Below, one piece after another: positions 1-39,949 of a DNA stretch of 39,949 nucleotides (positions are counted from its first letter, which is position 1; the number at the start of each line of letters is the position of its first letter). The position numbers and the translations under genes were made by a program. The stretch is from a virus (Duplodnaviria > Caudoviricetes). The notes below the pieces were generated by a model. That model had not been told where the DNA came from. It made no database searches and was given only the letters and a program-made list of their open reading frames with translations. Location: the IMG/VR virus record IMGVR_UViG_3300012200_000010, positions 1 through 39,949 of that record; one strand, written 5' to 3'.

Positions 1-90
1 ACCACCGTTAGGGCAATGAATATACCACACGCCCGGGCCTTTGGACAAATGAGACGCCCGGGGCTTATCGTCGTGGTAACGCCTATGGAA

Positions 91-139
91 TAGTGTACGC
101 GTCGAGCCCCTTGACAGGGGGGCTCGCCGGGATACACTA
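91..139 (+). repeat. Imperfect inverted repeat, copy 1 (TAGTGT..TCGAGCC..GGCTCG..ACACTA)
   Basis: TAGTGTA 91-97 pairs with TACACTA 133-139; CGAGCCCC 103-110 pairs with GGGGCTCG 119-126; related copy at 679-730. Confidence 0.75.
111..138 (+). promoter_or_regulatory. Putative sigma70-type promoter
   Basis: TTGACA 111-116, 16-nt spacer, TACACT 133-138, upstream of SD AAGGGAG and ATG 164. Confidence 0.55.
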
Positions 140-163
140 CCCCAAGGGAGAAACCACCAAACA

Positions 164-358
164 ATGGGCCTAGCTAATTCGTTCCCAAGCCCGTGCAGAG
201 ACGAAACAAAACGGCTTTTGATTAGAGCCAAGAAAGCATCCAACACCCAGTGCAAATTGCTTGCAAAACTGATGTTAAACCTACTGGAATTTGAGGAGAA
301 ATTCAAAGAAATCAAAAAGAAAGAGGAGGCGCTTAGATCAATATGTTCGCCGTTATAG
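164..358 (+). CDS. Hypothetical protein, coiled-coil-like C-terminus
   Basis: 64-aa ORF with upstream AAGGGAG. Confidence 0.5.
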   Translation: MGLANSFPSPCRDETKRLLIRAKKASNTQCKLLAKLMLNLLEFEEKFKEIKKKEEALRSICSPL

Positions 359-495
359 CACTTGTGTTTCTTTGGGCCGCCTTTGTCGTGGTTCAGGAAT
401 GGCTGTGGCGAGACGAAAAGTCTGTGCTCGACGACTTTCACAAAAGGAAGAATGGACGAATACTCAAGATTGTGGAACCTACAGCAAAAAGGAGA

Positions 496-523
496 TTGAC
501 ATGGAAACCGACTTCTGTATAAT
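496..523 (+). promoter_or_regulatory. Consensus sigma70 promoter
   Basis: TTGACA 496-501, 16 nt, TATAAT 518-523; overlaps the start of the 501..644 ORF. Confidence 0.6.
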
Positions 524-644
524 GTGTGAAGGTAAGCTTGATGACGGCGATGAAAAGAACGCTGGCTTTTGCTATCACTGTCAAATCGTCATGTATCGGG
601 AACTTGTGCAGGAGGCAGAAACCCGCCTGCGCATGGAGGCCTAA
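501..644 (+). CDS. Small zinc-finger protein
   Basis: SD AAGGAG; METDFCIMC...CYHC (two CxxC). Confidence 0.6.
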   Translation: METDFCIMCEGKLDDGDEKNAGFCYHCQIVMYRELVQEAETRLRMEA

Positions 645-678
645 AATGAAAGCGTAGCACTAGTGTAATGCTAGTGGC

Positions 679-730
679 TAGTGTTTCACATCGAGCCTCT
701 GCGTCTACAGAGGCTCGGCGAGACACACTA
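679..730 (+). repeat. Imperfect inverted repeat, copy 2
   Basis: TAGTGT 679-684/ACACTA 725-730; perfect CGAGCCTCTG 692-701/CAGAGGCTCG 708-717; followed by CAAGGAGG. Confidence 0.75.
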
Positions 731-746
731 AATCAAGGAGGTCCTT

Positions 747-917
747 GTGAAGGAAAAAGCACCAGCATACGTTCAAGCTGTTCTTCAGTGCCATCGCTGT
801 GCTCGCAAGTGGGACGCTGTGGATGTAAACGCAAATCTTGAAGTCGTAAAGTGCCCGGTCTGTGGTGCACCGAACGACATTTTGGAAGCTGTCAAAAGAG
901 CAAAGGAGAATCAATGA
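747..917 (+). CDS. Small zinc-ribbon protein (56 aa, below ORF-track cutoff)
   Basis: SD AAGGAGG, GTG start; CHRC...CPVC; stop overlaps ATG 914. Confidence 0.7.
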   Translation: MKEKAPAYVQAVLQCHRCARKWDAVDVNANLEVVKCPVCGAPNDILEAVKRAKENQ

Positions 918-1111
918 GCGAAACGATCGGATACGAAGACGTTAAATGTCAGGTAGGCCTGCCTGGGTGTGAGAAAGTCAACGCAGGGTACCATCGCTAC
1001 AAGCAATTCGCCAAAGTCGGCCCGCCCGTGGACTCCTGCGAATCCTGCGCAAAGAAGTCGTATGAACAGCCTCCGCAATTCAAGGAGGCAAAGGAGGAAG
1101 TGTGCGCATAG
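914..1111 (+). CDS. Small Cys-rich hypothetical protein
   Basis: SD AAGGAG, ATGA coupling; MSETIGYEDVKC...CESC. Confidence 0.65.
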   Translation: MSETIGYEDVKCQVGLPGCEKVNAGYHRYKQFAKVGPPVDSCESCAKKSYEQPPQFKEAKEEVCA

Positions 1112-1464
1112 CTTGGAAGAACGACAGATTCGAAATGGAGGATCAACAGCGTGGCGAAACCTACGATCACAAAGAACTCATCAAGCTGCACGGCTTCAGG
1201 TGGGACGCAGAAAAGAAAGCCTGGTATTGCACAGGAGAGACCCAAAGGTTGTCAGGACTCAGGGGACTGGAAATTAACGTTGCCATTACTCCGGAAGCTA
1301 AAGCAAAGTTTGATGACTATGAAGCCGCGCGGGTAGAAAAATTGAGCATGTCGCGGGCATCCGACTCAAACGTTGAGATTCCAGTCCCCGCAAACTTAAC
1401 GTATTTGCCTTATCAAAAAGCAGGAATCGCATATGCCTTGCGGGCGTTCGGAGATATAGAATAA
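1102..1464 (+). CDS. SNF2/SMARCAL1-like helicase, N-terminal fragment (HARP/DUF5710-like domain + Q motif)
   Basis: SD AGGAGG; KELIKLHGFRWDAEKKAWY domain; ends with Q-motif-like LTYLPYQKAGIAYAL. Confidence 0.8.
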   Translation: MRIAWKNDRFEMEDQQRGETYDHKELIKLHGFRWDAEKKAWYCTGETQRLSGLRGLEINVAITPEAKAKFDDYEAARVEKLSMSRASDSNVEIPVPANLTYLPYQKAGIAYALRAFGDIE

Positions 1465-1465
1465 A

Positions 1466-1849
1466 ATGCCAGTCAAACTAACCTGTGTAATTTGTGGTAC
1501 GGAATTTTGGGTTCGTCCTAGCCGTGTGGCCAAAGGTGCGAAGTATTGCAATTACGAATGCCATCAAATTGGCGAAGGACGCAAAGGCGGCACAGTTCGT
1601 GGAACACAGATGAAAGAGCAAAGCACTGGTAAAGCATACCCAAAGGTCGGCGGACGGCACTTGCATCGGGTAATTGCCGAAAAGAAACTAGGACGCGCGC
1701 TTCTTCCTGGTGAGATCGTGCATCATTCAGACGAAAATAAGTTGAATTTTTCAGAGTCAAATTTAGAGGTTGTAGTCAGCCAAAGCGAGCACATCAAGAT
1801 TCATCTTCCGAGCATGCTCGCAGCCCGAAAGGAAAAACATGGATACTAA
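1466..1849 (+). CDS. Free-standing HNH homing endonuclease with N-terminal zinc finger
   Basis: CVICG..F......KYCNYEC zinc finger; HRVIAE..LGR.L..GEIVHHSDENKLNFSESNL HNH motif. Confidence 0.9.
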   Translation: MPVKLTCVICGTEFWVRPSRVAKGAKYCNYECHQIGEGRKGGTVRGTQMKEQSTGKAYPKVGGRHLHRVIAEKKLGRALLPGEIVHHSDENKLNFSESNLEVVVSQSEHIKIHLPSMLAARKEKHGY

Positions 1850-1907
1850 GGCAAAGGCGAACCATCTTGTCGGCGGTGTTCTTATCGCCGATGAGATGGG
1901 GCTTTAG
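1839..1907 (+). CDS. Helicase middle fragment (22 aa, first half of Walker A)
   Basis: SD-like GAAAGGA; MDTKAKANHLVGGVLIADEMGL then TAG 1905-1907. Confidence 0.7.
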   Translation: MDTKAKANHLVGGVLIADEMGL

Positions 1908-3736
1908 GCAAAACAATTCAAGCGATCGGCGTATTTAACGCTGTACCGTCCGCAAGAACTGCGCTCATCATCTGTCCGGCTTCTCTCAAACTCAACTGGC
2001 AGCGCGAGTGGCAAAAGTGGAACACCAAAGCCTCGACGGTTGCGGTAATCCAGCCAGGGCAAAAGGAATGGCCAACTGCGGAGGTCATCATAATCAACTA
2101 CGACCTTCTCGGCAAATGGCAGGAACAACTGCGAGCCACCGAGTGGGATATCATGGTAGTCGACGAGGCTCACTACCTCAAGGAACCTCGCACCGGACGA
2201 ACCCAAGAAATCTTTGGGCGCAAAAAAGCCACAACAAGAGTACGCACGCGAACCATAACCACTATTGAGCAGCGAGAAGTCACAAAAGAGCCGGAGCGCG
2301 TAGAGGTGCCGTTTGGGCAGGAGGATAGCTTACGGATATCCTCTGTTTACGCGCGCCCTACTCTAGTGCCAGTTGACCGTACGGCGTCAGAAGGAATAAG
2401 CTACGAGGAACCAGAACAATACGGTGAGGTCGTGCTCGAGGACGTCAAGGTTAAAACGAAAGAGAAATACGAAGTAGTTCTTCCACCTCTCGCGCCTCTC
2501 AAAGCCAAGCGGCGTCTGTTCCTCACTGGCACACCGATAGTAAACCGCCCTAAAGAACTCTGGCCTATCGTGCAATCATTGTGTCCGGACTTTGAAAAGA
2601 ACTTCATGGCCTACGCCATGAAATACTGCAACGCCTTCAAGACGCGCTTCGGGTGGGACTTCAACGGCGCAGCGCGATTGCCAGAGCTTCAGGAGCGACT
2701 GCGCGCGACGTGCATGGTGCGCCGTCTGAAGGCCGACGTGCTCAAGGAACTACCACCGAAGCGTCGGCAAGTCATGGTTTTGGAATCAGAAGGGCTCGAG
2801 GCTATCCTCGAAAAGGAAAAGAAAACTTATGAGCAGTATTCCGAGCACCTCAAGGACGGGGACTTTGAAACACCAGCTTTCGCTGAAATGTCCCGCGTGC
2901 GAAAAGAAGTGGCAATCGCTAAGATCCCGTTTATCGTTGAACACGTCAAAGAAGTTTTGGACGAAGAAGACAAGGTCTGCATTTTCGTTCACCACCATGA
3001 AGTGGTTGATGCTCTGCGTGATGCCTTTGGGGATTCCGCTGTTGCTATCGACGGTCGCACTTCAAACGAAGACCGGCAAGCGGCTGTTGACAGATTCCAG
3101 GGCGACGAAACTTGCAAAGTTTTTGTTGGCACTATACGAGCCGCTGGTGTTGGCATCACGCTCACTGCTTCTTCAACTGTCATCTTCGGTGAACTGGATT
3201 GGGTCCCCGGCAACGTCACCCAAGCAGAAGACCGCTGCCACAGAATTGGGCAGCATGACACGGTCTTCGTTCGGCACCTCGTTTTGGAATCATCCCTTGA
3301 CGAGCGTATGGCGCAAATCATTGTCGACAAACAGGAAGTAATTGACAAAGCCTTGGACGCCACCACCGAGGCGCGTGCGCCTGAATTCAGAGTCGCAGAC
3401 ATCATTCAACCGCCGCCTGCAAATCACGTTCCTGGCACTATACCCACACAGACCGTGACGCGAGAGCAACTCGAAAAGATGTACCGCGGCTTTTCTGACG
3501 AACAAGAGCAAGCGGTCCTGGCAGGCCTGCGCATCCTGGCCTCCAAGTGTGACGGTGCCTTGGAAGAGGACGGCTGCGGCTTCAATAAGCGGGACACAGC
3601 TTTCGGAAAGAGTTTGGCACAACAGACCACGTTGTCCGAAAAGCAGTTCAAGTGTGGCCTTAAAATGATCAGGCTGTACCATAGACAGCTTCCTTCGGAT
3701 TTGGTAATCTTAGCAGTAGGAAAGGAAAGCCGATGA
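1907..3736 (+). CDS. SNF2-family helicase, main body (frame open from GKT of Walker A; no own start codon there)
   Basis: GKTIQAI, ICPASLKLNW (Ia), DEAH (II), LTGTP (III), GVGITLT (V), QAEDRCHRIGQ (VI); extra C-terminal CDGA..DG.GFN domain. Confidence 0.9.
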   Translation, partial: GKTIQAIGVFNAVPSARTALIICPASLKLNWQREWQKWNTKASTVAVIQPGQKEWPTAEVIIINYDLLGKWQEQLRATEWDIMVVDEAHYLKEPRTGRTQEIFGRKKATTRVRTRTITTIEQREVTKEPERVEVPFGQEDSLRISSVYARPTLVPVDRTASEGISYEEPEQYGEVVLEDVKVKTKEKYEVVLPPLAPLKAKRRLFLTGTPIVNRPKELWPIVQSLCPDFEKNFMAYAMKYCNAFKTRFGWDFNGAARLPELQERLRATCMVRRLKADVLKELPPKRRQVMVLESEGLEAILEKEKKTYEQYSEHLKDGDFETPAFAEMSRVRKEVAIAKIPFIVEHVKEVLDEEDKVCIFVHHHEVVDALRDAFGDSAVAIDGRTSNEDRQAAVDRFQGDETCKVFVGTIRAAGVGITLTASSTVIFGELDWVPGNVTQAEDRCHRIGQHDTVFVRHLVLESSLDERMAQIIVDKQEVIDKALDATTEARAPEFRVADIIQPPPANHVPGTIPTQTVTREQLEKMYRGFSDEQEQAVLAGLRILASKCDGALEEDGCGFNKRDTAFGKSLAQQTTLSEKQFKCGLKMIRLYHRQLPSDLVILAVGKESR

Positions 3737-3960
3737 AATTTACTATTGAATGCATGGCGTGCGGCGGGCCTATGCGGCGCGTGTGGGCTGCGCACCTAGG
3801 CGAGCGGTACAGGTGTGAGACCTGCAAAGCCGTCGAAGACGTACCAGGCGACCTGCCGTTCGACAGCGACTACATCGACGCGCTCAAGCCCACGTATGAT
3901 ATTTTTGTTTTGACACCGTTCGATAAACAGTTTTTGAGAGATTGTGGTATTTCAATCTAA
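3733..3960 (+). CDS. Small zinc-ribbon protein
   Basis: ATGA overlap; CMAC...CETC. Confidence 0.65.
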   Translation: MKFTIECMACGGPMRRVWAAHLGERYRCETCKAVEDVPGDLPFDSDYIDALKPTYDIFVLTPFDKQFLRDCGISI

Positions 3961-3971
3961 AGGGAGAACAC

Positions 3972-4118
3972 ATGGCGCAAAAGAAGAGCACCATCCCGCA
4001 CCGAGATCGTAAAGATCCTCATGCGCGGGAGCAACAACAGGTACGTCGGCACGAAATTAATACCAAACGCCCGAAGCAGGTTTGGGTCAACGGGCGTTGG
4101 GAAAGGATACCAGCATGA
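3972..4118 (+). CDS. Small basic hypothetical protein (48 aa)
   Basis: SD AGGGAG; stop overlaps ATG 4115. Confidence 0.55.
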   Translation: MAQKKSTIPHRDRKDPHAREQQQVRRHEINTKRPKQVWVNGRWERIPA

Positions 4119-4288
4119 GCATGCAAGTCATCACCGTGACAGACAAGGCCGCGCGCGACAAGATGTTTAATGAGTTGCGTATGGACGGTAACGAGCAAGA
4201 GCAGCAAGCAGTAAAGTTCAGCAGCACAGAGAAGGGCGAAGACGGCGTGTATCGTTCAACGTGGTCTATCGCGTATCCAACGGCTTAG
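4115..4288 (+). CDS. Hypothetical protein
   Basis: ATGA coupling; MSMQVITVTD... Confidence 0.6.
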   Translation: MSMQVITVTDKAARDKMFNELRMDGNEQEQQAVKFSSTEKGEDGVYRSTWSIAYPTA

Positions 4289-4297
4289 GAGGCCAAA

Positions 4298-4540
4298 ATG
4301 AAACAGATGCTATTCGAAGGCTGTAAGGTGTGGCACAAGACGTACGGTATCGGCACTATCGCTCGCGTCGAGCGCAACAGCAAGGACATAGAAGCCATCC
4401 CCAAAAGCGGTTTACGTCACAAAAATTCACTCAACGTCGGTGTGATATTCGATGATGGCGGGCCCCAAGGGTGGGCGGAAGACGGCAGCAACGACATCCT
4501 CGAACTGAAGCGGCTTGATGAAATGAGGAGGGCGGCATGA
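4298..4540 (+). CDS. Hypothetical protein, possibly SH3-like beta barrel
   Basis: SD AGGAGG; G.KVWHKTYGIGTI...VGVIFDDG pattern. Confidence 0.6.
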   Translation: MKQMLFEGCKVWHKTYGIGTIARVERNSKDIEAIPKSGLRHKNSLNVGVIFDDGGPQGWAEDGSNDILELKRLDEMRRAA

Positions 4541-4758
4541 CACTTGAAGAATTGGCAGTTTTGCCTACCGGCACCAAAATCAAGCTTGACATGCGTCCGG
4601 AACCAGGGTTCGACCGCGGCGTAATCACGCACGGAGGGGCCATTGCCTACATCCACTGGCTGGCTACGCAGGGGATGCCGCCTGTTGATCGCATCATTCA
4701 CACCGCTAGCGTGACCTGGGCCGAATACGTGGCCGACATGTCAATCGATAATGATTGA
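4537..4758 (+). CDS. Hypothetical protein
   Basis: SD GGAGG, ATGA overlap. Confidence 0.6.
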   Translation: MTLEELAVLPTGTKIKLDMRPEPGFDRGVITHGGAIAYIHWLATQGMPPVDRIIHTASVTWAEYVADMSIDND

Positions 4759-4783
4759 TTCGTCACAAAGCAACATAAAAAGG

Positions 4784-4830
4784 TTGACTTCCCGTAATGG
4801 TTTGGTACTCTAGTACTGCCATTACGGGAA
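4784..4830 (+). promoter_or_regulatory. Putative promoter overlapped by a perfect 12-bp inverted repeat (operator-like)
   Basis: TTGACT 4784-4789, TGG-TACTCT -10 at 4806-4811; TTCCCGTAATGG 4789-4800 / CCATTACGGGAA 4819-4830. Confidence 0.6.
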
Positions 4831-4887
4831 ACTTCTTCATACCCTCTGTAAATTTTTCCACTACTAAAACTCCCAGTACCCCTTTAA

Positions 4888-4900
4888 AATCAACAGTTTA
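4888..4900 (+). promoter_or_regulatory. IHF consensus site
   Basis: AATCAACAGTTTA matches WATCAANNNNTTR exactly, in an AT-rich intergenic stretch. Confidence 0.5.
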
Positions 4901-4982
4901 GGTTGGTCTCCTGGTTGCACTACTCCCCTGCGTACGGCGCTACCGGGGGAAGCAAAATAGCGGGGCGCCACGGAGACGCAGC

Positions 4983-5120
4983 ATGAAAACTGATCTACGT
5001 ATCCTGAGGACCTCGCTAGACTACCGCGGGATGTTTGTTCAGCCGTCCGAGAGGGCTTTGATCCTCGTGGCGTGGCTGCACCTGTGGGAGGACTTCTCCT
5101 CTCTGCTATGTAGACTGTAA
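4983..5120 (+). CDS. Putative 45-aa peptide
   Basis: GGAG SD at 4972; MKTDLRILRT...ALILVAWLHLW... Confidence 0.35.
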   Translation: MKTDLRILRTSLDYRGMFVQPSERALILVAWLHLWEDFSSLLCRL

Positions 5121-5172
5121 GACGGCAGGGTTCGAGCCGGGAATCTTGAACCAACTTTAAAGGGAAACGAAA

Positions 5173-6060
5173 ATGCCAAGGGGAGTTTACAACAGAAAAA
5201 ACAGAAAGGGAAAGGTTGCTACCGTGCCGGAAGCGCCAACGAACGGCGGCAAAAAGATCGCAGACGATGTTCTGCAGAACGTTGCTACCATCGCCGACAC
5301 GATCAAGCAAGCCCACTCGCGTATCGACGACACCCTCATGGAGATCGGGAAGCACTTTTACGAGATCCGACAACTCTTTGACGGCGTGCCGGCCGACATC
5401 CGACGCCTTCACAGCGTCCCATCGTTCACCATTTGGATGAACAAGACTGCGCCAGAAGTATGCGGCATGACCAGCAGAACGGCGTGGCACTACTACAAGA
5501 ACTATTCCGAAGCGATCGCCGCGGGATTGAAACCTGAGACCATCATCGCGCTGGCTCCTACGGTTCTCAAGAACGAGAAGCCACGCAAGGCGGTATTCGC
5601 CGCCATCAGCCGAAACCCTGTTCTCGCTACCCAATTGAACGAAGCTGCAGCCAAGCATGGCCCTGGGCCAAAGGTTGCGCTCCGCAAGATTGCCGAGAGC
5701 CAGGAAGTCAAAGACCTCTTGAAGAGGATCGAAGCACCTCCTCGGTCTCGAGTAGACCGACTGGAGGCAGCCATCGTCAACGCCTACAAGCCTGTGTTTC
5801 TGGCTGACGTGTTTGACCTTGACGCCGCCAACAAAGCACTGGAAGAGTTCTCCGGTGCCGTCCGAAACGCAGCAGGCAAGCTGCGCTTGGGATCGCACAT
5901 CACCCTGACGTTTACTCCGTTCACCGAGGTCCCGGCGGGAGTCACCCCGGCGGCAACCTACGCTTCCCCGGAAGCCGAACAGAACGCCGAAGCTATCCTG
6001 AAGCAATTGGCCGCGGCGGGATACGAAATGCCGAAGAAGCGAAAGGCTGCGGCGGCTTAG
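5173..6060 (+). CDS. DUF3102-like putative DNA-binding protein
   Basis: EIGKHFYEIR...FTIWM...GMTSRTAWHY pattern; basic termini. Confidence 0.6.
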   Translation: MPRGVYNRKNRKGKVATVPEAPTNGGKKIADDVLQNVATIADTIKQAHSRIDDTLMEIGKHFYEIRQLFDGVPADIRRLHSVPSFTIWMNKTAPEVCGMTSRTAWHYYKNYSEAIAAGLKPETIIALAPTVLKNEKPRKAVFAAISRNPVLATQLNEAAAKHGPGPKVALRKIAESQEVKDLLKRIEAPPRSRVDRLEAAIVNAYKPVFLADVFDLDAANKALEEFSGAVRNAAGKLRLGSHITLTFTPFTEVPAGVTPAATYASPEAEQNAEAILKQLAAAGYEMPKKRKAAAA

Positions 6061-6153
6061 TTTTAAAACGAGATCAGTGGGGCGGCAATGCCTGAAAAAC
6101 GACAAACAAACGAATGCAGGTTACGCCGCCCTGCTGTTTTGGAGGGGTCACCA

Positions 6154-6423
6154 ATGAGTCCGTATGATCCAAGTGAGTGGGACAAGAAGTGGCTTCTTGA
6201 CATCATAGCCTTGGTGGCGGAAAACGGTATAGTTGGTTTTCCGCATTCGGGGTTAATTTATAAGGTCAAGCATTCAACCAAGACTTTCATTCTTCTGAAC
6301 CCCAGGGAACTGACGGAGTCTCTTGAGGCCAGGAAGACGCATCAAGCAACCATAGATACGCTCGCGTCGATCGGGTGGAACGTTACAAAGGATACTTCAA
6401 AAGGAAACGGAGGTGGAGCGTGA
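6154..6423 (+). CDS. Hypothetical protein
   Basis: SD GGAGG before ATG 6154. Confidence 0.6.
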   Translation: MSPYDPSEWDKKWLLDIIALVAENGIVGFPHSGLIYKVKHSTKTFILLNPRELTESLEARKTHQATIDTLASIGWNVTKDTSKGNGGGA

Positions 6424-6502
6424 GCGAGGATCTCATATATTTTGGACTCATCGTCGTGTGCTGCGTATGTCTGGCACTGATTATGCGAAAGGCAAAGCCC
6501 AA

Positions 6503-6664
6503 ATGAATCGCCAGAACCCAAAGCAGTGCGTCATTTGCAGGTCCGACAAAGGCGACATCAAGTTGATCAGGGTTCCAGCCGCCGACCGTCGCCGAGGCTG
6601 GAGGGTCTATGTGCATCAGGCTTGTCTCGACAAACTTAGAGAGGAGGTAAAGGACAAATGTTAA
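6503..6664 (+). CDS. Small zinc-finger protein
   Basis: CVIC...HQAC. Confidence 0.5.
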   Translation: MNRQNPKQCVICRSDKGDIKLIRVPAADRRRGWRVYVHQACLDKLREEVKDKC

Positions 6665-6858
6665 AAAGAATGCTTAGCAACACCTTGGCGGTAGTCGACG
6701 CCTCCATGCTCGGCCGCATCCCTCGAAATATGTGGACGCTGGTCGACCTGTGCTTGCAGCAATGGTTCCCGCCGGCGCTCGGCGACATGCGGTTGGACTA
6801 TTCTAGCTTTACTTACCACGAACGTGTCAGGCTCAGTAGTGCGTTTGTATACGCCTGA
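6658..6858 (+). CDS. Hypothetical protein
   Basis: SD AAGGA; overlaps the previous stop. Confidence 0.45.
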   Translation: MLKRMLSNTLAVVDASMLGRIPRNMWTLVDLCLQQWFPPALGDMRLDYSSFTYHERVRLSSAFVYA

Positions 6859-7056
6859 TTCGACGGGCGGATTGGGTGTGGAAAAAGGTGAAGCGACCCA
6901 CCCTGTGGGGACGTTTACTGGCGCGCCACACCCACCGCCCACCCGATGGGTTGGCTCGAGTTTCAAAAAGCAGTAAAGGAGGGCCCGTGACGTGCGATGA
7001 ACCCCACCCCTTTATTGCGGCTAGGGCTCGAGCCGCCCACCCAAAAGGAGACGGGA

Positions 7057-7266
7057 ATGCAGGACTTCACGGTTTATAGATACTGGAGCATCGTGTGGCT
7101 GCTTTGCGCCAATACCCCCAGGGCCGAACTCTGGATCATAGATAACGTTCTGAAGAAAGGCTTCCAGCCACGTTGGCCCCAGATGACTTTCGTTGGTGAT
7201 GGCAGCGTTAATTTGATTCTCGAGATGATCACTAGGGATGGTTTAACGTGGGAGGCAGGTGAGTGA
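7057..7266 (+). CDS. Hypothetical protein, paralog of 7825..8067
   Basis: SD AAGGAG; DFT...KKGFQPRWP...IL......LTW. Confidence 0.7.
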   Translation: MQDFTVYRYWSIVWLLCANTPRAELWIIDNVLKKGFQPRWPQMTFVGDGSVNLILEMITRDGLTWEAGE

Positions 7267-7619
7267 TGTACATGAAGAAAAAGATTACGCCGGAAGATAT
7301 AGACATCATGCGCGTTCAGTTGTCTGTTCGCGCCGTCAAACTCTCCGAGGAGCCGCGTTGTGATTTTTGCGGCAGCGAGCAGCCAGAATGGCTCTACGCC
7401 GCGACTAGGATGTCCACTGGCGCGTGGGTTGCTAACTGGAGGTGGTGCGCCTGCGCGGACTGCTCTTCCGAGATAGACAAACACAACTTTGACGCCATCA
7501 GGGTTAAAATCGTCAAGTGGCTCAAAAGCATTTTGACGAACACCCCAGAAGAGTTCGCCAGACGTGCAGCGGAGGAAGCGTTGGATGAGTTCATCGTATT
7601 CGCCAGGGAGGCAAAATGA
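7263..7619 (+). CDS. Zinc-finger protein
   Basis: CDFC...WCACADC. Confidence 0.65.
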   Translation: MMYMKKKITPEDIDIMRVQLSVRAVKLSEEPRCDFCGSEQPEWLYAATRMSTGAWVANWRWCACADCSSEIDKHNFDAIRVKIVKWLKSILTNTPEEFARRAAEEALDEFIVFAREAK

Positions 7620-7828
7620 AGTGGCTTTTTGATGTGTTTCAGTTGTTGATGATCCTGGCGTTCGTTACTGCCGCGGCTGTGAACAAGTTTGACTACTCGC
7701 AGTTCTTCGGCATGTTGTATTGCGTCACGATGCTCGCCGAAATCAAATACGGCGAACGCCGCAGGAAGATGATCAAGCTTAAGGATGGAACGTACGGCTA
7801 CGGCCGTGCAGGGGAGCCAAAGCCGTGA
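7616..7828 (+). CDS. Small membrane protein
   Basis: Two hydrophobic segments, basic tail. Confidence 0.55.
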   Translation: MKWLFDVFQLLMILAFVTAAAVNKFDYSQFFGMLYCVTMLAEIKYGERRRKMIKLKDGTYGYGRAGEPKP

Positions 7829-8067
7829 GAATGTCGCGACTGCCACGAACACCTCGAATACATTGGACAGATTTCACAATCTGGACTTTTGGCTCCATAG
7901 CGATTCTTACCGCGAAGAATAATCGCGCGGTCAATTGGGTAGCGCTGAACATCACAAAGAAAGGCTTTCAGCCTTTTTGGCCAAACCGCGTTATCATTAA
8001 ACAGCACCGTATACTGGAGATTTTAGCAAGACTCGACGAAGATGAGATGACCTGGAGAGAGGTGTGA
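7825..8067 (+). CDS. Hypothetical protein, paralog of 7057..7266
   Basis: DFT...KKGFQPFWP...IL......MTW. Confidence 0.7.
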   Translation: MRMSRLPRTPRIHWTDFTIWTFGSIAILTAKNNRAVNWVALNITKKGFQPFWPNRVIIKQHRILEILARLDEDEMTWREV

Positions 8068-8068
8068 C

Positions 8069-8389
8069 ATGAAAAAGAAATTAATTAAAATACACGGAGA
8101 TAGACGAGATAGGCGAAAAAAGCACCGTCGCGTGGCAGACGAGATAAATAAAAAATTTCAAATCTTGTTTGATAACCTTGCAAAAATTGAGAAAAAGATA
8201 GAGATGCGCAAGGAAACTGCCAAACAGCTTGCTAAGGAAGTTGCCAAACAGCTTGCTAAGGAAGTTGCCAGTGACATTGCCCGTCTCAGGACAGCTCAGC
8301 GAGAAATTGCGGAGAAAACGGCACATGTTCATTTCGTAGTCGACAACCTGGTCTCGTCGATAGCGGATATCCGAAGGAAAACGCGATGA
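8069..8389 (+). CDS. Basic coiled-coil protein
   Basis: SD GAGGTG; AT-rich; AKQLAKEV duplicated. Confidence 0.6.
   Translation: MKKKLIKIHGDRRDRRKKHRRVADEINKKFQILFDNLAKIEKKIEMRKETAKQLAKEVAKQLAKEVASDIARLRTAQREIAEKTAHVHFVVDNLVSSIADIRRKTR
8218..8270 (+). repeat. In-frame 24-bp tandem duplication
   Basis: TGCCAAACAGCTTGCTAAGGAAGT twice plus TGCCA. Confidence 0.95.
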
Positions 8390-8592
8390 GCTACGCGCCA
8401 GAAGTAATAGCAGATGAAACTGACAAGTGGATTCCCAACGGACTGCGATTCGCCACACGAGAAGAGGCGTTGTCGTGGGTGCAAGACCTGGCGGCTCGGT
8501 GGTCCGCGGTGCGGTATACGCGCGTCATTGCGTCTACCGACCCCGTCACTCACTCTTTTCTGTACGGCAAGTTGGAAAGAAAAGAGAGCTAA
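8386..8592 (+). CDS. Hypothetical phage protein
   Basis: ATGA overlap; W..NGLRFATREEA motif. Confidence 0.65.
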   Translation: MSYAPEVIADETDKWIPNGLRFATREEALSWVQDLAARWSAVRYTRVIASTDPVTHSFLYGKLERKES

Positions 8593-8600
8593 CGGACTTC

Positions 8601-8666
8601 GGGGCGGTAAAGGTGAGGGTGGGGTCTTTCGGGAATCGCCCCTGCTCTCGCTGCGGCTACCGCCCC
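8601..8666 (+). ncRNA. Long intergenic RNA hairpin (candidate structured RNA or processing site)
   Basis: GGGGCGGTA 8601-8609/TACCGCCCC 8658-8666; 13-bp G-U-rich inner helix 8612-8624/8640-8652; UUCG-capped tip. Confidence 0.55.
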
Positions 8667-8688
8667 ACCAGATCCTTAGGAGGATACG

Positions 8689-8943
8689 ATGCGAATAACA
8701 GTGAAAGCGTCAACAGAAACGGATGTGCTCTTTAACCTGATGAACCGAGCGTACGACTTGCTCCAGCTGGCCGATGCTACCGAGGGCCTGGGGGTTAGCG
8801 TCCAGGACGTCCGGGACGGGATCTTCGTTCAATACCGCCCGTTGTCGGCCATGCTGCGGGACATCGGATGCCAGTTGTCTGAGAGTGTACATTTGCAGAT
8901 GCCGTCGTCAGGGGAGGAAAAAGAAGACTTGACACGGTCTTAG
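8689..8943 (+). CDS. Hypothetical protein
   Basis: SD AGGAGG. Confidence 0.6.
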   Translation: MRITVKASTETDVLFNLMNRAYDLLQLADATEGLGVSVQDVRDGIFVQYRPLSAMLRDIGCQLSESVHLQMPSSGEEKEDLTRS

Positions 8944-8958
8944 CCGTTCTGGTACCCT
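8929..8958 (+). promoter_or_regulatory. Putative sigma70 promoter
   Basis: TTGACA 8929-8934, 18 nt, TGG-TACCCT (extended -10-like). Confidence 0.4.
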
Positions 8959-8980
8959 TCTGGTGGGAGGAAACTACGCT

Positions 8981-9259
8981 ATGCTAGACAGATTAAAACG
9001 TTGGTTCAGCGGCCGTCGTCTGCTTCGGGTATACCAGGACGACTTGAGAGTTGTGCTCAATTATCATGAGAGACTCAAGCACAGAAGCATCCCAACCGAC
9101 GAAGAGTGCGAAAGTCGGATCCTCGGCCCCGCGCGTTCTTGCTCAATGATGAGCGGGCGCGTTCCGGCAACAAAAGTCAACTGGGATGTATTCGCCCGCC
9201 CGCGGAAACTACATTTCACAACCCCACTTGCGCCCTGTGGCGCAGGGGTTCAGCAGTGA
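8981..9259 (+). CDS. Hypothetical protein
   Basis: SD GGAGG; stop overlaps GTG 9256. Confidence 0.55.
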   Translation: MLDRLKRWFSGRRLLRVYQDDLRVVLNYHERLKHRSIPTDEECESRILGPARSCSMMSGRVPATKVNWDVFARPRKLHFTTPLAPCGAGVQQ

Positions 9260-9795
9260 GGGTCGTTCTAGCCACAGTTCTGCTATCCTTGGCCGCTTAC
9301 GCAGCCTTGGCGGCCGACCTAACCCCCTCTCCCAAACTAACAGTCCAAGCTCCCACTCCCGCCAGCATCCAAGCCGACATTATCCATGAACGCAAACTAA
9401 GGCAGTACGTGATCGCCGAAAAAGCGGCTCTTTCTGTGTTTCGGCGACACGCGCAGTGCAACCAGTTCGCCGGTCTGGTCGGCGAGCGATCGGTCGAAAC
9501 CGGCCTACCAGCAAGGATCCTGGCCGCAGTCGCGATCGTCGAAAGCAGTTGTAATCCAAACGCTGTATCCCCGACAGGGGACTACGGCCTGTTCCAGGTC
9601 AACGCCAAAGCCCACCACGTCAGTCCGAAAGTGCTGTTGGATCCAGCCAAGAACGCCAGAATAGCGAGCGAGTTTTTGCGCGCGCTGATTCGACAGTACG
9701 GCGCCGTAGAGGGCCTTCATCGTTACAACGGTCTGGGCAATCCAACCAATGCGTATGCCGATCGGGTGTTTCAAGTTGCGGGGTACAAATCATGA
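9256..9795 (+). CDS. Soluble lytic transglycosylase (SLT domain) with N-terminal signal/anchor
   Basis: AVAIVESSCNPNAVS (catalytic Glu), GDYGLFQV, LLDPAKN, RYNG; hydrophobic N-terminus. Confidence 0.88.
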   Translation: MRVVLATVLLSLAAYAALAADLTPSPKLTVQAPTPASIQADIIHERKLRQYVIAEKAALSVFRRHAQCNQFAGLVGERSVETGLPARILAAVAIVESSCNPNAVSPTGDYGLFQVNAKAHHVSPKVLLDPAKNARIASEFLRALIRQYGAVEGLHRYNGLGNPTNAYADRVFQVAGYKS

Positions 9796-9943
9796 AACAT
9801 TTCGTTCTTTTAAACGGTTGGCTTTATGTGCGTCACCCCAAAGTGTATCGGGAGTTTCTTGAGCAGGGGTGCCGCGTTAATTTCATAGGTTGTGGAGCAG
9901 GACATTACCAGGGTTGTGACAAAGCCGAAAAAGGAGACAAATA

Positions 9944-10204
9944 ATGGAAAGGTTCAGCGCTGTTATTCAGTACGAACTGTCCAACGGCAGTATAGACAGG
10001 GTGTGCCAGTTGTGCCAGTTGCACGTTAATTCGCTCGGAGACCCCCATCCGTATTTCTACTCCCAAACGTGGATAGCGAACTTCTTTGGGGACGGGCGCG
10101 CAAAGTGTGACCACATACGTCCATCGGCGCATAGCGTCAGGCTTGATGATCCTGCCGACGACGGCCCAGAGGTGGCCATCCTGCGCGGGGTAGCCATACC
10201 ATGA
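9944..10204 (+). CDS. Hypothetical protein
   Basis: SD AAGGAG; CQLC...CDH. Confidence 0.55.
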   Translation: MERFSAVIQYELSNGSIDRVCQLCQLHVNSLGDPHPYFYSQTWIANFFGDGRAKCDHIRPSAHSVRLDDPADDGPEVAILRGVAIP

Positions 10205-10398
10205 CGAAAGTTAGCTGGTGCCTAGCTATGGCGTATATTACTGCGGCGTCACTTGGCGCAGTCATAGGGCTTCACAATCGCCATCACAAACCTGTTTGTA
10301 AAGTCTGTCATTGTGAGCAGGTCGTGTGCCATCGGGAGTGCGGCGAAGAAGCGATGTGCACGATGCGCTGCGAGAGCCTGTGCGGGAGGAAGAAATGA
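10201..10398 (+). CDS. Small Cys-rich protein with N-terminal hydrophobic helix
   Basis: Eight Cys after a TM/signal-like segment. Confidence 0.55.
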   Translation: MTKVSWCLAMAYITAASLGAVIGLHNRHHKPVCKVCHCEQVVCHRECGEEAMCTMRCESLCGRKK

Positions 10399-10662
10399 GT
10401 GACTTCGGCGAACTAAAAGCGGTCTTGAATGGCAGGAAGGATTACCGGTGTGCTTGGTGTGGGGAGAACATCCCACAAGGCACGCCCCATCAGCACTACG
10501 CCGGTATGTGGGACGGCGACTGGCAGAATTGGCGTATGCACCCGGAGTGCTATAACGACGTAGACATGGATGACCAGCTGGATGGCTTCACATTGTACGA
10601 CCACGAAAGACCAGTTCCAGTACAGGAGGAAAAATGAGTGACTTCGGCGAACTAAAAGCGGT
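10393..10662 (+). repeat. 31-bp exact direct repeat at the starts of two adjacent genes
   Basis: AAATGAGTGACTTCGGCGAACTAAAAGCGGT at 10393-10423 and 10632-10662. Confidence 0.95.
10395..10637 (+). CDS. Zinc-finger phage protein
   Basis: RKDYRCAWCGENI...WDGDW..WRMHPEC. Confidence 0.7.
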   Translation: MSDFGELKAVLNGRKDYRCAWCGENIPQGTPHQHYAGMWDGDWQNWRMHPECYNDVDMDDQLDGFTLYDHERPVPVQEEK

Positions 10663-10867
10663 TACGCCGCCAGGAGGCGAGCAAATGATGATATCACATG
10701 TTGTAAAACATCTTAAATATTTGATGATTGGGAGTAAGATTTTAGGAGGTGTCTTTTTTGGAATCGGTTTTCTAATGTACCTTTATTTACAACACCCATA
10801 TGTTGGTGTGGGGCTGTTTATAGGTGCTTGTGCATGGTTCATAGGTTGGGTTGAGGTGAACAAATGA
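10634..10867 (+). CDS. Small membrane protein (2 TM)
   Basis: Hydrophobic helices; AT-rich. Confidence 0.6.
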   Translation: MSDFGELKAVTPPGGEQMMISHVVKHLKYLMIGSKILGGVFFGIGFLMYLYLQHPYVGVGLFIGACAWFIGWVEVNK

Positions 10868-11157
10868 GCGTCAGACTGCGCATATTAAACGGCGGCACGC
10901 TACCGAATGTTCGACTCTGTGATTCCTGTCGTTGGAGCACCATCATGAAGAACGACAAAGGTGGTGAAAAAATCATTTGTCGGACGGACGGATTCCGTAC
11001 CTGCATAACAGACAAGGTAGTTGATTGCAACTCTTACAACAATCGCAGTGAAAAAACCGAATACGAACTAAAACAAATCGGGTGGATTTTGGAAGTCAAA
11101 GGCAAAACTATTCTTGGGTTCCGACAACCAAAACCCGAGGACAAAGAGTACAGATGA
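10864..11157 (+). CDS. Cys-containing hypothetical protein
   Basis: CDSC...C...C; ATGA coupling. Confidence 0.6.
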   Translation: MSVRLRILNGGTLPNVRLCDSCRWSTIMKNDKGGEKIICRTDGFRTCITDKVVDCNSYNNRSEKTEYELKQIGWILEVKGKTILGFRQPKPEDKEYR

Positions 11158-11342
11158 AAGACGCACAAGCACGTCTAGACAAGGCACTCGAACTGCTGCA
11201 GCCGCAGAAGACGAGGCGGAAGCTAGTCTGCGCTCGCTGCGCTAGAGTGATCAGCGATCAGGACCAGTACGTTAACGGTCGGTACCTCTACGGCGAATGC
11301 TGCATAGACAAGGTTGCGATGGAGGCTGCCGAAAAGGCTTGA
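11154..11342 (+). CDS. Small zinc-finger protein
   Basis: CARC...GECC. Confidence 0.6.
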   Translation: MKDAQARLDKALELLQPQKTRRKLVCARCARVISDQDQYVNGRYLYGECCIDKVAMEAAEKA

Positions 11343-11367
11343 CAAAGGGTTTGAAATGCGGTAGGAT
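11339..11367 (+). promoter_or_regulatory. sigma70 promoter
   Basis: TTGACA 11339-11344, 17 nt, TAGGAT 11362-11367. Confidence 0.65.
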
Positions 11368-11405
11368 CAGTTGAGGTTGAGACAAAAATTTCAAAAGGAA
11401 AACAA

Positions 11406-11948
11406 ATGAACCTACGTTTTAAAGTTCTTGCAGCAATCTTTGGCGCTATGTTCGGTCTCACTACTGCGCAGGCGCAGACGACGCAGGAGCCCGCTCCCGC
11501 GCCGGCCCAGAAAGCAACGCTGTATATCGCTTCATCTGTGCAGGAAGGCGACACTCTCGGCGCATCGTTTGTTGCAGCGTTCATTGAAGCCATTCCAAAG
11601 GATTCGGTGGATGTGCAGCAAGTGGAAACCAAACCTGCGCCAGATTCTACGTCCGGTACCAACTTCCGGTTCTTGACTCTTAAGATTAACGACAAGACGT
11701 CGATGGTTACAGTAGTTGTTGTTCGCCACACCAAGGGATTTGAAAACGCCATTTACGTCGGAGCCGTGTCTATCCAAGTCGATTCAGACACGCTCACCGA
11801 CGCCGTTAGCGCGTATCTTCAGTTTCTCGGCCAGGTGTTCACAAACGTTGAGGAGGGCGGATACGATCAGGGTGCCAGTTCCCCTCAGTCGACTCCGACT
11901 CCGCAATCAACCCATCCAGCTAAGCACGACAGCACTAGCAAGGCCTAG
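11406..11948 (+). CDS. Secreted/periplasmic protein
   Basis: Sec signal MNLRFKVLAAIFGAMFGLTTAQA; low-complexity P/S/T tails. Confidence 0.7.
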   Translation: MNLRFKVLAAIFGAMFGLTTAQAQTTQEPAPAPAQKATLYIASSVQEGDTLGASFVAAFIEAIPKDSVDVQQVETKPAPDSTSGTNFRFLTLKINDKTSMVTVVVVRHTKGFENAIYVGAVSIQVDSDTLTDAVSAYLQFLGQVFTNVEEGGYDQGASSPQSTPTPQSTHPAKHDSTSKA

Positions 11949-11957
11949 ACCATTCCG

Positions 11958-11983
11958 CTGCCCTGCACACGCGTGTAGGGCAG
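11958..11983 (+). terminator. GC-rich hairpin after the secreted-protein gene (no U-tract)
   Basis: CTGCCCTGCAC-ACGC-GTGTAGGGCAG. Confidence 0.35.
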
Positions 11984-12010
11984 AGCGATAGCCTAGGAGG
12001 AATCACGTGG

Positions 12011-12205
12011 ATGCGAGGAATCATGTGGATGCCGATAAGTAGCGCGCCAGACGACACGGTTGTTGAAACGAAGATCCACGACGTGCACGGTCTCAGGAAC
12101 CAAACGACACTAAAGAAGATGCGCGGGCTGTGGTGGTTCCCGGACGGTAGCATGTACGTATATTATGTCCCAACGCACTGGCGCCCGGTGCAGGAGAAAC
12201 CATGA
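12011..12205 (+). CDS. DUF551-like protein
   Basis: WMPISSAPDD...PTHWRP. Confidence 0.7.
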   Translation: MRGIMWMPISSAPDDTVVETKIHDVHGLRNQTTLKKMRGLWWFPDGSMYVYYVPTHWRPVQEKP

Positions 12206-12338
12206 ACTGGTTGCACGATTTGTTTTGCCCCATCGACGGGATATTCAGCTTGGCGAACATAACCGCCGGATGGGCGATACTTGCCGACTCGTGGCGGTTC
12301 TGGTATGCTAAGGCATACGATATTTTGAGGAGGATCGC

Positions 12339-12569
12339 ATGAGCGGGTATGAGGCACCGTACGGAGAAGCGGAGCGACTTCTGGCAGAACGAAAGGAAAG
12401 TATAGTTGAGCGCGTAATGAAGTTACCGCTCAAGGATTTGACGCTAGGCGATTTGATGAAGGCGATGGCGGGTTTAAGATACACCGAGAATTGGGGTCCT
12501 ACCGAGCACGGGCTAAACATCATCGAAACAGTTTTGGGAAAGTCAGTTCAAACAAGGAGACTAAAATGA
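12339..12569 (+). CDS. Hypothetical protein
   Basis: SD GAGGAGG. Confidence 0.6.
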   Translation: MSGYEAPYGEAERLLAERKESIVERVMKLPLKDLTLGDLMKAMAGLRYTENWGPTEHGLNIIETVLGKSVQTRRLK

Positions 12570-12862
12570 GCAAGGAATCGAAGACAGCAAGAGCCAGCGC
12601 AGTCAAGACAGTCGGCGAGAAGAAGGTCATTCCCGACGCCGACTTGATCAAGGGCCTACGAAACGATAGGGCATCGAAGTTATACCCGACGGTGCAGGGA
12701 ACGGACGCGCTGTTGCGCCAATACGATTTGCTTCTTGCGCAGGTGATTGGACTCGAAACGACCGTCCTGGAATACGTCGCCCGCGATGCAGCCGCTGCCG
12801 ATCTCGTGAAGAAGGCGCCGTTCGCTGATCAAATCCCTGAGTACAATCCTAAGTGGGATTAA
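12566..12862 (+). CDS. Hypothetical protein
   Basis: SD AAGGAG, ATGA overlap. Confidence 0.6.
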   Translation: MSKESKTARASAVKTVGEKKVIPDADLIKGLRNDRASKLYPTVQGTDALLRQYDLLLAQVIGLETTVLEYVARDAAAADLVKKAPFADQIPEYNPKWD

Positions 12863-12864
12863 AA

Positions 12865-13302
12865 ATGAAGCATACTCGCGCAGAATGCGACGGAAGTTGC
12901 CACGAAACGTACGGTTGTAGCTTATGCAATTTGTTCGCGTGCTCCGTTTGTTTCGGTGCAGAAGGAAGTTTGACAACCGACTGCCCGGGTGTTAAAATGA
13001 CAGATGATCAGGAGACGGCCGTCTATGGTGGCGCGCTTGACTATCGCGAAGGCAAAGGTTGGTGCACACCAGACGGGACAGGCACAAGCATGGGCGATAC
13101 CGACGTAAAGATAGAGGCCACCAAGAAGGAGACTTACGCTGATTACTCCAATTTCAGTTGGGAGGCTATTCAAAAGTCCCTGAAAGAGGCGGTCGAAAAT
13201 ATCCAGCGCACCACCTGCGCCACAGACGAGCAGATGGCCGAGGCCTTATCGGTATCTGCTAAGAAGTTCATGGACACGAATTTCCTCAAGGAGCCAAAGT
13301 GA
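12865..13302 (+). CDS. Cys-rich phage protein
   Basis: CSLC..CSVCFGAEGSLTTDCPG. Confidence 0.6.
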   Translation: MKHTRAECDGSCHETYGCSLCNLFACSVCFGAEGSLTTDCPGVKMTDDQETAVYGGALDYREGKGWCTPDGTGTSMGDTDVKIEATKKETYADYSNFSWEAIQKSLKEAVENIQRTTCATDEQMAEALSVSAKKFMDTNFLKEPK

Positions 13303-14198
13303 CCTTTACAGAGCAGTCCGCAACCTTCTTGGAAAGGCTGGCCAGCAGGAAGCGCCAACCGGTAAAACCAGCGACTCTCCGGGCGTACCGGGGATACACT
13401 ACAAACTGGATCCTGCCGCGCCTTGGCGACGTGGATCTGCATACCTTCGATAACGGGGCCATGAAGGCATTCGCCGACAGCCTGACGGGCCTGGGCCCTA
13501 AGAGCACGACCGAGGTGGTCTCCCTGGTCAAGCAGATCGTAAGCTCGGCCGTGGACACCAACGGCAACAGGCTCTACCCGCGGGAATGGAACAACGAGTT
13601 CATCGACCTCCCGGTGGTGGACAAGCAGAAGCAGCCGGAGGTCACCCTGGAGCAGCTGGAGGTGGTTATGGCTGGCAAGTACAGGACATTCTATGCCCTG
13701 CTTGCAGGCACCGGCCTCCGTATAGGTGAAGCCCTGGCTGTACGCATTGGAGACGACGGCCAGCACACATGCTGGAGTCCGTCCAAAGCCGCCATATTCG
13801 TCCGTACCGCGTTCTGGCAGGGCCGGGAGCAGGACCCCAAGACCAAAGCCGCCGTTCGGGATGTAGACCTGGACCCCCGCTTGAACGATATGCTGCGGTT
13901 CTGGGCGCCCCCGGCAGGGGCTTCTGGTCTGTTCCTGTTCCGCGGCCCCGCCGGCAACCACCTGTGGGAGAGCCGCCTGTACACCGACAGCCTGGTCCCG
14001 GCCGGGGTGGAGGGTTTCCACTCGTTCCGCCGGTACCGCACCACGCGCCTCCGGGAGACCGGGACGCCGGAAGAGATCATTAGGTATTGGATCGGCCACG
14101 CCAGCAAGAGCGTTACGGATCGATATTCGAAGTTGGCCTCAAACGTCAAACTGCGCAAGCAGTGGGCGGCTCAGGCCGGATTAGGGTTTGAAGTATGA
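13299..14198 (+). CDS. Tyrosine recombinase/integrase
   Basis: N-terminal core-binding region (PATLRAY); catalytic R (TGLRIGE), K (DPKTK), HxxR (HSFRR), IGH, Y (TDRY). Confidence 0.92.
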   Translation: MTFTEQSATFLERLASRKRQPVKPATLRAYRGYTTNWILPRLGDVDLHTFDNGAMKAFADSLTGLGPKSTTEVVSLVKQIVSSAVDTNGNRLYPREWNNEFIDLPVVDKQKQPEVTLEQLEVVMAGKYRTFYALLAGTGLRIGEALAVRIGDDGQHTCWSPSKAAIFVRTAFWQGREQDPKTKAAVRDVDLDPRLNDMLRFWAPPAGASGLFLFRGPAGNHLWESRLYTDSLVPAGVEGFHSFRRYRTTRLRETGTPEEIIRYWIGHASKSVTDRYSKLASNVKLRKQWAAQAGLGFEV

Positions 14199-14446
14199 CG
14201 GATCGCCTCTACGTGTCCGTCCGCGAATACCTGCACGTTGATATCGATGGTCAGATTGCTGTTCCGATCGAGGACTTGGTAAACGAAGGCCGGATTACGC
14301 TGGCTGTGAGTTCCGCTTGGAACAACGCTATCGATGACGTTATCCACAAAGCAGCAAAGGATCTTGGCCACATCGACTGCCCGTGTTGGGCTACTGGAAA
14401 GTTCAAGCGTGCAGATGGCTGCAAGCATCATCCGTGGGATCTTTAA
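14195..14446 (+). CDS. Hypothetical protein
   Basis: ATGA overlap with the recombinase stop. Confidence 0.55.
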   Translation: MTDRLYVSVREYLHVDIDGQIAVPIEDLVNEGRITLAVSSAWNNAIDDVIHKAAKDLGHIDCPCWATGKFKRADGCKHHPWDL

Positions 14447-14457
14447 AGGAGACCGAA

Positions 14458-14889
14458 ATGAGAGATCGTTGCGATAAGCACGGGGTTACAGACTGCGTGA
14501 TGTGCATGATGCAGGCTGCCAACAAAGCCAAGGCAGCTGCCGCACCGCCCGAGGTAACCGACGGGCCGCCGGCGAACATCGAGGGCTTCGATTCAACGAT
14601 CCCGGGAGAGCCCGCCGGATACGGAATATCTGATCCACCCAAACTGGCTCCTGCGCAGAAGACCGCGGTCGTTGTATTTGACGAGCCTACAGACGATTCT
14701 CGTGCGTCTCAGGTGATGCGTAAGGCCGCCACCTATGCCAGAACTGCCGCCGAGTACGCCCAGCACCTGGCGTCTGTCGAGAAGATCAAAGCCGAGTTGC
14801 TGCAGGCGCAGTTCAAATTGGACGATGCCGTGGCGGCAAAAGACGTGGCGGAATCTGAGTTAAAGGAACTTGTGAAGGAGATAAAATAA
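14458..14889 (+). CDS. Protein with N-terminal Zn knuckle and C-terminal coiled coil
   Basis: SD AAGGAG; CDKH...CVMC. Confidence 0.6.
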   Translation: MRDRCDKHGVTDCVMCMMQAANKAKAAAAPPEVTDGPPANIEGFDSTIPGEPAGYGISDPPKLAPAQKTAVVVFDEPTDDSRASQVMRKAATYARTAAEYAQHLASVEKIKAELLQAQFKLDDAVAAKDVAESELKELVKEIK

Positions 14890-15089
14890 TGCAGATCCTA
14901 TCGATCGTGATGCCTAGCGGCATGACATCTCGCGGCAAGGAGTTCGACAACAACGAGGAGGCGCAGAAGGTCGCCAGGTCGTTCGGCGATCAAATGCGAG
15001 CATGGAAGGATTTTGAGGCGTGGATTTTGATGACGTCGGAAGACGGGAAGGAAGTTTCTGTGGAGCACATTAAGACTTTGACTTTGTAG
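14889..15089 (+). CDS. Hypothetical protein, last gene of the + arm
   Basis: SD AAGGAG, TAATG coupling. Confidence 0.6.
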   Translation: MQILSIVMPSGMTSRGKEFDNNEEAQKVARSFGDQMRAWKDFEAWILMTSEDGKEVSVEHIKTLTL

Positions 15090-15300
15090 CGGGGGCAACG
15101 TCTAGCAAATCTTGGATCGGATCCAGACTGAAGGCTTTGCACCACATGCCGCGACGAATGGGCCCCTCAACGATGCCGCACTCCATGTGATCGGTGCCAG
15201 GAACGTGTAGAATGAATTCGCAGGCTGTGCAGCGATCGCCGTAAGGGCTCTTGGCCGGCGAATAGTTGACTTCTTTCTTCGTGTATTTTTTAGTCCGCAT
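15070..15300 (-). CDS. HiPIP-like [4Fe-4S] protein
   Basis: SD GAGGA; VNY...CTACEF...CGIVEGPI..GMWC matches HiPIP Cys spacing; no Tat signal. Confidence 0.65.
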   Translation of the reverse strand: MRTKKYTKKEVNYSPAKSPYGDRCTACEFILHVPGTDHMECGIVEGPIRRGMWCKAFSLDPIQDLLDVAPATKSKS

Positions 15301-15307
15301 ATCATCC

Positions 15308-15718
15308 TCACTTAAAACAAGCGTTGCGACCGATGGTGGCAATCATAGGATGGGCTGCCATCTGCCGCACGATCTTTTCTTTGAACTCTTCTGTGCACTC
15401 GTTCAGGCGTCCATACCATAGGGCGCCTTCGGTAATATCCCGCTCGCGTCCATTGTAAATGTTATCCGCGACCGCTAGGCACCGTCTGAATATCTGGTCG
15501 TGGTGAGGGTCCCCAAACTTTATGGCGGACCTATCGCCGGCGAAGTTGAAGGCGTGGTGCTTCTGAATCAAACGCAGCCATTGCCCGTCTTCCCATCCTG
15601 CTAGCACACGGTTGCGAACCACAAGCCCGCACAGCGTCATGCCGAGCAGCAGGTCGTCGTGCGACTCGTTCCACATTAGGGTCGCGAGCGCGCTCACTAT
15701 GTAATCGCTAGGAACCAT
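15308..15718 (-). CDS. SleB/Hydrolase_2-like cell wall hydrolase (putative endolysin)
   Basis: LATLMWNES (catalytic Glu), VVRNRV, DITEGALWY, IGRNACF. Confidence 0.75.
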   Translation of the reverse strand: MVPSDYIVSALATLMWNESHDDLLLGMTLCGLVVRNRVLAGWEDGQWLRLIQKHHAFNFAGDRSAIKFGDPHHDQIFRRCLAVADNIYNGRERDITEGALWYGRLNECTEEFKEKIVRQMAAHPMIATIGRNACFK

Positions 15719-15830
15719 TTTTCTTCTCCTCGGGGAGGCGGGACTTCCAGCCGCACCCACATTCAAACCTGTCTTCGTGCTTCTCCCGATTTATTGGTTG
15801 CTTGCACGAGGGGCAGCGCATCGTATCCAT
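15708..15830 (-). CDS. 40-aa zinc-ribbon protein
   Basis: SD GAGGT; MDTMRCPSC...FECGCGW. Confidence 0.6.
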   Translation of the reverse strand: MDTMRCPSCKQPINREKHEDRFECGCGWKSRLPEEKKNGS

Positions 15831-15831
15831 A

Positions 15832-18800
15832 TTACCTCAAATCAGCGTGTATGCTTTGCAGCTTGCGCCATGTAGGATCATTCGCCCGAACCGATGGCGG
15901 ATGTTCCTTGATATAAGCAACACGCGCTCTCCACAGCTGAGCCGTCAACTGATCCTTCTCCGCAGGGCGCGCCACATCCCATACATCGATTTTGTCTGCT
16001 AGAGGCAATCGATCGAAGCGCGCCTGCAAGGGGGTCATGTGCTGACGTTTAAAAATCTCATCGGCTCGCCGCTTGCCGACTTGTTGTAGTACTTGGCCTC
16101 GACTGATTTCTCCGTTCTGGAGAGCAGTCTCAAGGCGTACATCTGTTTGGTGAGCGGCCAGGTTGCGTTCGCTGACCGGCCCAGAAGGCATGCGGTCTGA
16201 TGAAAGTTGCTGTGCCAATTTCTCGGCCTCGGTCCTATATTTGAGAACGCTGAGACCGGAGGCTTTGAGGATCTGATCCACGTTTGTGGCGTCCGGAGCA
16301 GGCTTGAGAAAGCTCTGGCCGGCTATAGGAACGATGTTGCGTACCAGATCACTGGCTTGTGTTTCCATTGGGGCCCTGCGCCCTAGGGCATCGCGGCCGG
16401 ACAGGAACTCCATCGTCGGGCGAACAGTCAGGGGGTTGATACGGTTGGCCAGGAAGCCGCGCGGATCGGTCATGACGTGCAGAAGGTCGGTTGGTAGAGT
16501 GCGTACGGAGTAGACCTTCTCCTCGCCTTTATCGTTCTTGCTGACTACACCGAACGGAGCTTCATTGTGCATGTTGCCAGAAGCCAGCATATTGGCTACG
16601 CGGGCAAAGCCCCACAAGCCCGCCATGGTGAGGACCATCTTTTTGCGCGTGATCGCGCCAGTCTCTTTGTCGAACATTCCGGCGGCGCGGCCTAGCATAC
16701 GGATCTCGGATACCAGCCAGTCCGGAGCCAGGGCAAACATACGCATGAAGTCTTGCTGCGATGCAGAGACTCCAAGTTTGTGCCAGTCCTGTCCGCCGAA
16801 GACGTCGTTCGTCATATCGGCAGCGCGCGATGCCCGCTCGTCCGCAGTTAGGTTTGTATTGCGCTCGCCTATGTCTTCGTACAGTTTTAGTGCGGCGCGG
16901 TCCTTCAGGCTTGGAATGTATTTCTCGAACAAGAACTCCTGCATTTTGGATTGCAAAGCATTCAGGCCAGGAACTCGGCTGATGAACTTCGAGTGGCTGG
17001 CGTAACCGGTGGAATACTCGTCCTTGGGTTTGAACATGTCGCGCTTCAAACCGTTCTTAACGAGCCGCTGTAGCGTCGGGCTTTCGTTTATGTTCATGTG
17101 GTCGAAGGTGAAAGGATTGACGCCCATCATAACGGCGCGGAGCCCTTCCTGAATGATGTGGAACGGGGAGATTGATAGCAATAAGCCTTTGGCCTCGCCG
17201 GATGCTTTGCCGATCGATCGCAGAATTTTGTTGGACCGGAATGGGGACTCCTCAATGCCTAGCACGCGCCGGACTTCTGGTACAAAGTCGGGGTGAATCA
17301 TGAGATCGCCTCGCAGGAACACGGGCGCGCCATTGGTATCTTGTCCAGAGTAGTTCCACCCGCGCATGGCGGAATGGTCCGGAGCAACGTAGCCGTCGGT
17401 GGACCAAGCGTAGGCGTGAACTTTGTTCCCGTCTTCCGCAGTTAGGTCCCAAGGCAGGCGTTCGATTATGCCGTCCTTGAGGGCCTTCTCCAGCTTTGTC
17501 ATGCCAGTCCGCGGGTCAGCCCCACCTTCTTGCATGCCTTTGATTATTTCGTTGGATATGTTTATTCTCTTCATCTGCTGAGGATCTACCGCAACCGCGG
17601 GATTGCCGGTCTCGCTTCCCATGATCCTGGAGGTTCCGGCCAAAACCGCAGCAGGCCGCCCATCGCCGGCTTTTAGATCTTTCGCGCGCATAGCTTCCAA
17701 ATACTCGCGGCCAGCCATGGCGTGCTCTACGGCGACATAATGATTGTAGGCGTGCAGCGCCAGGTCGTCGTGTTTGAATTTCTCGCCGGCCATGAGCCCC
17801 TGGAGTTCGGTGCGATATGCGCGCTGCTTGGCTTGGTTGACGTTGGTGGAGAACCGGCCGCTGTCGGCGTCGTCTCGCAGTTGGTTTAGGGCAGAATTGT
17901 TGGATTCTTCTTCGCCCTTGCCGTGGAGCCTTTGCCAAAAGCTGTTGATTTTATCTGCCCACGCCTGTGGGTGGTAGGCCTCGACCCATTCGCGGATCAA
18001 ACCTGCCTTGTGCATCTTGTTGAAGGATTCGTCGTAGAACTGGCGTAGGGATTCGGCGACTGCTTTCTCTTCGTCGGTCAGCGTAAGCGCGTAGCGGAAA
18101 CCATCCAGAAGTTCTTTCTGCTCTTTCGGCGTGTACTTCTTTAGAAATCGCGAGTTGTCCCCCGGCAGGTCTTCCGCGCCGAGTGGGCGCAGCGGTGTAG
18201 AATTGCCGGTTAGCTTGCCGTCCGCATTCCGCTCTAGTTCATGCCCCGGCATGTGCGTACGTTCAGTGATAAGTTTGTCGTCCGGAATAGGGTCGGTTTC
18301 TGCTGGAGGTGCGTGTCCGGCTTTAGCCGCCAGGTCTGCATGAATGCCAGCCTCGACCTCAGCGCGCGGCACGGAGAAGACGGTCAGATCGTTTCGACTG
18401 CCGCTATCCGGCGTCGTGGCCTTTGCCAGGGCTTCGTCCGCGGTCGCGTAGTACTTGATCGTTTCTCGGCGCGAGCTCTTGATGCCCGCGTTTTTCACCA
18501 TATCGGCGTACTTGGACTCGACTGCAGCGAAAACGTGGTCGCGGCTCCAGGGGCTGTCTTGTCCTTCTGGGCGCAGGTTCTTTTTGGTGGTTCCTTCAAG
18601 CACGCCTAAGGCTTTGTTGATCGCATCCACGTCACCACCGAACGTGATGTAGTGGCGGATCGCGGCTTGGGCTACCTTGTCTTCCACGCCGGCGTCTTTC
18701 AATTCTTCACGTATCGCCTCCATCTTGGCGCGCGATAGATCCAAGCCCTTGCTGGTGCTCTCTTTGAATTTGCCGGCAATGTCTGCAGCTATCTTGAGAG

Positions 18801-19692
18801 AATCAGTTACGGTCTGCGGCTTGCCGCTGACGGCATCATGTACAGCTTTTATGTCTTCGAACCCGTGATGTGCGCCCTGTGCAAAAAGGGCCGCGCCACC
18901 AAGTAGGTTTGTGCCTAAGCGCGTGGCGGCTTCAACGTCACCGTCTTTAAGAGCGTCCAGGAACTCCGGAGATTGAGTAACCAAACCGTGCGCCATATCT
19001 ACGGCGAAACCTGTGGACATAGCAGCTTTGAGGGTCTTTACAACTGTAGGAGCCAGCTTCTCTCCTACACCCAAAGATTTAAGAACGCCGATACCAGCGC
19101 CTTCGACGGCACTGCCGCCGAACGTTGCTATCAAAAGTCCAACCTGAAGCGGTGTGATGAAGCTGTTGCCGAGATCTTCTAGGCCGGATTCAAGGCCCTT
19201 CTCAAAATTGCCTGCGCCCTCGTGCGTGCCCCACTTGTGCAGGTCGTAGAAAGGGGAATTCATCCACTCCCACGCCTTGCTGTACCACGGCTCCTCTTCC
19301 ATCTTCTCTGGATCGGATTTGCCGTAGTCCACTTCTGCTTGAGAAAGGGTTCGGCTCGGGCCATACGCTCTGGAAATGCTTGGTCCTGCTGCATTCTCTG
19401 CTGCTGCCTGCGCCCAGAGTGTTGAGGACGGCGCAGAAGAAGGCGCAGCGGCAGGCGTAGTTGTTGCGCTGTTTTCTTTTTCGGCTTGCGCCCATAAACC
19501 TGCGGACGTCTGTGTAGGAGACTGTGTCGGCTGTTGAATCGCCGCGCTGTTTTCTTTTTCGGCTTGTGCCCACAAACCTGCGGAAGAGGCCTCCGGCGCC
19601 ATCGCGGGAGCAGGAGTAGGAGCCGCCGTTGGAGCGGCTCCCTTGTTTTCAGATTCGGCTTGTGCCCAAAGAGCTTGCGATGTAGTTGACAT
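15832..19692 (-). CDS. Large internal virion/ejection protein (1286 aa)
   Basis: Size, helical Ala-rich composition, position at end of the ejection cluster; N-terminal LWAQA repeats. Confidence 0.7.
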   Translation of the reverse strand: MSTTSQALWAQAESENKGAAPTAAPTPAPAMAPEASSAGLWAQAEKENSAAIQQPTQSPTQTSAGLWAQAEKENSATTTPAAAPSSAPSSTLWAQAAAENAAGPSISRAYGPSRTLSQAEVDYGKSDPEKMEEEPWYSKAWEWMNSPFYDLHKWGTHEGAGNFEKGLESGLEDLGNSFITPLQVGLLIATFGGSAVEGAGIGVLKSLGVGEKLAPTVVKTLKAAMSTGFAVDMAHGLVTQSPEFLDALKDGDVEAATRLGTNLLGGAALFAQGAHHGFEDIKAVHDAVSGKPQTVTDSLKIAADIAGKFKESTSKGLDLSRAKMEAIREELKDAGVEDKVAQAAIRHYITFGGDVDAINKALGVLEGTTKKNLRPEGQDSPWSRDHVFAAVESKYADMVKNAGIKSSRRETIKYYATADEALAKATTPDSGSRNDLTVFSVPRAEVEAGIHADLAAKAGHAPPAETDPIPDDKLITERTHMPGHELERNADGKLTGNSTPLRPLGAEDLPGDNSRFLKKYTPKEQKELLDGFRYALTLTDEEKAVAESLRQFYDESFNKMHKAGLIREWVEAYHPQAWADKINSFWQRLHGKGEEESNNSALNQLRDDADSGRFSTNVNQAKQRAYRTELQGLMAGEKFKHDDLALHAYNHYVAVEHAMAGREYLEAMRAKDLKAGDGRPAAVLAGTSRIMGSETGNPAVAVDPQQMKRINISNEIIKGMQEGGADPRTGMTKLEKALKDGIIERLPWDLTAEDGNKVHAYAWSTDGYVAPDHSAMRGWNYSGQDTNGAPVFLRGDLMIHPDFVPEVRRVLGIEESPFRSNKILRSIGKASGEAKGLLLSISPFHIIQEGLRAVMMGVNPFTFDHMNINESPTLQRLVKNGLKRDMFKPKDEYSTGYASHSKFISRVPGLNALQSKMQEFLFEKYIPSLKDRAALKLYEDIGERNTNLTADERASRAADMTNDVFGGQDWHKLGVSASQQDFMRMFALAPDWLVSEIRMLGRAAGMFDKETGAITRKKMVLTMAGLWGFARVANMLASGNMHNEAPFGVVSKNDKGEEKVYSVRTLPTDLLHVMTDPRGFLANRINPLTVRPTMEFLSGRDALGRRAPMETQASDLVRNIVPIAGQSFLKPAPDATNVDQILKASGLSVLKYRTEAEKLAQQLSSDRMPSGPVSERNLAAHQTDVRLETALQNGEISRGQVLQQVGKRRADEIFKRQHMTPLQARFDRLPLADKIDVWDVARPAEKDQLTAQLWRARVAYIKEHPPSVRANDPTWRKLQSIHADLR
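19466..19584 (-). repeat. 41-bp near-identical repeat (SAGLWAQAEKENSA)
   Basis: 19466-19506 vs 19544-19584, 2 mismatches. Confidence 0.9.
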
Positions 19693-19701
19693 TGTTCAGC
19701 C

Positions 19702-21753
19702 TTATTTCTGATATTTAACTAGTTTAATGCCCTGGCGCGTGAAATTGTCTATTTGTGCTTGAGTCAGTGGTTGGTGGATACCGGTGGCCACTTCTAGCAT
19801 TTCGACCATTTCCGGTTTGGATTGAGTAGTGGGGCCCGGTTGCGGGGCATTGTTGAGCATCTTGTCCATGAACTCAATCTTCTCATCGTCTGTCCACTTC
19901 GGATGATTTTTGATTTCATCCGCGATGTCCTCTCGCAGTTCAGGGTTCGGTACCGTTCCGACTTTAGCGCCGGAGTAAGTAGGATTTGTTATGCGTTTGA
20001 GTTGTTCGAGTTTGGCTGCTTTCTCTTCTTTGGCTCGGGCGGTTGCTTTCTCTAGTTGGACCTTGGCTGCAGCCTGATCAGGCGTATCAGTAGCTTTGAC
20101 TTCTGTGGCCTTGGCCGCAGCTTGCGTCGTAGACGCTGTAACGATTCTGGCTTGCAGTTGTTCCCGAACGCGCGACAATTCCTCGGGCTTCCAGGATGTT
20201 TTGTAGGTGCCGTCCTTAACCTTCTTGTCGAATGTTTCGAGAGCCTGTTTGCCGTCGAACTTGCCATCCGTCGTGTAGCGTTGAACGAAGGCGTTGGCGA
20301 AGGCTGCCTCTCTGCTAACAGGCGTTCCCAAAGAGCGCAGTGTCGACGTGCTTGTGTCTAGTGCACTTTGGGCTTCGACGATTGATTGGCGTATAGTTGC
20401 TTCTTGCGGGGTTCCTGCCGCTAGAACGAGTTGGTTGTTTCCTTTGTTGATGGTGTCTTGTGCGATAGCGGCCTGCGTATGCGCGAAGTTGCCGATGAAT
20501 CCTCGGTCCTTCTCAGTCATATACGGAAGGCCTGTGTCGGTGTTTACGGCCCAAGGCTGATTGCCGGCGGCGAACATGCGCTCGTGTGCGCCGGACAAAG
20601 CATCCTCTTTCGCAGCGTCCGCCAGAAACTTCTTGGCATGCGCCCAGTCCATAGCGGCAGCGGCTTCCGCCTGCTTAGTTTCGGCGGCCGATTTTTTGTT
20701 CTTGGCTTGATCGTCCAACCATCCGGAATATACTTTTCCGGTCATAAGTATTGGATCCATAACTTTGCCGGAGGCGTCCTTGGTTCCGTCTGGGATTGGA
20801 TTACCTTCGCTGTCCTTTGCGACAGAATTGTTGGCGTTCTTTTTAGCAAAGCGCATAACTTGTAGGTCTTCATAGCCCTTAGGCTTTCTCATCACAACGT
20901 ATCCGCTTCGGTTTGGGTCGTACATGATTCTGGTGTCGTAATCGCCAGGACGAATGAGATCGTTCGTGTATTTCTTGACTGCCTCTTCGGCGTCTTGGGT
21001 GCTCGCGAACAAGTGAACTTTGCCGTTGGGTTCTTGCACTTCTGCGTACCCAGATGTTTTGGCACTCTCGAATTTGTCTAACTGAGCATTCTTGTAATCC
21101 AACTGCTCTTGAGAGAACTTAATAGCTCCCTGCGAGGCGGCTTGTTTAATGGATTCGGTCTCAGCCACGTCGCGTTGCATTCTAACAGCGGACTCCTGCT
21201 GTGCTCTAGCGTCGGCGTGTTTCTTCATGAGAGCTTCGTCCGCGATGGTCTTGTTTTTAAATTGATCTTGGGCCTCTTTCTCGGCTTTCTCATTCTGATC
21301 TTTTCTTGACGCATCTTCGGCTTTAAACCCAGCCGAGAACGCAGAAGACATAGCAGGACCCTTGCCGCGGTTTGCTGGGTCATAGCCGCCCGCAAGGCCG
21401 GTGATCGCCGCAGCCAAAATGCCGCGTGCCATCTCGCCTGGTTTCAGGTCGCGATATGTGGCCACCGGGCCGTTCTCTGTTTGAGTCCATTCCTTTTTCT
21501 TGCCGCCTGCCAGGGTCTGGAAGATCTCACTCAAAACGTGCTTGCCGCCCTGCTCCACAGATCCGATGAGTCCGGGCTTGGTAGGGGCTGTTGGCGCAGC
21601 TGGCGCGGCACCCACGGCCGGAGCGGCCTGGGGCGCGGTGGTCTGAGGCGTGTTCGCCCCGAGATCGTTCTGGGCTGCGTCATTGCTGGTAGTTGCGGCC
21701 GGGATGGGGGTCATGCCTGCGGAAGTCTCTGGGGTGGGTGTATCGTTTGCCAC
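19702..21753 (-). CDS. Internal virion/ejection protein (683 aa)
   Basis: Ala/Gln/Lys-rich helical sequence, GILAAAITGLAGG segment, position. Confidence 0.65.
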   Translation of the reverse strand: MANDTPTPETSAGMTPIPAATTSNDAAQNDLGANTPQTTAPQAAPAVGAAPAAPTAPTKPGLIGSVEQGGKHVLSEIFQTLAGGKKKEWTQTENGPVATYRDLKPGEMARGILAAAITGLAGGYDPANRGKGPAMSSAFSAGFKAEDASRKDQNEKAEKEAQDQFKNKTIADEALMKKHADARAQQESAVRMQRDVAETESIKQAASQGAIKFSQEQLDYKNAQLDKFESAKTSGYAEVQEPNGKVHLFASTQDAEEAVKKYTNDLIRPGDYDTRIMYDPNRSGYVVMRKPKGYEDLQVMRFAKKNANNSVAKDSEGNPIPDGTKDASGKVMDPILMTGKVYSGWLDDQAKNKKSAAETKQAEAAAAMDWAHAKKFLADAAKEDALSGAHERMFAAGNQPWAVNTDTGLPYMTEKDRGFIGNFAHTQAAIAQDTINKGNNQLVLAAGTPQEATIRQSIVEAQSALDTSTSTLRSLGTPVSREAAFANAFVQRYTTDGKFDGKQALETFDKKVKDGTYKTSWKPEELSRVREQLQARIVTASTTQAAAKATEVKATDTPDQAAAKVQLEKATARAKEEKAAKLEQLKRITNPTYSGAKVGTVPNPELREDIADEIKNHPKWTDDEKIEFMDKMLNNAPQPGPTTQSKPEMVEMLEVATGIHQPLTQAQIDNFTRQGIKLVKYQK

Positions 21754-21754
21754 G

Positions 21755-22168
21755 TTATTTCTCCTCTAAGAAAAAACCGAGTTCGGTCTGGGCGTTGATT
21801 TCAATCCCAGGTAATGCCTTGTTCAAAAAGTCTATGACCTCAAAGATGTGTCCATCTCTTATGCTATCAAGATGGAAGGATTTTAGCAAGTCACTCAGCG
21901 TGCTTGAAGCACTGAGCTTGCCTTCGTATCCTTTGGCTCTTGATTGACCGGAGCACTTCCACTCCAGGTCTTGGATCAGGAAGCGGTACCCCCCGATCAG
22001 TGATGTAAAGATGCGGCGACCTTTGTTATCCACTTCCCCGAGGTGCCTGAACGAGTACGCGCGGGCCAGCGCGGGATTCCGCAACTGGTACGCGTCCGAG
22101 GAAGGATCATGCATTCTGTTGATGAATCCTATAGCATCTGCCAAAGCCTCAATTCGTTTCGGCGGCAT
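21755..22168 (-). CDS. Virion protein, possibly a degenerate lysozyme-like fold
   Basis: RNP...GRRIFTSLIGG...L..DL...TL..L resembles NNPGN-type phage proteins. Confidence 0.4.
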   Translation of the reverse strand: MPPKRIEALADAIGFINRMHDPSSDAYQLRNPALARAYSFRHLGEVDNKGRRIFTSLIGGYRFLIQDLEWKCSGQSRAKGYEGKLSASSTLSDLLKSFHLDSIRDGHIFEVIDFLNKALPGIEINAQTELGFFLEEK

Positions 22169-22754
22169 GGGAATTCTCCTTCTGTTTTTGAAAGAATCTA
22201 CGTCGGCCTTCTTGAATGTGTTGTATGTGACTAGCAGAAAGCTTCATACCTTTTCTGCCTTCACTCATTCTTTGTTTATGCAGTTCAGATTTTGGTTTTG
22301 CGAGAGCGGCGGTGCTCAGTGTTTTTGATAATTTTATTTTATATTCGGGATCTGACCACCGTTGCCTGGAAGCTTTACCTATCCGCTTTCGGTGTTCTTC
22401 GGAAAGCGTTCTTCCAGTTAATCGAGCTTTCATTTTTTCTATGCCGTCGGTGGTAACAACTACCGACTCTCCGCCGGCGGTAATGTTATAACCAAAATGT
22501 TCGTTGGTTGTATTTAAAAGGATGATCCACAACTTCTCGGTGTTGTTTAAGGACTCCTTTGATTTTGGTTCAGCCAGTACTTGAAGAGAAAACGATTCAC
22601 TTCCGTGTTTGCGTATCGCCTTTCCTATTCTAGTAGGCCGCCCGTGAAGGGCCTGCGATCTGTGCTTTGTCCATCTCGTAGAAAGAGGGACAATTGTCTG
22701 GCCAACGTAGCATTTTTCGGTGACCTCGTTGAACGCGAGGTAAACGATTCCCAT
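22149..22754 (-). CDS. GIY-YIG homing endonuclease with NUMOD3 repeats
   Basis: SD AGGAG; GIVY...YVGQT, R...H, E, GYN; LSEEHRKRIG / KSELHKQRMS repeats. Confidence 0.9.
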   Translation of the reverse strand: MGIVYLAFNEVTEKCYVGQTIVPLSTRWTKHRSQALHGRPTRIGKAIRKHGSESFSLQVLAEPKSKESLNNTEKLWIILLNTTNEHFGYNITAGGESVVVTTDGIEKMKARLTGRTLSEEHRKRIGKASRQRWSDPEYKIKLSKTLSTAALAKPKSELHKQRMSEGRKGMKLSASHIQHIQEGRRRFFQKQKENSHAAETN

Positions 22755-22768
22755 AGCTGTTCTCCTTT

Positions 22769-23767
22769 TTACTCTAACGACCAAATTCCATTGCTGAGGT
22801 AACCGTGCAGACCGCCACTCAACTTGATCATAATGACCCAGCCGGCGGGGAGATGCTTTACTTCAACTACTTTCTCAGCCACAACGCCGTGGACGACGCG
22901 ATTGAGAGAATTAATAGCCCTTACGTAACCGCGGTTCGCGCAAGAGAAGGTGTGGGATTCACTGACGTCGATGCTACGTCCATTTTCGGTGGTAACCCTA
23001 ACACAATTTTGGCGGAACGTAGTAATTTCCTCGACCATTTCCGGGCCCTCAAAGCCGAGCACTTCATCACCTTCTCTAAGCGAGCCAGCGATCCTCTCGG
23101 AGCCGTCTGCCATCATGATCATTGTATCAGGGGAAACGCACGCCACGCCTGCCGCGCCGATCGCCGAATCAGCTAATCCACCTACGAGGCCCATCCACGA
23201 GGTGGATGCGGCTTCGTTGGCGTTGGCTTGGGCCGCTTCATTCGATTGCGCTGTATTTCCCAGGCTGCCAAATTCCGCCGCCGGCGACATAGTCTCGGCG
23301 CCAAGCTTGGCTTCCTGCGTCATACCAAGATCGCGTTCCTTGCGGCCGATGTTATAATCTTCCGCTGTGATCTCGGCCTGTTGGTCCGCCTCTTTGCCAA
23401 GGATCTCCGCGGTAGCACCAGCGCGCACAGCTTGGGTAACTCCGGACTCGACGCCAGGAACTGCGCTGGTCATAGCCGCGTGCTCGCCGATATGCCTGTT
23501 AACCTTCTGAATGTTGGCCGCAGATGCGTTCGTGGCCTGGGATCTGCGGGCCGCCAACTCTTCCGACGACATGCCGTGCTCGGTGTTGATGATCTTGTCC
23601 CATCCGGCTTTAAGGGAGTTGTACATGGATGAGCCCATGCCGAACACCGTTTTGTAGGAGTCGTGCATGATGCTCGTGAAGTCTTGCGCGCCCTTGAGGG
23701 CGGCTTGCTGCGCACCGGACGGATCGCAGTTCTTATAAATCTTGCCTACGTATTTGAAAGTTTTCAT
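22769..23767 (-). CDS. Pilot/ejection-like protein with C-terminal Hint domain
   Basis: Ala/Gln-rich helical body; CVSPDTMIMMADGS (block A), L..GD.V, VSESHTF (block B), YLSNGIW (block G-like). Confidence 0.8.
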   Translation of the reverse strand: MKTFKYVGKIYKNCDPSGAQQAALKGAQDFTSIMHDSYKTVFGMGSSMYNSLKAGWDKIINTEHGMSSEELAARRSQATNASAANIQKVNRHIGEHAAMTSAVPGVESGVTQAVRAGATAEILGKEADQQAEITAEDYNIGRKERDLGMTQEAKLGAETMSPAAEFGSLGNTAQSNEAAQANANEAASTSWMGLVGGLADSAIGAAGVACVSPDTMIMMADGSERIAGSLREGDEVLGFEGPEMVEEITTFRQNCVRVTTENGRSIDVSESHTFSCANRGYVRAINSLNRVVHGVVAEKVVEVKHLPAGWVIMIKLSGGLHGYLSNGIWSLE

Positions 23768-24183
23768 AGTCGCACCGAATATTGGTCCTTTGCTTCTTGA
23801 AAGCCGAACTTGCCGAAAAGATTGATCAGCCCTTTGGACTGAGAATCGAAAATCATTTCGTGATATCCGAGGCTCTTGGCACCGGCCGAGATTTCATAGA
23901 AGGCCTGCTTGAGCGCCAGCTTCGTGATCTCTTTGTCGTTCCCAACGTCTGGCGGGAACTGGATGTAGCAGCGCATGACATTCTCAAGCTTCAGGTAGAA
24001 CACGACGCCGCCGACAGTCTCCACAGCAATGCTCTTGGAGCCCATCGGTTTGGCGAGAGTTTGTGAGTCCGCGGCCCACCACTCAGGCTTCACATCGTGA
24101 TGTTGGGGGCAAGAATCCTTTGCTATCCACGCGGACAGCCGGGGAATATCTGATTCATTGACACCTCTGAGATTGACTTTCAC
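23764..24183 (-). CDS. GNAT-like protein (T7 gp13/P22 gp14 position)
   Basis: GTGA coupling; LRGVNESDIPRL...W, AKSLGYHEM...LINLFGKFGF. Confidence 0.55.
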   Translation of the reverse strand: MKVNLRGVNESDIPRLSAWIAKDSCPQHHDVKPEWWAADSQTLAKPMGSKSIAVETVGGVVFYLKLENVMRCYIQFPPDVGNDKEITKLALKQAFYEISAGAKSLGYHEMIFDSQSKGLINLFGKFGFQEAKDQYSVRL

Positions 24184-24485
24184 GCGTGGCCGCCTTTGTA
24201 GTGGATGCCCACCAAAGATCCCACGGTCTGCAGAACCGCGGAGACGATGAGCTTGATGTTCTGCCACTTCTTGTGGTCTCGGAGGTCGTCTTCCATCGCC
24301 CGTATGCGCGTGGACAGATCTGCTTCCTTGAGCGTCCTGATGTCCTCATGCATGACTGGCAGAATCCCAGTAGGGTTCTGGAACAGTCGCTCATTGAGGG
24401 CAATCAGGCCTGCCTCTGTGGCGGCGCCAGATCGTTTGATGTCGCCTAGTTCTTGCAATACTTGAAGTTCAAAATCGGTAGCCAT
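24180..24485 (-). CDS. Coiled-coil protein with C-terminal TM segment (holin- or spanin-like?)
   Basis: Coiled coil followed by IKLIVSAVLQTVGSLVGI. Confidence 0.5.
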   Translation of the reverse strand: MATDFELQVLQELGDIKRSGAATEAGLIALNERLFQNPTGILPVMHEDIRTLKEADLSTRIRAMEDDLRDHKKWQNIKLIVSAVLQTVGSLVGIHYKGGHA

Positions 24486-24496
24486 TGCCGTAATCC

Positions 24497-26581
24497 TTAC
24501 CAGTAACGAGATTTTAATGCGTTGGGAGTACCAGGCGCACCAGGACCCAGGTTCGGGTTCCAGACAAATGTGAAAAGATCAACGGCGCACCAAGATGCGT
24601 TCGGAAATGCTGTGTTACCCCCACTGTCGTCGCAGCCCCAAAGAACGATCGGTGTAAAACTTGGATAGCCAGTAAGCGTAGCGGTGTGTGTGGCATCAAA
24701 CGTGATAGCGTTTGTTTGGGTTATGACGGCGTTCCAGTTCCCTATTGAGAAAAGGGCGTTGTTAGGATACGTTGTCCAGGTTCCATTCAAAACAGCGGGA
24801 TTTCCAGTAACAGCAGAAATGGTTATAACAGAACCATCAGCACCGAACTGCGGAAACGATACCTTGGGAGTAGCATTGAAACCTGCCCCATCGGGGGCCA
24901 GGGATACTACTACTTGTTTGTTAATGTCTGACACCAAACTAAGCCCTGTCGCATTAACAACCATCTTAGGAATTGTATACACGGATGAGACAGTCGCTGC
25001 TGCAGTCTCATCTAACAAAGAAATCGTCACTATGCCAGTGGCTGAACAAGACATATCTAATCGATACCAGTGCCCAAATGTCGGTGCAATTCCTGTGTCC
25101 ACAACCGTCCCAGGAACATTGTGGCGTATTTGAGCGTTGTTCCATTGCGGATTGTTCACGTATTCAAACTTAAAGTTGCCGCCGAAATCGTTGATGCCGT
25201 CTGTGAAGGTCACAAAAGCTGTGTTAGCTGCTGGAACTTCTGTGGTACCAGCATTTGTTACATAAATGAGAGTGTTTGTTCCGTTTATCCCGCTCCCAAT
25301 GACCGTGAACGTTCCGTTGTTTCCTGCATTCGTGCAACCTGCAACGGTGATGGTTTGTCCGTGATACCCACCCGTAGTTCCCGCTGTTCCGGCGACGCTG
25401 ACGTGTGTAGCAACTGTGTACGCAGTTTGACCCGCTGCAGGTGTGTTTTGAGTGACTGCAGTTATGTTTAGCTTAGTTGGGCGTATAACCGCACTAGCTG
25501 AAACACCGTTGTCAACAACGCCGTTCGGATTGTTAAGGGTAAGCGTGGTAGTGGTGTTTGCGACACAAGTGAACGTTCCGTTGTTGTTTGCGTTGGCGCA
25601 GCCTGTAACTACGATTGTTGCATTTATGTACTGATTGGCTGCAGCCTGGAAAAGACCCCCCGCTGCTAAAGCGTGCGGTGTGTAAACAGTGTTCCCGCCG
25701 CCACCTGCTCCGACCTGCGATAGCCCCCACGATTCAGGCGTATGACTGGTGTCGTATCGCAAACCAAAAAAGCAATCTGGGCGAGCAGAAAAACCTAAGC
25801 CCATAGTACTGTTATTCGGATGGATAGCTCCAATACCAGGACCAACAAGACCGCAATAAAAAGACTTCTTAGCCCAGTCTGCGCCGGTGGTCGAACTATT
25901 ACCAGCTTGGCCCATAAACTGAAATACCCAAGACATTTTCCATCCTGGATTTTCCAAAAGAGCCATTGTTCGAGACGTAACGTTTGTGGACCCGCCTGCA
26001 TCGCCGTTGGTGTTAAGCATGATTCCGCCAAAACCGCTGGATGTTTGAGTTTGCGACCAAGCAAATATCCCGGCATGGGGAGGATTTCCTCCAAATGTCG
26101 TGCGGGAAAATGCGCTACCAAAGTTTATCCAATCGCCAGCATACGCTACTCCTGGAGTACCAGCCCCGCTCCCAGGCCACATGCTAGGAAGTACGCCTCC
26201 CAAGAAATCTTCGCGCCAGTAAATGAATCCTGGGTCCGTCCACCACGGCACCGTGCCGTGAGTGATGCCGTCCAAAACGGTGTTGTCATCGTCAGACGAT
26301 GAAACCGCTATTGCCGTCGAGTTTGATCTCGAGATGGCTCCCAACTGAGGATTGACTTTTAGAGGCAGCGGAGGAAATCTGTTCTGAGAAGTTCCCGGCC
26401 GGTACCACTGACGCACGCGATCGTAGTCCGTAGTGAAGATCGACGGCGCAGGCCCCAAAGATCCTACAGCAAGCCCTGGCTGTTCGCGCGGCGTTATAGC
26501 AGGCGCGGCTGGAGGAGCGGGCGCAGTAATTGGGCTCCCGACGTTAGTTGGCTTTTGTAGAGCGTCTTTAAGCGACGGCAT
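24497..26581 (-). CDS. Tail fibre/receptor-binding-like protein
   Basis: G/T/N-rich beta protein; start MPSLKDAL just after the nozzle stop; repeated V.GC....NNGTF modules. Confidence 0.7.
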   Translation of the reverse strand: MPSLKDALQKPTNVGSPITAPAPPAAPAITPREQPGLAVGSLGPAPSIFTTDYDRVRQWYRPGTSQNRFPPLPLKVNPQLGAISRSNSTAIAVSSSDDDNTVLDGITHGTVPWWTDPGFIYWREDFLGGVLPSMWPGSGAGTPGVAYAGDWINFGSAFSRTTFGGNPPHAGIFAWSQTQTSSGFGGIMLNTNGDAGGSTNVTSRTMALLENPGWKMSWVFQFMGQAGNSSTTGADWAKKSFYCGLVGPGIGAIHPNNSTMGLGFSARPDCFFGLRYDTSHTPESWGLSQVGAGGGGNTVYTPHALAAGGLFQAAANQYINATIVVTGCANANNNGTFTCVANTTTTLTLNNPNGVVDNGVSASAVIRPTKLNITAVTQNTPAAGQTAYTVATHVSVAGTAGTTGGYHGQTITVAGCTNAGNNGTFTVIGSGINGTNTLIYVTNAGTTEVPAANTAFVTFTDGINDFGGNFKFEYVNNPQWNNAQIRHNVPGTVVDTGIAPTFGHWYRLDMSCSATGIVTISLLDETAAATVSSVYTIPKMVVNATGLSLVSDINKQVVVSLAPDGAGFNATPKVSFPQFGADGSVITISAVTGNPAVLNGTWTTYPNNALFSIGNWNAVITQTNAITFDATHTATLTGYPSFTPIVLWGCDDSGGNTAFPNASWCAVDLFTFVWNPNLGPGAPGTPNALKSRYW

Positions 26582-26582
26582 A

Positions 26583-29500
26583 CTATCGCTCCTGCCATAA
26601 AGCACCGAAAATGCAAAAAGCCAGAAGTTCGTTCTGCACGGTGTCGGTGTTTCCGAAGTTGACTTTGACTTGCAAAGATTTGCACCACGCGGACGCGGGC
26701 GTTTGATCGCCGCCATTACCCGGCGTGGTCTGGCCAAAGTAGTATCTGTTCATCCACAAAGTCGCCGGCACCGCGGTTGGGCCGAACTTCTTTGGAGGAT
26801 CTGATACGAAGGTGTTGGAAATTGTCTCGAACGTCGCGCCGCCTGTGGCACTGATTTCATCGAGTAGAACTTGAACCGTAGGCTGAGACCCAAGTTTCGA
26901 AAAGTCCATTTCTATGAAACCTAGTTCAGCCATCTGACCAGCATGAGCTAGTACGATGTTGCCCATCGTGAAGAAGGATGAGTATGCGGACCCGTTGTCC
27001 GTAAACGTGGTGAACGTCGAGTCTCGATTGAGAATGGTGCCGGCCGCAGTTGGCCCAATCAAAAGTTGGCGCGTGCCAGGAGAAGTCTCGATTGAAGCGA
27101 TTGCTTGGAACCCGCCAGAGATTGTGCACTGCGGGCTCCATACAGGACCCGTCAGCTGAGCGTCAGGCGTCGGGTTGGGATCGCAGCGATACCACTGCGT
27201 GGACCCGTCGGAGATGAATAGCGCGTGCTCGGCGTCGCCAAAACTGTGATAGGCAACGTAGGCCAGGGCGGGATTGAATGCCGACAATTTGTCGCCGATC
27301 GGGTGTCCGATGCGCGTGAACCCGCCGCTCGGGTCGATGGTAATGAACTGGCGATCCGAAGAGAACAGGTACGGAAGACCGAGCACCATCGTTACAGCGT
27401 TCCAGCTTAGCAGGCCAACGCCTGGAGCCAGCAGCTGCGAGTAGTACGTGGTGATATCTGGTCCGCCGCCGATCAGATAGACTGCCGTGGTCGTGAACAC
27501 CAACAAAGCCGTAGCCGTTGGGATCAAACGAATGACGGTACTGTCGAACGGGAACACTTGGTTCGGAGGCCACGCGTTTGTAAAACCATTGCCTGGGTCT
27601 GTGTCCGGACCACCGGACGCGAACACGTTGTTTCCGATGTGGCCCCACAGACGACCCTGATGATACACTAAACCTATCAACCCTGTTCCAGCCGCTGGCG
27701 TCGTGAGATTGCCAGCGGACGGCACGAACTGCGTAGATCCGTACGAGCCTGGAACCGGATCATTAACGTTCGCGATCGGCGCAGAAGTTGTTTGATCCAG
27801 TCCGGGTAATACCGTGGTAACACCTGCCACCGTAACGCTGGACGCCTGGTCTGGCATGAAGTCAATGACATTCCACGTCCCGGGGCCGCCGTTCGCAGTG
27901 CGAGGCGGCATGTTAATTTCGGTCAGGAACAGGAATGGGCCGCTGGCCTGGAAGCCGTCAGCGGATCTGAAAATAACTACGGTGTCGAACTGAGGATCCG
28001 TAGAGCCAGGTCCTGTAATCTTGACCTGTGCCCCGGTATTTCCTCCTACGATCTGGGTAACAGGTGAGGCGGTTGTGACCGTTCCATCGCCGCAGCCGTA
28101 TGGCGCGCCAAGAGGCCCGAGAGTGTTTGGAGAGTTTGTGCTAGGAAGCTGCAGAGGGGGCGCGGTATTCGTGAAGATGTCTGTTGTTGCACGTGCTTTG
28201 AATGCGTAGCAGTAGCCGTGGCCCTTCGTCCAAGCGTAACCGGCTGACGTGAATGCGGACACGTTGTACCAGGTGATTCCGCTGTCGGTAGTGGTAGATC
28301 CAATACCATTCCACGACGGAGCGCTGCCGCCGCTAAGTCCAGAAGAGATTACGAATTCGTTGTTGGTGTTTGAGTCGACGACCGACGCACTTCCGTATTG
28401 CTGAGAAGCTGACGGCGGGACGAAGCCAGATGCCGGCAGATACCATTGCGTAGTCGCAGCCCAACTAGGAGACGCAGCCCCGACGCAAGTCCAGGTAACG
28501 GTTCCGTCTGTGATCTGGGCCCCGTACGTTGTTCCCCACGGGTTGAACGTGGCGGTTCCTGCGTGTGTTTCTGCAACACCGTTAGGGTTAGTGGCAACTA
28601 GCGTGGTCGCGTTGCAGCTTACGACTTTAAATTTGCCGTTATTGATTCCGCTGCTCGCGGCGAACCCTGTGATAGTAACAGGATAGCCGGCCGTGAAAAA
28701 CGGTGAGACGAATGTTCCGGTGTAGGTGGTGTTGCCCCCAGAGGCGTTGCTAGCCGCCGTTAGCGTGGCCGCGGTACCGGGAACGATGGCCCCGCTCGCG
28801 CCCGTTCCAATGCAGACTTGGAAGTTCGCGTTTGCATCTTTGAGGGCCGAGAATATTCCTCCGGGCGTCCACCCCGAATAGGGAGTGCCGGCCTGCCACG
28901 TCGCGGACGTTGTGGTCGAATTGCCAAGGCATACGTAGCCAAGCTGGCCGTCGGAGGTAAGCGCACCTGCGGTAGTTCCCCATTTGGGAACAGACGCGGT
29001 GCCAGTCGTTCCGTTGGTAGTCGCGCCTAATAGAAACACCGGATTCGCGGCAGTCGACGGAAGAACTAGAGAAGGTTCGATTGTGGCGCAGTTGACGTTT
29101 GTGGGGTCGCCGCCTCCGGTGCCGTTCACAGGAGGATCGTACTTGTTGAATACGGTGGAAGCCTTCCAGGACTTGATGCAAGTTGGAAGTGAACTCGGCC
29201 CGCCGTTCACCTGGCCGATGTTTTCCCACCGTGCCCCGGTGGACTCTGTTACGCGCGCGCCCGAGATCCCCAATGTCGACGTAAATGACGGATACACGCT
29301 GCCAGACGTAACGTTGTAGTTGTGGGACGTAATGAATACACACTTTGTGCCGGGGTCATAGATCGGATCGCCGCCAGCATAGTTGTGGTTTGGTTGCCAA
29401 AGAAGGATCTGTCCGAAGTTGGTCCATGTAACGGAACCATCTGTAGTCGTTTGAAGATATCCTTGGTTCCAGTTTGGCACGCCCGTTCCGGACTTGCCGG

Positions 29501-30197
29501 TGTTCGCGGGAGTTGGGGATGAGTTGGATCCGTCGGCGTTGATCGTGTAAAGTTGTTGAATGGTGCCGGTGCCGCTGTCGAAAATGAAGCCCATCGTCGA
29601 GAATACGGTGGACGCGATCCAGGACACGCCTGCCGAGCCAGTGATGGTCGTCGTCAATGTTGGGGCAACCGTAGGAGCCACGCCGCTCATGTTCCAAACA
29701 GGTTTGCCTGTGTCAGGGTTCAAAGTGCCAGGGATGTATTTGACCGCGTCAATGCCGTCGGCGATGTATAGAGACTTGTTTATGCCTTGGAAATACCCTT
29801 GGCCGGCTCCAGTAGCTTTGGTGAAGATTGACGTGATCAAACCAGGAGTAACGGTTTCTACGTCTACAGTGCTGTCAGCGATGACGGTGATTGTTCCATC
29901 GGCTTTGTGGAACGAATAGAAGTTGTCAACGGCTCCCGCGGTGGTGCCAGAACTGAATGCTACGTTTCCTGGCCGGCGAATCATCGTCTGGCGGATTGAT
30001 AACTCCGAGTTCAATCCATCTATCAGCGCGTCTGTTGCACCGAGATGGTAGTAATCCGAGTACATGGCCTGAAGGGGCCCGCGCAGCGGACTGCGGTTCG
30101 TGAACAAACCAGAAAGAAACCGGCTCGTGAATAAGCTCACGAAGCGTGTCGGCTTCTGCGGTTGTCCGCCTTGTGCTTGGATTAGGTTCGGAGCCAT
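26583..30197 (-). CDS. Tail nozzle/tubular-B-like protein with large repeat insertion
   Basis: Propeller-like N- and C-terminal parts (YHQGRLW, LLVFTTTAVYLI); central TDG.VTW repeats; follows adaptor-like genes. Confidence 0.7.
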   Translation of the reverse strand: MAPNLIQAQGGQPQKPTRFVSLFTSRFLSGLFTNRSPLRGPLQAMYSDYYHLGATDALIDGLNSELSIRQTMIRRPGNVAFSSGTTAGAVDNFYSFHKADGTITVIADSTVDVETVTPGLITSIFTKATGAGQGYFQGINKSLYIADGIDAVKYIPGTLNPDTGKPVWNMSGVAPTVAPTLTTTITGSAGVSWIASTVFSTMGFIFDSGTGTIQQLYTINADGSNSSPTPANTGKSGTGVPNWNQGYLQTTTDGSVTWTNFGQILLWQPNHNYAGGDPIYDPGTKCVFITSHNYNVTSGSVYPSFTSTLGISGARVTESTGARWENIGQVNGGPSSLPTCIKSWKASTVFNKYDPPVNGTGGGDPTNVNCATIEPSLVLPSTAANPVFLLGATTNGTTGTASVPKWGTTAGALTSDGQLGYVCLGNSTTTSATWQAGTPYSGWTPGGIFSALKDANANFQVCIGTGASGAIVPGTAATLTAASNASGGNTTYTGTFVSPFFTAGYPVTITGFAASSGINNGKFKVVSCNATTLVATNPNGVAETHAGTATFNPWGTTYGAQITDGTVTWTCVGAASPSWAATTQWYLPASGFVPPSASQQYGSASVVDSNTNNEFVISSGLSGGSAPSWNGIGSTTTDSGITWYNVSAFTSAGYAWTKGHGYCYAFKARATTDIFTNTAPPLQLPSTNSPNTLGPLGAPYGCGDGTVTTASPVTQIVGGNTGAQVKITGPGSTDPQFDTVVIFRSADGFQASGPFLFLTEINMPPRTANGGPGTWNVIDFMPDQASSVTVAGVTTVLPGLDQTTSAPIANVNDPVPGSYGSTQFVPSAGNLTTPAAGTGLIGLVYHQGRLWGHIGNNVFASGGPDTDPGNGFTNAWPPNQVFPFDSTVIRLIPTATALLVFTTTAVYLIGGGPDITTYYSQLLAPGVGLLSWNAVTMVLGLPYLFSSDRQFITIDPSGGFTRIGHPIGDKLSAFNPALAYVAYHSFGDAEHALFISDGSTQWYRCDPNPTPDAQLTGPVWSPQCTISGGFQAIASIETSPGTRQLLIGPTAAGTILNRDSTFTTFTDNGSAYSSFFTMGNIVLAHAGQMAELGFIEMDFSKLGSQPTVQVLLDEISATGGATFETISNTFVSDPPKKFGPTAVPATLWMNRYYFGQTTPGNGGDQTPASAWCKSLQVKVNFGNTDTVQNELLAFCIFGALWQER

Positions 30198-31133
30198 TTA
30201 AATTCCTCGCCCTTGAACGCCCTGCTGCGTACCCTGAGATTCGTTCTCTTCCTCACTCATGATGTCGAGCCACTTTCCGAGGAACAGGTTGCGATCAGTC
30301 AGAGATATCCCCGTCTGTCGCCCCAACAAAGAAGCAACCGCCAGTTGGCGATAGCGCGCGGCGCGGGGATCGTCGAAGTAGTCGAACATGAAGAACGCGA
30401 AGAAGTAGTTGTAGATATACTGCAGTTGATCTGGAATGCCCCACTTGTCGGTAAGGTTGACAAACGGAATAGGCGCCTCTTGATACGTCAAGTTTACACG
30501 ATAGTTTTGATCAGGAAGTGGCATCAATCTGAACGTGAAGGTGGTACCGCTCTCGTCGGATGATTGCGCGGAAATAAAGGTGGGGCGATCCTGGGCGCGG
30601 TCTTCTGACAGCGCGTCAGGCTTAATATCCATCTGGACGCTAGGGCCAGCAACCGCCACGGCGCCAGACTCGTTTTCGGTGACGTTCACGGTGGACGCGA
30701 TTGTGAAGGACGTCGGGGTCGCGGAGACGATGGCGAAAGTTCCGTTCAGTCCCGACGTTGTGCAGCCCGTAATAACCACAGGGGTGTTTGTGCCGCCGTT
30801 GGGAAGAGTGCTGAATCCTTGGATCGCGGTGTAGACCGCGGTCACGCCGTTAGCTACTACGTGTGTAATAGTTCCAGCCAACTCAATAGTAGCTTTTTCC
30901 AGCCACCCAAAATTCGATATTGCGGCGTTGTAGTCTTGCTGACCAACGGTGGTCAGGAAGTTCGCAGTTCCTCTGTTCCACGGCCAAATGAACGGAGGCC
31001 CAACAATCGTTTGCAAAATCTGATTGGCGCTGGTGAAGGCCGGTTCATTGTTGGTTCCGATCGTGAGATTGGCCCAGCTCAAAAAGGGCTTCATCCAGTC
31101 GATCGAATTTTGAAGAGATCGTGTTGCCGCCAT
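30198..31133 (-). CDS. Head-tail adaptor-like protein (paralog B)
   Basis: EPA...AN......WPWNR...GQQDY...L.P.PDQ.Y pattern. Confidence 0.6.
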   Translation of the reverse strand: MAATRSLQNSIDWMKPFLSWANLTIGTNNEPAFTSANQILQTIVGPPFIWPWNRGTANFLTTVGQQDYNAAISNFGWLEKATIELAGTITHVVANGVTAVYTAIQGFSTLPNGGTNTPVVITGCTTSGLNGTFAIVSATPTSFTIASTVNVTENESGAVAVAGPSVQMDIKPDALSEDRAQDRPTFISAQSSDESGTTFTFRLMPLPDQNYRVNLTYQEAPIPFVNLTDKWGIPDQLQYIYNYFFAFFMFDYFDDPRAARYRQLAVASLLGRQTGISLTDRNLFLGKWLDIMSEEENESQGTQQGVQGRGI

Positions 31134-31142
31134 GATTTGTCC

Positions 31143-31763
31143 TTACGACTTCTGGAACGAAGAGTCGTCGTGTCCCGGTTTGAAAATCGGGTGATGCAGA
31201 ATTTCGCCGTCTTCCATATAAACCATAATTACGCCGCCTGGTTTTACGGCCTTGTCTTCCTTGTGATCTCGGCCGATAAGAAGATGGTTTAAAGAGTGAA
31301 CGATCGAGGAGTGCGCCACAACCACAACAGGATGACCTTGCTTCCATCCTAGTTGAATAGCTTCTGCCAGAATAGGCCATACGCGTGATTCGAACTGGCT
31401 GATTGATTCGCCACCAGGAGGAACTACATCCGGGTGCGCGTCATAGAACGCCATTTTCTTTAGATTCTGGTCGTTCTTTGGTTTACCTGTTAGCTCACCG
31501 ATGTTCCACGGCTTGAGATTGTCGATTGTTTCCGGCTGATAATCATCTTGGTCGTCGCAGATGATTGTTGCTGTTTGAATGGAACGGGTCATCCTAGAAC
31601 AGAAGACACGGTGCCAATCTAGTTCGTCGAAGAATTCTCGAAGAACGTGGGCGTCGAGGAAACCTTCTTTGTTCAACGCCGAGTCGCGTTGTCCGCGAAA
31701 GATGTTCAGTCCGCTGTCCGTAGTCGACCCATGCCGTACTAGGTACATGAGTGGCTTTTTCAT
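31143..31763 (-). CDS. Histidine phosphatase superfamily protein
   Basis: YLVRHG motif, S...R..QTA, PGGES, VVVAHS. Confidence 0.9.
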   Translation of the reverse strand: MKKPLMYLVRHGSTTDSGLNIFRGQRDSALNKEGFLDAHVLREFFDELDWHRVFCSRMTRSIQTATIICDDQDDYQPETIDNLKPWNIGELTGKPKNDQNLKKMAFYDAHPDVVPPGGESISQFESRVWPILAEAIQLGWKQGHPVVVVAHSSIVHSLNHLLIGRDHKEDKAVKPGGVIMVYMEDGEILHHPIFKPGHDDSSFQKS

Positions 31764-32822
31764 TTAGAAGCCGCCTGGGTAGAATGGATTGGCCGGCCCG
31801 ATATACAAGCTGCCGGGAGCCGGCATGATTGCGTCGGACGGGAATAATCCACAATTGTCTCGTTCGCGATCCATGCTGCTGCCGGCGCGATCAAGAGACT
31901 CTATCCATAATTTTTGATTGTCCAGGAACTTGGCGCGGACCTTGGGATCCTTCGAATGCATGTACGCGTAGGCCACAAAGCCTTGACGGAAGTAGGCGGC
32001 GTAGTCGTCAGGGATCGGCTCGATCGTTTGTGAAAGAGATGTGAACTGGACTGGCCGCGCCTGACCGAACACGCGTGCTTGCCAAACTTTGCCTTGCTGT
32101 GACGGAATGGGATTCAAACGCAGCCCTTGACCCTTGGGGTTAACGGCGGTCCAAATACCGGTGCCGTCCGCCTGGGTGGTTGCGACCTGAGTTGGATTCG
32201 TTTGAGTGGGGAATACGACATTGACAGGCCAAACCGGCTGTGTCTGGCCGAGCGTGACGCTTTGGGTAAGAGCGTTGGATAGAACCCAGAAGTTTCCGTT
32301 GGGATCTTGAATTTGTAGAAGCGGATTAGAGGGCTGCGAGACGACACCCAACAGCGCGCCGTAAACGCTCCCAGGGCCAGGGTTCGACTGCGAACCTTCA
32401 CCTGTGTTGCCACCACCCCACGTACCGTAAACCAGTTGGTCATTAGGCAGCCAGCAGACTTGTCCCGGCCGGCCGTATTGCGCGGAGGTCTCTGGCAGGT
32501 CTCGGTTGGTCTCGAGCGTGCATTTATCTTTTGGCTCGGACGTTGAATTGATGTCGATAAGAATAGCGTACTCGAGCCACGCCAAAGTGTTGACGTTGAG
32601 CAGCGCGTAATCCTGTTGCCAGGAGTTCGTGTAAAAGAACGGCAGACGGATGCGGTTCCACTTCCAAGGACGACCCTTGGACAGCATCTCTGTCATAACG
32701 TCATTGGCAATCGTCAAAGCCGGTTCTTGTGAAAATCCACCGGTAGAGAGGACTGGGGCGAGGTCGGCGTGCGTACGCGCGTGATCGACTGCGCTCTGAA
32801 GTTTCGTTGTGGAATTTCCCAT
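31764..32822 (-). CDS. Head-tail adaptor-like protein (paralog A)
   Basis: EPA...AN......WKWNR...QQDY...L.P.P...IPD pattern. Confidence 0.6.
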   Translation of the reverse strand: MGNSTTKLQSAVDHARTHADLAPVLSTGGFSQEPALTIANDVMTEMLSKGRPWKWNRIRLPFFYTNSWQQDYALLNVNTLAWLEYAILIDINSTSEPKDKCTLETNRDLPETSAQYGRPGQVCWLPNDQLVYGTWGGGNTGEGSQSNPGPGSVYGALLGVVSQPSNPLLQIQDPNGNFWVLSNALTQSVTLGQTQPVWPVNVVFPTQTNPTQVATTQADGTGIWTAVNPKGQGLRLNPIPSQQGKVWQARVFGQARPVQFTSLSQTIEPIPDDYAAYFRQGFVAYAYMHSKDPKVRAKFLDNQKLWIESLDRAGSSMDRERDNCGLFPSDAIMPAPGSLYIGPANPFYPGGF

Positions 32823-32854
32823 GTGCCTCTCTCCGATGTTCTAATTTGTAGATC

Positions 32855-33487
32855 TTAGTCGTCACTGCCGGGTTCGTAGTTGTACTCTTGAACAGGTCGC
32901 GCGCGATGCGGAACTTCCGACTTCGTGCGGACTTGCTCTCGATTCCTGACTAGCCCTGGTGAAGGACTGCCGGTGCTGGCGCTATTGCGGGTTGGCCGCT
33001 GCATAGCCCAACGGTAATCCGGATCCTTGGGGAACCACGTCTTGCCGCATCGCGAACATAGCCGGAAGGTTACTCCGGTTGTCAGCGTGTGCTGCCACAG
33101 CGCGTAATTCGCTGAGTCGTTGCCCTGGGCCGGCCCGCCATTCATCATGGTCTGGGAGTCGCCGCCCTTCATGTGCGTGCAATTCGTTTCGTCAGAGATA
33201 CGTTTTTCACGCTGGAAGGCAAGAGATTCTTGAACGGTCTCTCGCGAGACGCGCTCCGTCTCCTGTTGCTGTCGGATTTCCAGGACGTCGTTTTTCAACT
33301 TCTCGAGTTCGAGCTTCTCTTTCTCGAGCCGCAACTTCTCGGTCTCGAGTCGGATGAGAGTTATCTCAGCGTCAACTTCGGCTTTCGATTTGTTGATCGT
33401 TTTCCTGGGGACCAACTCTTCGAGAGACTTCGTTTCCACGGGGATCTCGGAGAGACCACCGTCTGTCGGTTCGATTTCCTTACTCAT
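32855..33487 (-). CDS. Coiled-coil protein with C-terminal Zn-binding motif
   Basis: SD AGGAG; LEKEKLELEKL; CTH...H...CSRC. Confidence 0.65.
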   Translation of the reverse strand: MSKEIEPTDGGLSEIPVETKSLEELVPRKTINKSKAEVDAEITLIRLETEKLRLEKEKLELEKLKNDVLEIRQQQETERVSRETVQESLAFQREKRISDETNCTHMKGGDSQTMMNGGPAQGNDSANYALWQHTLTTGVTFRLCSRCGKTWFPKDPDYRWAMQRPTRNSASTGSPSPGLVRNREQVRTKSEVPHRARPVQEYNYEPGSDD

Positions 33488-33577
33488 TGCTTTCTCCTAA
33501 GCACGGAGAGCCGTGCTGGTGACGTTGCGTCAACTCGTGTTCGCTGTTACGCGAATGGCGAATGATCGGCGTCTAGA

Positions 33578-33607
33578 TGTCAAGTTTTATTGGTAAAAAA
33601 CTTGACA
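33578..33607. repeat. Perfect 11-bp inverted repeat
   Basis: TGTCAAGTTTT 33578-33588 / AAAACTTGACA 33597-33607. Confidence 0.85.
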
Positions 33608-33610
33608 AGA

Positions 33611-33692
33611 TGGGGGCTTGCGACCGGGGAGCAAGACCGGCGACCTCCCGACGACTAGTCGGGGCTATTGAAGCTGCCTAAGCTACGCAAGC
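33611..33692 (-). ncRNA. tRNA-like RNA 2 (central triplet AGT, non-canonical loops)
   Basis: Acceptor GCTTGCG/CGCAAGC; anticodon stem CCCGA/TCGGG; variable AGGTC; T stem GCCGG/CCGGT; ends CC-CCA. Confidence 0.7.
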
Positions 33693-33700
33693 GTAGAAAT

Positions 33701-33785
33701 TGGGAGCGCGCGGCAGGCGGCCAACCCTGCGACCTCTCGGTTAAATGCCGAGTGCTCTTTATCGGGCCCACTGAGCTACACGCGC
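33701..33785 (-). tRNA. Aberrant tRNA-Lys(TTT)-like RNA 1
   Basis: Acceptor GCGCGTG/CGCGCGC; D stem GCTC/GAGC; anticodon stem CTCGG/CCGAG, loop CA-TTT-AA; T stem GCAGG/CCTGC with loop GTTGGCCG; ends TC-CCA. Confidence 0.75.
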
Positions 33786-33794
33786 GTAGAACTT

Positions 33795-34001
33795 TTATGG
33801 ATAGATTACGTCGTAGAGCCAGCCGGCCATACTGACGCTTACGCCAACGTAGGCCACACCGAATGCGGCTTCTAGGGGGTGGGTCCAATGGCACGTTTGC
33901 GTACAGGCGAATATCAGTCCGCCGTATGCCAGCATGTAACCCACGAACTGGAGGAACGGTTTGATCTTGACGTTCTGTTCGATTTTGTCTAGGAAGCTCA
34001 T
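33795..34001 (-). CDS. Small membrane protein (2 TM)
   Basis: MSFLDKIEQ...; ATGA coupling. Confidence 0.6.
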   Translation of the reverse strand: MSFLDKIEQNVKIKPFLQFVGYMLAYGGLIFACTQTCHWTHPLEAAFGVAYVGVSVSMAGWLYDVIYP

Positions 34002-34162
34002 ATCTTTCCATCCTTGTGGAGCCTGAACAAATCTCCAACGAAGTGAACCGTAAATCCAAGGCTGAACAACACCTGGGCCACGCCGTGCATGAAAGGGAGC
34101 ACGATCAGTGCGCCCACGAAACCTGCAACCTGAGTTATCAAAATTTGTTTGTCTGTCAGCAT
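33998..34162 (-). CDS. Small membrane protein (54 aa, 2 TM)
   Basis: [24 protein letters not shown]...; overlaps both neighbours. Confidence 0.6.
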
Positions 34163-35025
34163 AGCCCCTTCTCTCGTAAGATCTTGGTGACTTCCCGCTC
34201 GGCGTTTGTGACGGCCGCGGAAATGTCGCCCGGGCGGCCTTGCATGCCGCGGACGCCTTCTGGTCCCGTCTCGCCTTGCGGGCCCTGCTCGCCGCGCTCC
34301 CCGCGCGCGCCTTGCGCGCCGGTGGCACCTTGTGGGCCTTGCGCTCCGGGTGTTCCCTGTTTTCCTTCCGGTCCGCGCTCTCCTGGCGTACCGCCGAAGC
34401 CGCGTTCGCCCTGTGGCCCGCGTTCGCCTGTGGCGCCGATCGCGCCTCGGGGGCCCGGAACCGCGTTCCCGAATCCATCGAGCACACTGCGTTCCTGCAA
34501 AATCCGAATGATCAGCGTCTCAAGATTTATTGCAAATGATTCTAGTTTGGCGTTAACGAAAGCGTCGACAGCCTCGACCGCCTTGGTTATGTCTCCTGGG
34601 TCGCCCTTCTCACCCTTCTCGCCTTCTGGGCCGCGGAGGCCTTGGGGACCAGCAGCGCCAGGGTGCCCTCGCTCGCCTTCGCCTTGAATACCCATCGGCC
34701 CTCGTGGGCCAGTCAGACCGGTTGAGCCGCGCTCTCCCTGCTCCCCGCGATCGCCGCGCGGCCCCTGGGGGCCTACAGGACCTTGCGGACCTGGGCGCCC
34801 TTCTGGACCCGCTGGTCCGTAGATGACGGAAGGACTAGAATGCTCGGCGCCGTCGTCGTAATACTCGTCATACACAACCGCGCGTACGCCCGGTACGTAC
34901 CCGGGGTTCGCGACCTGCAATGACTCAGGCTGGCGCGTCGGTGCAGTTGATTCCGCGTTGTACACCACAAAGTTCAAATGCTCGCAAGTAAGTTTGTCGC
35001 AAACAGCGCATCTACCTGTAGCCAT
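34156..35025 (-). CDS. Collagen-like (Gly-X-Y) protein
   Basis: SD GGAGG; N-terminal CAVC..C.H; two Gly-X-Y runs each ending GDI..AV. Confidence 0.85.
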
Positions 35026-35045
35026 AAGATTCCCTCCGGGAAGCT

Positions 35046-36743
35046 TTAACTTGCTTTCTGTAGAACTGCCACAACCGTGATGTGAACTGTTACTGTCGCC
35101 ACGCTCAAAGCAATTGTCCACGCTGTTGCTGCTGTAGTAGCTGGAAGAGGTACACTGAAACTGATGTTAACCCCGTTAGGAGTAACCGGAGCGGTAGTTG
35201 CCGCTGCAGCACCGCCCGAGTTTAAATCGTAAATAAAGCTGTTCGTTCCGTCGCTTAGAGTGGCCGTAAAAGGAACGTCCGTAGCCAATTCCGTGGTTGT
35301 AATAATCAGCTGAGTGATATCAGCAAAAATCCCTGCGGCTTGCGCTGCCAAAACTGTGGTGGCTGACGAACTGCTTGCGATCGTTGTGGCTTTAGCAACA
35401 GTTTGAGCACGCCGATAAGGCTTGACGAACAGGCTGCCTTCGTAATCGCACTGGAGAGCTACCGATTGACCAGTTGTCAAAGACGGGGCCGAAGTGTTGT
35501 TGACGGCTAAAGTTGCGATAGCGTTTGCCGGGGCCGTGGCGGCCGTTATGACCGCGTCCAACGTTGCCGCGGCTGCGCCTGAAATACCGACCTTCTGCAC
35601 GCCAGCTGTTGCCGCGACGGTCGCCGTACCAGCGACCGAAGACATATCCGTCTTCAGCGCCGTTGTACCAGCGATAACTCCTGCTTTCGTTGTTCCGTCC
35701 GTAAGAGAAGTGAACAGCCCGTTCGTTACGCTGTTCGTGACGCCTAGAACGCCGACTACGTTTACGTCTTGCACGCCGGCCGCCGTAGTGGTCTGGTTGC
35801 TGCGGGCCCTGGTGCCCGCAATGTACATATCCGAACTTGTGCCGATGACCACGCCCGTAGGCGCGGTTCCAAAAGTCTGTGGTGCGCCAAGCACCGTGCT
35901 TGCAACCTGCGTTAGGTTGTCAACCCACGGAGATGTTGATTGGGTAACGCCGACCGTTCCAGTTATCGTCGTAGACGTCAGGGACACAACCCAGGGGTTG
36001 GTGCCTTGGTTCACGGTGCCGATGACTTTCGTGGTTTCGGCACTGAGCGTAGCATTGACCGCGAAAGCGTCGACGCCGGTTGCAACGATCTGCGCCCCGC
36101 GCGCCGTCATCTGGGCTTCAACCGTTTGACCGGTCGTGACCGTGGGCTGCGCCGTGTTGAAGACGCCGCCGATCTGCACCGGGTTCCCGGCCTTCGCCGC
36201 GCCCGTTGCTGAGTCACCTTGAATCGTCCACGGGTTGGTGGACTGCGTAACCCCGACGGTCCCTGTGACCGTGGTGCTCGTCAAACTCACCACCCAGGGG
36301 CTCGTCCCCTGTGTGGCGGATATGGCTCCGGAATCGACGATAATGTGCTGCGCCGAGGTCCAGGCCACCAGGTGGTTCTGGCTGGCGTCGACCTTCTGGG
36401 CGCGAATCTTGGAGTTGGCAGAATCCCAGCCCATCGCCAATGTGCCGGTCGGCGTTGCGCCGCTGGCCGCGTTGTCTGCGAACTGCACGCCGGCCCCGCC
36501 GCCCGTAACGTTCAGGGGGTTTCCAACAGTCCCGAGAGGGTTGGTGCCGTCCGACAACTGCACCGGCAGAGGATTCGTGAACGCTGGCGCGATGCTGTTG
36601 ATGCCCGTCAGGTTTACGTTGCCGCCGCCTCCCCCGCCGCTAGTTCCCGGGGATAGGGACCCATCCGCATTCTGGGTGAAGGCCCAAGTCTTGGTGACCT
36701 GGCTTTCATTTACGGAAGGCGGGTTCTGCGTGTTCAGTCCCAT
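35046..36743 (-). CDS. Fibre-like virion protein
   Basis: T/A/V-rich; [13 protein letters not shown] repeats; N-terminus shared with 37759..39930. Confidence 0.7.
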
Positions 36744-37445
36744 TTAAATCAAACCTTTTTCCTTGAGCAGCTTCTCGACTGCTTTGACGGCAGCCGCTAC
36801 TGCGGCTTCTACGGCTTCTGCCACGGCTGCGCTAATGTCTCCTGCGGGCCCGCGCGCGCCAGGGGTTCCCCTGGGCCCGGGCTCGCCGTTGGCGCCGTCC
36901 CGGCCAGCCGGTCCTTGGGGGCCTGTGAAGCCCTGGGGGCCTGGGTCGCCGTGGGGGCCGTTAAAGCCCTGGGGGCCTCGGGGACCAAAAGGCCCTGGAG
37001 CGCCTTGCGGTCCCGCGGGGCCAGTCGCGCCTACGAAGCCTGTCTCGCCTTTGGGGCCCATCTGTCCCGGCTCACCGGGAACTCCGCGCTCGCCCCTAGG
37101 GCCTGCCGCGCCCTGCGCGCCAGCCTCGCCCTGAGGACCTACGGGGCCTCTTGATCCTTGGGGGCCTGCTTGACCTGCGGGGCCCGTAAAACCGATCTCT
37201 CCGCGCGGGCCGGGGGTATTGGAAAGCCCTGGCTCGCCGCGATCGCCTTTAGGACCTTGGGGGCCCTGGGGGCCAGTCTCACCGCGCGCCCCTGGCCGAC
37301 CCTCGGGACCTTGGGGTCCTGGGTCACCTTTGGGGCCGTAGATCTCGCGCGTCTGGGTGCCTGGTCGCTGCCGCTGTTGCGGCGCGCGGTTGGCTGGAAC
37401 ATATTCCTCGCCTTCCGGGCTCAATAATTTCGGGGTGTCGCTCAT
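36744..37445 (-). CDS. Collagen-like (Gly-X-Y) protein
   Basis: Long Gly-X-Y run ending GDISAAV...LLKEKGLI. Confidence 0.88.
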
Positions 37446-37480
37446 GTGGATCTCCTGATCAACATTCTATGCTTTGAATT

Positions 37481-37750
37481 TTATGGCGTTGGTTGTGCTG
37501 GCTGCGCTGGTTGTAGAGCCGTCGGCATCGTGGCGGGCGTTACCACCAAAGACGAGATGGCTGCAGTCGCAAACTTCGTGATGGACGCAATCATTAGTTG
37601 TTGCAAACTCTGGTCGAGCGCAATCAAGGTCTGCGCCAAGGCTGAGTCGCCGCCGTATTGTGCTATCAGGTTGAGAAGATTCCCGACCGCAGAAGTTCTC
37701 GTGTAAGAATCGTTTCCGTACTGAACTACTTGACCTACGTTGGTATCCAT
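37481..37750 (-). CDS. Hypothetical protein
   Basis: SD AGAGGG before MDTNVGQ. Confidence 0.6.
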   Translation of the reverse strand: MDTNVGQVVQYGNDSYTRTSAVGNLLNLIAQYGGDSALAQTLIALDQSLQQLMIASITKFATAAISSLVVTPATMPTALQPAQPAQPTP

Positions 37751-37758
37751 GTTCCCTC

Positions 37759-39930
37759 TTATGAAGTCTCTATGCTGTAACCAAGCCCGGACCATTGGTC
37801 TCCAGCTTGAATGTTTGCAGTGGCAACAATTATCTTCCAACCATTTTGAAGAACCATCTGTGGAATCGGGATGTAAACTTGTCCGCCAGCGTTAGCAGCG
37901 GCGCTTAACGGCAGGGCCAATCCCATATAAAAGTCTACGCCTTGGCTCGCTGTTACGTTGAACGCCATTTGCTGAGCATACAAGGTGTTGCCACCAGCAT
38001 CTTGTAAAATGAAATTCATGTTTCGGTTTGCGGCGGCTGCACTGGCTATGAATCTGGCGCGAAAGGTTTGAAACAACCCTGTAGCACCTACAGTGATATT
38101 GAAGTCTGTTCCCGCTGCTGGATTCCCTACGGTAAGTGACGAGGCTGCTCTGCCGAGGGACACGTTCAATTTCGTCGGGTCGCTCTGACCGACTGTGGTA
38201 GGACCTGTCGGAGTTGCAGCCACAGCCTTTATTTGCACTGTAACGGTTCCGGTACCAGTTATAGCCGTCGAATTATATACAAAGAAGGCGTCACAACCAG
38301 CGACGTTGAACCAGTAAGTATAAGTTTGGCTGGTCGCAGGAACATGAAAATCAGTAGCATCATACTGTTGAATACCTGACGGTCCTACCCTCATTCCTGT
38401 AGCGAACTGAGTTACTGATCCCGCAAAAATACCGAAACTTAAAATACCAGCAGTGAATGTGCCGGAATTTGTAGTTAAGCCTACCATTACGCCGCCGTAC
38501 CCAACGGTACTTATGGATATCGAAGTACCTTGCGGGGTCGCACTAGACCAAGTAAACGTCGTCGATGAAGGTGTCATTGCCCCTAATACAGTTGCATTCA
38601 ACTTACTCGCATCACTCTGACCGACTGTGGTAGGACCTGGTATCGGCTGGGCCGTAGCTTTCATCGCTATAGTTACGTTTCCCGTTCCAGCAATGACTGT
38701 TTCCAACACTAATGAGAAATTGTCAAGCCCACCTACTTCAAACCAATAAATATAAGAAACACCAGTAGCGGGCGTGAATGTGGAAGCAGCATCGTACAGT
38801 TGCTCGCCGAACTTAGATTGGCGCATCCCCGTTACGTGCCCGAGCATGCCTCCGACTCTGAAAGCAATGCTGCCTTGGGTGAAAGTCCCGCCGTCGCACA
38901 CAAATTCAACTTTGACGGCGGACATACCGCCAGACGCGACCGATAGAGTCGTACTTATTGCCGTACTGCTGTTCCACACTGCGTTTGCTGTGGAAGAAAT
39001 TGCACCTGTGGTTGTAACTGCGCCCGTTACTGTGGCGTTCAGTTTGGTAGCATCACTCTGACCGACTGTGGTAGGTCCCGTAATAGTTGACGGGGCCGCC
39101 TGCAAAGAAATGTTTACTGAGCCGCTGCCCGTGATGGCCGTGTTCAAATAAACTCTGAACACCGTGAAACCTGACACAGGGAACCAATAAGAGTACGCAT
39201 CATTGGTTAGTAAAGTTAAGGTGTGGTCGGCGTCGTACACCTGTTGAAAACTTCCGCCCTGCGTATGCATCCTCATACCAGAGATATCAAATCCGAAACT
39301 CCCGCTGCTCTCTGCAAAAAACCTAAGTTGCCCCGTAGAAAAGGTGCCAGCGGTTGTGGATATGATGGCAACGACGCTGCCCATGCCAGCGCAGTTTATA
39401 TCGACGTGTGTGCCTGCAGCTGTGGCACTGGTCCAGGTTGCAGATGTGACGGGCGTCACGGTACCAACAGTTCTCAAACCGCCGTTCACGTCTAGGGATA
39501 AAGCGTTCGCGGTGGCGTCTGAGTAGACCGGAGGATTTGTGTTAACCTTGCCGCCCACGAATTCAAGCAAGCTAGGAACAGCCGCAGCAGGGGCTACGTT
39601 CGCTCCATCTTTGGTGTTAAGTGCGGCTTCATCGCTAGCCAGCACCACTGGGATTGAGTTTGCAGATGTTTTGGCGCCCAAAGAGACGGCGGCAGCGCCG
39701 ACCTTGGCGATATTGATTCCTAGAGGGTTTGACGCTGTGCCAAATGCTTGAGTACCGTCCGATAGTTCAACTGGCAGGGGGTTCGTAAAGGAAGGGAGCG
39801 CTCCGTTGATGAAGATATTTGACTTTGACAAATCCGCAGGAGAAAGGGTACCATCGGGATTCTGCGTGAACAGCCAGGACTTGTGGATCTGGCTGTCATC
39901 GGTAGACGGCGGATTTTGTCTGGTACTCAT
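37759..39930 (-). CDS. Fibre/decoration-like protein with three tandem ~145-aa beta modules
   Basis: SD AAGGA; GPTTVGQSD..KLN linker three times; YDA...Y.YWF.V.G in each module. Confidence 0.75.
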   Translation of the reverse strand: MSTRQNPPSTDDSQIHKSWLFTQNPDGTLSPADLSKSNIFINGALPSFTNPLPVELSDGTQAFGTASNPLGINIAKVGAAAVSLGAKTSANSIPVVLASDEAALNTKDGANVAPAAAVPSLLEFVGGKVNTNPPVYSDATANALSLDVNGGLRTVGTVTPVTSATWTSATAAGTHVDINCAGMGSVVAIISTTAGTFSTGQLRFFAESSGSFGFDISGMRMHTQGGSFQQVYDADHTLTLLTNDAYSYWFPVSGFTVFRVYLNTAITGSGSVNISLQAAPSTITGPTTVGQSDATKLNATVTGAVTTTGAISSTANAVWNSSTAISTTLSVASGGMSAVKVEFVCDGGTFTQGSIAFRVGGMLGHVTGMRQSKFGEQLYDAASTFTPATGVSYIYWFEVGGLDNFSLVLETVIAGTGNVTIAMKATAQPIPGPTTVGQSDASKLNATVLGAMTPSSTTFTWSSATPQGTSISISTVGYGGVMVGLTTNSGTFTAGILSFGIFAGSVTQFATGMRVGPSGIQQYDATDFHVPATSQTYTYWFNVAGCDAFFVYNSTAITGTGTVTVQIKAVAATPTGPTTVGQSDPTKLNVSLGRAASSLTVGNPAAGTDFNITVGATGLFQTFRARFIASAAAANRNMNFILQDAGGNTLYAQQMAFNVTASQGVDFYMGLALPLSAAANAGGQVYIPIPQMVLQNGWKIIVATANIQAGDQWSGLGYSIETS
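38183..39075 (-). repeat. Three identical 20-nt linker repeats
   Basis: CTCTGACCGACTGTGGTAGG (+ strand) at 38183, 38615, 39056. Confidence 0.95.
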
Positions 39931-39949
39931 TCGTTCCTTTTAAAAATAA

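What the first reader, a model, noticed from the sequence alone, without database searches (positions are those of the whole stretch)
22769..24183. Ejection-like protein ending in a non-splicing Hint domain beside a GNAT: Hedgehog-like autoprocessing?
Seen: Cys210 (codon at 23140) starts a ~123-aa Hint fold (CVSPDT..ADG, SESH, YLSNGIW) that ends SLE-stop, with no His-Asn and no C-extein. It follows a hydrophobic Gly-rich segment WMGLVGGLADSAIGAAGVA. The N-terminus is a short basic leader followed by CDPSG, and the coupled upstream gene looks GNAT-like. Known: Hint domains lacking the terminal Asn cannot splice but still form the N-terminal thioester, which in Hedgehog is resolved by a sterol. 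Inference: the pilot protein self-cleaves to expose a membrane-active C-terminus, or ligates it to a lipid or another nucleophile, and the GNAT may acylate the other end. That would be a maturation system for membrane-penetrating virion proteins.
Basis: partly seen in the sequence, partly recalled or inferred. Interest (0 to 1): 0.8.

Follow-up and report, generated by a model that had tools for sequence, protein, structure and literature searches.

The report
Swappable self-cleaving cap on phage pilot
A likely DNA-ejection (pilot) protein of an uncultured short-tailed phage ends in a real intein-like domain that cannot splice and is predicted to cut itself off; relatives carry this domain, an unrelated cysteine-started domain or a lysine-bearing tail at the same spot, which points to an undescribed way of finishing, and possibly chemically capping, the predicted membrane-piercing end.

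Summary
Observation confirmed. Residues 210-332 are a Hint fold (Z 20.5 to the gp41-1 intein). Cys1 and the block-B and block-F histidines are kept in 36 of 36 homologues; none ends His-Asn. The carrier is a likely T7 gp14/P22 gp7-type ejection protein of a podovirus.

The Hint is an optional cassette. Of 225 relatives, 36 have it, 17 have a CFI-box-CTERM-like domain starting with Cys at the same junction, and 172 have neither; the state changes at least 17 times on the tree. New: the segment before the junction has lysine in 0 of 35 Hint forms, but in 119 of 154 plain and 14 of 17 CFI forms.

The GNAT fold is real, but the gene sits beside Hint-plus and Hint-minus genes alike (20 of 21 loci), a known podovirus position, so it is not a Hint partner. 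Hedgehog's sterol-recognition region is absent.

Best reading: thioester formation and release of the cap (0.45 hydrolysis, 0.35 capture by an amine, lipid, partner lysine or the protein's own N-terminal Cys). No experiment exists. My paper searches found no description. The scan noted Hint-capped ejection proteins on other phage DNA before.

The parts
23764..24183 (-). 139-aa GNAT-fold protein in the T7 gp13-like position; conserved family-wide, not Hint-specific
22769..23767 (-). 332-aa precursor: likely first (small) ejection protein plus C-terminal Hint
23729..23767 (-). 13-residue leader before the conserved Cys14; homologues have long, short or no leader; predicted to be removed
   Evidence: P22 gp7 precedent
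23198..23728 (-). Residues 14-190: predicted helical core starting at Cys14, with a conserved PGVESG turn
23141..23197 (-). Residues 191-209: most hydrophobic 19-residue stretch of the core, free of Lys and Arg; predicted mature C-terminus
22772..23140 (-). Residues 210-332: non-splicing Hint domain (Cys210; Ser269-x-x-His272; His321; Trp329; Glu332 at the terminal Asn position)
21755..22168 (-). Conserved 137-aa gene of unknown function that follows the pilot gene in relatives
19702..21753 (-). 683-aa likely second ejection protein (by synteny and size)
15832..19692 (-). 1286-aa likely third ejection protein (by synteny and size)

Best explanation
The 332-aa protein is likely the first, outer-membrane-forming ejection protein of a podovirus, made as a precursor whose C-terminal Hint domain is predicted to form a thioester at Ala209-Cys210 and then come off, most likely by hydrolysis, leaving a pilot of about 196 residues that ends in an uncharged hydrophobic helix. 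Shown: the Hint fold, its catalytic residues, the lack of splicing and sterol-binding parts, and its status as one of three interchangeable C-terminal cassettes (Hint, CFI-box-like domain, plain lysine-bearing tail). Inferred: the acidic, folded Hint (median net charge -5.5) keeps the hydrophobic end soluble and out of the producer's membranes during assembly, the job a lysine tail does permanently in Hint-less relatives. Lysine is inferred to be purged next to the junction because its amine would attack the thioester. The leader is inferred to be removed separately, exposing Cys14. The GNAT is a family-wide morphogenesis factor, possibly acylating that Cys or lysines of the ejection proteins, and is independent of the Hint.
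For: Cys1, Ser/Thr269, His272, His321, Tyr323, Gly280 and Trp329 in 36 of 36 Hint forms; none ends His-Asn or His-Gln. Hint dN/dS 0.056 in the closest pair, L012/L013, with dS near saturation. The junction lies a narrow 17-19 residues (interquartile) after Gly193, so cleavage would give a product like the shortest Hint-less proteins (tails of 16-18 residues, e.g. P0070, P0025). Hint-less relatives up to 92% identical in the core exist (P0010/P0037), and a complete Hint-less genome has no other copy of this Hint (G003), so no essential adduct depends on it. Type B BILs, which lack block G, cleave without splicing (PMC4031507, passages). Ejection identity: order GNAT, ~200, 683, 1286 aa fits the gp14/15/16 operon (PMC8954989, passages); nearest named Atlas clusters are T7_gp14 (0.91, 16% of members) and P22_gp7 (0.90, 32%); an SU10-type portal lies upstream in the complete relative G001 (E 7.6e-25).
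Against: No cleavage was observed; everything is sequence and model. Hydrolysis alone does not obviously need the invariant block-F His, and it leaves a negatively charged, lysine-free end where 119 of 154 plain forms have lysine; this fits capture by a nucleophile at least as well. The usual F:4 Asp is absent (Lys/Arg in 23 of 36), which could slow the acyl shift. The Atlas scores sit at the level that 4-10% of shuffled proteins reach, and no family profile matches the core.
Confidence: 0.45

Rival explanations
1. The thioester is captured rather than hydrolysed. The Hint would ligate the pilot's C-terminus to an amine or alcohol (a polyamine, a phospholipid head group, a lysine of a partner ejection protein, or the protein's own N-terminal Cys14, giving a ring or polymer), and the adduct would replace the lysine tail of Hint-less relatives.
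For: Lys after the GLVGGLA motif in 0 of 35 Hint forms against 119 of 154 plain and 14 of 17 CFI forms; 0 of 359 flank residues against 19 expected. Independent pairs on well-supported branches: 13.1 of 14 go the same way, 0 the other, median p 0.0002; length-matched 10.1 of 14, p 0.002. The 36 flanks fall into 13 clusters, so this is not one hitch-hiking flank. Non-Hint tails use Lys 216 times and Arg 17 times (core 1328:876). Block-F His is invariant though there is no Asn to cyclise. Tetrahymena BIL2 forms a Lys isopeptide (PMC8616854, passages). P22 gp7 folds back on itself with its C-terminus in the outer membrane (bioRxiv 10.64898/2026.09.03.749273, section 6 and passages); if this protein does too, Cys14 would lie near the thioester (inference).
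Against: No acceptor-binding extension: 29 of 36 stop at the Hint's last residue, 7 have 1-33 unconserved residues. 35 of 154 plain forms have no tail Lys either, so lysine is not essential. No gene co-varies with the Hint in 21 loci. Two flank clusters hold 22 of the 36 sequences, so part of the signal is shared descent. The N-terminal Cys is as common without the Hint (152 of 163) as with it (34 of 36).
Confidence: 0.35
2. The Hint is not cleaved during assembly; it stays on as a packaging or binding domain, or is cut only on a trigger at infection.
For: F:4 Asp is missing; F:4 is Lys/Arg in 22 of 27 Glu-ending forms, which could lock the site by a salt bridge (inference). The CFI-like alternative is not a known protease (0 papers for 'CFI-box').
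Against: Strict retention of Cys1 and block-B His in 36 of 36 at about 40% mean identity argues for chemistry; both alternative domains begin with Cys at the junction.
Confidence: 0.12
3. A decayed or selfish intein remnant with no benefit to the phage.
For: Nearest outside relatives are terminase inteins (P0106-P0109, E about 1e-4; BFVD ranks 3, 7, 8). The domain is patchy and exchanged (P0017/P0023: core 99%, Hint 61%). A GIY-YIG endonuclease gene lies right behind it in this phage.
Against: No homologue ends in His-Asn plus an extein (0 of 36); a new conserved end W-S/A-L has been fixed; purifying selection; no stops or frameshifts seen; no homologue of the endonuclease lay beside the other Hint loci; the flank composition is tuned to the Hint.
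Confidence: 0.06

Closest known systems
Type B bacterial intein-like (BIL) domains
   Same: Hint fold, Cys1 and block-B His, no block G His-Asn, no +1 nucleophile; cleavage without splicing (PMC4031507, passages).
   Different: No Hint_2 (PF13403) hit for P0001; closer in sequence and fold to phage mini-inteins such as gp41-1; sits on a phage virion protein; ends W-S-L-E-stop.
Hedgehog C-terminal autoprocessing domain (Hint + SRR; PDB 1at0)
   Same: C-terminal Hint that cannot splice, Gly/Ala-rich N-flank, precursor with a leader followed by Cys; Z 17.4.
   Different: No sterol-recognition region; Glu, not Cys, at the position of Hedgehog Cys400; neighbour is a soluble GNAT, not the membrane enzyme HHAT; domain is optional in the family.
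Tetrahymena BUBL1 BIL2 (PDB 6tmm/6y75)
   Same: Hint thioester resolved by an amine (Lys isopeptide; PMC8616854, passages); Z 18.8.
   Different: BIL2 keeps a terminal Asn and a C-terminal partner domain; this Hint has neither.
P22 gp7 / T7 gp14 ejection proteins with T7 gp13-like GNAT
   Same: Size about 200 aa, helical, hydrophobic C-terminus, first of three ejection genes, removable and dispensable leader in P22 (PMC8402733, passages), GNAT neighbour (PMC6775973, passages).
   Different: No profile match to PF24072 or PF25688; mature end predicted to start with Cys; a C-terminal autoprocessing domain is not mentioned in the passages read.
CFI-box-CTERM domain (NCBIfam NF041770)
   Same: 17 relatives carry a similar domain starting with Cys at the Hint's junction; 10 of 15 scanned, plus P0068, match the model from its first position.
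   Different: All scores are under the 40-bit cut-off (best 32.7); helical and basic (median net +7); function not described in the library searched.

Membership tests
Hint superfamily | Hint beta-fold | tested here: met
   Z 20.5, rmsd 1.5 A over 122 residues; Foldseek E 1.2e-10
Hint superfamily | Cys/Ser1 nucleophile and block-B T/S-x-x-H | tested here: met
   Cys 36/36, Ser or Thr 36/36, His 36/36
Splicing intein (class 1) | Terminal (His)-Asn/Gln and a +1 Cys/Ser/Thr with a C-extein | tested here: not met
   0 of 36 with HN/HQ; terminal column E 27, G 7, Q 1, S 1; 29 of 36 stop there
Type A BIL | C-terminal His-Asn | tested here: not met
   definition from PMC4031507
Type B BIL | Lacks block G His-Asn | tested here: met
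Type B BIL | Match to the Hint_2 profile (PF13403; link to type B recalled) | tested here: not met
   No hit for P0001 at E 0.05; one distant homologue at 17 bits, cut-off 28.4
Type B BIL | Cleavage uncoupled from splicing | not testable with these tools
   needs protein
Hedgehog autoprocessing domain | Sterol-recognition region C-terminal to the Hint | tested here: not met
   protein ends at the last Hint residue; 29 of 36 likewise, 7 with 1-33 extra residues; definition from PMC8529194
Hedgehog autoprocessing domain | Downstream Cys (C143/C400) | tested here: not met
   Glu332 aligns to residue 400 of 1at0 (range ends); no Cys in that column
Hedgehog autoprocessing domain | General-base Asp46 | tested here: inconclusive
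   Asp in only 2 of 36 within residues 247-252, but the mapping of D46 to that stretch is recalled, not from a call
T7 gp14 / P22 gp7-type ejection protein | First, ~200-aa gene of a small-medium-large operon in a podovirus | tested here: met
T7 gp14 / P22 gp7-type ejection protein | Sequence match to PF24072 or PF25688 | tested here: inconclusive
   No HMM hit; Atlas feature scores 0.91 and 0.90
T7 gp14 / P22 gp7-type ejection protein | In the virion, ejected, inserts in the outer membrane | not testable with these tools
   uncultured phage; hydrophobic stretch 191-209 is consistent
GNAT acyltransferase | GNAT fold | tested here: met
GNAT acyltransferase | Acyl-CoA pyrophosphate loop (R/Q-x-x-G-x-G, recalled) and activity | tested here: inconclusive
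   No such motif visible in alignment A2; no Pfam GNAT hit in 22 members; activity untested
Coupled Hint-GNAT system | GNAT co-varies with the Hint | tested here: not met
   GNAT in 8 of 8 Hint-plus and 12 of 13 Hint-minus loci with upstream DNA; no discriminating column; one copy per genome in 3 of 3

The most novel reading that the evidence does not exclude
Podoviruses of this family covalently finish the membrane-piercing end of their first ejection protein in two alternative ways: plain forms use tail lysines (as charge or as acylation sites for the GNAT), while Hint forms use a domesticated intein to attach a polyamine, lipid or partner protein, or to close the chain on its own N-terminal Cys. 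The CFI-box-CTERM domain would be a second, unrecognised cysteine autoprocessing module.
Probability: 0.35. Interest if true: 0.85.

Novelty: new variant of a known kind. Interest (0 to 1): 0.62.

Why it matters
Ejection proteins must stay soluble in the producing cell and then insert into a host membrane; how they are primed is poorly known, and the GNAT beside them has been noted without a substrate. This family offers a natural experiment: near-identical pilots with a Hint, a CFI-like domain or a lysine tail, testable with one 332-aa construct. It gives a domesticated intein a role in virion maturation and a first functional clue to CFI-box-CTERM. A 123-residue natural thioester-forming domain could also serve in protein ligation. 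If capture rather than hydrolysis is found, it would be Hedgehog-like or BIL2-like protein ligation in a bacteriophage.

Tried and rejected
Assembly artefact: rejected (second assembly identical, shared stop column). Hint read through or frameshifted in Hint-less relatives: rejected; the next gene starts within about 10-35 nt in the Hint-less loci where it is present, and the 36-sequence Hint profile found only the known pilot ORFs in the window and loci. Hint supplied in trans: none in complete G003. Endonuclease-driven mobility: the GIY-YIG gene was found only in this phage. A Hint-specific GNAT or partner gene: none. Cultured relatives: 0 of 50,697 phage records match the core; 5 weak hits are to the Hint only. 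Host: not found; the one genome hit is a 1.9-kb contig in a MAG and one protein carries a MAG label, both probably binned viral DNA. P22 portal and coat profiles do not match G001 or G003; the portal is SU10-type. A recalled resemblance of the GNAT's Asp-Pro-x-His loop to toxin-activating lysine acyltransferases got no support; absence from those lists does not exclude it. VIA hits for the helical core (Z under 10) were not used. dN/dS was unusable for most of the 21 pairs because dS is saturated. No complex prediction and no read mapping were run. Paper searches that found no description of Hint-capped or acylated ejection proteins: (listings only; subscription papers are not in the library; no supplements were opened).

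Full report
OBSERVATION. The ORF at 22769-23767 (minus strand) encodes 332 aa. Cys210 (codon 23140-23138) starts a 123-residue domain that ends SLE-stop. The domain is a Hint: it passes the cut-off of TIGR01445, a 21-sequence profile hits the gp41-1 intein at E 1.4e-8, and the AlphaFold model (pLDDT about 90 there) matches gp41-1 at Z 20.5, rmsd 1.5 A over 122 residues, BIL2 at Z 18.8 and the Hedgehog Hint at Z 17.4. The aligned ranges place Glu332 where inteins have the terminal Asn and Hedgehog has residue 400. The 139-aa upstream protein overlaps the pilot's start codon and has a GNAT fold (best Z 11.7, rmsd 2.9 A over 133; Foldseek E 4.7e-5), although 0 of 22 family members hit a Pfam GNAT profile.

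CONTEXT. The window is a 43%-complete virus record. The gene order GNAT, pilot, 137 aa, 683 aa, 1286 aa recurs in the fetched loci. A complete 92.8-kb relative (G001) has an SU10-type portal upstream, and the window's 352-aa gene weakly hits the SU10 adaptor. This fits the small-medium-large ejection operon of podoviruses, whose first member is about 200 aa and inserts in the outer membrane (PMC8954989, passages). Residues 14-209 have no HMM match, but the nearest named Atlas clusters are T7_gp14 and P22_gp7 (0.91 and 0.90, a lead only). I therefore call it a likely gp14/gp7-type pilot. No cultured phage matches the core and the host is unknown.

THE HINT IS AN OPTIONAL CASSETTE. One search gave 78 proteins (the query included): 21 with the Hint, 2 with another domain, 55 with neither. 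I added 4 from a Hint-profile search and 143 new ones from the best 150 of 729 clusters. Of these 225, 36 have the Hint, 17 have a domain that starts C-W/F/H-I/V at the same junction (16 by pattern, P0167 added by hand), and 172 have neither. The queries contained the Hint, so its share is probably inflated. The second domain matches CFI-box-CTERM from its first position, under the cut-off (10 of 15; P0068). On a FastTree of the core (216 rows; 9 partial rows dropped) the Hint state changes 22 times, at least 17 forced by well-supported branches; CFI changes 17 times for 17 rows. Hint-plus and Hint-minus cores can be 92% identical, and two cores 99% identical carry Hints only 61% identical. 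Core and Hint identities still correlate (Mantel r 0.66), so descent with losses and some swaps both occur; the tree cannot order them. A complete Hint-less genome has no other copy.

IT IS MAINTAINED FOR CHEMISTRY. Cys1, Ser/Thr269, His272, Gly280, His321, Tyr323 and Trp329 are present in 36 of 36 at about 40% mean identity. None ends His-Asn; the last column is Glu 27, Gly 7, Gln 1, Ser 1; 29 stop there and 7 run on by 1-33 residues. F:4 is Lys/Arg in 23 of 36 and Asp in 1. The closest DNA pair gives dN/dS 0.056 for the Hint, with dS near saturation; most other pairs are saturated. The nearest outside relatives are terminase inteins, which suggests a domesticated intein. Block-B Thr/His drive the N-terminal acyl shift, and type B BILs without block G cleave without splicing (PMC4031507, passages). 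Hedgehog needs a sterol-recognition region, Asp46 and Cys143 (PMC8529194, passages); the first and third are absent here, and the second is inconclusive because my mapping of it is recalled.

LYSINE EXCLUSION. I scored the segment between the GLVGGLA motif and the junction or stop in 206 rows (5 rows with frameshift-like or partial ends and 5 with a gap at the anchor column left out). Lys occurs in 0 of 35 Hint forms, 119 of 154 plain forms and 14 of 17 CFI forms; the Hint flanks hold 0 Lys in 359 residues against 19 expected. All 36 Hint forms lack Lys/Arg in the last 12 residues. In independent pairs on starred branches 13.1 of 14 go the same way and none the other; with tails cut to matched length 10.1 of 14. 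The flanks form 13 clusters, two of which hold 22 sequences, so shared descent explains part but not all of it. Non-Hint tails prefer Lys to Arg 216:17. Against over-reading: 35 of 154 plain forms have no tail Lys, and a lysine bias is also typical of soluble or membrane-surface tails (my knowledge). Two readings remain: lysine is purged because it would attack the thioester, or the Hint attaches something that replaces lysine. BIL2 shows that a Hint thioester can be resolved by a Lys amine (PMC8616854, passages).

N-TERMINUS AND GNAT. Cys14 is present in 200 of 216; it follows a short leader in 96, a long leader in 45 and at most 3 residues in 59, so it is probably the mature N-terminus. P22 gp7 loses a dispensable 20-residue leader to host OpdA (PMC8402733, passages). 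Cys14 is no more frequent with the Hint (34 of 36) than without (152 of 163). Among 21 distinct loci with upstream DNA, the GNAT lies directly upstream in 8 of 8 Hint-plus (one, L028, cut by the contig end) and 12 of 13 Hint-minus loci; L017 has another small gene there. No alignment column separates the two sets of GNATs, and each of 3 genomes has one copy. A GNAT beside internal virion genes, likened to T7 gp13, is in print (PMC6775973, passages). So the GNAT belongs to the ejection module, not to the Hint. It may acylate Cys14 or tail lysines; nothing here tests that.

MECHANISM. Shown: fold, residues, distribution, flank composition. Inferred: the precursor folds, Cys210 forms a thioester with Ala209, and the Hint (13.5 kDa) leaves a 21.7-kDa fragment, 20.1 kDa after leader removal. 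In P22 the gp7 hairpin puts its C-terminal helices in the outer membrane (bioRxiv 10.64898/2026.09.03.749273, section 6 and passages); the model's two long helical arms around the PGVESG turn could do the same, which would bring both processed ends to the membrane. I give hydrolytic release of a protective cap 0.45, capture by a nucleophile 0.35, retention or triggered cleavage 0.12 and a decayed intein 0.06.

NOVELTY. It works like a type B BIL or an SRR-less Hedgehog domain but meets the membership tests of neither, nor of inteins. Searches of the held library (listings) found no description of Hint-capped ejection proteins or of CFI-box function; subscription papers are missing and no supplements were read. 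Earlier notes of this scan describe Hint-capped ejection proteins on other phage DNA; none matched this protein by sequence. Two of them report a GNAT that travels with the Hint, which does not hold in this family. What this locus adds is the three-way cassette exchange and the lysine exclusion. Verdict: real, a new variant of a known kind, interest 0.62.

Noticed in passing
window 22149-22754 (-): GIY-YIG homing endonuclease gene inserted between the pilot and the 137-aa gene; no homologue in the other phages' loci.
   Followed up: partly
window 21755-22168 (-): 137-aa gene, 53-81% identical in close relatives and more conserved than the pilot; large virus-only unnamed Atlas clusters (0.97), only weak lysozyme-like leads.
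   Followed up: partly
P0068, P0077, P0114, P0115, P0120 and 12 more: CFI-box-CTERM-like domain at the Hint's junction, with conserved Cys, Arg and Tyr; candidate second autoprocessing module; 0 papers for 'CFI-box'.
   Followed up: partly
P0113, P0148, P0172, P0176, P0198, P0228, P0234: Second Hint subtype (starts Cys-Pro, F:4 mostly Asn, mostly Gly at the terminal position, 1-33 extra residues); P0113 joins it to a core of the window's type.
   Followed up: partly
window 31143-31763 (-): Histidine phosphatase gene (E 1.6e-29) inside the tail module, also in L003.
   Followed up: no
window 13299-14198 (+), 2153-3736 (+), 9106-9795 (+), 15308-15766 (-): Integrase-like gene, SNF2 helicase, SLT transglycosylase and a weak cell-wall hydrolase hit; the phage may be temperate.
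   Followed up: no
L036 6662-9291 and 13217-14014: In relative G001 a short major-head-protein ORF is followed by endonuclease ORFs (possible intron), and a trypsin-like protease lies among the fibre genes.
   Followed up: no
L010 6925-8864; L023 939-2710; L007 3598-7053: The second ejection gene is split into two ORFs in L010 and L023; in L007 the third diverges from the window after residue 1134. Frameshifts or assembly errors not resolved.
   Followed up: no

Follow-up and report, generated by a model that had tools for sequence, protein, structure and literature searches.

Two tRNA-shaped genes of a soil phage with a probable helical elbow, possible uncharged stand-ins for attacked tRNA

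Do genes that keep the cloverleaf of a tRNA while breaking the rules for its loops still serve translation, or have they been turned to another use? The question is raised by the window studied here, the whole 39,949-nt stretch of a soil-phage record (IMGVR_UViG_3300012200_000010), a phage fragment encoding a helicase, an integrase, a transglycosylase and collagen fibres. It contains two tRNA-shaped RNA genes on the minus strand, 8 nt apart, as the original prediction had described. Copy 1 (33701..33785) combines a UUU (Lys) anticodon with A33 and ends in a U-C-CCA tail; copy 2 (33611..33692) has a Thr-like body, an AGU triplet, a C32-G38 pair, C37, no nucleotide 26 and a C-C-CCA tail. Together they retain 41 of the 42 stem pairs of a cloverleaf with a 7-bp acceptor, 3-4-bp D, 5-bp anticodon and 5-bp T stem. 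A relaxed cloverleaf parser pairs copy 1 completely (acceptor GCGCGTG/CGCGCGC, T-loop GTTGGCCG, tail TCCCA; 21/21 pairs, 20 Watson-Crick) and copy 2 (acceptor GCTTGCG/CGCAAGC, anticodon loop CTAGTCG, T-loop TCTTGCTCC, tail CCCCA) at 20/21, with U13.U22 open. The core bases U8, A9, A14, G15, A21, G46 and C48 are kept, and the shared features that had been listed, a TTCTAC leader, TAGCT at positions 8-12 (U8 A9 G10 C11 U12) and the AGGUC loop, are present in both copies. The leader of copy 1 (33786..33791, minus strand) follows an A-rich stretch found upstream of relatives' tRNAs, and that of copy 2 lies within the 8-nt spacer (33693..33700, minus strand). CTAC also precedes ordinary tRNAs (22 cloverleaves in 119 matches of a CTAC-selected pattern), so the leader by itself is not special, and a possible switch, in which the CTAC leader would pair with bases 7-10 as a hairpin, was set aside because it fits ordinary tRNAs as well.

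The departures from a tRNA lie in the loops and the tail, where they had been predicted. In copy 1, the enlarged D-loop (15 nt; 33758..33772, minus strand) retains GG and includes GGCC (33768-33765) as predicted T-loop partner, the T-loop (8 nt; 33718..33725, minus strand) has G54 and U55 without UUC and offers bases 4-7 as predicted D-loop partners, and A33 replaces U33 in the anticodon loop CATTTAA (33741..33747, minus strand). In copy 2, the D-loop is likewise enlarged (12 nt; 33668..33679, minus strand), with GCA as predicted partner of T-loop bases 4-6, the T-loop (9 nt; 33628..33636, minus strand) has U54 and C55, again without UUC, and C32-G38 could form a sixth pair of the anticodon arm, leaving a 5-nt loop. 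Absent from both is the 7-nt T-loop with T54 Psi55 C56 R57 A58 and its contacts to G18 and G19 of the D-loop, and in neither is the anticodon loop an open one of 7 nt with both U33 and a purine at position 37. Both genes end in N-C-CCA, compared with the canonical mature N73-CCA, which confirms the claimed extra unpaired nucleotide before the encoded CCA and gives tails of 5 nt.

As foreseen for such molecules, standard tRNA finding fails: ARAGORN in standard mode called no tRNA gene in the window, while its mitochondrial mode called the copies Lys(ttt) and Thr(agt) among nine calls. An Rfam scan of the window gave no match at E<=1, the RF00005 cut-off not being reached. The relaxed parser recovered no further cloverleaf from the rest of the window, and no equally good match from 25 shuffled windows. 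An Allo-tRNA or tRNA-Sec fold was ruled out, the copies having a 7/5 fold with a 5-nt variable loop; the Allo-tRNA and tRNA-Sec folds are 8/4, 9/3 or 8/5, with altered acceptor/T-stem lengths and a long variable arm. Also rejected were tmRNA, Y RNA and the remaining tRNA mimics of Rfam, for which ARAGORN and Rfam gave no family-model match, and no Ro60-type family was found among the 30 window proteins scanned.

The copy pair is no assembly error. A second assembly (L022) and runs X1 and X2 carry identical letters across both copies, and runs X3 and X4 show no difference within 33400-33690; the source sample may be among these data, and each of the pairs X1/X2, X3/X4 and X5/X6 resembles a single data set filed twice. 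A close variant (contig depth 2-5) occurs in X5 and X6, which are probably one sample; it joins 33607 to 33697 and skips 33608-33696, so that copy 2 is absent. Its copy 1 departs in the D-loop only (loose end ATTATCGGCTCCTGA, plus strand): the T-loop and acceptor 3' strand are unaltered, one letter differs after CCA and, read by eye, GCC is still available in the variant D-loop to the unaltered T-loop.

The suggestion that D-loop/T-loop pairing replaces the elbow proved sound in principle and wrong in its details. The two 5-bp pairings originally proposed are at chance level for their length (P 0.32 and 0.18), CCGAT/GTTGG is not the best register of copy 1 (GGCC/GGCC is), and the copies alone offer 3-4 Watson-Crick pairs, which are not significant in loop shuffles. 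The idea is supported by a predicted register shared with RNAs of the same design in four unrelated phage records (L273, L445, L446 and L535). Each of the six RNAs has, in its own D-loop, a Watson-Crick complement of T-loop bases 4-6, and the triplet differs every time: GGC, TGC, ATC, CGC and AGC in the first five members and CCA in L535, which drew attention by its helix. In the first five members, T-loop base 4 is where the longest Watson-Crick run begins; the register was fixed once those five had been seen (in shuffles, P 0.014 that four members have any register in common). L273 has a 12-nt T-loop that forms seven perfect Watson-Crick pairs with its own D-loop (loop-shuffle P about 0.0002; a random 12-mer set against the searched 5-mer pairs in 3% of trials). 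Among enlarged-loop RNAs, counting the failing L386, the complement occurs in the own D-loop in 6/7 cases versus 4/42 for foreign D-loops, a result equalled by 2 of 5040 permutations (20 of 5040 by duplex energy), and ordinary tRNAs show the same complementarity in 6 of 230. Pseudoknot-free folding of copy 1 and L273 prefers other helices over the D- and T-stems. Given the own-loop complementarity in six RNAs and the 7-bp helix of L273, the elbow has very probably been rebuilt as a helix. To our knowledge, only engineered tRNAs have a D/T-helix elbow, and the main texts of the open-licence literature yielded neither a natural tRNA with such a helix nor a tRNA decoy.

The members were recovered from viral contigs by several routes. 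A D-arm-only pattern gave 66 matches with one cloverleaf, L273; a pattern excluding A58, run on 41 of 64 parts of the contigs, included L273, L445 and L446 among 120 matches; and model R2, applied to 47 records, gave 13 matches with one new member, L535, although neither R1 nor R2 discriminates well between members and ordinary tRNAs (up to 61 bits). Other scans of viral contigs added none: one pattern gave a single match and no cloverleaf, another gave 34 matches including L273 again, and no member was present among the 119 matches of the CTAC-selected pattern (scan nearly complete) or the 103 of an N-CCCA-tail pattern. Compared by BLAST with 50,697 phage records and 72,556 plasmids, the pair matched only ordinary tRNAs in part, or sequences by chance, and the elements of L273, L446 and L535 likewise matched only ordinary tRNAs in part or by chance; six cultured-phage tRNA-Lys matches that were checked are all canonical. 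No member beyond the known ones occurs in 415 kb of relative and G001 sequence, and none in the phage Tunturi_3. Candidates were discarded where the sole GTDB match covered only 20 residues (L021, not used), where a chance cloverleaf lay within a reading frame (L018:9242), and where a shifted canonical tRNA or chance explained the call (L482, L508).

The settings of the members differ. L535 (UUU) belongs to a complete 479-kb record, where the genes just before it are canonical Lys(CUU) and Lys(UUU), and L446 (CUU) is the sole Lys(CUU) in the examined parts of a 16% complete record; both stand in tRNA arrays and have normal anticodon loops and ACCA. L273 lies beside an M23 peptidase gene in a 43-kb record without the 210-aa family that adjoins the copies, ends in ACCCA and, like the window, gave no Rfam match at E<=1. 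L445, with a Phe triplet, four open pairs and no encoded CCA, falls outside both groups. There are no other tRNAs in the records of copy 1, copy 2 and L273. Lysine anticodons occur in 4/6 members. Since member bodies share only 23-37 of 50 positions, they may be convergent.

Several other structured RNAs were observed alongside. A second structured RNA (L273 694-757, plus strand; fold z -3.7; no Rfam matches), with a 10-bp closing stem and two inner hairpins, lies 10 nt 3' of the L273 element. A separate tRNA-like family in three phage records (L382, L386, L454; around 990-1075) has the D-loop AGAAYCTAG.., a T arm of 5-6 pairs with a bulged G and the loop TGGACAG, and a 6-7-nt anticodon loop GTMAAA(C); it fails the T-loop base 4-6 rule, was missed by RF00005 in G015, and in L386 directly precedes a capsid-like gene. 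In arrays of G016 (L518, L519) and G049 (L542), many tRNAs have an altered elbow, lacking GG and with TTA or TTG in the T-loop. G016 further encodes a tRNA with a CUA anticodon, and its genes for Lys(UUU), Gln, Thr, Ile, Met and Asn include ones whose variable arm is long.

Anticodon loop and tail separate the members into two groups. Copy 1, copy 2 and L273 combine an off-rule anticodon loop with N-CCCA, and L446 and L535 have neither. L273 shares C32-G38 and a pyrimidine 37 with copy 2. Among 126 ordinary phage tRNAs, A33 and C32-G38 are absent and pyrimidine 37 occurs twice, and N-CCCA ends 1 of 167 ordinary tRNAs; in other-phage cloverleaves chosen by their N-CCCA tail, A33 occurs in 2/5. 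Pyrimidine 37 is also found in array tRNAs of G012 and G016, and encoded CCA is missing from many G012 tRNAs. Related prophage records (L223 of G013, L268 of G014) hold genes of identical body with the loops TTTCTAA and TAACTAA and a TCCCA tail, and L514 (G012) encodes two A33-UUU genes (4983-5057 and 5520-5593, minus strand) whose D-loop is 6 nt long and lacks GG, in one array with normal Lys(UUU) and Lys(CUU) genes.

With a probability of roughly 0.4, we read the copies as uncharged, cleavage-resistant stand-ins that would occupy host proteins attacking tRNA, above all those attacking tRNA-Lys. They would be transcribed with the late structural genes and released as discrete RNAs, and would fold into an L shape with a kissing helix from T-loop base 4. 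Resistance to T-loop cutters would be expected because no member has U54 plus U55, and aminoacylation or decoding would be poor given the 5-nt tail together with A33 or C32-G38/pyrimidine-37 loops. In the last and weakest step, anticodon- or CCA-directed defence proteins would be bound and host tRNA spared during phage protein synthesis. PrrC cuts between positions 33 and 34. Transfer RNA-Lys is a target of PrrC and AriB (PMC13462974, PMC11464382), a T5 tRNA-Lys altered in its stem-loop withstands AriB and restores infection (PMC11464382), Cas12a3 grips the T-arm, acceptor stem and CCA and cleaves the CCA tail (PMC12851939), MenT toxins extend CCA (PMC10435456), and Cash cleaves the T-loop UUC motif, with single changes of U54 or U55 abolishing cleavage (PMC13462974). 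No member has UUC in the T-loop or U54 with U55, and the target sites of Cash are thus changed. Against a decoy, target binding is still required, and the rebuilt elbow takes away one binding site. A link between helical-elbow RNAs and tRNA-targeting defence is likely. It is doubtful that they extend to a class of armoured decoys, in which the L shape, acceptor stem and a Lys-type anticodon are retained and a freely covarying kissing helix at the elbow and the extra C would yield RNAs neither charged nor cut that jam tRNA-targeting immunity, as part of an overlooked helical-elbow lineage largely missed by tRNA finders.

A reasonable possibility, if well short of an even chance, is that the copies are working back-up tRNAs, copy 1 for Lys and copy 2 for Thr, whose elbow and anticodon loop are armoured against nucleases, with the tail trimmed and repaired to N-CCA. 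An end N-C-C-C-A could be N-C-C plus trailer, trimmed and then repaired by the CCA-adding enzyme. Copy 2 retains G1-C72, C2-G71, G35 and U36, the identity set of ThrRS, and engineered suppressor tRNAs in which D- and T-loop form a double helix are reportedly active. The original description of the copies as selected and probably non-decoding is weakened here in its second half: the same elbow occurs in the array tRNA-Lys genes L446 and L535 with a normal loop and ACCA, so having a helical elbow need not mean that decoding is lost. Copy 1 and the L535 tRNA-Lys(UUU) have the same anticodon arm except at position 33 (A33 versus U33), canonical tRNAs occupy the same slot in relatives, and the changed T5 tRNA-Lys that withstands AriB is a precedent (PMC11464382). 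Against a role in translation, the off-rule loop and extra C recur in 3/3 stand-alone members and in neither of the two array members, nucleotide 26 is missing in copy 2, and copy 1 joins a Thr-like body to a Lys anticodon.

The half of that description which held concerns selection, and it bears on whether the copies could be recent pseudogenes of helical-elbow tRNAs, the elbow being an inherited adaptation and the anticodon loop and tail the start of decay. Between the copies, 13 stem pairs are the same, five differ on both sides, two on one side and one is open, as claimed for selected structures. Their bodies share 35/50 positions, and the closest of 255 ordinary tRNAs is tRNA-Thr for both (42/50 for copy 1, 40/50 for copy 2). 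With six random substitutions, no more than one pair is broken in 16% of trials, with eight in 7% and with 15 in 0.2%; this makes decay of an ordinary tRNA unlikely, and a few recent changes on an already rebuilt tRNA would be compatible with these counts. In an alignment of five sequences, itself fitted to the model, 13 of 21 stem pairs vary on both sides, 94% of cells are paired and the T-stem covaries. We consider the pseudogene reading quite unlikely. Only two events (A33 and the extra C) separate copy 1 from an L535-like gene, six substitutions would spare the stems in the 16% of trials just given, copy 2 is missing from the close variant and the element occurs in none of 34 relative loci; on the opposite side, the extra C and C32-G38/pyrimidine 37 recur in the unrelated L273, 41/42 pairs are kept when 15 substitutions would rarely spare them, and the letters are constant across near-identical runs.

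The genomic setting is relevant to a further proposal, that of a role in the late transcript. The sole cultured match of a 352-aa protein is Tunturiibacter phage Tunturi_3 (42.7% identity), a podovirus of Acidobacteriota (PMC11924767), which suggests an acidobacterial host. The copies lie between late genes, immediately before a 210-aa gene with 84 relatives. Among 34 relative loci, some representing the same phage twice and 29 with at least 400 bases upstream, the content of this slot is variable, comprising a canonical tRNA, other structured stretches or, in most, nothing; a helical-elbow element is found in none. The canonical tRNAs are tRNA-Asn (L010, L032) and tRNA-Met (L044, and L026 by eye), all four ending in encoded N-CCA. 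It had been argued that canonical tRNAs at this site in related phages, with the copies as their decayed forms, would count against selection; the tRNAs are there, but the copies differ from them in body and anticodon and are not their decay.

Further features of the slot were noted. The tRNA-Met genes (L026 about 875-950, L044 73-146) have an aberrant D arm and a weak or no RF00005 score. After tRNA-Asn follows a second structured RNA (L032 about 745-810, L010 about 9780-9860) with conserved ends, a variable middle and a possible pseudoknot of GGGGCTT with TAAGCCCC/TAAGCTCCC, possibly a ribozyme or new motif, for which L032 gave no Rfam match. In L011 (G003), about 160 non-coding bases with hairpins (about 9725-9885) received no tRNA call and no fitting Rfam match (checked via L034). 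Just 3' of copy 2, where most close relatives have a hairpin of varying sequence, lies an 11-bp hairpin (33578..33607, minus strand). It opens the conserved leader that precedes the 210-aa gene (33488-33610, minus strand). This multi-hairpin leader runs from the hairpin through a constant GACGCCGA-type linker, a freely varying hairpin and a constant GCAACGTCACCA-type linker to a hairpin ending at the ribosome-binding site; both linkers occur in 20/34 relative loci, the fold z is -5.4, there is no Rfam match, and the leader looks like an undescribed cis-regulatory RNA. No sigma-70-type promoter was found in 32700-34400, and an overlapping 134-aa frame and two small upstream frames had no Pfam or PHROG match. 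Elsewhere in the window, two collagen-repeat proteins and a 565-aa Thr/Ala/Val-rich protein are encoded upstream (34156-37445, minus strand), where relatives have short head-region genes; a histidine phosphatase (31143-31763) lies amid structural genes; a weak Hint-domain match (E 0.0007) adjoins a GIY-YIG homing endonuclease gene in the structural module (22769-23767 and 22149-22784, minus strand); an exact 31-nt direct repeat occurs at gene starts 239 nt apart (10393-10423 and 10632-10662); and 8225-8270 is an exact 22-nt tandem repeat.

In the proposal itself, which we judge very unlikely, the copies would be processing or stability elements of the late transcript, or regulators resembling uncharged tRNA (through RelA, T-box or synthetase binding), unrelated to defence nucleases. 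Their position between late genes and right before a conserved structured leader is consistent with this, as are the other structured RNAs in relatives' slots (L010, L032, L011) and the second RNA 10 nt downstream of the L273 element. RNase P and RNase Z recognise the normal tRNA elbow, and the lost elbow is precisely what they read; moreover, the slot is empty in most relatives, and the Lys anticodons in 4/6 members would be unexplained. That the copies are ordinary tRNA genes in neutral decay, or cloverleaves arisen by chance, is largely refuted. In favour of it, the folding energies taken by themselves do not stand out (z -0.9 and -1.9); against it, 25 shuffled windows gave no match, many loop changes stand beside intact stems and loop-loop complementarity is found in six RNAs.

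Judged from sequence, the copies are real and selected tRNA-derived RNAs of a phage. Few features of tRNA are as conserved as the elbow; if the present interpretation is true, this corner is a replaceable module under phage-host conflict, a natural counterpart of a laboratory design, and phage tRNA genes exist that annotation misses. Either outcome would be useful: a tRNA that functions and is proof against T-loop nucleases, or a decoy RNA that counters defence.

Among known systems, the copies share with canonical tRNA (RF00005) the 7/4/5/5 cloverleaf, U8 A9, A14 G15 and the AGGUC loop, with phage tRNA-Thr most of the body (42/50 and 40/50) and, in copy 1, with the tRNA-Lys of L535 the anticodon arm; unlike canonical tRNA, they lack TTC and have mutually complementary enlarged loops, off-rule anticodon loops and a 5-nt tail. 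Stable RNAs of the T5 RNA 2H kind, from phage tRNA regions, are like the copies non-coding, set in a tRNA context and probably non-decoding, but at about 120-170 nt they are longer, and are set apart here by description; the window has no Rfam match. Transfer RNA-Pyl and type II mitochondrial tRNAs, as treated in the available part of a review of non-canonical natural tRNAs, are functional without G18/G19 and TPsiC and thus lack the conserved elbow bases as the copies do, but their loops are small or non-interacting; that part describes no Watson-Crick D/T helix and does not contain the word 'phage' (PMC7609411). Phage tRNAs with anticodon-loop changes that evade nucleases are known (PMC10264068), and these, such as T5 tRNA-Lys versus PARIS, resemble the copies in being phage-encoded and Lys-centred with changed nuclease target sites; they differ in having a normal elbow and tail and working in translation, the T5-type tRNA-Lys in L523 having TTCGAGT and ACCA. 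The nearest likeness for the elbow is provided by engineered D/T-helix tRNAs, going by the title of the paper that reports them (Kotlova 2007, PMID 17822715): Watson-Crick complementarity between D- and T-loop is also present in the members, weakly in the copies alone, and the engineered molecules are laboratory selections, whereas the copies are natural genes.
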